A stretch of DNA of 37,730 nt from a virus (IMGVR_UViG_3300009502_000023:1-37730), one strand, 5' to 3'; positions 1-37,730 are shown, counted from the stretch's first letter. Numbers and translations are program-made. The notes: a model not told the origin generated them from the letters alone.

Positions 1-2
1 AA

Positions 3-143
3 ATAGCTGATATACATCCATTAATTCATTTCTATTTTACATTCTGTTCTGAAGAGGGTGGTATAAATACGTTAATTAAATTGGTAATGTCTGATTTGCC
101 AGGAATTATATCAGTTCAATTAGTTCGAAAAATGACAAAATAG
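3..143 (+). CDS. 3' end of a hypothetical protein (partial, runs off the left edge)
   Basis: Open frame from position 3 to TAG at 141-143 (IADIHPLIHF...VRKMTK*). Confidence 0.5.
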   Translation: MADIHPLIHFYFTFCSEEGGINTLIKLVMSDLPGIISVQLVRKMTK

Positions 144-153
144 GAGAAGGTAC

Positions 154-387
154 ATGATCACGATCAAAAAGGGAAGTCTGAAAGTTGAAGTTCCAAATGA
201 TTCGTTTACTACATTGCAGGATGCATACGATGGATTTTATTTTCGTTTGAAAGATGGAACTGAGCTTCGTTTTAATATTCCTGTTACGATACAGGTTAAA
301 GCTATTTCTAGTATTATCATGAAATCAACAGCAAAAGATATTTTGATTGATTTCGATGCGAAGAATATCATTTCGATTCTTGGTTAA
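154..387 (+). CDS. hypothetical protein
   Basis: 77-aa ORF with AGGAGAAGG RBS upstream; no recognised motif. Confidence 0.7.
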   Translation: MITIKKGSLKVEVPNDSFTTLQDAYDGFYFRLKDGTELRFNIPVTIQVKAISSIIMKSTAKDILIDFDAKNIISILG

Positions 388-452
388 AATAAAATCTGTT
401 ATCTATATATATTTATTTATGAAAGCAGAATCAACTTACTTAATTATCTGTT

Positions 453-495
453 AGTTTTGTCTAAATTACTTCTAAGAATGTATTTAGACAAAACT
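453..495. repeat. inverted repeat with 14-bp arms upstream of the SSB-like gene
   Basis: AGTTTTGTCTAAAT (453-466) is the reverse complement of ATTTAGACAAAACT (482-495); the spacer can pair further. Confidence 0.75.
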
Positions 496-566
496 TTAAA
501 TACTATCTAGACTGTCACACATTTTTATTTTTCTTGTTCCAAAATTTTTTCAAAAAGGAGACTACA

Positions 567-1451
567 ATGGCGTTATTGAATAGTGAAGCGTATGGGGATC
601 TTGCATCTGTTTCTACAACCGCATCAAAGCGTACACCTGGTAAGTTTTTTAAGGTATTTATTACTGGAAAGAAACGTCCTGGTCAACAGGTAGGAACGAT
701 GCAGGCGATGTATGAGATTAAGGATAATTCGACGGATGCAGATTATTTGATTCATAATTCAGAAACCGTTAAATTTATTCCTTATTTTATTAAGCGATTC
801 TGGGAAAAGAATGTATCGATCAAGGTTCAGGGTGAAGATCGTTCGAAGTTGGTAGCATTTGGTTGGTCAGAAGATGTTCCTAAACAGGATGATACCTGTC
901 GGTATGTCTATGCTATTGCTGGTTTGTTGATTAATAGTGAGACAAACAAGGCAGTGATTCATACTCGGGATATGGAAGATGCGGGTATCAAGAAGGGTGA
1001 TCCTGTTCTGGTTTATTTCCGTTGTGATGGAATTAAGTTCCAGGGTGGGATGAATCTTGTTTCTGCATTAGCTGATAAGGCTAAGGGACTGGCACCTCTG
1101 AGTAATAGTCCTGAGTTTGAACGAAATGTTGTCACCCCTCGTCGATTCATTGTTCTGACAAAGATCGGTACTGCAAAGAGTGATTATGGTGATAAAGAAG
1201 TATTTGAATTCGTTCCTGAGACACAGCTTCCTGATAAGGCGGTTGAGCAAGTTATGAATTCAGCAATGGGATTGAAGACTGATTTTGAGAAACAGTTCGA
1301 TCGGACATCTCAGATTAAGGCAGATACTAGTTCTAAGTCTGAACATTCAAGTTCAAACGAAAATAGTGTTCCTTTTGAGAGTCCCGCATCTGCTGTTCCA
1401 GAATCAAAGCCCTCAACTGATAAAGAAGAGAACTTCGATCTTGGAATCTAA
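567..1451 (+). CDS. putative single-stranded DNA-binding / recombination-associated protein
   Basis: ATG 567 follows AAGGAG. Low-complexity Ser/Glu/Asp-rich tail ending DKEENFDLGI, typical of phage SSB interaction tails; replication context. Function inferred. Confidence 0.45.
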   Translation: MALLNSEAYGDLASVSTTASKRTPGKFFKVFITGKKRPGQQVGTMQAMYEIKDNSTDADYLIHNSETVKFIPYFIKRFWEKNVSIKVQGEDRSKLVAFGWSEDVPKQDDTCRYVYAIAGLLINSETNKAVIHTRDMEDAGIKKGDPVLVYFRCDGIKFQGGMNLVSALADKAKGLAPLSNSPEFERNVVTPRRFIVLTKIGTAKSDYGDKEVFEFVPETQLPDKAVEQVMNSAMGLKTDFEKQFDRTSQIKADTSSKSEHSSSNENSVPFESPASAVPESKPSTDKEENFDLGI

Positions 1452-1533
1452 TGTAGGCGATTAATATAGTCGATAATGTTCCTGCTTCCATATAGTAATG
1501 TATGGAAGCAGGTTTTTCATTCAGAAAGAACCC

Positions 1534-2556
1534 ATGGATAAAATACAGATAGCAAATATTTTACTAACTCGCCGGTGCAATCTACAATGTGACTATTGTT
1601 CTATTGTTAAAGATTATCAAGATATGCCCAATGAGTATCCAGCTATTAATCATTATCATAAAAATGAGTTGAAGACAGAACAATGGATTAAGATTATCGA
1701 TACTCTACATAGAAATAATTCTGATGTCTTTTTAATTTTCTATGGTGGCGAACCATTTTTGTATCCCGGTCTTACAGATTTGATCAAGCATTGTCACAGC
1801 AAGAATATATACTATACCATCATTTCAAACAATACAAAACTCATTCAAGATAAGATTTTGAAGTTGTATGAAGATGTTGGTAAGATTAGAGGATTCAGTG
1901 CATCTGTGGATCCTGATCTATATATTCATTTGAATAATCGAATGATTAATTCAACTGATGATGCCGCATTTAAAACAGTCGCGGGCTTTAAGAATCTTAG
2001 TATCTTGAAAGAAAAAAATATGGCCGATGATGTGGTTGCCGAAATTACGGTAACTAAAGATAATTGTAAATATCTATATGATACTGTTAAGATTTTAAGT
2101 GAAAATAGAATCGTTAGTAGTATCACAACACTTGATTTAAAGAAGAATCCATATTATGATTTTTCTACAATTATTGAAAAGGATTTGCTGGTTTATCAAA
2201 CACCTGAAATTGCTAATCAATTTATGAAGATTATGGCCGACGAATCATTGTTGGTTCATATTCCTTATTTATTAATTAAGCTTTTTAATATCCTGCCCTG
2301 TGAATTAAGGTGTCATATTTATGAAGATGTTCATAATGTGACAATTGATGCAGATGGTACATTCAGATTGTGTTTGAGGATTAGGGGTGTTGAATTTCCT
2401 AAGAAGAGTTTGGATGATATTTTCTATCCTGATGGTCAAATTAGAATCAAAGTAAAAGAAGTAATCAAGTCAGATTACAAAAAGTATTGTGAAGGTTGTA
2501 ATCATACTTGCTTGCTGATGTCAAAGTATTATAGTAAAGGTATCGTTGCTCATTAA
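1534..2556 (+). CDS. radical SAM enzyme with C-terminal Cys cluster (SPASM/twitch-like)
   Basis: CNLQCDYC (CxxxCxxC), YGGEP motif, C-terminal CEGCNHTC. Confidence 0.85.
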   Translation: MDKIQIANILLTRRCNLQCDYCSIVKDYQDMPNEYPAINHYHKNELKTEQWIKIIDTLHRNNSDVFLIFYGGEPFLYPGLTDLIKHCHSKNIYYTIISNNTKLIQDKILKLYEDVGKIRGFSASVDPDLYIHLNNRMINSTDDAAFKTVAGFKNLSILKEKNMADDVVAEITVTKDNCKYLYDTVKILSENRIVSSITTLDLKKNPYYDFSTIIEKDLLVYQTPEIANQFMKIMADESLLVHIPYLLIKLFNILPCELRCHIYEDVHNVTIDADGTFRLCLRIRGVEFPKKSLDDIFYPDGQIRIKVKEVIKSDYKKYCEGCNHTCLLMSKYYSKGIVAH

Positions 2557-2570
2557 TAACAAGGAAGATC

Positions 2571-4400
2571 ATGGAAAAAACTCCAATTTACGATCATAAC
2601 AGTATCCAGGTTTTGAGCGAATTAGATCATATTCGACAAAACCGTGCAATGTATATTGGGGAAACACCAAACCCAAATCATTTGCTGTATGAAGTTTTAG
2701 ATAATTCTTTAGATGAAGCTAATGCAAAACATGCTTCTTTAATTGGTGTATTCATTGATACTAAAGATCATATTTGTACAATTTCAGATAATGGTCGAGG
2801 AATTCCAATCACAGGAAATGTAGTTCAAACTATTGCAACTAAATTATTTTCTGGTGGTAAATTTGCTAAAGGTCAAGAAGGATCTGCATACGGTATTGCT
2901 GCTGGATTACATGGTATTGGATTAGTTGCTGTAACTGCATTATCTGTTTGGGTTGAATTTGTTATCTATCGAGATAATAAGAAAGCCACTTATAGATTTG
3001 AGAATGCAAAATTAGTAAAACAAGAAACAGTTGATGTTCCATCAGCAACAAGACCATTTTCAACTCAAGTTTCTTTCAAACCTGATAAGAAGTATTTCGA
3101 TAGTGTAGATTTTGATCTAAAACCACTAAGAGAAAGAATGAGTATCGCTTCTATTGGAATCCCCCATCTTAAGTTAATTTTGATGGAGGATGATAAGAAA
3201 GAGATAATCAATTGTGGTATTGATCAATATTTTAAAGATAATATCCTTGATGGTGAAACTAAGAATATAACTCCATTTTTTACTTTGACTAAGAAAGTTA
3301 AAGATGAAGATGTTGTTATTAAACTTGCTTGGGATATGAATAGTGGTAGTGCTGCAAAGTATCAAGGTGCAGTAAATCTATTATCAGTAAATCAAGGAAC
3401 TCATATTAATCGGACAGTTACTCTTCTCCGAGATATTTTTGTGAAGTATGCTAAGAAAGAAAAACTTACATTTCAACCACAAGATTGCTTAGTCGGTCTT
3501 CGATTTATTGTAATGGTTTCTTTGTATACTCCAGAATATTCTTCTCAGACAAAAGAGAAATTGACGACCAATAAAGCAAAACTTGATCATTTATATGATG
3601 GTCTAGATACACAATTAGAACAAATATTAGATAAAGCACCCGAAGTTAAAGCTATGCTATTGGGGTTCTTTGAATCTTATCGTAAAGGATTATCTGCTAG
3701 TAAGAATATCATTAAGGGAAGTAAAGAAGTTAGTAGATTTAATCAGGTAATCGATTCTAAACTAAAGGATTGTTCTACTCATACCATTGAACACAGTGAA
3801 TTGTTTATCACCGAAGGTAATTCTGCTGCCGGTGGTTTAGTTCAATGTAGAAATCCCAAGTTTCATGCTATTTTGGGATTGCGAGGAAAGATTCCTAATC
3901 TGGCAGTTCTCAAAAAAGATTTCTTGAAAAATAAAGAAATTATTGAGATTGTTAATGCTTTAGGGACCGGGGTTGAACCAGATTTTGATTTTGAACATGT
4001 CCGTTATGGGAAGATTATATTTGCAACCGATGCTGATGCAGATGGTTCTCATATCACTTCTCTATTAATGGTAATGTTTTTAAAGCTTGTACCAACTCTG
4101 TTGAAAGATGGTGCAAAGGTATATCGTGCAGTGATGCCTTTGTATGGTTCAAGTAAAGCAGGAAAATTCAATCCTTTCTATTCAGAGGAAGAATTAAATA
4201 AATTTAAACTTGAGAATCCAAACGCCAAAATTCAGCGGTATAAGGGATTAGGCGAGATGGATCCCTTCGAGTTGAAGATTTGTTTGTTGGACAAAGATAC
4301 TCGGCATCTGGAATTAATTGAATTTCCAGAAGATCCAATGGATATCTTTAAACTAATGACGGATGCTGAACTCAAGAGAGATCTAATCGGTGAAGAATAA
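2571..4400 (+). CDS. gyrB: type IIA DNA topoisomerase, ATPase/TOPRIM subunit (GyrB/ParE/T4 gp39+60-like)
   Basis: GHKL motifs EVLDNSLDE, DNGRGIP, GGKF, GLHGIG; TOPRIM motifs EGNSA, LRGKI, DADADG, RYKGLGEM. Confidence 0.95.
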   Translation: MEKTPIYDHNSIQVLSELDHIRQNRAMYIGETPNPNHLLYEVLDNSLDEANAKHASLIGVFIDTKDHICTISDNGRGIPITGNVVQTIATKLFSGGKFAKGQEGSAYGIAAGLHGIGLVAVTALSVWVEFVIYRDNKKATYRFENAKLVKQETVDVPSATRPFSTQVSFKPDKKYFDSVDFDLKPLRERMSIASIGIPHLKLILMEDDKKEIINCGIDQYFKDNILDGETKNITPFFTLTKKVKDEDVVIKLAWDMNSGSAAKYQGAVNLLSVNQGTHINRTVTLLRDIFVKYAKKEKLTFQPQDCLVGLRFIVMVSLYTPEYSSQTKEKLTTNKAKLDHLYDGLDTQLEQILDKAPEVKAMLLGFFESYRKGLSASKNIIKGSKEVSRFNQVIDSKLKDCSTHTIEHSELFITEGNSAAGGLVQCRNPKFHAILGLRGKIPNLAVLKKDFLKNKEIIEIVNALGTGVEPDFDFEHVRYGKIIFATDADADGSHITSLLMVMFLKLVPTLLKDGAKVYRAVMPLYGSSKAGKFNPFYSEEELNKFKLENPNAKIQRYKGLGEMDPFELKICLLDKDTRHLELIEFPEDPMDIFKLMTDAELKRDLIGEE

Positions 4401-5428
4401 TGAAATGCCCAACATGTAATAAAGAATTTGATTCAATTAAGAAATTATCTAGACATGTTGGGCATTCAGCCAATCATATTGATATTAAAGATTTTTACGA
4501 TAAGTATTTAAAAAAAGAAAATGAAGGTATTTGTTTAAACTGTGGGAGTGTAACTAAATTTGAATGTGTATCTAGAGGTTATACAAAATACTGCAGTAAA
4601 ATTTGTTGTGATAGTTCGGATATTAGAAAGAAATTAATTTCCGATAAACACAAAACAGAAGAAACTAGAAGAAAAAGTGAAAATACGAGTATTTTAAGAT
4701 ATGGAGTAAAAAATCCATTCCAATCAATAGAAATTCAAAAGAAGTATAAAAATACATTCTTTGAAAGATATGGTACTGAAAACCCAAGTCAAGTAGAAGA
4801 AATTAAGAATAGAAAAATTCAAACGTGTTTAGATCATTTTGGCGTCGAGAATCCATTCCAGTCAGATTCTATTAAAGAAAAGATTAAAGAAACAAATACT
4901 AAAAAATATGGTTATCCATATTCTAGTCAAAATTCCAGCACCAGACAAAAATACAGAGATACATGTATGTTAAAATTTGGTGTTGATAATATTTCTAAAA
5001 CTTTCGAAATGCGAGAGATATATAGAGAAAAATTTTTAAGAGATCTTTCAATTCAAAAGAATAATGGATTACCAATAAAAGGTAGAATAGGCAAGTATGA
5101 GTTAGATTGCTTAAATGAACTACAAAAACATTCTAAATTTATATTTAAACGGTTACAAATATGTGGTTACTTGCCTGATAGTTATATATCTGAATTGAAT
5201 TTAATAATAGAATTTAATGAAGACTTTCATAAGTATTCGTGGTGTGTTAAAAAAGATAAACAAAAGTATTCTGATTTATATCAGAAACTAAAATGTGATT
5301 TTTTTATTATTGATAAAAGAGAGTGGTTGATTAATAAAGAAAAAATTATACTTGAATTTGTTGATTTATTAAATAGAAAAGAATCAGTCCAATTAGAACA
5401 AACTAAAAATAAGGAAGAATTAACTTGA
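4400..5428 (+). mobile_element. free-standing homing-endonuclease-like gene (Zn finger, YGVxNPxQ repeats, Vsr/DUF559-like nuclease end)
   Basis: CPTC..H..H finger; five repeats RYGVKNPFQS/RYGTENPSQV/HFGVENPFQS/KYGYPYSSQN/KFGVDNISK; C-terminal GYLPDSY..LIIEFNEDFH; sits between the topoisomerase subunits. Confidence 0.75.
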
Positions 5429-6735
5429 AAGAACAGATAGGAAGACTCTATAGCGAATATGGTCGTTATATTAATAAGTATCGTTCTTTTCCTCTTATTT
5501 ACGATGGATTAAAAATTGTTGAAAGACGATTACTTTATTCGTTATATGAGAGAGCAAAAGATCATCTTGTTAAATCTGCGGAAGTTGTGGGTTGGACAAT
5601 TGGGCAATATCATCCTCATGGAGATCAATCTGCTTATGGATCACTAGCTTCGTTGGTTAATGGAAAACTAGCCGATGGCCATGGCAATTGGGGCTGTGGT
5701 GCTGGTATTGTCCCATGTGACCCAGCAGCAATGCGATATACAGAAGTTAAAGCAAATAAGGCGGTTTTAGATTTGGCATTTGAGTACATCAAGTATGTCA
5801 AACTAGAACCACTTGAATTAAAAGATGAACCCATATTTCTTCCAACCAAACTACCATTCTGTTTGATTAATAAGAGTATGTGTCAGGGTATTGGTTTTGG
5901 TTCTAGAACTGTTATACCCAATTATGAAATTAAAGATCTAGTTAAACGTTTAAAGTGGCTCTTAGGTTATGAGAAGAAAGAGCCAATTATTAGACCTTTG
6001 ACTGATTGTGGTTTTATTAGTAAAGATAAAGATTTTCAAGAATTGCTTACTACTGGTAAAGCAAAAATTGAATATCGAGGAATTGCAGAAATTGATTATG
6101 CCGGTAAGGGTGTAGTTGTTAAAGCTATTCCTCCCAGTAAATCATTTAATAAAATTCTAAAGGCATTAGAGAATGATATTGAAATTACAAAGACAATTGG
6201 TTTTATTGATGAGTCTACCGTTAACACCCGGGTTAGATTCATTTCTTTAAAACGATCTTTGACATTAGATCAGCTACAGAAAAAGATCAATACTCACCTA
6301 GTTGGATCTATTACATTCGAATGTAATATGTGCGATGAAGATGGCAATGTTGTTTTGGTTTCTGTTGATCAGATGTTGTTGAATGTATATAAGAACTATA
6401 TCAAAATTGTAGAAGCTGTTTTGAATGCTAATATGGTTAGAATTCAAAAAGAGATAGATGAACTAATTCTTATTACAAAAATTAAAGTGGTTCTTCCTAA
6501 GTGGCTTCGAGAACACCCAGATGACCCTGATATGGTTGTTAATGGGATTGCTTCTGAAACTCAGATTGCATCAGAAGTAGTTAGTCAACTGTTTGATAAA
6601 TATACAATGTCTAGAATTTTGAAGATCAGGACAGACATTACTAGTTTAGAAACTAAGAAACAAGAGTTTCAGGTTAATTTGAATAACCTTGCACCGTATG
6701 TCTGGAATGATAAATACCAAAACTTATCTGTATAG
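5425..6735 (+). CDS. gyrA: type IIA DNA topoisomerase, breakage-reunion subunit (GyrA/ParC/T4 gp52-like, no pinwheel CTD)
   Basis: DGLKIVERR, YHPHGDQS, catalytic AAMRYTE; 436 aa; TTG start overlaps the upstream stop. Confidence 0.93.
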   Translation: MKEQIGRLYSEYGRYINKYRSFPLIYDGLKIVERRLLYSLYERAKDHLVKSAEVVGWTIGQYHPHGDQSAYGSLASLVNGKLADGHGNWGCGAGIVPCDPAAMRYTEVKANKAVLDLAFEYIKYVKLEPLELKDEPIFLPTKLPFCLINKSMCQGIGFGSRTVIPNYEIKDLVKRLKWLLGYEKKEPIIRPLTDCGFISKDKDFQELLTTGKAKIEYRGIAEIDYAGKGVVVKAIPPSKSFNKILKALENDIEITKTIGFIDESTVNTRVRFISLKRSLTLDQLQKKINTHLVGSITFECNMCDEDGNVVLVSVDQMLLNVYKNYIKIVEAVLNANMVRIQKEIDELILITKIKVVLPKWLREHPDDPDMVVNGIASETQIASEVVSQLFDKYTMSRILKIRTDITSLETKKQEFQVNLNNLAPYVWNDKYQNLSV

Positions 6736-6743
6736 GAGGAATA

Positions 6744-7199
6744 ATGTTCTGTCATTTATTTAGGTTGAGTGAAAAATCAGGATTACCAATTCAAGAACAG
6801 GAGGAATGTAATTCTTCTTGCCGTCGGTATATTGATAAAAACAAATGTAAGATTTGTGAGAAGTCTATGGAAACTCTCACAAAGGAAAAATATAGTTGGT
6901 TTTTTGAAACACGAATTTGTTTAGAAACACCAATTTCAAGTAAATCAGGCAATCTAAAATACATGGCTGCAATTTGTTTGATTCATCCAGCACATAACGA
7001 CATTTGGATTGTTCAACAATTACGTCATAATAAGATTGATGATACTTGGGAAAAGGATTACAAATTTTACTTTGGTAATGAAGCAAAGGAATTTGCCAAT
7101 CTCAAACAGATCCATACTTTTTTAAAGAGTAATGGTTATACTGGTAGAAAAATTACAGAAAATGATTTTATGATGACTAAACCCGAGGAGAATGAATAA
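6744..7199 (+). CDS. hypothetical protein, Cys-rich N-terminus
   Basis: AGGAGG RBS; 151 aa. Confidence 0.7.
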   Translation: MFCHLFRLSEKSGLPIQEQEECNSSCRRYIDKNKCKICEKSMETLTKEKYSWFFETRICLETPISSKSGNLKYMAAICLIHPAHNDIWIVQQLRHNKIDDTWEKDYKFYFGNEAKEFANLKQIHTFLKSNGYTGRKITENDFMMTKPEENE

Positions 7200-7644
7200 C
7201 ATGTACACCATCCGCAAGAAGTATCGTGTAGAGTATGCACATCAGTTGAAGAATGCTTTTACTGAGTGTTGTTTCAAGACTATTCATGGACATTCTGGAG
7301 TAGTTGAATTATTCTTCTCATCTGAAAGTCTTGATCAGAATAATATGGTTGTTGATTTTGGTGAGATTAGCAGTAAGATTAAAACTTATCTTATGGATAT
7401 GTTTGATCATGCATTGTTTATGCCTAATACATTGGATAAACAATATCTTGATACTCTTGGTGAGTTTAATGAAAAACTTACAATTGTTGATGAAAATCCA
7501 ACAGCAGAATATTTTGCTCGTTTGATGTTTCTTCAGATTACTGAGTTATTGAATAAGGGAACAGAACCAACCAATCACTGGCATTTAAAGAAGGTTCGTT
7601 TTCATGAAACCGAATCGGGTTATGCTGAATATTCGGTGAGTTAA
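7192..7644 (+). CDS. queD: 6-carboxytetrahydropterin synthase (QueD/PTPS family)
   Basis: AHQL...C..IHGHS, VVDFG, FDH, NPTAE, ETESGYAEY motifs of T-fold PTPS/QueD. Confidence 0.9.
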   Translation: MNNMYTIRKKYRVEYAHQLKNAFTECCFKTIHGHSGVVELFFSSESLDQNNMVVDFGEISSKIKTYLMDMFDHALFMPNTLDKQYLDTLGEFNEKLTIVDENPTAEYFARLMFLQITELLNKGTEPTNHWHLKKVRFHETESGYAEYSVS

Positions 7645-7908
7645 ATGAAAAAAACAAGTATTCTAGATTGCTCAATCTCCACTATAGAGATGATGATCAA
7701 TGATATCGATGATAAGTTTGAACCAAAAATGACCATGTGCAGATTAATTGAATTTATCGAAGAATATTCAAAATATAAACCTTTTAAGAAATCTAACAGA
7801 AACAAACTAAAGAAATTAGTATTATTAAGTTCGCTAAAAGAAGAAGTCAAAATGATTTTGGGCGATGAAATTCTAAGACGATTATACTCAAAAACTTACT
7901 CGAAATAA
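7645..7908 (+). CDS. hypothetical protein
   Basis: 87-aa ORF abutting queD. Confidence 0.6.
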   Translation: MKKTSILDCSISTIEMMINDIDDKFEPKMTMCRLIEFIEEYSKYKPFKKSNRNKLKKLVLLSSLKEEVKMILGDEILRRLYSKTYSK

Positions 7909-7916
7909 TCATAACT

Positions 7917-9308
7917 ATGAATCTTATAAGAACATCTTGTATTAGGATACCCCAGCAATTTGAGTCCGAGGAATGGTGTAAAAACATTCTTCGAGATTTG
8001 ACAAGAAGTAGTACTTCTTATGAGGATCCTACTGTAAAAGTTACATCTGTCTTTTACGAAAAACGAGATGGTCATATATGTATTCCTAGATTCTATCCGA
8101 TCGAGATCTATGGTCATAAAGTAATCGATTACATTCCTGATGGGGAAAATATCAATATCGATTTTACTACTGAATGGCGAAGTGATTTACAACGTCAAGC
8201 ATTTGACATGATGACCACAGAGACAAGAGGAATTTTAAAACTTAAACCAGGTGAAGGTAAGACTGTCATTACTATTGGATCTATCTGTAAGTTGAAGAAG
8301 AAGGCAATTATTTTTATGCATAAGGATTCTTTAATTTCTCAATGGAAAGAGAGATTCCTACAACATACGAATATTACCGCAGACCAAATCGGTCATCTTT
8401 CGACTGCAGATAGATTCGATGTAATGAATAAGTCTATTGTTCTGAGTACTGTTCAAACCATGAATAGTATGATTGAACGATTACCTGATTTTGAAAAATT
8501 ATTTTTAGATGCTAACTTTGGTATAGCAGTTTGGGATGAATGTCATACAACGAGTGGTGCAGAGAAGTATTCTAGATCTGCATTATATACTCCTTGTAAA
8601 AGAGTATTTGGATTAAGTGCTACACCAGCAAGATCAGATCAAAATCATGATATTATTGGACATCATCTAGGTCAGATTTTTGAACCAGAAGGTAAATCTG
8701 AAACGATGATTCCTAAAGTAGTAATTCTCTACTTTGATCATAAAGTAATATCTAATCATAAAAAATATGTTTATTGGGGTATTCCTGGAAAAGATGGACA
8801 GTTTAAATTGAAGTTTCCACAATTTGATACTTCAAGATATCTTGCTATGTTAACTTCTAAAAAGAATGATGCATACGTTCCATTCTTGAGAAAGATTGTA
8901 AAGCAAGTATATGATGCCGGAAGAATAACATTACTGATATCAGATAGAATTAAAGTTCTCGATATGGTATCAAGTGTTATTCCTAATAAGAATGATATGG
9001 GTTTCTTTATTCCTAGAAGTGGAAAGTTAAGAGACTCTGAATTACTAAAGCGATTTGTGTTTAGTACACCCGGAAGTTCTAGAGATGGAACTGACAGACC
9101 AGAATTTGATACATTAATTATTGCTAACCGGATATCAAATATCGAACAAGCTGTTGGTCGGGTATGCAGACCCAAACCAAATAAGAAACAACCTGTTGTA
9201 TTTGATATTGTTGATACTGGGTGTGAAGAATTGAGAAAGAGTGCAGATCAAAGAAAAAGATTCTACATCGATCATGGTTGGGTAGTTGAAGAGAAATATC
9301 TAAAGTAG
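7917..9308 (+). CDS. superfamily 2 helicase (UvsW/XPB/A18-like)
   Basis: Walker A PGEGKT, DECH box, motif III SAT, motif VI QAVGRVCR. Confidence 0.9.
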   Translation: MNLIRTSCIRIPQQFESEEWCKNILRDLTRSSTSYEDPTVKVTSVFYEKRDGHICIPRFYPIEIYGHKVIDYIPDGENINIDFTTEWRSDLQRQAFDMMTTETRGILKLKPGEGKTVITIGSICKLKKKAIIFMHKDSLISQWKERFLQHTNITADQIGHLSTADRFDVMNKSIVLSTVQTMNSMIERLPDFEKLFLDANFGIAVWDECHTTSGAEKYSRSALYTPCKRVFGLSATPARSDQNHDIIGHHLGQIFEPEGKSETMIPKVVILYFDHKVISNHKKYVYWGIPGKDGQFKLKFPQFDTSRYLAMLTSKKNDAYVPFLRKIVKQVYDAGRITLLISDRIKVLDMVSSVIPNKNDMGFFIPRSGKLRDSELLKRFVFSTPGSSRDGTDRPEFDTLIIANRISNIEQAVGRVCRPKPNKKQPVVFDIVDTGCEELRKSADQRKRFYIDHGWVVEEKYLK

Positions 9309-9317
9309 GAGTTGAAA

Positions 9318-9602
9318 ATGCCTCATCCAAGCAAAAAGTCGATTTTTGATCGGAAGTCTAAGAATAGTACCAATATCAGTAAAGTTGTTTCGATTATGGA
9401 TTTGAATTGGAAGTGTAATGATGAGAAGGAACCGCTTCGAGAAAAGTACATTCAATTAGCAATCGCTTCAGCTCAGAATTTGGGTGGTGCATCTAAATTG
9501 ACGGTTGATCAAGCTATTGATTGGTTGAAAATTAATGCATCTGAAACTGATGAAGATGGTGTTGTCGATGAGATTAATTTTTGCATTCCTTTAGTGAAGT
9601 AG
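9318..9602 (+). CDS. hypothetical protein (paralog of the next gene)
   Basis: AGGAG RBS; shares QLA.....A...L......DE(I/V)N(F/Y) pattern with 9625-9876. Confidence 0.7.
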   Translation: MPHPSKKSIFDRKSKNSTNISKVVSIMDLNWKCNDEKEPLREKYIQLAIASAQNLGGASKLTVDQAIDWLKINASETDEDGVVDEINFCIPLVK

Positions 9603-9624
9603 GTCTTGTTTTTAGGAGTTTACC

Positions 9625-9876
9625 ATGTCGAAGAAGGTCAAGTTGGATCAGATTTCATCTCTCACTGATTTGAAGAATATCTGTTGTGATAGTTTTTATC
9701 CCAACAGTAAACAGTATCAAAAGATAGCACAACTTGCTGCAATTAGTTTGGGATGTCTCGAAACGAAACCCACAGCTATTGAAGCAATTAGAACTTTACA
9801 AATGTGTGCAATTGATGATAATTCTGAGGTTGGTGCTATTGATGAAGTCAACTATTATATCAATGGTGGAAAATGA
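9625..9876 (+). CDS. hypothetical protein (paralog of the previous gene)
   Basis: AGGAG RBS; similar C-terminal half to 9318-9602. Confidence 0.7.
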   Translation: MSKKVKLDQISSLTDLKNICCDSFYPNSKQYQKIAQLAAISLGCLETKPTAIEAIRTLQMCAIDDNSEVGAIDEVNYYINGGK

Positions 9877-10301
9877 GCAAACGAGTTTTAATCTTGGAAG
9901 ATGATGCTACTCGAGTAATAGCATTTAAGAAAAATCTAGTTGGTCTTTCTGTCTATGTTGAAGAGACTGCAACTGGTGCAATTCATAAACTAAACACTGA
10001 GTCATGGGATCTTCTTTTACTTGATCATGATCTTGGTGGTGAACAGATGGTTAGTTCTGATAATAAGAATACTGGATCAGAAGTTGCTAGATGGTTAAGT
10101 GAGAATCCGGATAAGAAACCACCAGTAATAATTCTTCATTCATTCAATCCTATTGGAAGAAACAATATGAAAAAACTATTACCAGAGTCAGCAATGATTC
10201 CTGGTATATGGACTCAACTTACTTCAGAAATAGTATTAGAAGAAAATTTTAATACTTTTGTAAAAAACGAAGCAGATCATCAAAACAGGTACTCACAATG
10301 A
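9873..10301 (+). CDS. stand-alone receiver-fold protein, cyclic-phosphate-processing receiver type
   Basis: VLILEDD..R, LLLLDHDLGG, IILHSFNPIG..NM motifs; no output domain. Confidence 0.75.
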   Translation: MSKRVLILEDDATRVIAFKKNLVGLSVYVEETATGAIHKLNTESWDLLLLDHDLGGEQMVSSDNKNTGSEVARWLSENPDKKPPVIILHSFNPIGRNNMKKLLPESAMIPGIWTQLTSEIVLEENFNTFVKNEADHQNRYSQ

Positions 10302-10735
10302 GATCGTTTCATATTGGGTTTACTGGAACTAGAACTGGAATGACGGATAAGCAAAAATCTTATCTTCAAGAATTCTTGGAGTCGATAATTACAGTTTGTC
10401 AGTTTCATCATGGAAGTTGTATTGGTGCTGATAAAGAAGCTTCTGATATAGCTGTTATATTAGGGATGGAAATCATTGTACATCCTCCTTTAGATAAAAA
10501 AAATATGGCGCCATGTACCGGTAAGGAAGTAAGAGAACCCAAATCATATGGAATTAGAGATCGTGATATCGTCGACGAATCTGATTGGTTAATTGCAACA
10601 CCAAAAGGATTCAATGAAGAATTAAGATCTGGTACATGGCAAACAGTTAGGTATGCAAGAAAAGTTAATAGAAAAACAATGATTATTTATCCAGATGGAA
10701 CTACAGTAATTGAAAATGATAAACTGAGTTGGTAA
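10298..10735 (+). CDS. SLOG (Smf/DprA-LOG) family protein
   Basis: IGFTGTR.GMT, FHHGSCIGAD, RDRDIVD, SGTWQTVRYARK. Confidence 0.75.
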   Translation: MRSFHIGFTGTRTGMTDKQKSYLQEFLESIITVCQFHHGSCIGADKEASDIAVILGMEIIVHPPLDKKNMAPCTGKEVREPKSYGIRDRDIVDESDWLIATPKGFNEELRSGTWQTVRYARKVNRKTMIIYPDGTTVIENDKLSW

Positions 10736-10746
10736 GGAGTTTTAGA

Positions 10747-10947
10747 ATGAGTACAACTGATCTATGGAAAGATTTTACAATTGAGCAATTGGTTATTGAA
10801 CGAAAAATTCGTCAGGATTGGATCGATGGAGATGAAAATGATGGTCGGTTAAGTACTGGAAGCAGTGCTCAACTAGATATGTATTGTGATGAGATTGATG
10901 AAATTAATGAAATGTTAATACGTAAGGGGGTTCCACCAAGTGTATGA
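10747..10947 (+). CDS. hypothetical protein
   Basis: ATG 10747 after AAGGAG. Confidence 0.6.
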   Translation: MSTTDLWKDFTIEQLVIERKIRQDWIDGDENDGRLSTGSSAQLDMYCDEIDEINEMLIRKGVPPSV

Positions 10948-11110
10948 ATTTGATTATTTTGATTTTCATTCTGTGATAGTTCCTATTGGATATCAAAGAT
11001 TTGAATGTCCAATTTGTAATTTCACTTGTTCAAATGAAGTTGATTTTGATAAGCACGCCGACGAAGATCATAAAGTAGAAAAAATTGAAAATTCATGGTT
11101 GTTTGAGTAA
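10940..11110 (+). CDS. 56-aa C2H2 zinc-finger protein (missed by the ORF track)
   Basis: GTG start after AAGGGGG; CPICNFTCSNEVDFDKHADEDH = C-x2-C-x12-H-x4-H. Confidence 0.65.
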   Translation: MYEFDYFDFHSVIVPIGYQRFECPICNFTCSNEVDFDKHADEDHKVEKIENSWLFE

Positions 11111-11117
11111 AGAAGAG

Positions 11118-11191
11118 TGGGGGATGATGTAATGGTAGCATAATCGCCTTTGACGCGATTCGAATGGGTTCGAGTCCCGTTCCCCCAACCA
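11118..11191 (+). tRNA. tRNA-Gln(UUG)
   Basis: Acceptor TGGGGGA/TCCCCCA, anticodon arm ATCGC-CTTTGAC-GCGAT, TTCGAGT loop, CCA. Confidence 0.95.
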
Positions 11192-11207
11192 TTAAGAAAG
11201 TATTTTC

Positions 11208-11984
11208 ATGAGCGAAATCTTTATTACCTCTGATCTTCATTTTGATCATGCTAATGTAGCGTTACATTGTGATCGAAATAAATGGATCTGTCCTAATCCT
11301 TTTTATGATTCAACTAAACCATATCATTTTAAATTCAACAACCCAAAAGCAGTTCGTATTGATCAGCACAATGAAGACCTAATCAACAATTGGAATTCTG
11401 TTGTTGGTAAAAGAGATGAAGTATGGATTCTTGGCGATCTTGCTTGGAAACGTCATAGTCATTTTATTATGGCTCTAAATGGAAAGAAATTTCTTATTAG
11501 AGGAAATCATGATAAGATGGACTTAAAGGCATATAATCTTTTTGCTGAGATTGGCGGAGCAAGATATCAATATTCTTTCTTTACTCAGATCCAAAAGCAA
11601 CAAGTAATGCTTTCCCACTGTCCTTATGAATCATGGTTTTCCTCATGCCACGGAAGTTGGCATATACATGGGCATTGTCATGCTCGGCTTCGAGAACGAC
11701 CCGATCTTCTTCGTATAGATTGCGGTGTTGATTGTTGGGGATATTTTCCAGTACCATGGGAAGTAATTCAAAAGAAGATGACAATTAAAGAACAGATGAA
11801 AAAAGAGTTCTTTAGTTCTAATTGTCACCGAGATCCAAATAATTCAGATTCTAATCTAAATATGAGAGAAGTTCAAAAACAGAATATTCAACTTATGATT
11901 GGTGCTGGAATTAAAGTAGAGCAATCAATAGTTTCAGAAGAGAAAATGATTGATTTTGCTAAAGAAGATCTTGATGAGGAATAA
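11208..11984 (+). CDS. calcineurin-like metallophosphoesterase
   Basis: SDLHFDH, LGD, GNHD, SHCP, HGHCH, DCGVD motifs. Confidence 0.9.
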   Translation: MSEIFITSDLHFDHANVALHCDRNKWICPNPFYDSTKPYHFKFNNPKAVRIDQHNEDLINNWNSVVGKRDEVWILGDLAWKRHSHFIMALNGKKFLIRGNHDKMDLKAYNLFAEIGGARYQYSFFTQIQKQQVMLSHCPYESWFSSCHGSWHIHGHCHARLRERPDLLRIDCGVDCWGYFPVPWEVIQKKMTIKEQMKKEFFSSNCHRDPNNSDSNLNMREVQKQNIQLMIGAGIKVEQSIVSEEKMIDFAKEDLDEE

Positions 11985-11996
11985 AATTCGATTTAT

Positions 11997-12120
11997 GAGG
12001 CTGTAGCTCAGACTCAGATACTGACTCTATCGGAATCGGCCGATAACGACGAGTTGGTTGAAGATCCATGAGCGCTAGTTTACTAGAGGACGTCGGGGTT
12101 TATGGCCGACCAGTCTCTCC
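11997..12120 (+). ncRNA. aberrant tRNA-like structured RNA (expanded D-loop, collapsed anticodon loop)
   Basis: GAGGCTG/CAGTCTC acceptor, TA-GCTC...GAGC D-stem around ~60 nt, CTAG-TTTA-CTAG, AGGAC, GTCGG/CCGAC stem without TTCRA; no CCA. Confidence 0.55.
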
Positions 12121-12139
12121 CTACTTAGAAAGAAAACAA

Positions 12140-12448
12140 ATGGAAACCAAGTACTTTGAATGCGCCTGCTTTAGTCCAGAACACACTATCCGATTTGTTA
12201 TAGATGATGATCCAGAAGATTCTTGTCTATATCTTGAAGTTCAATTAATCCAATATCGAAATATTTTTAAACGAGTTTGGGTTGCTGTTAAATACATCTT
12301 TGGATTTCGTTCCCGGTGTGGTCATTGGGATTGTTGGTTGTTAGATGAGAGAGATACTCAAGGATTGATAAATTTGTTACAGCAACATCAAGAACTTATG
12401 AAGAATAAACAACAACCGAAATTTATTGGTAATCCGAGAAAGGATTAG
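12140..12448 (+). CDS. hypothetical protein
   Basis: ATG 12140 (METKYFECAC) avoids overlap with the tRNA-like element. Confidence 0.7.
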   Translation: METKYFECACFSPEHTIRFVIDDDPEDSCLYLEVQLIQYRNIFKRVWVAVKYIFGFRSRCGHWDCWLLDERDTQGLINLLQQHQELMKNKQQPKFIGNPRKD

Positions 12449-12450
12449 TT

Positions 12451-12828
12451 ATGGTAGCTATTTCTTTTACAACACCAGACCTCGATCCAAATGATACTTG
12501 TTTAGCAATACCACCACCCGAGAGCACAAGAGATCATTTAAGATTGATGGAAGCTATTGATAGATCTAATCATCCCGATATGAGTTATTGTGTTACTGAT
12601 ATGTCAAATACTCTTGCGACATTCAGATCAGCCTCAATATATGATGTAGTACAAAGAGAAGACCAACAAAAATTTGATGCTAATCTCGGTGAACGATTAA
12701 AAGAAGAGAAGAAAGAATTGACACACGAGCGTGATCAAATTCAAAGAAAGTATCCTCGAGATAATCGTTTGATTAATATGAATCGTCGATTGAAAGAGAT
12801 TGATAGACAGTTAGTAGGAATGAGATGA
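12451..12828 (+). CDS. hypothetical protein, coiled-coil C-terminus
   Basis: 125-aa ORF, coupled to its neighbours. Confidence 0.65.
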   Translation: MVAISFTTPDLDPNDTCLAIPPPESTRDHLRLMEAIDRSNHPDMSYCVTDMSNTLATFRSASIYDVVQREDQQKFDANLGERLKEEKKELTHERDQIQRKYPRDNRLINMNRRLKEIDRQLVGMR

Positions 12829-13010
12829 GTGACCATCAAACCAGATGGAATGAACTTAGAGAAATTACTAAAAAACATAAAATGGTACTTATAACTGCAA
12901 CCGAATGTACAGTTAATAGACCGTATTATCGAACAAAAAATGGTTTACCCAAACCATCATATGAAATTGTTATTATAGATTATATGGATCTGCTTGTACG
13001 GGAGAAATAA
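12825..13010 (+). CDS. small protein with DnaB/gp41-like motif fragments
   Basis: ELREITKKHKMVLITATE and IVIIDYMDLL resemble helicase motifs H3 and H2; ATGA overlap. Confidence 0.5.
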   Translation: MSDHQTRWNELREITKKHKMVLITATECTVNRPYYRTKNGLPKPSYEIVIIDYMDLLVREK

Positions 13011-13304
13011 ATGGATAACAATGATCCAAATATGATGGAGCCGTATGATAACAGAATTAAAATTATACCTCCTACAGGCACGACAATTGCTGATGTCAAT
13101 TCTATGTGTAACAAGATAAAGAAAGATTTTCTAAGTCTTGATAATATCGACTGCAAATATCAACCCAGAACTATGCTTTGTATTGCTAAATGTAAACATA
13201 GAGAACGTACTTGGTGGGTGTGTAGAGAATTATGTGATGATTTTAAACCCTATCCGGGAACTGAACACTGGGTGGAAGAGTTTAAAAAACAAATGAATAA
13301 ATAA
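13011..13304 (+). CDS. hypothetical protein
   Basis: 97-aa ORF after GGGAG. Confidence 0.6.
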   Translation: MDNNDPNMMEPYDNRIKIIPPTGTTIADVNSMCNKIKKDFLSLDNIDCKYQPRTMLCIAKCKHRERTWWVCRELCDDFKPYPGTEHWVEEFKKQMNK

Positions 13305-13318
13305 AGGTATAGGATTAT

Positions 13319-13393
13319 GCCTCTATCGTCTAGTGGCCAGGACAGATGCTTTTCAAGCATCGAACCGGTGTTCGATTCACCGTAGAGGCGCCA
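13319..13393 (+). tRNA. tRNA-Glu(UUC)
   Basis: GCCTCTA/TAGAGGC, GATGC-TTTTCAA-GCATC, TTCGATT loop, CCA. Confidence 0.95.
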
Positions 13394-13398
13394 ACTAT

Positions 13399-13472
13399 GA
13401 AGAGCAGTGTGGGTCGAATCCCACTGGGGCGGAGACGCCTTGTGATGTAATAGGAAGCATAGCTCTTCTCCA
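13399..13472 (+). ncRNA. circularly permuted tRNA-like RNA (stem, T arm, closed acceptor-like hairpin, D arm, stem, NCCA)
   Basis: GAAGAGC/GCTCTTC terminal stem + T + CCA; GTGGG-TCGAAT-CCCAC; TGGGGCG-GAGA-CGCCTTG; TG-ATGT-AATAGGAA-GCAT-A. Confidence 0.7.
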
Positions 13473-13492
13473 ATTTCTTTAGGAGACTCGAT

Positions 13493-13756
13493 ATGGAAGT
13501 CAAGACAGTAATTAAATGCGGTAATATCGACATGGGAGTGTACTTGTTGGACGACATCAAAGCCCGCCTTAACGATCGGCATCTGAAAGGGTCCATCTCT
13601 GTGATCAAATCCATCGAAAGCGATGGGCACACATGGATCACGATCGTAATAGAGTTTCCGCGCGAGTTCAATCAGGAATTGATGAATGATGCCACGACAT
13701 ACATCAAAGGGCTTGTAACTGGTATTCTACTATGGTCTGGTGTGGAAGTTATTTAG
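13493..13756 (+). CDS. hypothetical protein (visibly more GC-rich codons)
   Basis: AGGAG RBS; many C-ending codons. Confidence 0.75.
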   Translation: MEVKTVIKCGNIDMGVYLLDDIKARLNDRHLKGSISVIKSIESDGHTWITIVIEFPREFNQELMNDATTYIKGLVTGILLWSGVEVI

Positions 13757-13799
13757 TGACGGATTCAATATTGTAAATTGAAACCAGAAAGAAAATCTA

Positions 13800-14171
13800 A
13801 TGACTAAAAACAATGCGATAAGTCAAGGACTCAATTTTACTGGAGTATATGATCGTTTTAAAGACGAAGTTAATAAACAACTTGTTGATCTTAGAAAACG
13901 ATATCCTGATTGTAAATTTTATTTTGTTTCTGAACCTGATGATAAATTAAGTAGGGGTGGTGGGGGCGGAATTGGTTATAGTATTTACGCCGATAAAAGA
14001 TTTTTTGCACACGAACAAATTCAACGAAATACTGATTTTATAACAAAAGAATATCCTCAAACTTTAACGTATTTAACCGAAAAATATAATAAAGATATGA
14101 AAGGATTAGAGGTTAAAAAAATTAGAGCAGAAAGTTATATAAAGGAAGCACAATTGATTTTAGATAGTTAG
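13800..14171 (+). CDS. hypothetical protein
   Basis: 123 aa; its TAG is followed in frame by an endonuclease remnant. Confidence 0.65.
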   Translation: MTKNNAISQGLNFTGVYDRFKDEVNKQLVDLRKRYPDCKFYFVSEPDDKLSRGGGGGIGYSIYADKRFFAHEQIQRNTDFITKEYPQTLTYLTEKYNKDMKGLEVKKIRAESYIKEAQLILDS

Positions 14172-14423
14172 ATATTAGATAGTTTAAAAATTAAATGGAT
14201 CAGACCCAATCCACTCGCATGGGTTGATTCTAATAATAAAATTCATATGTATTATCCTGATTTTTATCTTACAAATTTCAATACATATTTAGATCCAAAA
14301 AATCCATATTGTATGATTAAGGATGAAGAAAAAATGAATGAAATATCAAAAAAATATAAAATTGTTTTTGGTGATATTTCTATTGTTAAACAACATATTA
14401 TTTCATTGGTCAATAAGAATTAG
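14172..14423 (+). pseudogene. start-less C-terminal remnant of a TnsA-like PD-(D/E)xK endonuclease
   Basis: Hand translation ILDSLKIKWIRP...HMYYPDFYL...YLDPKNPY...DEEKM; same signature as 17479-18171. Confidence 0.7.
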
Positions 14424-14476
14424 ATTATGACAGATCCACTTCTCTTCTTTTGAATAAACTAAAAAGGAGATTAGCA

Positions 14477-14791
14477 ATGGTTAAACCAGAATCTCTTCGT
14501 AAAGTTCTGTATTCAATTACTAAGGATTGTCATTGCAGAGATAATATCGATCCATACTGTCTCTTGATTGAACTTGTACTTTCTTTGGGGAAAGAACCAA
14601 GATTTCTAATTCAGACTAAATGTGTAGAGAAATTCAAGTATGAACTAGGAAAAGAATTAGATAGAAAAGTAGAGTGGTGTGAAGCTTTTACAAGATGGAT
14701 CGATGATGGTTATGCAAAGAAATTTGATAAGGAATATAACGAAGAGCTTCCATTTGAAGAAATTTATTCTAAGGTGAGACCTAAAAAATAA
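14477..14791 (+). CDS. hypothetical protein
   Basis: ATG 14477 after AAGGAG. Confidence 0.7.
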   Translation: MVKPESLRKVLYSITKDCHCRDNIDPYCLLIELVLSLGKEPRFLIQTKCVEKFKYELGKELDRKVEWCEAFTRWIDDGYAKKFDKEYNEELPFEEIYSKVRPKK

Positions 14792-14805
14792 GTTAGGGGA
14801 TCATC

Positions 14806-15357
14806 ATGAATTATGATTTTATTCGAATTGATGATATAATGAAGGTAATAGATAAGTTACCACTCTGTGAATACTTTATCGAAACGAGAAAAAAGGCTGA
14901 ACGAAAATCTGTCATCTCTTGGTTATCAGTATGTGACAGAGATACGTTACAGTATATCAATCAAATCTATGACAGAATACATAATCCTGTTTCTGAATTG
15001 AATGTGGGTAATGATATATTCGAACAAGAAGATGTGTATAAAGATAGTACTGGATATGATGATAATGAAGAATACATTCATCCATTTACTAGGGAACCAT
15101 TAAATGATGCAACTGATTTACATACCATGGTAGTTCTTCTTTTACTATGGGAATCTGGACGAACAGAATTGCCAGAAGGTGTCGATGTAAAACAAGCAGT
15201 TGAAGAGATACTGGAATATTCAGTTGCTGAGATTTTGAGACGTGAAGGTTTAGTAACGTTAAAAGGTACTGGGTTGTTTTTCGATAAGAAGTTTAAGGCT
15301 GTACCGGTTAAATCAAAGAAACTGAAAAAGAAAACTAAAACCTCGAAAAGGAAATAG
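14806..15357 (+). CDS. hypothetical protein, basic tail
   Basis: 183-aa ORF. Confidence 0.65.
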   Translation: MNYDFIRIDDIMKVIDKLPLCEYFIETRKKAERKSVISWLSVCDRDTLQYINQIYDRIHNPVSELNVGNDIFEQEDVYKDSTGYDDNEEYIHPFTREPLNDATDLHTMVVLLLLWESGRTELPEGVDVKQAVEEILEYSVAEILRREGLVTLKGTGLFFDKKFKAVPVKSKKLKKKTKTSKRK

Positions 15358-15363
15358 GAATTT

Positions 15364-16173
15364 ATGTCTATCGACACATCCAAATTTGTCTCGTCTGAAC
15401 GATATCAAGAAATAAGTCTTCGTCTTGAAAAAATTGAGAAAGATGAAAATGTTCGAATTCTCTTTGCTTGCGAATCTGGAAGTAGAGCATGGGGATTTCC
15501 ATCACAAGATAGTGACTATGATGTAAGATTTATTTACGTTCATCCCATCAACTGGTATCTTTCAATTCAGGATCGTCGAGATGTTATTGAAAGACCATTA
15601 GAAAATCTAATTGATGAGAGTGGGTGGGAACTTAGAAAAGCACTTCGTCTTTTGAAGAAATCAAATCCACCACTTTTAGAGTGGATGCAATCATCAGTCA
15701 TTTATCGTTCTGATTCTGATTTTGTAAATTCATTTAAACAACTAATGACCAACTATTATTCTCCTCGTCAATGTATGTATCATTATTTACATATGGCGAA
15801 AGGTAATATTCGAGAATATCTTAAAGGTGAACGAGTTTGGACAAAGAAGTATTTTTATGTACTTCGACCAATATTAGCTTGCCGGTGGATTGAATCTGGT
15901 CTTGGTATTGTACCAATGGAGTTTCAGATATTAGTTGATTCTGTAGCTTGTCCTCCTGATATCAGAATGTATATTAATCGACTTCTTGAAGATAAACTTA
16001 CTGGTCGAGAAATGGATGATGGTCCTAAAATTGTTGCATTTCATAGATTTTTTGATGATGAGATCAGAAGGATTGATTCTATAGTTAAAGATATACCTGT
16101 CGGTAATCAATCTGACTATGAACTCTTCAATGAGTTATTTAGATCGATGGTTGGTAAGTATATAGAGGACTAA
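15364..16173 (+). CDS. Pol-beta superfamily nucleotidyltransferase (RlaP/YcgL type, RNA-repair associated)
   Basis: LFACESGSRAWGFPSQDSDYDVRFIYVH (GS..DxD), GWELRKALRLL, KKYFYVLRP. Confidence 0.85.
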   Translation: MSIDTSKFVSSERYQEISLRLEKIEKDENVRILFACESGSRAWGFPSQDSDYDVRFIYVHPINWYLSIQDRRDVIERPLENLIDESGWELRKALRLLKKSNPPLLEWMQSSVIYRSDSDFVNSFKQLMTNYYSPRQCMYHYLHMAKGNIREYLKGERVWTKKYFYVLRPILACRWIESGLGIVPMEFQILVDSVACPPDIRMYINRLLEDKLTGREMDDGPKIVAFHRFFDDEIRRIDSIVKDIPVGNQSDYELFNELFRSMVGKYIED

Positions 16174-16174
16174 A

Positions 16175-16303
16175 ATGACAGATAAAGAATATAGAAAGAA
16201 AAATAAAGGACGAGTTGATCCATGGATGATTGGAAGATATCTTAAATGGTATTTATTAAAGAGAACTTGTAAAGATAAGAAAGTGATAGAAAAGATTGAT
16301 TAA
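16175..16303 (+). CDS. small basic hypothetical protein (42 aa)
   Basis: MTDKEYRKKNKG...EKID*, starts 2 nt after the upstream stop. Confidence 0.4.
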   Translation: MTDKEYRKKNKGRVDPWMIGRYLKWYLLKRTCKDKKVIEKID

Positions 16304-16339
16304 TTTTTAATTTGAATAAATTAGGTAAATGAGTATCAA

Positions 16340-16415
16340 GCCCGTATAGCTCAGTTGGTAGAGCTCGAAATTTGTAATTTCGTGGTCGTTGGTTCAACTC
16401 CGACTGCGGGCTCCA
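16340..16415 (+). tRNA. tRNA-Thr(UGU)
   Basis: GCCCGTA/TGCGGGC, CGAAA-TTTGTAA-TTTCG, CCA. Confidence 0.95.
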
Positions 16416-16433
16416 GTCTCAAAGGAATTTACA

Positions 16434-16808
16434 ATGGCTTCTAAAATGTATATCCTAATTAAAGACAATATAGATCTTGGTCATGCAATTTTGGGAGCAG
16501 CTCATGCATCTCTTAGTGGTTATCTAACTTTCTTGAAACAGGAACACAGTACAAGACAGTTGTGTCACGGAGAAAGTCCTTATGAGATTCCAACTAAGGT
16601 AGAGAAATGGGTCGATGAATCATTCCGTAAAGTTGTTTGTAAAGTATCTCAAACCGAATTTGATAAGTCAAAGACTTATTTCAAAGAAGGTTCTGAATTT
16701 CGAATTATGAACGAATGTGGTCTTGAAGGTAATCCAGAAATTGCAATTGTGTTTGCGCCAAGAGAAGAATGGCCAAATTTCTTTAAATCATTGAAATTGT
16801 ATAAATAA
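16434..16808 (+). CDS. peptidyl-tRNA hydrolase 2-like protein
   Basis: KMYILIK..LGHAILGAAHA, W...FRKVVCKV, EIAIVFAPR pattern of phage Pth2-like proteins; ATG 16434 after AAGGA. Confidence 0.65.
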   Translation: MASKMYILIKDNIDLGHAILGAAHASLSGYLTFLKQEHSTRQLCHGESPYEIPTKVEKWVDESFRKVVCKVSQTEFDKSKTYFKEGSEFRIMNECGLEGNPEIAIVFAPREEWPNFFKSLKLYK

Positions 16809-16817
16809 TCGAAGTAT

Positions 16818-16893
16818 GGGACCATAACTCAGTCGGTAGAGTAGTACACTTTTAATGTACGAGTCGCGAGTTCGATTCTCGCTGGTCCTACCA
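16818..16893 (+). tRNA. tRNA-Lys(UUU)
   Basis: GGGACCA/TGGTCCT, GTACA-CTTTTAA-TGTAC, CCA. Confidence 0.95.
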
Positions 16894-16905
16894 TTTAGGA
16901 AACCA

Positions 16906-17121
16906 ATGAAAGAACATCTTAAAAAACTTGAGGGTGTAAAAGGAATTACTGATGCAATCCATAAATTAGAAAAGAGATTGCGTCATATTCAAGATACGTG
17001 CGAGCATTCAAGAGTCAAGAAAATACATCATTCTGGTGATAGAGATAATAATGTATATTATTGGACAGACTTTCATTGTCTTGAATGTGGTAAGAATTGG
17101 AGTGAAGACGGAACAAAGTAG
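16906..17121 (+). CDS. hypothetical protein, possible Zn ribbon (CEH...CLECG)
   Basis: ATG 16906 downstream of tRNA-Lys. Confidence 0.65.
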   Translation: MKEHLKKLEGVKGITDAIHKLEKRLRHIQDTCEHSRVKKIHHSGDRDNNVYYWTDFHCLECGKNWSEDGTK

Positions 17122-17130
17122 GAGTTCAAA

Positions 17131-17319
17131 ATGAAAACAATTCATGTTAAGGGTACTGTTGTATATCCAATTTATATTGACCAAGATATTAAAGTTGTAG
17201 ATGATTCATCAACAGAAACAATCAAAGCAACGGTTATTGATATTGCTGAACGATTTTTGGATCACGGATGTGTAAAACCAACATTTCAAACAGAGTTGAT
17301 AATTACTGAGAAGAAATGA
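17131..17319 (+). CDS. hypothetical protein
   Basis: AGGAG RBS; 62 aa. Confidence 0.65.
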   Translation: MKTIHVKGTVVYPIYIDQDIKVVDDSSTETIKATVIDIAERFLDHGCVKPTFQTELIITEKK

Positions 17320-17325
17320 TTTCTT

Positions 17326-17403
17326 GGGCCGTTACCTTAGCCTGGTTAAAGGGGGACACTCATAATGTCTTTACCGTGGGTTCAAATCCTGCACGGCCCA
17401 CCA
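17326..17403 (+). tRNA. tRNA with CAU anticodon, probably Ile2 (lysidine type) rather than Met
   Basis: GGGCCGT/ACGGCCC, loop CTCATAA; C4:G69 and C5:G68 match the E. coli TilS determinants. Identity inferred. Confidence 0.85.
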
Positions 17404-17439
17404 TTTAAAATTTTAGCTCAGATAATAAGAGCTAATAAC

Positions 17440-17477
17440 TTGATATACTAATAGAACAAATAGAAAAGGTATATTAA
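17440..17477 (+). promoter_or_regulatory. RBS-occluding hairpin with TAGAACAAA motif in the loop
   Basis: TTGATATACT (17440-49) pairs with GGTATATTAA (17468-77); motif at 17452. Confidence 0.55.
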
Positions 17478-17478
17478 A

Positions 17479-18171
17479 ATGCATAAATGTGAAATATGTA
17501 AAAAAATATTTGAACATAAAATGGCTCTTGCCGGCCATAAAAGAATACACAACGGTAAACCATCACCAACCCGAAAAAAATATTCTCTTGGTGATAAAAA
17601 TTTAGAACATTATATATGTCAATACTGTGGATATAAATCAAATTCTGGATTATCTTTGGGGGGTCATGTTGCTAATTGTAAATTAAATCCTTGTATGGTT
17701 ACAAAAAAAGAAAAATTTAGTAAAGCTATGAAAGGAAGATTTTGGTCAGAAGAAAGAAAACAAGCACATCGAGAGGCTATGCGTCGATGTGTATTATCTG
17801 GAAATCAAAGAACACCATCACCCGGAGGAATAACCAGGGGAACTTGGTTTACTGATAGGTTTGGAAAAAAATGTTATTTACATGGTAGTTGGGAAGTTGC
17901 TGTTGCTAAATTTTTTGATTCAGTAGAATTATCATGGACACGAAATAAAATTGGATTTGATTATGTATATGAAGGAAAAATACATAGATATTTTCCAGAT
18001 TTTTATTTAAACGATTTAGATTGTTATATAGAAGTAAAAGGTTTTGAAACAGAAAAAGATCGATCGAAGTGGAAACAATTTCAAAGTAAACTTTCTATTA
18101 TTAAATATGAAGAATATCAAAATTTGAATTTGTGGTTAGAAAATTTAAATGTTAAATATAAAGGAAAGTGA
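17479..18171 (+). mobile_element. homing-endonuclease-like gene (C2H2 fingers + TnsA-like PD-(D/E)xK nuclease)
   Basis: CEICKK..H..IH, CQYCG; HGSWEVAVAKFFD, HRYFPDFYL, YIEVKG. Confidence 0.8.
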
Positions 18172-18172
18172 T

Positions 18173-18301
18173 ATGTCATACTCTATATTGTTATTCATAT
18201 TATTTTTAACCGGTATGCTTTTAACCGGAGATTGTTTTATCAAAGCATCAGCATCTAAAAGTAATCCCATATGGTTTCTTATGATCACAGGATTACTTTA
18301 G
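18173..18301 (+). CDS. small membrane protein (42 aa)
   Basis: MSYSILLFILFLTGMLLTG...IWFLMITGLL*. Confidence 0.4.
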   Translation: MSYSILLFILFLTGMLLTGDCFIKASASKSNPIWFLMITGLL

Positions 18302-18352
18302 CTACTCATATTAGTACTAGAAATATTAGACTCGCTTAAAGGAATTTAATCA

Positions 18353-18943
18353 ATGCAAGAATTACTTTCTTTCTGGAAGGATGTACCTGTGACAGCTCTT
18401 AAACCCGCAGAAATTTTCTTTGATGGATATTTCAAAGGCAAACCTCGTCCTACATGCAATGATAAAGAAGTTAAGCTTCTTGTTGTTGAAGCTATTATGC
18501 CTGAAATTTTACAGTGGTTGGGTGAGACTCATGATTTTGATAATGATAAAGAAGAAGTCACAAAACAACTTCTTGAAACAATTGCATATCATAAAGATGG
18601 TTATGAAATGGCAAAAGATTTAGACGACAATGAAAGTTGGGCAAGTAATTCAGAACTAGTTGATGTCTTAGATGGTCTTGGTTTTCGAAACGTACTCGAT
18701 AAAGTAACATTATTATGGATCAAAGATAATGATGTAAAACCACTTTTTAAAGTTGGCGACAAGGTTCAAGTTAATGGTAAAGATGTAAGCGGAAGAGCAG
18801 CTAAGAAGATCTATAATGGCGAGATTACAGCAATTCAACCAACAGGAACATATACAGTATTCATTGAAGAATTGGGTCATGTTCGAACCGGTAATGGATC
18901 ACATGGTAATATTCTCAATTGGGAAAAAGTTGATAATATCTAA
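18353..18943 (+). CDS. hypothetical protein with possible C-terminal SH3/KOW-like segment
   Basis: AAGGA RBS; FKVGDKVQV...GEITAI. Confidence 0.7.
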   Translation: MQELLSFWKDVPVTALKPAEIFFDGYFKGKPRPTCNDKEVKLLVVEAIMPEILQWLGETHDFDNDKEEVTKQLLETIAYHKDGYEMAKDLDDNESWASNSELVDVLDGLGFRNVLDKVTLLWIKDNDVKPLFKVGDKVQVNGKDVSGRAAKKIYNGEITAIQPTGTYTVFIEELGHVRTGNGSHGNILNWEKVDNI

Positions 18944-18993
18944 AGAATCAATGATATGATTTTTAGAACAAAATATATGAAAGGTAATAAGTT

Positions 18994-19395
18994 ATGAAGA
19001 AAATAATAATGATGATTCCGATTGTAATACTACTTCTTTCCACTGGTTGTATTTCAGATAATGCAACCCATGGACAATCTAATGGTGGTTATGCTGCTGT
19101 AACTCCATCTAGTCTTGTTCTTGGATATGGAAGTTTTTCATTCATGCACCAAGATATTGTACCTGGTCAGGGAATGCATTATCATTCTGCACAATATGGT
19201 ATGACAACATCAAACCTATGGTATACAGAAGATATGACCATTATGCCTTTGACTAGTGGTTCAGCTACAGTTACACATGAAAATAAACCATTACTTCAAC
19301 TTGGTGGTTTTCGAATAGATAACCCATTCTCGAGTCCGGTAACGACTATCGAGATGGTTCCTGATTCTACTTCGACTAATACTATAAAGAAGTAA
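18994..19395 (+). CDS. putative lipoprotein
   Basis: MKK + hydrophobic stretch + lipobox LSTGC. Confidence 0.7.
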   Translation: MKKIIMMIPIVILLLSTGCISDNATHGQSNGGYAAVTPSSLVLGYGSFSFMHQDIVPGQGMHYHSAQYGMTTSNLWYTEDMTIMPLTSGSATVTHENKPLLQLGGFRIDNPFSSPVTTIEMVPDSTSTNTIKK

Positions 19396-19426
19396 CTTTT
19401 AGAATTATCGCTACCGGTTCACTCAA

Positions 19427-19502
19427 GGACCGGTGGCGCAATGGTTAACGCAGGATTCTTATAAAGTCAAGATTGTTGGTTCAAATCCAACCCGGTCCAC
19501 CA
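19427..19502 (+). tRNA. tRNA-Ile(UAU)
   Basis: GGACCGG/CCGGTCC, loop CTTATAA, GTTGG-TTCAAAT-CCAAC, A73, CCA. Confidence 0.9.
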
Positions 19503-19531
19503 CGTCGAAGGAGATAATATAAAGATCAATT

Positions 19532-19711
19532 ATGAATATCAAATTATATACTAAAATCAGTAACTGTAAGAAGTGTGGATCAGAAGCAGCATTACAAAGA
19601 AGTGAAACTTTACTTTCAATTAGAGTAAAGTGCAGCAAATGTGATAACGCAACACCATTTGAATGTTTTTCTCCTGAAGCCATTGCTGATTGGGAAAGAA
19701 AGAATAAATGA
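19532..19711 (+). CDS. Lar-like zinc-ribbon protein (59 aa, missed by the ORF track)
   Basis: CKKCG...VKCSKC...EAIADWERKNK, the pattern of Lar-family proteins; ATGA overlap with the next gene. Confidence 0.55.
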   Translation: MNIKLYTKISNCKKCGSEAALQRSETLLSIRVKCSKCDNATPFECFSPEAIADWERKNK

Positions 19712-19980
19712 AACTGTTTGAAAAGGGATGGAAGAAAGTTGGAAAAGATTTTGAAAGAGATGGTCGAATTTCCTGTTCTCTTCATTTTCAAAAATCATTT
19801 TGTGGATTAGGACTTGGGTGTGAAAAATACTATGGTTGTAGTAATGATATAACTGAACAGTATATTGTTTATAATTTCAAGTTCTATCTTGGTCCTTTGA
19901 TTTTCAACGGAACAATCTGTGGTGATTCTTTTCCGCTTAAAATATCTAATGATGATCTGTACGAAAACAATATGAACTGA
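19708..19980 (+). CDS. hypothetical protein
   Basis: 90-aa ORF. Confidence 0.6.
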   Translation: MKLFEKGWKKVGKDFERDGRISCSLHFQKSFCGLGLGCEKYYGCSNDITEQYIVYNFKFYLGPLIFNGTICGDSFPLKISNDDLYENNMN

Positions 19981-19994
19981 GATAGGAAGTTGTT

Positions 19995-20339
19995 ATGCCA
20001 AACACTAAAGAACTAGGAAAGATTACATCTGTTCATTTTGGACTTGGTGGATATCAAGATTGTCAACTTGGATTATCTCTTAGTTTCGAAGGTAAGAATG
20101 GTTGGGGTTGTGGTGTATTTATTGGTAACTGGGATGTAAATTCAATCAAACACAGTAAGGGTTGCAAGTGGACTGAGAAAGATCGAAAGAAATGGCATGA
20201 TGAATTATGCCGAAAAGTTTCTGAAATCTTAAAACAAGCTAAAGTAAATGATGTTTCAAAACTTTTAAATATTCCGGTTGAAGTTGAATTTGAATTTAAT
20301 ACGTTGAAGAATTGGCGTATTCTGGAGGAAGTACTGTGA
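19995..20339 (+). CDS. hypothetical phage protein
   Basis: AGGAAG RBS; 114 aa. Confidence 0.75.
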   Translation: MPNTKELGKITSVHFGLGGYQDCQLGLSLSFEGKNGWGCGVFIGNWDVNSIKHSKGCKWTEKDRKKWHDELCRKVSEILKQAKVNDVSKLLNIPVEVEFEFNTLKNWRILEEVL

Positions 20340-20788
20340 GTAGTGGAATGAATTGCAATTGTAAAAAATTAATTACTTTCTGTTTTGAAATTGAAACTGA
20401 TATCAGAACTAACTATCGAAAAGATCTTGTTAAAAGATATAAGGGGTGGTTTGGTACTGAATGCACTCTTCGAAATATTAAGTTTTTAGCTAAAATTTTC
20501 AAATGGAAAAATGAATCTCCTCTTACTCCAGAAATTGAAAAGAATATGATCGAAAACTCCAATGATCCAATACCTAAATTTATGAGTGAGTTTGCTAAAA
20601 GAACAGATTTATCGATAGTTTATCGATCAGAAATGATTGTTCATGAAATTGCAGTAAAATTAAAAACTGTTGCAAATGCATGTTCAGAAGAAAAAATGTT
20701 TATTTCTGTTAATGATATGTATACTTTACTTGAGTATAAAGCAAAGATGAATGAGAGAAAATGGAAAGAAATACCATGTCAATCGTAG
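20336..20788 (+). CDS. hypothetical protein
   Basis: GTG start after GGAGG, GTGA overlap. Confidence 0.6.
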   Translation: MSSGMNCNCKKLITFCFEIETDIRTNYRKDLVKRYKGWFGTECTLRNIKFLAKIFKWKNESPLTPEIEKNMIENSNDPIPKFMSEFAKRTDLSIVYRSEMIVHEIAVKLKTVANACSEEKMFISVNDMYTLLEYKAKMNERKWKEIPCQS

Positions 20789-20949
20789 ATAAAATTATCA
20801 AAGATCTTGAAGAAGAAGGAATTGAATTGATGGTTTTTGATAATCGACCAAGGTATGGTGATACTACATCTTGGGAAAGAGCAGATAAAGAAGCAGCAAG
20901 AAAGATTATTGCTAAATCAATTGCTGATTATATCTTGAAGAAGGATTAG
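20776..20949 (+). CDS. hypothetical protein
   Basis: MSIVDKII...; start uncertain. Confidence 0.55.
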   Translation: MSIVDKIIKDLEEEGIELMVFDNRPRYGDTTSWERADKEAARKIIAKSIADYILKKD

Positions 20950-20978
20950 TTATTTTGATTTTAGAAAAAATTATAAAT

Positions 20979-21053
20979 TCAGGGATAGCTCAACGGTAGA
21001 GTACGAAACTGTTAATTTCGGCGTTGGAGGTTCAAATCCTCCTCCCTGAGCCA
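20979..21053 (+). tRNA. tRNA-Asn(GUU)
   Basis: TCAGGGA/TCCCTGA, CGAAA-CTGTTAA-TTTCG, CCA. Confidence 0.95.
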
Positions 21054-21145
21054 GCTTTTCGACAAACTCAAAACCTTATGGTTTTGACAAGGCTTCGAGC
21101 CACGTGGGCCAGTTTAATCACGGGGCATCTTATTCTGGATAAATT

Positions 21146-21361
21146 ATGGCAGATCTAAATTGCAAAAAATGTGGTAAGTTTATGGGTACTCTTGAAAAGG
21201 GTGTGCTCCGTAATGGCTATGTTATTTTATGCAGTCAATGTTGGGATCGAGCAGATTCAGCAATTCAAATGGCTGAGTTTGCAATATACTCAACAGCAGA
21301 TCAAGGTACGCCAGATTTTATCAAGGATCTTTTTGGGAGTTTTAACAAAGGTACAAAATGA
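21146..21361 (+). CDS. zinc-ribbon protein
   Basis: CKKCG and CSQC pairs. Confidence 0.65.
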   Translation: MADLNCKKCGKFMGTLEKGVLRNGYVILCSQCWDRADSAIQMAEFAIYSTADQGTPDFIKDLFGSFNKGTK

Positions 21362-21494
21362 AAAAACAAACCATTAAAAAATCCAAATTGAAAAAGTTAT
21401 TGAGACCCATGTTTACAAGTACTATTATGTTTGGTTATGCAACTGAAAAACAAGTAGACAATCTTTTAGATACTGCACTTTCAAAAGGTTCAAA

Positions 21495-21956
21495 ATGAAA
21501 AAACTCACAGTAACTTTAATGTGCGGTATTCCTGGTAGTGGTAAATCAACCTGGATTAAGAACAATAAAAAATCAAATGTTGATGTTGTTTCTTTAGATG
21601 AGATTCGAAAAACAGTGTATGGTCATCAATATCATAAAGATGCTGATGTTTGGATTCTTGCTTTTTCAACATCGATGGCTTCATTATTGCTTAAACAGAA
21701 CAGAAGTATCATTATTGACGCCACTAATATTTTACCTTTTATGAGAGATACTTGGCGCAAACTTGCTAACCAATATGGTGCTGTCACCGAAATGATATGT
21801 TTCGAGATTCCATTAAAAGTATGTATTGAAAGAAATAATAAACGACCAAAGAAACAACGTGTACCGACCAGAATATTAAAACAATTTGCAGCGGCATATA
21901 GCCCACCAATTCTTTCGTATGAACCTTATGATAAGATTGTTTATATAAAAGAATAA
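21495..21956 (+). CDS. P-loop kinase, polynucleotide-kinase-like (AAA_33 type)
   Basis: MCGIPGSGKSTW, DEIR, IIIDATN, CIERN..R. Confidence 0.85.
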   Translation: MKKLTVTLMCGIPGSGKSTWIKNNKKSNVDVVSLDEIRKTVYGHQYHKDADVWILAFSTSMASLLLKQNRSIIIDATNILPFMRDTWRKLANQYGAVTEMICFEIPLKVCIERNNKRPKKQRVPTRILKQFAAAYSPPILSYEPYDKIVYIKE

Positions 21957-21962
21957 ATTGTT

Positions 21963-22760
21963 TTAATTTGGTATTTCTTTAAGAAACAAAAGAAATTCTT
22001 TAAACCTTTGAATTTCTTTATCAGGATTAGAAAGAAATTCTTGTTCTGGGATGTAGTAAATCATACACCCCAACTTCCAAGCAATTCTCAATTCTCGTTT
22101 TTGATCTTTCTCACTTAACTCACCATTTGATTTAAAATGATGTGGTTCAAGAACATCAATACATAAGTTATATTTCTTGATATACCCATCTGGAAATTTT
22201 CCTACTTTCTTAGATGTGGTGTGGTCATTTCTGAGAATTTCTTCACCCGATTCGGTTTGAATACGATTGAGAATGGATGTTTCATTATTTCCTATACATG
22301 GATACATTGGTTCACCATTAAACGATTGCCGTTCTACTCGTTTAATTTGACCAAGACTTAATTTTAATTTATGTTCTTCTGTTAGATTCTTTCCTGTTTT
22401 TACTAGAGACATCTTCAATTTAGTTTCAACAGAATGTTTCTTAACCCCGCCACTATGGTTTTTAGATATTTTTAATGTGGTTTCTTTTGATGATTTCTTA
22501 CCTTTTGACCAAGCAACTTTTCCTCTGCAACAGTGCCCGTTTAAAAACCTATTCTTTTTATTAATTGTTTCTCTTCCACATCCACACTCGCATAATTTTA
22601 TTTTTAATTCTTGAGAAATATGAAGTCCGATATGCGCATTATGCATTTTTAATTTAGTTTTTTCGGAAAGTATTCTTCTTCTGCTGTTATGTCCATTTAT
22701 AAATCTGTGTTTTTCACCAACAACTTCTTTACCACAACCACACTCACACATTTTACTCAT
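21963..22760 (-). mobile_element. homing-endonuclease-like gene (CECGCG repeats, NUMOD3-like repeats, Vsr/DUF559-like nuclease)
   Basis: MSKMCECGCG twice; HS.ETKLKMS repeats; GKFPDGY..CIDVLEPHH. Start reset to 22760. Confidence 0.75.
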
Positions 22761-22929
22761 GATTCTCTTCACCATTAATTTGTTGAATACCATTCTTTTC
22801 TTCTAGAAAAACAATGGCTTCTTCAATAAGACGATAGATTTTCTTTCCGGTTACATCAGAAAGTTTTTTCAGACGTGTATGCCAATTTGTTTGAATCAGA
22901 ATACTTCTCCAATGAATCGATGTTGACAT
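22753..22929 (-). CDS. ribbon-helix-helix-like DNA-binding protein (58 aa, missed by the ORF track)
   Basis: AAGGAGG RBS; SILIQTNWHTRLKKLSDVTGKKIYRLIEEAIVFL; stop overlaps the endonuclease start. Confidence 0.6.
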   Translation of the reverse strand: MSTSIHWRSILIQTNWHTRLKKLSDVTGKKIYRLIEEAIVFLEEKNGIQQINGEENHE

Positions 22930-23022
22930 GAATCCTCCTTATAATAATTTATAATTTATTCGGATTGATTTTCAAAACGAAATCAAAAATACTTCCTTAG
23001 AATAAAATAAAAGGATTATTAA

Positions 23023-24021
23023 ATGACTAAAACAATTCTGTTTGACACCCATTGTCACGTATTCAATGGCAGTATTATTCAGGATATGATTCATCTTCCA
23101 CCAATCTTAGATGGTGTGATGAATTTAACATCAAAAGAAACAATGTTAAAAGGTTGGTCTGGATATATATCTCAGACAGCTGGAATCTTTGTTGATTCTG
23201 AAGTTGCAAATAATGAATATCTTACAAAGACAACGTTGAAACATTTTCCGAATGCTTCTGCTTGTGCAACTGTACCATTAATGATGGACATTCATTACTT
23301 ATTTTCTGATTCAATGCAAGCGGGTCAACCAGCACTTGATGGTGTTTATAGTGTTGACAATCTTCAAAATCAAATTGATGATTTACGATATCTTTCTGCA
23401 AGAGGGAATTGTTATCCTTTCTTTGCTGTAGATACTCGAAGAGCAGGAGTTGTTGAATCTATCATTGATGGAGAACATGTTACAAAGACAGCTGGAAGAT
23501 TCTTTGGTGTGAAGATGTATCCAAGACTCGGGTATCATCCAATGGCTGGAACTCTACCTGCAATGTATGAATATTGCGCATCAAAGAATATTCCAATTAT
23601 GACTCATTGTTCAGGAACTGGTTTCCCAACATGGCCATCTTCATCAGATAAATTTTGTAGTCCAGAAAACTTTAGACCAGCACTTGAAGCGAATCCAACT
23701 TTGAGAATTGATTTTGCTCATTTTGGTTGGAGTAAACCAGACTGGGCTAACAGTATTATTGATATGATGTCGAAGTACCCAAATGTATATTCGGATCTAT
23801 CATGCTATACTAGTATGAGCAATTTAAATGATTTTAAGAAAGCATATTGGAATATTGATATCGTCAAGCAGCGTACTATATACGGAAGTGATTATGATAT
23901 TTTTTACTTCACAGAAACAGGTACTGACTTAGATGATTATATCAATAATTTTCAGAAAGCTTTTACTACAGAAGAACTAAATAATATGATGACTGTACTT
24001 CCTGAAAGATATCTATTTTAG
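23023..24021 (+). CDS. amidohydrolase-family TIM-barrel metallohydrolase
   Basis: DTHCH, GVKMYP.LGY.P, THCS, AHFG, YSDLS, YGSDY. Confidence 0.85.
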   Translation: MTKTILFDTHCHVFNGSIIQDMIHLPPILDGVMNLTSKETMLKGWSGYISQTAGIFVDSEVANNEYLTKTTLKHFPNASACATVPLMMDIHYLFSDSMQAGQPALDGVYSVDNLQNQIDDLRYLSARGNCYPFFAVDTRRAGVVESIIDGEHVTKTAGRFFGVKMYPRLGYHPMAGTLPAMYEYCASKNIPIMTHCSGTGFPTWPSSSDKFCSPENFRPALEANPTLRIDFAHFGWSKPDWANSIIDMMSKYPNVYSDLSCYTSMSNLNDFKKAYWNIDIVKQRTIYGSDYDIFYFTETGTDLDDYINNFQKAFTTEELNNMMTVLPERYLF

Positions 24022-24130
24022 AAAAAAATATGTATAAACCGGACAGTAATGACCCCTATCCTCATCGGCACTTATGGGAAGAATATGAGGACAAGGATAA
24101 AAGAACAGGTAAAAAGAAACTGGTAGAAAA

Positions 24131-24448
24131 ATGCAAATTTTGTCATATAGTAAGAGATTCACAAAAAAAGTAATATTACTAACATTGTTAGTTAATCTTA
24201 GTTTTTTGTGTGGTTGTAATGGATGTTGTTCAACCCATTCAACCGGACCATTTAAAATTGTGAACAAAATTCACAACAACCAATGGGTTGATAAAAGTGG
24301 TTCTGTTTCTGTTATTTACAGTAATCAATATTATCTTGTTGTGAGCAGAACTAATTCGTGTGGTCAGGCTGAAGTAAGAACATACCAGACTAGTTCTAAT
24401 CAATACTTTACTGTGAAAGCCGGTGATATATGGATAAAAAACCAATAA
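24131..24448 (+). CDS. putative lipoprotein
   Basis: Basic N-terminus, hydrophobic stretch, LCGC lipobox. Confidence 0.55.
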   Translation: MQILSYSKRFTKKVILLTLLVNLSFLCGCNGCCSTHSTGPFKIVNKIHNNQWVDKSGSVSVIYSNQYYLVVSRTNSCGQAEVRTYQTSSNQYFTVKAGDIWIKNQ

Positions 24449-24717
24449 GAGATATTGTAAAAGATCACAGATGGCAAAAGATTCGTGAGAGTTTATTAGG
24501 CAAATGGAAAGAAAGACCGTCGTGGTGTTGCCAGCAATTAAAAAATTATCTTGGTAAATTGACTGGTGCATCGAATGATGAGTTACGGATAATCGGAAAT
24601 TATTTGGTGGGATCTGGATTTCGTATGGGTGTGATAAAACATCCATGTATAAATCAATTGCGTAAAGAAATCTCAACTGAAATTAGTGAAAGAAAAAGTC
24701 AGGCAAGGTGGTATTAA
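24430..24717 (+). CDS. hypothetical phage protein
   Basis: 95-aa ORF. Confidence 0.7.
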   Translation: MDKKPIRDIVKDHRWQKIRESLLGKWKERPSWCCQQLKNYLGKLTGASNDELRIIGNYLVGSGFRMGVIKHPCINQLRKEISTEISERKSQARWY

Positions 24718-24720
24718 GGT

Positions 24721-24915
24721 ATGAATGAACTTGATGGTCTGCGAATGGGTCGTCGGCAACTTGAAGTTGAAATTACTCGACTTGAAAGTAAGTTAGATGA
24801 ATTGAAAGAACAGAAGAAGCAGAAGGATCGTAGAATTTCTCAGTTGACAAATTCTAACATTCCTGCCAGTACTGCAAAACCTGTAAATACTTTTGGTCCG
24901 TCACTTTTTGGTTGA
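24721..24915 (+). CDS. small coiled-coil protein
   Basis: 64 aa, heptad pattern. Confidence 0.6.
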   Translation: MNELDGLRMGRRQLEVEITRLESKLDELKEQKKQKDRRISQLTNSNIPASTAKPVNTFGPSLFG

Positions 24916-24927
24916 GGAAAAAGAAAA

Positions 24928-25164
24928 ATGAAAATTATGGTTTTGAGTGACGGTACAACTTTTACAAGTATTCATGGTTGCCAAATTGTAGAAGTCGATG
25001 AAAATTTAAACGACGACGAAATTGAAGATTGTCTTAGAATCATAAATCAAGAATATACAGATTGCTATCATGCTAAAGTTCTTGGTAGTTTTGATTGTGA
25101 TGGTGTTTTTCATGTTGGGGTTTCACCCACTAATGGAAATATGAATTCGATTAAGGTAGTATAG
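24928..25164 (+). CDS. hypothetical protein
   Basis: 78-aa ORF after GAGGA. Confidence 0.65.
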   Translation: MKIMVLSDGTTFTSIHGCQIVEVDENLNDDEIEDCLRIINQEYTDCYHAKVLGSFDCDGVFHVGVSPTNGNMNSIKVV

Positions 25165-25189
25165 AATAAATTAAAAAGATGATTATAAT

Positions 25190-25503
25190 GGGTCTGAACC
25201 GGTATCGATTTAGGAACGGCAATAGATGCTGCGTGTCGAGGTATTTGTTGGTTACCCTCGTTAAAAAGGACTGACTGCAATAACGAACAACATCGTTAGT
25301 TTCTTCCGTGCCCCCGCTCTCGCAGCGGCTTAACGGATGGGTTCCCTTGAGTGTCCAGTAGAGGATGACCCATCGACACAGGACAGATTAGTTAAGTGAA
25401 TGCTTAACAGATATCAGATATCAATTCGTCAGAAATGACTACACACGTAGATGTATCGAAAGCAGTCTTAAACACGGGAGTTCAACTCTCCCCAGATCCA
25501 CCA
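25190..25503 (+). ncRNA. ssrA: tmRNA, one-piece; tag ORF 25277-25333 AITNNIVSFFRAPALAAA*
   Basis: GGGTCTG/CAGATCC acceptor with G3.U70, T arm GGGAG-TTCAACT-CTCCC, ACCA end, pk1-like CGAGG...CCTCG-TTAAAA, tag ending LAAA. Resume codon inferred. Confidence 0.92.
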
Positions 25504-25513
25504 CTCGATTCGC

Positions 25514-25542
25514 CTCCACTATAGAATAAATTAAAAGTGGAG
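25514..25542 (+). promoter_or_regulatory. RBS-occluding hairpin with TAGAATAAATTA motif in the loop
   Basis: CTCCACT (25514-20) / AGTGGAG (25536-42), 7 perfect pairs covering GTGGAG. Confidence 0.6.
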
Positions 25543-25549
25543 TAATAAT

Positions 25550-26359
25550 ATGAAAATTGGTACTTTAAATAACGTGAAAGACAGAAAATGTAAATGGTGC
25601 AATACAGAATTTAAAAACTGTACTGGTTCTAAATTTTCTAATCATGTGAGATGGTGTAGAAAGAATCCGAATTTAGATATTCAAAAAGAAAAAGAGAATT
25701 CGAAAAAAATGGCTGAAATTTCGAATTCTAACACACACGGAATTAGACAATATCATATTGTACAATGTAATTATTGTTTTTCTTATTTTGTAGTTGAGAA
25801 AAGAGAGAAAACATTTCTTAAAAAGAAAAAATTCTTTTGTTCAATGAGTTGTAGAAATACAAGACCGCACAGTCATACAGAAGAAACAAAAAATAAAATT
25901 AGAAACCTCGTATGTAAAAACGGAAAGACACTATCCGAAAATACAAAAGATTTATGGAAAGATCCAATTTATTCTAAAAAAGTGATGGCTCATAATCCTT
26001 GTTTCACATCAAAAGGTGAACGAGAATTAAGAAATTGGTTTATTAATACTTTTTTAGAAGAAGAGTGGACTTATGGTGGCTGTTTAAGATATAATGATTT
26101 GGGTATTACCAGAGACTTATATTCCAGCAAGTTAAAAGTTAATATAGAATATGACGGCGAGTGGCACTTTAAAGATCTTGTTGGACAATTAGAATCAAAG
26201 CAACTGAAAGATCAAGCTTTGGAATCTTGGTGTATTGAGAATTGTTGGAGACTAATTAGAATTAAAGATGAGATTTATCAATCAGATCCTGAAGGTTGGA
26301 AAAACACAATTAGAAATGAAGTTCTGAATGGTACTGAACAGATAGTAAAGTTTTACTGA
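25550..26359 (+). mobile_element. homing-endonuclease-like gene (Zn fingers + Vsr/DUF559-like nuclease)
   Basis: CKWC, CNYC, FCSMSC, HTEETKNKI; RDLYSSKLKVNIEYDGEWHF, WRLIRIK. Confidence 0.75.
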
Positions 26360-26373
26360 AAAAGGAAATCTCG

Positions 26374-26700
26374 ATGCCTGTACGTTTCTGTTTCAAAAAG
26401 CCAGATGGCGAGAATGAAATGTTGAATGATATTGACGATAAGATTGCTGCATATCTTGGTGAAACTCCGAGTACAGAGTATAACCACTTCATGGATTTTA
26501 TTTCTGATATGGGTTTTGGAGTACTATATCGCATGGATGGTTGCTCTATTGATGAAGCAAAATTCAATGCTTGGTTAGCTGATATTGAAGCGAAAGAACC
26601 TGATCGATATAATGGGATTGTAAAAAGTAATAATGGTAAACTGATTCCGTGTCTTCGTAAGTTCCTTTATCAGGATTATACGTTCAAGGCATGGAGGTAA
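26374..26700 (+). CDS. hypothetical protein
   Basis: AAGGA RBS; 108 aa. Confidence 0.7.
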   Translation: MPVRFCFKKPDGENEMLNDIDDKIAAYLGETPSTEYNHFMDFISDMGFGVLYRMDGCSIDEAKFNAWLADIEAKEPDRYNGIVKSNNGKLIPCLRKFLYQDYTFKAWR

Positions 26701-26714
26701 GAATTTGATTTTAT

Positions 26715-26804
26715 GGTGGGGTGGCAGAGCCCGGTTGAATGCATCGGCTTTGAATACCGACGTACCGCAAGGTACCGTGAGTTCGAATCTCACCCCCACC
26801 GCCA
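26715..26804 (+). tRNA. tRNA-Ser(UGA)
   Basis: GGTGGGG/CCCCACC, loop TTTGAAT, long variable arm GTACC-GCAA-GGTAC, G73, CCA. Confidence 0.93.
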
Positions 26805-26823
26805 GTATCGAAACTGTTAAAAC

Positions 26824-26911
26824 GGAGAGATGACTGAGTGGCCAAAAGTAGAAGTTTACTAAACTTCCGAACCGCAAGGTTCCGAGGGTTCGAATCCCTC
26901 TCTCTCCTCCA
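26824..26911 (+). tRNA. tRNA-Ser(ACU)
   Basis: GGAGAGA/TCTCTCC, GAAGT-TTACTAA-ACTTC, long variable arm GAACC-GCAA-GGTTC, U73, CCA. Confidence 0.88.
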
Positions 26912-26932
26912 ATTTAAACTAGAAAGAAAACA

Positions 26933-27553
26933 ATGGAACCAAAATCCTTCATAGAAATGACAAGACCTATGCACAAAGAAAAAGAGATTGGTCCCATCGT
27001 GACTCATGACTTTCCAATTATTAGTCATAAACTAAAAGAGTCTAAATGGGACAAAGTTTACTGGTTCTTATATGGTATCTTCGTAAGACCCTTTAAGAAT
27101 GCTACTTATCATCTTCGACAAAGATTTATCAATAAGTTATATCTCATTGATACCAAACTTGATCGCGGTAAGTATTATGATACTGATTCAAGAATGTTAT
27201 ATGGTATGATGAGTCTTCTCTGTCAGTATATTGAGATTGAAAAACCAATGGAATCAATTAACTGGACAGATGACGATCATCATTTTAATGCTTACTTTAA
27301 CATGATGGATTGTTATATCTGGTGGAAGAATTATGAAAATCGAACTAAAGAAATTGATCGTGCTTTAGATACTTGGTATGCAAGTTCAAAGCAAGATAAG
27401 AATGGTGACTGGTTAGCTAATCTCAACAAACCACAATCAGTTCAATCAGAAAAATTATTTAAGCATCTTCATGATCTTGAAAATCAATTAGAAGAAGAAG
27501 AAGAAGAAATGCTGGTTAGGCTAGTCAGAATCAGAAAATATCTTTGGACGTGA
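26933..27553 (+). CDS. hypothetical phage protein
   Basis: 206-aa ORF. Confidence 0.75.
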   Translation: MEPKSFIEMTRPMHKEKEIGPIVTHDFPIISHKLKESKWDKVYWFLYGIFVRPFKNATYHLRQRFINKLYLIDTKLDRGKYYDTDSRMLYGMMSLLCQYIEIEKPMESINWTDDDHHFNAYFNMMDCYIWWKNYENRTKEIDRALDTWYASSKQDKNGDWLANLNKPQSVQSEKLFKHLHDLENQLEEEEEEMLVRLVRIRKYLWT

Positions 27554-27564
27554 GGTAGAAAATC

Positions 27565-27831
27565 ATGCCTAATATTTCAGTACTAAGTGATCCTTCTGAT
27601 CACGGTGGAAAGATTATAGATGCAAATCAAAAAACAGCAACTTTAACAGGGAAACCTATTGCTGTTCAAGGTGCACAACACAAGTGTCCTAGAACTGGTC
27701 ACGGCACAACAAAAATCACAGCTATTACTAAAGTATCAACAGCGGAAGGTAAACTGATTATCACAACCGGTGCAACCGCAGGATGTGGTGCTAAAATTCA
27801 AAGTCCTGATAGGAAAGCAACAGCTGAATGA
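27565..27831 (+). CDS. PAAR-domain spike-tip protein (T4 gp5.4-like)
   Basis: DPSDHGGKI, GKPIAVQG..H.CP..GHG...I, G....CGAKI. Confidence 0.85.
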   Translation: MPNISVLSDPSDHGGKIIDANQKTATLTGKPIAVQGAQHKCPRTGHGTTKITAITKVSTAEGKLIITTGATAGCGAKIQSPDRKATAE

Positions 27832-28100
27832 AAAAAATAAATATATTATCGATGTTTATATTAATAGTAATAATCTTTCTATTATCGATCTTTGTTTATC
27901 AAATTAGAAATGATCATACTAAAAACATTGAAATTATGATTATTCCAAATAATGTGAATGAATTTGAAGTCCCAACTAATTTTAATGGCAATGTTGTTAG
28001 TTGTGGATTTGTTACAAACGTAACCGAAGATATGATCTGGTATCGAATTTCTGAAAGAACCTATGTTCGAAATTTTAACTTTCCTCGCAGTAAGGAATAG
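27828..28100 (+). CDS. membrane-anchored hypothetical protein
   Basis: N-terminal transmembrane stretch. Confidence 0.6.
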   Translation: MKKINILSMFILIVIIFLLSIFVYQIRNDHTKNIEIMIIPNNVNEFEVPTNFNGNVVSCGFVTNVTEDMIWYRISERTYVRNFNFPRSKE

Positions 28101-28106
28101 AAAATC

Positions 28107-28541
28107 ATGAACGAAGACTTCATCACTTCTATGTTCGGAGCCAATATTTCTCAAGATATAAAGTTTAGATTAACTGAGAAAAGTTTTAATCAATTGAATT
28201 GTTTTTTTAAAGATCAATGCGATTATATTGATGATGTTGATGGTTTTGTTGTTAATTTTTGGCTTGATAAAACACATCTAAGTTATGAACATTTGAGTAC
28301 TATGATTGAAGCACAATTAGAATTAGAACATCTATTAACATTATCAATTAAAAGTAATAGAAAAGAATTAAAGAAACTACTTCTTGGTTGTAATGGATAT
28401 TCTGATCATGAACTGGATATTAAACTCCACGAAGATCCTGATACTATTGTTGACTATATGTCACTATTAGAAATAGTTTCATCAGTTAATGTATTTATGA
28501 GACAACTTGATAAGGTTATAAAAAATAATGACAAGCAATGA
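28107..28541 (+). CDS. hypothetical protein
   Basis: 144-aa ORF. Confidence 0.6.
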   Translation: MNEDFITSMFGANISQDIKFRLTEKSFNQLNCFFKDQCDYIDDVDGFVVNFWLDKTHLSYEHLSTMIEAQLELEHLLTLSIKSNRKELKKLLLGCNGYSDHELDIKLHEDPDTIVDYMSLLEIVSSVNVFMRQLDKVIKNNDKQ

Positions 28542-28707
28542 TACAAAAAGTATTGTAGTAATTATATTACTAGCTATTGGAATAGTACTTTGTGCAGCTA
28601 ATATTTTTACAGGCAATAAAACTTTTGGAACATGTGGCATAATAGTTGCTTCTGGAGCAACAGCTTATTGCTGGTATGAATTGTGTAAATTGGTTAATAA
28701 AAAATGA
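28528..28707 (+). CDS. 59-aa two-TM membrane protein, holin candidate (missed by the ORF track)
   Basis: MTSNDTKSIVVIILLAIGIVLCAANIFTGNKTFGTCGIIVASGATAYCWYELCKLVNKK*; ATGA overlap with the hydrolase. Confidence 0.5.
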   Translation: MTSNDTKSIVVIILLAIGIVLCAANIFTGNKTFGTCGIIVASGATAYCWYELCKLVNKK

Positions 28708-29144
28708 AAAGAATAAATCCATCATTGGAAACTACTGTTAATGTATTAATCTATACCTTGTGGGGTGAGTGTAGAGGTGAATCATTTCAAGGTAAACGAG
28801 GCGTTGCTTCTGTAATTTGGAATAGAGCATTAAAAGAAATTAAGAAAAATTCAATTGGAATGATTGATGCTCTTAAGCAAGTTTGTTTAGCACCTCATCA
28901 GTTTAGTTGTTGGAATGATGACAATGCTTCTTTACAACAAGAAGTAGATCAAAGTTCAGATGCTTGGTATGATATTATGGCCATTGTAACTGATATGGTT
29001 AGTACTGTTACTTTAGAAAATGGGTCATACAAACCAATTTTCGATGCTACTTTTTATCATGCTACATCATGTCATCCATATTGGGCAGATGAATTTATTG
29101 AAGTAGAACAAATAGGAAATCACATCTTTTACAAAGAGAAGTAA
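28704..29144 (+). CDS. cell wall hydrolase, SleB/Hydrolase_2 family
   Basis: TLWGECRGE, ASVIWNR, VCLAPHQFSCWN, ATFYH, IGNHIFYK. Confidence 0.9.
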   Translation: MKRINPSLETTVNVLIYTLWGECRGESFQGKRGVASVIWNRALKEIKKNSIGMIDALKQVCLAPHQFSCWNDDNASLQQEVDQSSDAWYDIMAIVTDMVSTVTLENGSYKPIFDATFYHATSCHPYWADEFIEVEQIGNHIFYKEK

Positions 29145-29152
29145 TTTTTCAT

Positions 29153-29228
29153 GGGCTGTTAGCTCAATTGGTAGAGCACGTGCTTTGCAAGCATGAGGTC
29201 GCCGGTTCGATCCCGGCACGGTCCACCA
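29153..29228 (+). tRNA. tRNA-Ala(UGC)
   Basis: GGGCTGT/ACGGTCC with G3.U70, loop TTTGCAA, CCA. Confidence 0.95.
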
Positions 29229-29249
29229 TTTTCAATTAAGGAATGTATC

Positions 29250-29531
29250 ATGGATGCAACTGAAGCAAGGAAATTATCCAATGTATCGCTTAGCGGTATA
29301 ATTATTCAGCCATTTTTAAAAGAGATTCATGCTAGAATTCAAACAGCTGCAAAAAATGGTAAATTTGAAATCATGGATCCTTTTTCAAGTATTACAGGAA
29401 AATATCCCACAATTGAAGAACAGGGAGCAATTATGGTAGAATTAATTAAGTTGGGTTATAAGGTAGTTGAACATCCAAATCCAGATCCCGGTCATCCTTG
29501 TTCTCGTTCATATACAACTATCTCATGGTAA
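29250..29531 (+). CDS. hypothetical protein
   Basis: ATG 29250 after AAGGA. Confidence 0.7.
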   Translation: MDATEARKLSNVSLSGIIIQPFLKEIHARIQTAAKNGKFEIMDPFSSITGKYPTIEEQGAIMVELIKLGYKVVEHPNPDPGHPCSRSYTTISW

Positions 29532-29541
29532 AGGAATTTTC

Positions 29542-29841
29542 ATGGAAGACACAGAAGCTATTGAAGAAAAAGATGCTAATGATATCATGCAGGAATATTT
29601 AGATGAGATGAAATTTCATTGTATGGAAGGTTCTTCTGGAGTTTTAGCAATTAATAAGATCTGTAATGATCTTGGTTATAAGGATGAAGGATTTAGAAAT
29701 GGATCCAGCATAGAAACAATGTTAGCAGATAATCCTGATCTTGTTATGACAATCGTTGAATGGATCATTGCACATTTAGATAAGATCCCAGAATGGAAAA
29801 TCGCTCTAACTTTTGAGGAGAACCCACCCAATGATAACTGA
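29542..29841 (+). CDS. hypothetical protein
   Basis: ATG 29542 after AAGGA. Confidence 0.7.
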   Translation: MEDTEAIEEKDANDIMQEYLDEMKFHCMEGSSGVLAINKICNDLGYKDEGFRNGSSIETMLADNPDLVMTIVEWIIAHLDKIPEWKIALTFEENPPNDN

Positions 29842-30001
29842 AATTAGCGAGTATAAGGGATCACCGGTTTTTGTGATTAAAAAAGATGCTGATGATAAGT
29901 ATCCCTTTTCGTTCGGTTGTGCTAAAGCCAAACTTATGATTGAAAATATTGAAGCAATTAAGGCGTTTGTTGCAGAATGCGATACTAAAAAGACCAAGTA
30001 G
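29831..30001 (+). CDS. small conserved-looking protein (possibly PC4-like fold)
   Basis: EYKGSPV...KYPFSFG..KAKL..ENIEAIK.F; fold assignment is a guess. Confidence 0.55.
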   Translation: MITEISEYKGSPVFVIKKDADDKYPFSFGCAKAKLMIENIEAIKAFVAECDTKKTK

Positions 30002-30024
30002 AATAAAATATAAAGGTTTATTCT

Positions 30025-30483
30025 ATGAGATGCAATGTTGGTGTAAATCCTATTTTATTAGCAGATCAGCATTTGATTGCAGAGTATCGAGAAATTCCAA
30101 TGCTGGTTGGGAGTCTTGAATATTGGAATTGGGAAATTAAATCGCCTATACCTCAAGTTTTTAATTTGGGTGTAGGTCATATGAATTTCCTTAAAAATAA
30201 GTTAAGGTATGCGCAACGTCGACATGATGCAGTAGTTGCAGAATGTAATAGACGAGGATTTAAATGCGATACTTTAAGAATGCATTTAAATGGTCTCCCA
30301 ATGGAATTCTGTCAAGATTGGAATCCAACAATCGAAGACAGTATGAAGTTGAGAGCCAGATTAAAATGGAAGCTCACTAACAAACAACAACCTTTCTGGA
30401 GGTATAACAGAAAGTGTTTAACTAATGAAGAGTTGAGTAAAATGATAACTGATATTGAGAATAGTGAGTTGTTTTATGTTTAA
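30025..30483 (+). CDS. denV: pyrimidine-dimer DNA glycosylase (T4 endonuclease V-like)
   Basis: MR.N....L.DQHLIAEYREI, F.LG.GH..F..NKL.Y...R.......RRGF. Confidence 0.85.
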   Translation: MRCNVGVNPILLADQHLIAEYREIPMLVGSLEYWNWEIKSPIPQVFNLGVGHMNFLKNKLRYAQRRHDAVVAECNRRGFKCDTLRMHLNGLPMEFCQDWNPTIEDSMKLRARLKWKLTNKQQPFWRYNRKCLTNEELSKMITDIENSELFYV

Positions 30484-30622
30484 ATTACCAGATATGAAAT
30501 TAACAGAATTGGGCGAGAAATTGTCTATGGTAATACAGTTACCAGTTAAGGCTCCTTCTCCGATTATAAGTTATGTAAATATTTCAGTTTTGAACAGTCA
30601 AATAAAAGAAAGAACAGATACC

Positions 30623-31060
30623 ATGAATGAGTGCTGCGAGAAGAGTAAGGGTAAGTGCAACTGTGATGGACATTTCAAGAACCCGAGTAAGGTTCGGAAA
30701 GAGAAGCTTCAAGAGTTTCTTAAGAAGTATGAAGCACGTGATTTGCGTTTTGCATATTTCCGTTCTATTCGTCATCCATCCATCTATATCACTGCAGTTA
30801 GTGTCCTTGATCGAAAGACATGCATCCTGAAGGTTGCTTTTGCTTTCTCAAGTCCCAAGGATACATTCTGTAGAGCTGAGGGTAAGATCAAGTGTTTTAC
30901 CAAGATTGAGATTCCTGATCATGGTCATGTTACTTCTGTTCCTTGGCTCGAGGATGGACTGCTGTCTATTTATCTTGCCTATAATCGGATGAAGCAGAAG
31001 CCCGAGAAGCTTGCGTTGACTAAGTTTGATGACTTGGAATTCGCGGGTAGAAATTATTAA
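30623..31060 (+). CDS. hypothetical protein (more GC-rich codons; start could be upstream)
   Basis: MNECCEKSKGKC...; frame is open from 30455. Confidence 0.65.
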   Translation: MNECCEKSKGKCNCDGHFKNPSKVRKEKLQEFLKKYEARDLRFAYFRSIRHPSIYITAVSVLDRKTCILKVAFAFSSPKDTFCRAEGKIKCFTKIEIPDHGHVTSVPWLEDGLLSIYLAYNRMKQKPEKLALTKFDDLEFAGRNY

Positions 31061-31067
31061 AAATTCG

Positions 31068-31103
31068 AGGGTGATAGAGTAATATCTATTACCCTATTCT
31101 TTT
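31068..31103 (+). terminator. probable intrinsic terminator
   Basis: AGGGTGATAGA / TCTATTACCCT 11-bp stem followed by ATTCTTTT. Confidence 0.6.
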
Positions 31104-31180
31104 GCCCCCATAGCTCAGATGGATAGAGCAATGGGTTTCTAACCCATTGGTCGCAGGTTCGAGTCCTGCTGGGGGCGCCA
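31104..31180 (+). tRNA. tRNA-Arg(UCU)
   Basis: GCCCCCA/TGGGGGC, ATGGG-TTTCTAA-CCCAT, CCA. Confidence 0.95.
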
Positions 31181-31197
31181 TCATTTGGAGATATCAA

Positions 31198-31503
31198 ATG
31201 CCTCTTGTAGAACCAGGAATGTATTTTAGTAGTATAGAATTTTATCAAGATTTTCTAGAAATTGCTGGTCATGATTTTTTAAAAAATCCAACCGGAGTAA
31301 TAAAATACGAATTTCTTAATATTGTATTCAAGTTAAATTTTAGAACCAAAAAAATTACAAGATGTGATACAAAAGAAACTAAGTCATTTACATATCATAA
31401 TGGCACAGTTTTATTTGAAGCTTTTAATTTAAATAAGAATGTTAGTATTAGTTTAAGGGGTGGTAATGTCAATAAAGAGATGGTTCAATCAATCATTAAA
31501 TAA
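31198..31503 (+). CDS. hypothetical protein
   Basis: ATG 31198 after GGAG. Confidence 0.6.
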   Translation: MPLVEPGMYFSSIEFYQDFLEIAGHDFLKNPTGVIKYEFLNIVFKLNFRTKKITRCDTKETKSFTYHNGTVLFEAFNLNKNVSISLRGGNVNKEMVQSIIK

Positions 31504-31579
31504 AAATGATTTATTTGGTGTTCATATTAGAGAGACGTATCAATTTTTTAGAAACAGAAAAACAAAGGAGACAGATACA

Positions 31580-32689
31580 ATGTTCAAGAAACTAAGAGCG
31601 TGGTTGAATGGTTGCACAGTTAAAGAAGTTGAAGCTTATGAGTCAGCAAAGAATTCAAATGTTAAAAAAGATACTCAAACAAAGATTCGTAATACACTTG
31701 AGTTTCTTGAAAATAATAAAGATAAGGATTGTACGGTTAAGATTCTTGTTCCTAGACAAGTCACACCAATTCCTTATGGTGATGCAGCTTATTTTGCATC
31801 GTTGAAGATGGATATTGCTTCTAGAAGTATTAATCTAGTTGCTAACAAACATTTATATAATAATTCTAATACGTATATTAAGATCTATGAAGATCTATTA
31901 ACTGCTGTCGATAAGGCAATTACTGATTCGGGTCTTGTGATTGCTGGTGGAGAAAAAACAAATACCCCAGTAGTAACAGAACTGCCTCAGCAATTGATTG
32001 ATGCAATTCGTAAAATTACTAAGGAAGAATTGAAGAATTTTTCTGATTCAGATCTGGGTCTTCGTTCTCGTGGTCCTTGTTTTGATGGATCAGCTGAGAA
32101 TACATTGGTTGAGAAGAGACAAGAGTTGACTCAAGTAATTCAAAAGATTGCTGAACAAGAAGTAAAGAAATTACCCGATTGTGATCTTCATGATCACGGT
32201 CATGTATGTTCTTGTCGTGTAATTGGTCCTGGTCAATTTCAACCCAATGATCCGGATGGTTCAAAGGCTAGAGAAGAATTAAATAAGATTATGACTACAC
32301 CAGTAGGTACTAAGATTATACTCCCGACATACGGTGAACCTGTTGCGAAGATGGTTTCTCAGCCTTCAGATCCAACTTCTATTATTGATGCTGTTGGTCA
32401 TTATTCTGAAACTAGAGAAACACAACAGCCACCAACAGGTTCTGCTGAAGCGGTTGCTCATCAAGTTGAATTACTTCAAAAATGTGCTCCTAAACCAGTA
32501 CTAACAACGATTCGACCAGCTTCTGTTTGGTCTCCAACGGCCACAACAAATGATTTGGTTGATGAGGAAGTTGTTATTGATTCTGAAGATAATAGTTGTG
32601 AGACACTTGGTGCTAGAATACTGAAGAGTTCAACTACAACCGATGAAGAGGAAGTAGTTATCAAGGATGTCTGCGTTTATGAAAAATGA
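31580..32689 (+). CDS. hypothetical protein, low-complexity C-terminus
   Basis: ATG 31580 after AAGGAG. Confidence 0.7.
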   Translation: MFKKLRAWLNGCTVKEVEAYESAKNSNVKKDTQTKIRNTLEFLENNKDKDCTVKILVPRQVTPIPYGDAAYFASLKMDIASRSINLVANKHLYNNSNTYIKIYEDLLTAVDKAITDSGLVIAGGEKTNTPVVTELPQQLIDAIRKITKEELKNFSDSDLGLRSRGPCFDGSAENTLVEKRQELTQVIQKIAEQEVKKLPDCDLHDHGHVCSCRVIGPGQFQPNDPDGSKAREELNKIMTTPVGTKIILPTYGEPVAKMVSQPSDPTSIIDAVGHYSETRETQQPPTGSAEAVAHQVELLQKCAPKPVLTTIRPASVWSPTATTNDLVDEEVVIDSEDNSCETLGARILKSSTTTDEEEVVIKDVCVYEK

Positions 32690-32891
32690 TAAGAAGTCAT
32701 TAGAAGTTACAATCTGTGTCAACAATGAATCATATACCTATGGTAATATTAGTGACTGGGAAGCTCAATCATGCGGGTCGACACACCTGAATGTAACTTT
32801 GAAATTTAATGATGGTGATGATCCTGTCACCATCTTATTAGGTTCTGGACATACAATGATAGTATCAGTTCAAGATGATGAAGAAACTTAA
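32679..32891 (+). CDS. hypothetical protein
   Basis: Overlaps the upstream stop; start uncertain. Confidence 0.6.
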   Translation: MKNDKKSLEVTICVNNESYTYGNISDWEAQSCGSTHLNVTLKFNDGDDPVTILLGSGHTMIVSVQDDEET

Positions 32892-32905
32892 AAGGACAAC
32901 TGAAC

Positions 32906-33145
32906 GTGAAGATTAAGAAAGCAGAATCTATTGGACTTGCTTGTCAAATTGCATTTGAATATGAAAAGTGGGGATGGGAACATATTTCTGATATGTTAGC
33001 AACTTATGAGTATCCCGAAAAGCCACCGTGCGATGGTGATACTCTTCTTTATCTTTGTAATACAGCTGCTAAACATAAGAAAGATGGATTGGATTTTAAA
33101 GCTACTGAAAAAGAAATGATGAAGATGAAAAGGATAGCAGCATGA
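32906..33145 (+). CDS. hypothetical protein
   Basis: GTG start after AAGGA. Confidence 0.65.
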   Translation: MKIKKAESIGLACQIAFEYEKWGWEHISDMLATYEYPEKPPCDGDTLLYLCNTAAKHKKDGLDFKATEKEMMKMKRIAA

Positions 33146-33459
33146 AGTGGTGTATTACTATCATATTAATTCTTTCATTGATAGTTCTTGGTTTTAAATT
33201 AAACCAAAATAATGAGTTGGTTAATTTTCTTAAAACTCCAAAAGAATATAATATATACCACGTATCATATCAATATCAAGAAACTAATTCATCTACATCA
33301 TTTTCAGTAAATAGTTGTGATGTTGCTGTTAATTGGACTAATAGGGCAAATACTATCTCTAATATAATTTATATCGAACTTATACATAAATATCCAGCTT
33401 TAGTAGATAAGACTGTTGTACTTACAAGTATAACATTTCTTGGTCATGTAAGAGATTAA
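33142..33459 (+). CDS. membrane-anchored hypothetical protein
   Basis: N-terminal hydrophobic signal. Confidence 0.6.
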   Translation: MKWCITIILILSLIVLGFKLNQNNELVNFLKTPKEYNIYHVSYQYQETNSSTSFSVNSCDVAVNWTNRANTISNIIYIELIHKYPALVDKTVVLTSITFLGHVRD

Positions 33460-33469
33460 ACTAGTTTCA

Positions 33470-33545
33470 GGCGAGATAGCTCAGATGGTAGAGCAGCAGA
33501 CTGAAAATCTGCGTGTCAAAGGTTCGATTCCTTTTCTCGCCACCA
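33470..33545 (+). tRNA. tRNA-Phe(GAA)
   Basis: GGCGAGA/TCTCGCC, GCAGA-CTGAAAA-TCTGC, CCA. Confidence 0.95.
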
Positions 33546-33552
33546 CGTTTGC

Positions 33553-33637
33553 GGTGAGGTCGCCTAGTGGCAATGGCAGGAGACTGTAAATCTCCCGGTT
33601 AACCCCTACGAAGGTTCGAGTCCTTCTCTCACCACCA
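33553..33637 (+). tRNA. tRNA-Tyr(GUA)
   Basis: GGTGAGG/TCTCACC, GGAGA-CTGTAAA-TCTCC, long variable region, CCA. Confidence 0.93.
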
Positions 33638-33656
33638 TTTAAAGAAAAACTATATC

Positions 33657-33899
33657 ATGAACAATGAATGAACTGAATGTAATTTACCTTTCGGACCTGT
33701 ATGGAGTAAAGATTATAAAACTCCAGTAGATTCTTTTACATTTCGAGGTTTGAATAAACCAGGAACTTTGATTGATACTGCAATGGGAAAATATCTCATT
33801 GGTCATATAAATGTACTAGGTGGTTCATGCGATGATTGTATGGAATTCAGTGTCGATACAATTATTATACGATATAAGATAATTTCGTTAGAAGACTAA
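33657..33899 (+). pseudogene. 80-codon ORF interrupted by TGA at codon 5
   Basis: ATG AAC AAT GAA TGA ACT GAA TGT... then open to TAA 33897-99 (NLPFGPVWS...GLNKPGTLI...LIGHINVLGGSCDDC). Confidence 0.6.
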
Positions 33900-33916
33900 T
33901 CACAAAGGAAAACAAA

Positions 33917-34270
33917 ATGGATCGTAACAAGAAGACAAAGAGTTTTGGTTGGAAGATGCGTAAAGGGGATAGCTTTGCAGCAACATCTCTAAATGACGCA
34001 GCAAAAGCCGGTGCAGAAGCTGGTGAAGCTTTGAAGAAAATTCCTTTGACAAAGCAACAGAAAGATCATCAGAATTTAGAAAGTACTTTGATTTATCTTC
34101 TAGAACATTTTGATGAATTTGTATCCAGTTGCTCAGAAGCAAGTCATTTAATGGCAATTGGAATTTCATGTAAACATGGTGAATTTTATCTTGATTATGG
34201 TCATGATTCAGTTGTTAAAGAAATTGACAAACATCGAAAAGAACTAAAGAAAGCAAAGAAGAAAAAGTAA
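33917..34270 (+). CDS. hypothetical protein
   Basis: AAGGA RBS; 117 aa. Confidence 0.7.
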   Translation: MDRNKKTKSFGWKMRKGDSFAATSLNDAAKAGAEAGEALKKIPLTKQQKDHQNLESTLIYLLEHFDEFVSSCSEASHLMAIGISCKHGEFYLDYGHDSVVKEIDKHRKELKKAKKKK

Positions 34271-34638
34271 TGACTACTCCAGATGATATTGGTGCTGAAG
34301 GATTTGTTACCGCAGAAGATATTTATAATATTTTGATGAGACATTGGAGAACTCATAAAGTAGGTTTTGCTCTTGAAGTTGATTGGATTATTAAAGATGA
34401 TGATAATGAAGATGTAAAAGGACCAGATGGAATAATTGGGTGGTGGAATGGATCAAATCCAATTAATGATCTTCGAATTGAACCAAAAGTGGTTCGTGCT
34501 ATGGTTCATTATATTATGTCAAATTCAGACAAGTTTCATAAAAATGAAGATTGGTATTATAGAATGAATCTTCATTATAAAGATTTTCAATTGATTGCTG
34601 ATGATATTAACGAAGTAATCACAAAGGAAACCAAGTGA
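34270..34638 (+). CDS. hypothetical protein
   Basis: TAATG coupling; 122 aa. Confidence 0.7.
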   Translation: MTTPDDIGAEGFVTAEDIYNILMRHWRTHKVGFALEVDWIIKDDDNEDVKGPDGIIGWWNGSNPINDLRIEPKVVRAMVHYIMSNSDKFHKNEDWYYRMNLHYKDFQLIADDINEVITKETK

Positions 34639-34967
34639 ATATCGAAACTATCCCTTTTCAAACACTAAAAAATGAAACCGAAAACAAAGAGGGTATTGTT
34701 TGTTTAGGTTGTGGTGGTGAACTTTCTGCATGGGTTGATGGTGTTACTAAAGTGTTGAATGATGAATCTATCGCAGCAGGAACACCAGAACAGTTATGGG
34801 ATAAAGTTTATAAAATAGAAACATCCGGTGGTCGAATTGATTTAGCTTTTGTTATGAGTAATACACCCGGTCTATTTAATGGTGACAAGATGGCAATGTG
34901 GCGTTTGCGGTTTGGAGATTGTTCTTGGATCTCTGATTATAAAACTAATTACGCAACTGATTTTTAA
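34635..34967 (+). CDS. hypothetical phage protein
   Basis: GTGA coupling; 110 aa. Confidence 0.7.
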   Translation: MNIETIPFQTLKNETENKEGIVCLGCGGELSAWVDGVTKVLNDESIAAGTPEQLWDKVYKIETSGGRIDLAFVMSNTPGLFNGDKMAMWRLRFGDCSWISDYKTNYATDF

Positions 34968-34979
34968 AATATTAGTTCG

Positions 34980-35017
34980 AACCCACAATTATAATTTTAA
35001 AATTATAATTGTGGGTT
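34980..35017. repeat. perfect 38-bp palindrome with no spacer
   Basis: AACCCACAATTATAATTTT|AAAATTATAATTGTGGGTT. Confidence 0.9.
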
Positions 35018-35064
35018 GGTATACTTGGTTCTGTGTCTGCCTAGAATAAATTAAAAGGTGGTAC

Positions 35065-35772
35065 ATGAACTTATGCCAATATGGATGTGAACAACAAGCA
35101 TTATTTACTTTAAAGAATGGTAAATACTGCTGCTCATCTAGTTATAATAAATGCCCTGCTGTCAGAATTAAAAATGCTTCTGGTGTAAAAAAATCGTATC
35201 TTAATGGAAGAATTACATCAAAAGATTATCCACCCGAGGCGAGATATAAAATGGGATCTTCTGGTCGAGGAAAAACAAAGTTTAATTGTGAACATATAAA
35301 AAGGAATATAGATACATATAAAAAGCATTTAAAAGAAGGAAAATTTATTCCTGTTTTTTTAAATAGGAAACATTCTAGAGAATCTATTAGAAAGATTAGA
35401 GAAGCAGCAATTGATATTGTTGAAAAACAATGTTTGAACGGAGCGCCTATTTTTCCGAGAGTTGGAAAAAACGAAGATTCCTGCTTTCAGATCTTGTCTG
35501 AATTGATATCGTATCCTATACATCGAAATATTAAAATAATTGGTTATTTCCCGGATGGTGTAATTCCTGAATTAAAAATAATAATAGAATTTGATGAATC
35601 TTTTCATTTTAATACAGATGGTTCATATCTTCAACGTGATATTGATAGGCAGAAAGATTTAGAAGATGAGGGTTATATATTTTACAGAATTAAAGAACAT
35701 GAATGGCTTTCGAATCGAGAAACAATAATTGATGATTTTTTGGGCAAGTGGCGAAACTGGAAATACGCATAA
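35065..35772 (+). mobile_element. homing-endonuclease-like gene (Cys-rich N-terminus + Vsr/DUF559-like nuclease)
   Basis: CQYGC..CCS..CP; GYFPDGV..IIIEFDESFH, RDIDRQK, FYRIKE; last 31 nt lie inside tRNA-Leu. Confidence 0.78.
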
Positions 35773-35827
35773 GACTTAGGATCTTATGATTAAATTCATG
35801 CGGGTTCGAGTCCCGCCTTGCCCACCA
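35742..35827 (+). tRNA. tRNA-Leu(UAG)
   Basis: GGGCAAG/CTTGCCC, TAAGA-CTTAGGA-TCTTA, variable arm, A73, CCA. Confidence 0.93.
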
Positions 35828-35865
35828 TTTATACATGAACAAATAAATAGTTATAAATTAAAACA

Positions 35866-36312
35866 ATGAGGTGTATTATGGGCGGATTCATGTTTAACGG
35901 ATTGTTTCTTGGAATATCAACCCTAGTATGTTTGATTGGATTAATTGGATTACTTGTGTTGTTAGCTTTTAAAGATAAAGACAGTACTAGTATAGGAAGA
36001 ATTCTTTCTCAGGTTACTTCAGCTAAATGGATTTTGACTGTATTGGCTGGTATATCTTTTTTGATGTTTAGTGCTTCCGTTGTGATTGTAATTATTCATC
36101 AAAGAGATAAGATTGATACTGCATTAGCTGTATCGATGATGGGTAATTTACTTATCTTGATTCAGAGTGTTTATAACTTGTACTTCAATAGAAAAGATGA
36201 TCAGAAACTAAATTCTTCAGATCAATCTAATGATAATTCACCCCAACTAAAGAAACCACAATTTACAAATACAATTCCGCCCATTGAAATCAAACCACCG
36301 GAGCAGAAATAA
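35866..36312 (+). CDS. three-TM membrane protein
   Basis: Three hydrophobic segments followed by a polar, Pro-rich tail. Confidence 0.65.
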   Translation: MRCIMGGFMFNGLFLGISTLVCLIGLIGLLVLLAFKDKDSTSIGRILSQVTSAKWILTVLAGISFLMFSASVVIVIIHQRDKIDTALAVSMMGNLLILIQSVYNLYFNRKDDQKLNSSDQSNDNSPQLKKPQFTNTIPPIEIKPPEQK

Positions 36313-36482
36313 TGGCTGATCGATATAAATGTCTTATTTGTGGAAGAGATAAGTTCTATAGAATGTGGCAACCACACAGGTGTGGTTCTGGTTTAACAAA
36401 GAACTGGAAGAAGATTGCAAAACTTTATGGAATTATAGGTCCATCATTTATTAAAGTGGAGAACGAAGATGTCAGTGATTAA
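36312..36482 (+). CDS. 56-aa Zn-binding-like protein (missed by the ORF track)
   Basis: MADRYKCLICG...PHRCG...; TAATG coupling. Confidence 0.5.
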   Translation: MADRYKCLICGRDKFYRMWQPHRCGSGLTKNWKKIAKLYGIIGPSFIKVENEDVSD

Positions 36483-37002
36483 TGCTAAAAGTAGTATTCC
36501 TTCGATTGGTGATATGGTCGATCGAGTTCAGACAAGTACAAATAAAAAGTTTGCTCAAATCACATTTCAAAGCGGTAAGAAAATTATTCTTCCTATTGAT
36601 GAATCTGAGTTTAATAAAGCAATTTCTAATAAACCAGTAGTCAATGATGTACAGCCACCCAAACAACTTTTGAAGAAAAAAGTAGTGACCGGTAGTAAAG
36701 TAAATGAGATGACTCGTAATAGTCCAGAAGATGCTGATTATAAAATGAAAGCAATAGCTACATTAGCTAAGATGCAAGGAAGTACACCAGCAGAAATTGA
36801 AGAGATGTTGAATTCTCAGAGAGTGTCGACTCAAGTTGTTTCAGAAAATGGAGCCGTGCCAGATGATGATTTTAAAGCAAAAGCTCAAGCAGTATTAGAA
36901 AAATCTCAAGATAGAGCAACTCGAATGGCTGAGCAATTATCAAGTAAGAATGGTGGAAAAACAGATAAATCATTCGGTGGAAAAACTTCAATTTCTATGT
37001 AG
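36469..37002 (+). CDS. hypothetical protein
   Basis: 177-aa ORF. Confidence 0.7.
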   Translation: MSVINAKSSIPSIGDMVDRVQTSTNKKFAQITFQSGKKIILPIDESEFNKAISNKPVVNDVQPPKQLLKKKVVTGSKVNEMTRNSPEDADYKMKAIATLAKMQGSTPAEIEEMLNSQRVSTQVVSENGAVPDDDFKAKAQAVLEKSQDRATRMAEQLSSKNGGKTDKSFGGKTSISM

Positions 37003-37016
37003 GTTATTTTTCGTGC

Positions 37017-37092
37017 CGTCCTGTAACTCAATGGTAGAGTGTCGCCTTTACATGGCGAAAGTTTGGGGGTTCGAGCCCCCCCGGGACGACCA
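37017..37092 (+). tRNA. tRNA-Val(UAC)
   Basis: CGTCCTG/CGGGACG, TCGCC-TTTACAT-GGCGA, GGGGG-TTCGAGC-CCCCC, CCA. Confidence 0.9.
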
Positions 37093-37730
37093 TTTTCTTA
37101 TCATATAAAGATTTTAAATCTTTTCCATATTTGGAATATACATATTCAAATTGCACTACTAAATCTTTTCCAAAAAGAATAGTTAATTTATATGGGAATT
37201 GTTGAATTTTATATTGATCATTATCTTTAAGATAATTTTTAGTTTCAATATATTCATCTCCTTGTTTAAAATCAGGATAATAACTATGAGTTTTTCCATC
37301 CGGAGTGATGTATGGAAATGGTGTTTGATTTCTTTCGAATGTAATATTATGATCTAGGTTGTAAATAACCCACACTAGTTCATATGTACTATCACACCAT
37401 ATTCCTTTGTAGTATCCTTTAAATGAATTTCTTCCACCTTTATTTTCTGCACCAGGACCGCCAATTTTGCAAAATTTATTACCATTCTTTTGATCAATTA
37501 CATTACATGCTTTAGAACAATAAGTTTTATTATTCCATTCAACTACTGTAAATGGTTTTGAACAAATTGGACATATTTTTTGTATTTTTTGATATTTTGA
37601 AGTTCCTTTGTTTGGTGGTGAAATACCAGAACATTTCATAGAAATTTTTCTTTTAGTTTCTTCAGAATGAACTTGTCTGTTGGCACATGACTGAGAACAG
37701 AATCTACCACTACCATAAGTTCCATCATGT
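37028..37730 (-). mobile_element. homing-endonuclease-like gene, TnsA-like PD-(D/E)xK type (5'-partial)
   Basis: Frame is open to the window edge (HDGTYGSGRFCSQSCANRQVHSEETKRKIS-MKC...); CPIC, YCS..C, CDSTYE, YYPDF, YIETKNY. 3' end runs antisense into tRNA-Val. Confidence 0.8.

What the first reader, a model, noticed from the sequence alone, without database searches (positions are those of the whole stretch)
13399..13472. Circularly permuted tRNA-like RNA with a new NCCA end, directly behind tRNA-Glu
Seen: a 74-nt unit folding as GAAGAGC stem / AGT / T-like arm GTGGG-TCGAAT-CCCAC / TGGGGCG-GAGA-CGCCTTG (7-bp stem closed by a GNRA loop) / TG + D arm ATGT-AATAGGAA-GCAT-A (nearly identical to the D arm of this window's tRNA-Gln) / GCTCTTC-T-CCA. 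This is a tRNA opened at the anticodon with its acceptor end sealed by a tetraloop. The former anticodon stem is now a perfect 7-bp helix ending in discriminator + CCA, like an acceptor stem. Known: bacterial YrlA Y RNAs have this arm order but carry a long Ro60-binding stem; no Ro60 gene is in the window. Inference: a phage tRNA mimic or decoy that keeps the D/T elbow but has no anticodon to cut. It could titrate anticodon nucleases, RNase P or tRNA-sensing defence proteins, or be aminoacylated at the wrong end. Standard tRNA finders would probably miss it.
Basis: partly seen in the sequence, partly recalled or inferred. Interest (0 to 1): 0.88.

Follow-up and report, generated by a model that had tools for sequence, protein, structure and literature searches.

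The report
Anticodon-less permuted tRNA mimic in phage
A freshwater jumbo phage carries, right behind its tRNA-Glu gene, a 74-base sequence that folds like a tRNA with its parts in rotated order, no anticodon and a tRNA-type CCA tail; the shape is real, but only this one phage lineage has it, so whether it has a function is unproven.

Summary
Window 13399-13472 (+) reads exactly as described and folds on its own, and in context, into a four-way junction: a 7-bp terminal stem plus UCCA, a T-like arm, a 7-bp GAGA-capped hairpin, U8-G9, a D-like arm and A26. In the 101-kb contig only the true tRNAs give a comparable fold. tRNA finders and Rfam miss it, but ARAGORN calls it a tRNA once it is re-permuted and given an artificial 7-nt loop.

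It has the arm order of YrlA-type Y RNAs, a kind this scan has often met in phages. I recovered eight permuted modules from IMG/VR, and two of them lie beside Ro60/TROVE genes. This unit is not a YrlA. It has no basal Ro-binding stem, scores under about 11 bits against RF02553 (four of the six GNRA-capped modules score 39-42), and no Ro60-like gene lies in the DNA held.

It sits where syntenic relatives carry tRNA-Pro, at the left edge of a 1-kb indel. Its D arm matches the phage's own tRNA-Gln, and its T loop is one base short. No diverged homolog was found, so there is no covariation evidence.

Best reading (0.42): a young, lineage-specific tRNA mimic processed like a tRNA. Strong rival (0.35): neutral debris of tRNA-gene rearrangement.

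The parts
13319..13393 (+). tRNA-Glu(UUC) with encoded CCA, 5 nt upstream of the unit; conserved in the relatives L030 and L031
13394..13398 (+). 5-nt spacer ACTAT; U at -1 and G at +1 around the predicted RNase P site 13398/13399
   Evidence: the RNase P preference is from general knowledge and was not tested
13399..13405 (+). 5' strand of the 7-bp terminal helix (anticodon-stem equivalent in the permuted reading)
13406..13408 (+). AGU linker, equivalent to a 3-nt variable loop; its U can form the A15:U48 Levitt pair
   Evidence: the mapping to tRNA positions is inference
13409..13424 (+). T-like arm: stem GTGGG/CCCAC, identical to the T stem of the phage's tRNA-Gly and of the L030 tRNA-Pro-like gene; loop TCGAAT, one nt shorter than canonical
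13425..13442 (+). Acceptor-stem equivalent: 7 bp (C1-G72, G2-C71, two more G-C pairs, then three G.U) closed by a GAGA tetraloop
13443..13444 (+). U8-G9 equivalent
13445..13461 (+). D-like arm (ATGT/GCAT, loop with A14, A15, G18, G19, A21) plus A26; near-identical to the D arm of the window's tRNA-Gln
13462..13472 (+). 3' strand of the terminal helix, then U + CCA, as at the end of this phage's tRNA genes
13481..13756 (+). Shine-Dalgarno AGGAG (13481-85) and an 87-aa ORF (13493-13756) that starts 20 nt after the CCA; its homologs elsewhere lack the unit
13394..14423 (+). 1030-nt segment (unit plus ORFs of 87, 123 and 58 aa) that stands where syntenic relatives have a short spacer and tRNA-Pro

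Best explanation
The unit is a lineage-specific small RNA gene derived from tRNA. It is an anticodon-less tRNA mimic with YrlA-type permuted arm order, built from parts like the phage's own tRNA genes. The D arm resembles tRNA-Gln and the T stem resembles tRNA-Gly. It occupies the slot where related phages keep tRNA-Pro. It has no promoter-like site of its own and is probably co-transcribed with the upstream genes and tRNA-Glu. Inferred steps: RNase P cuts at 13398/13399 (U-1/G+1, 7-bp helix, 3' UCCA), which also frees the 3' trailer of tRNA-Glu, and 3' trimming stops at the encoded CCA. This would give a 74-nt RNA that presents a tRNA elbow with two arms of about 12 stacked layers. One arm is closed by GAGA. 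The other ends like an acceptor stem. Such an RNA cannot decode. It would act by occupying proteins or RNAs that read tRNA shape and the CCA end (RNase P, CCA-adding or repair nucleotidyltransferases such as the phage's RlaP, elbow binders). Shown: sequence, fold, strand specificity, tRNA-likeness, genomic position, lineage restriction. Inferred: transcription, processing, stability, any binding partner.
For: The fold is tRNA-grade and unique among the non-tRNA sequence of the contig and belongs to the + strand. The re-permuted unit is called a tRNA by ARAGORN at default settings. U8, A14, A15/U48, G18-G19, A21, A26 and G53-C61 are in register. The 7-bp helix plus N-CCA copies the end format of this phage's tRNA genes. 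The spacing to tRNA-Glu (5 nt) is like that of the tandem tRNA pairs in the window. The same architecture (T arm, 7-bp tetraloop-capped stem, U8-R9, D arm) recurs in IMG/VR phages. I recovered six GNRA-capped modules with compensatory changes and two UNCG-capped ones. Two of the GNRA-capped modules lie beside TROVE/Ro60 genes. M. smegmatis YrlA, with a 7-bp capped stem, is cut by RNase P and receives CCA (PMC4201824). One IMG/VR module starts directly after the CCA of a tRNA-Asp and ends in a 5-bp stem plus A-CCA (L041). The neighbourhood holds an RlaP nucleotidyltransferase, predicted to restore RNA ends (PMC7824862).
Against: No diverged homolog was found, hence no covariation. The unit is absent from the syntenic relatives L030 and L031, from all contigs holding homologs of the two flanking genes, from three related IMG/VR contigs, and from two pattern scans that kept its own loop sequences. 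All copies seen are identical or nearly so. The T loop has 6 nt, so the canonical T-loop/D-loop elbow may not form. The capped stem has three consecutive G.U pairs. The unit lies exactly at an indel edge in a tRNA region with other tRNA debris. No expression data exist. The D arm identical to tRNA-Gln argues for a very recent origin, so the intact helices need not reflect selection.
Confidence: 0.42

Rival explanations
1. Neutral by-product. The unit would be a young remnant of tRNA-gene rearrangement: a tandem duplication of one tRNA gene truncated at both ends inside the anticodon loop, or recombination between the phage's tRNA genes when the 1-kb cassette replaced tRNA-Pro. It would be transcribed passively or not at all, and have no function.
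For: It is confined to one near-clonal lineage. The slot holds tRNA-Pro in L031 and a D-armless tRNA-Pro-like gene in L030. The region is being reshuffled: a homing endonuclease sits between Glu and Pro in L031, and assemblies break inside tRNA-Glu. The D arm is identical to the phage's own tRNA-Gln. The T loop lacks one base and there are three G.U pairs in a row. The 3' end ...TC TCC AA resembles a Gly(UCC) anticodon loop, and joining the ends gives ARAGORN a weak tRNA-Gly(tcc) call. A tandem copy of one tRNA gives complementary acceptor and anticodon strands for free.
Against: A truncated tandem duplicate explains only 5 of the 7 terminal pairs. It does not explain why the discriminator, CCA and spacer between the copies shrank to exactly a GNRA tetraloop. 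It also does not explain why the helix is followed by N-CCA in the register of a real acceptor end. The fold is as stable as the real tRNAs, and the layout matches a recurrent, covarying phage RNA design.
Confidence: 0.35
2. Pure processing signal. The tRNA shape would serve only as an RNase P site that trims tRNA-Glu's 3' trailer and creates the 5' end of the mRNA for the 87-aa gene, taking over the punctuation role of the lost tRNA-Pro. The excised RNA itself would be waste.
For: It lies 5 nt after the CCA of tRNA-Glu and 8 nt before the Shine-Dalgarno site of the next gene. It has no promoter-like motif or terminator of its own, whereas the phage's T[TA]GAATAAAYTAAAA motif precedes other units, including the tmRNA. 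It sits in the slot where relatives have a second tRNA.
Against: A plain hairpin with CCA would be enough; the full D/T elbow mimic and capped 12-bp stack are not needed. Other tRNAs in the window are followed directly by ORFs without such an element.
Confidence: 0.12
3. Y RNA. The unit would be the RNA partner of a Ro60-like protein encoded in the unsequenced two thirds of the genome, as proposed for many phage permuted tRNA mimics.
For: The arm order is that of YrlA (PMC4201824). Two of the six GNRA-capped IMG/VR modules with this core lie 156 and 573 nt from TROVE genes. The contig is only about 32% of the genome.
Against: There is no basal stem and no GNCGAA(N)G motif outside the T loop. 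RF02553 gives no hit to the unit at E<=10, while four of the six control modules score 39-42 bits. There is no TROVE or DUF2828 match in G000 or in three related contigs. Known partners are encoded close by.
Confidence: 0.05
4. True permuted tRNA gene. The ends would be ligated into a circle and the GAGA loop opened by RNase P and 3' processing plus CCA addition, giving a decoding tRNA-Gly(UCC), as for the permuted tRNA genes of Cyanidioschyzon.
For: Joining the ends with the last A removed gives a 5-bp stem and the 7-nt loop UCUCCGA, which ARAGORN in relaxed mode calls tRNA-Gly(tcc). The M. smegmatis YrlA precedent shows RNase P cutting and CCA addition at a capped 7-bp stem (PMC4201824).
Against: The loop would have C33 instead of the universal U33. 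With the full CCA it has 8 nt. The phage already has a normal tRNA-Gly(UCC) at contig position 51121. No RtcB, Rnl1 or Rnl2 ligase is in the held contig, although the Rnl1 control search found the family in none of the control genomes, so that result says nothing about Rnl1. The T loop is defective. No such pathway is known in bacteria or phages.
Confidence: 0.03

Closest known systems
YrlA-type Y RNAs of bacteria and phages (Rfam RF02553; Chen et al. 2014, PMC4201824), especially M. smegmatis YrlA
   Same: The order is variable region, T arm, loop-capped acceptor-like stem, D arm, with the RNA's ends on the anticodon side. The capped stem has 7 bp, as in M. smegmatis YrlA, which RNase P cleaves. 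It is encoded among phage tRNA genes.
   Different: There is no long basal stem and no Ro60-binding motif. The ends form only a 7-bp helix followed by N-CCA. The unit is 74 nt against a 114-position Rfam model. There is no RF02553 hit and no Ro60/TROVE or DUF2828 gene in the DNA held. The T loop has 6 nt.
Phage permuted tRNA-like modules recovered here from IMG/VR (L041, L052-L055, L057, L078, L081) and reported many times by this scan
   Same: The core geometry is the same: 5-bp T stem, 7-bp tetraloop-capped stem, U8-R9, 4-bp D stem. The L055 module has the same T stem, GTGGG/CCCAC. The L041 module also starts right after a tRNA and ends in a stem plus A-CCA.
   Different: Most sit on long basal stems, are YrlA-like to Rfam (39-42 bits), and some lie beside Ro60 genes. 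They have canonical 7-nt T loops. This unit is a minimal stand-alone version with no relatives.
Circularly permuted tRNA genes of Cyanidioschyzon merolae and some other algae and archaea (reviewed in PMC4090602)
   Same: The 3' half is encoded upstream of the 5' half, with the acceptor strands joined by a short linker.
   Different: Those genes keep a complete anticodon loop after circularisation and rely on the archaeal/eukaryal splicing endonuclease. Here no proper 7-nt loop with U33 results, and no such pathway is known in phages.
T4 RNAC and RNAD (species 1 and 2 RNAs) from the T4 tRNA cluster (PMC3014915; NC_000866 70908-71171)
   Same: They are small RNAs of unknown role encoded directly behind a tRNA gene in a phage tRNA cluster. 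RNAC has a canonical T arm near its 3' end.
   Different: They are 119-139 nt long. Neither RNA gave a full-length match to the permuted-core model R2, and their minimum-energy folds show no capped acceptor stem. The annotated ends carry no CCA.
tRNA-like domain of tmRNA, including two-piece permuted tmRNA
   Same: It is an anticodon-less tRNA mimic. Permuted tmRNA genes also place the T arm and 3' acceptor strand before the 5' strand.
   Different: There is no tag reading frame or pseudoknots. ARAGORN and Rfam give no tmRNA hit here. The phage's own one-piece tmRNA lies at 25190-25503.

Membership tests
Canonical tRNA (RF00005) | Cloverleaf in the order acceptor, D arm, anticodon arm with a 7-nt loop, T arm | tested here: not met
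   No RF00005 hit at E<=10 in 13250-13600 other than tRNA-Glu. ARAGORN makes no call. The middle arm is a 7-bp stem with a GAGA tetraloop.
Canonical tRNA (RF00005) | 7-bp acceptor helix followed by a discriminator and CCA | tested here: met
   GAAGAGC/GCTCTTC followed by U + CCA. Topologically, though, this helix is the anticodon-stem equivalent.
Canonical tRNA (RF00005) | 7-nt T loop (T54-Psi55-C56-R57-A58-N-N) closed by G53-C61 | tested here: not met
   The loop is TCGAAT, 6 nt. The class model R2 needs a one-base deletion to align it. Independent contigs confirm the sequence.
YrlA (RF02553) | Arm order V, T arm, capped acceptor-like stem, D arm | tested here: met
   the definition is from PMC4201824.
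YrlA (RF02553) | Basal stem formed by the 5' and 3' ends, carrying the Ro60-binding motif GNCGAA(N)G | tested here: not met
   The terminal helix stops at 7 bp and the flanks do not pair. The only GNCGAA lies in the T loop and lacks the closing G.
YrlA (RF02553) | Match to the Rfam covariance model (gathering score 69 bits) | tested here: not met
   No hit at E<=10 (the listed hits of 11-15 bits are ordinary tRNAs). As a control, four of six IMG/VR modules score 38.8-41.8 bits over the full model length.
YrlA (RF02553) | Ro60/TROVE gene nearby | tested here: not met
   No PF05731 or PF11443 match in G000 (101 kb, about 32% of the genome) or in G001-G003. The genome is incomplete, so absence from the phage is not shown.
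Permuted tRNA gene (Cyanidioschyzon type) | Circular joining of the ends restores a normal anticodon arm (5-bp stem, 7-nt loop, U33) | tested here: not met
   Joining gives an 8-nt loop, or 7 nt if the last A is removed, with C33. ARAGORN accepts it only in relaxed mode, as tRNA-Gly(tcc).
Permuted tRNA gene (Cyanidioschyzon type) | Circular RNA intermediate and a ligase | not testable with these tools
   No RNA data. No RtcB or Rnl2 match in the contig. The Rnl1 control search matched none of the control genomes, so it cannot show that Rnl1 is absent.
Permuted / two-piece tmRNA | Tag-peptide reading frame and pseudoknots joined to the tRNA-like domain | tested here: not met
   74 nt with no room for a tag. 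No tmRNA-family hit at this site.
Phage permuted tRNA-like module class (model R2, built here) | T arm, 7-bp tetraloop-capped stem, U8-R9, D arm in one 52-55-nt core | tested here: met
   R2 aligns 13409-13460 end to end, capped hairpin included, at 33.8 bits. Caveat: R2 also scores tandem-tRNA junctions at 21-40 bits, so the score alone does not discriminate. What distinguishes the unit is that the capped hairpin itself is aligned. I also chose the six training modules for their pairing.

The most novel reading that the evidence does not exclude
The unit is a working two-ended tRNA mimic, a design not described so far. RNase P would cut both at 13398/13399 and inside the GAGA loop (13435/13436, the site equivalent to the one cleaved in M. 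smegmatis YrlA). This would give a nicked tRNA-shaped duplex of two 37-nt strands. Each arm would then be a 7-bp helix with a 4-nt 3' overhang, UCCA on one and GAGA on the other. One or both ends would be substrates or traps for CCA-adding and repair nucleotidyltransferases (for example the phage's RlaP) or for tRNA-sensing defence proteins. A related version: ligation of the ends yields the first permuted tRNA gene of a bacterial virus.
Probability: 0.06. Interest if true: 0.85.

Novelty: new variant of a known kind. Interest (0 to 1): 0.4.

Why it matters
If it is functional, it would be the smallest stand-alone form of the permuted tRNA mimics carried by many phages. It would have no Ro60-binding handle, and its free end would be remodelled into a tRNA-type 7-bp helix plus NCCA. 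That would point to targets other than Ro60, namely enzymes that read the tRNA elbow and the CCA end. It would also show how such mimics arise, by reshuffling a phage's own tRNA genes in a slot that relatives use for a real tRNA. If it is debris, it is a useful caution. Rearranged tRNA genes can produce tRNA-grade folds with neat helices, so architecture alone should not be read as function.

Tried and rejected
1. Rfam at gathering and at E<=10: nothing at the unit. RF02553 run separately on the whole contig: only weak hits on ordinary tRNAs.

2. blastn of 12900-14100 against GenBank phages: no match. By protein, the cultured relatives are below about 40% identical.

3. The search for related loci with the two flanking small proteins and with RlaP in IMG/VR: no relatives. 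The terminase gave three related fragments without the unit.

4. Homologs of the downstream 87-aa protein (61-69% identical) and their contigs L019-L029: no unit, and mostly no gap upstream. The 123-aa ORF has no homologs.

5. Pattern scans. T loop + GNRA + TG in IMG/VR gave 11 hits, none of which folds as the unit; three identical loci share its T-arm letters but nothing else. A full-geometry pattern with the unit's 6-nt T loop gave 0 hits. T loop + D loop in JGI metagenomes gave 9 hits, none with the fold.

6. Sequencing runs: no RNA holder listed. Contigs of four DNA runs showed identical or near-identical copies only. The two differences in run X5 were not located, and the run X7 relative is the L030 type without the unit.

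7. Looking for the parent tRNA: no tRNA in the held loci matches both halves; only the Gln D arm and the Gly/Pro-like T stem match.

8. Partner protein: Atlas look-alikes of the 87-aa and 123-aa proteins were low-confidence generic folds and were not used. DUF7873, named in earlier notes, could not be searched for lack of its accession.

10. L081, a second possible NCCA-ended module: the CCA may be part of a longer clamp helix, so I do not count it.

11. blastn of the L041 module against GenBank phages: no match.

Full report
THE OBSERVATION. RNAfold's minimum-energy and centroid structures are the proposed four-way junction (-28.8 kcal/mol; shuffles average -20.6; z -2.5). The same fold forms autonomously within a 196-nt context beside tRNA-Glu. 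The reverse complement loses the D-like arm and half of the capped hairpin (-21.7). This is expected because four pairs are G.U, so the structure belongs to the + strand, on which nearly all long ORFs of the contig lie.

As a direct chance test, I scanned the 101,730-bp contig on both strands for a 7-bp helix (at least 6 Watson-Crick pairs) followed by N-CCA and enclosing three hairpins. The scan returned 10 true tRNAs, this unit at a tRNA-like energy, and two weak chance hits. Ten shuffled genomes gave 0-3 hits each. ARAGORN and Rfam miss the native sequence. ARAGORN at default settings calls the re-permuted sequence with an artificial 7-nt loop a tRNA.

Mapped onto tRNA numbering, the unit has C1-G72, U8, G9, A14, A15 with U48, G18-G19, A21, A26 and G53-C61. 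Two blemishes: the T-like loop is TCGAAT, 6 nt rather than 7, and the capped stem ends in three consecutive G.U pairs. The 6-nt loop is not an assembly error, because contigs from other studies and a Logan assembly carry the same letters.

THE GENOME AND THE SLOT. The window is the first 37.7 kb of an IMG/VR contig of 101.7 kb, estimated at 32% of a jumbo phage. The phage encodes multisubunit RNA polymerase beta-type proteins, a terminase, topoisomerase II, a radical-SAM enzyme, an RlaP nucleotidyltransferase, 16 tRNAs and a tmRNA. Cultured relatives are distant.

The unit begins 5 nt after the encoded CCA of tRNA-Glu and ends 8 nt before the Shine-Dalgarno site of an 87-aa ORF. No promoter-like site, terminator, or copy of the phage's recurrent T[TA]GAATAAAYTAAAA motif precedes it. 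If it is expressed, it is therefore co-transcribed with tRNA-Glu.

A syntenic relative from the same metagenome, L030, matches the window up to the CCA of tRNA-Glu and again from 14424 onward. In between, L030 has only 87 nt. These hold a tRNA-Pro(UGG)-like gene without a D arm (Rfam tRNA 49.5 bits). A second relative, L031, has tRNA-Glu, a minus-strand homing-endonuclease gene, then a canonical tRNA-Pro. The window instead has 1030 nt: the unit and three small ORFs.

So the unit stands in the tRNA-Pro slot, at the left edge of an indel. It shares no sequence with tRNA-Pro beyond the T stem of the L030 copy.

CONSERVATION. I found no diverged homolog.
- The single-sequence covariance model R1 finds only the unit itself in the contig. 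It finds nothing in three related IMG/VR contigs, in L030/L031, or in eleven contigs carrying homologs of the downstream gene.
- In most of those contigs the homologous gene abuts another gene.
- Pattern scans of IMG/VR and of the JGI metagenomes that kept the unit's own loop sequences found nothing with the fold.
- Copies in other freshwater samples are identical, or differ at two unlocated positions.
- Short contigs repeatedly end inside tRNA-Glu. This fits a population with different sequences downstream of that gene.

There is thus no covariation evidence, and the element looks young. Its U8-G9, D arm and A26 are almost letter for letter those of the window's own tRNA-Gln, whose ATGT/GCAT D stem is unusual and differs from the tRNA-Gln of L030. 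Its T stem equals that of the phage's tRNA-Gly.

WHAT KIND OF THING IT IS. The arm order (variable region, T arm, loop-capped acceptor-like stem, D arm) is that of YrlA Y RNAs (PMC4201824). Earlier notes of this scan report many such modules in phages.

I tested this independently with two IMG/VR pattern scans for a canonical T loop, a tetraloop-capped 7-nt stem, U8-R9, a D loop and a later CCA. They returned eight real modules: L041, L052-L055 and L057, which are GNRA-capped, and L078 and L081, which are UNCG-capped. The six GNRA-capped ones show compensatory changes in every pair of the capped stem, with the caveat that I picked them for their pairing. Two lie 156 and 573 nt from TROVE/Ro60 genes. 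Rfam YrlA matches four of them at 39-42 bits.

The present unit differs from these modules in four ways:
- RF02553 gives it no hit even at E<=10.
- Its ends form only a 7-bp helix, with no Ro-binding motif.
- No TROVE or DUF2828 gene occurs in the contig or in three related fragments.
- Its free end has the format of this phage's tRNA genes, 7 bp + N + CCA.

A class model of the core, R2, aligns 13409-13460 end to end, including the capped hairpin (33.8 bits). However, R2 also scores tandem-tRNA junctions at similar levels in this window, in L030 and in T4, so the score alone proves little.

One IMG/VR module, L041, also starts immediately after a tRNA's CCA and ends in a 5-bp stem plus A-CCA. 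It is a possible second example of the NCCA-ended form, but it is weakly folded and was picked up by a pattern that required CCA. L081 may be a third, but its CCA could belong to a longer clamp helix.

T4's RNAC and RNAD are small RNAs of unknown role encoded right behind a tRNA (PMC3014915). Neither gave a full-length match to R2, and their predicted folds show no capped acceptor-like stem, so they are not of this design.

MECHANISM. My best reading (0.42) is a lineage-specific tRNA mimic that is matured like a tRNA. RNase P would cut at 13398/13399, and trimming would stop at the encoded CCA. The product has two stacks of about 12 layers meeting at a tRNA-like corner. One stack is T stem plus capped stem. 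The other is D stem, A26 and the terminal helix ending in UCCA. It cannot decode, and it offers nothing to nucleases that recognise anticodon loops. Its plausible targets are therefore readers of tRNA shape and of the CCA end. All of this beyond the fold is inference.

The main rival (0.35) is that the unit is neutral debris of recent tRNA-gene reshuffling. The lineage restriction, the position at the indel edge, the defective T loop, the D arm copied from tRNA-Gln and the Gly-anticodon-like 3' end all fit that view. A truncated tandem duplicate would inherit complementary strands without selection. It does not easily explain the exact GNRA cap or the extra two pairs followed by N-CCA.

Smaller rivals are a mere RNase P punctuation site (0.12), a Y RNA whose Ro60 partner lies in the unsequenced part of the genome (0.05), and a true permuted tRNA-Gly gene (0.03).

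VERDICT. The unit is a new variant of a known kind, a minimal, Ro60-free, NCCA-ended version of the phage permuted tRNA mimic, with moderate interest. The scan has found the general design many times on other DNA. What is particular here is the tRNA-style end and the visible birth of the element in a tRNA slot.

Noticed in passing
L030:8322-8385 (+): In the syntenic relative the slot after tRNA-Glu holds a 64-nt tRNA-Pro(UGG)-like gene. It has an acceptor stem, anticodon arm, T arm and CCA, but its D arm is reduced to GCGC. Rfam tRNA scores it 49.5 bits and ARAGORN misses it. It may be a D-armless tRNA or a decaying gene.
   Followed up: partly
window 14450, 22998, 25162, 25522, 35042 (+): The motif T[TA]GAATAAAYTAAAA occurs 8 times within 2 mismatches (2.5 expected). 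It lies about 25 nt upstream of gene starts and 28 nt before the tmRNA, and is conserved before the homologous gene in L030 and L031. It is probably a promoter of the phage's own RNA polymerase.
   Followed up: partly
window 25190-25503 (+): Rfam finds a full-length one-piece tmRNA (85.5 bits) that ARAGORN does not report.
   Followed up: no
window 17411-17435 (+): Directly after tRNA-Met(CAU) there is a 7-bp hairpin, TTAGCTC...GAGCTAA, that looks like a tRNA D arm without GG. In L030 further tRNAs follow at this place, and here a 230-aa endonuclease-like ORF follows. It may be a tRNA 5' remnant or a terminator.
   Followed up: no
window 13312-13410; loci L071-L077: Many independent short-read contigs end about 40 nt after the 97-aa gene, inside tRNA-Glu. 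Others restart at 13410. This suggests that co-occurring strains differ downstream of tRNA-Glu.
   Followed up: partly
L041:3207-3281 (+); L081:2867-2950 (-): Two permuted tRNA-like modules from other IMG/VR phages have a terminal helix followed by (N)CCA. The L041 module starts right after the CCA of tRNA-Asp. The L081 module has a perfect 7-bp helix, TCGGGGA/TCCCCGA, then CCA, but may be clamped by a longer helix.
   Followed up: partly
window 11911-12066 vs L030:5811-5966: This stretch downstream of the metallophosphoesterase gene is about equally conserved in all three reading frames, as expected of a conserved non-coding RNA.
   Followed up: no
L030:13063-13878 and L030:1-376: In the relative the RlaP gene is split into two ORFs of 61 and 166 aa, whereas it is intact here (15364-16173). 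The relative's topoisomerase IV-A-like gene carries intein and HNH domains.
   Followed up: no
L053:5695-6037 (-): An IMG/VR phage contig with more than 25 tRNA genes gives a weak full-length match to bacterial RNase P RNA class A (26.6 bits, E 2e-4, far below the gathering score).
   Followed up: no
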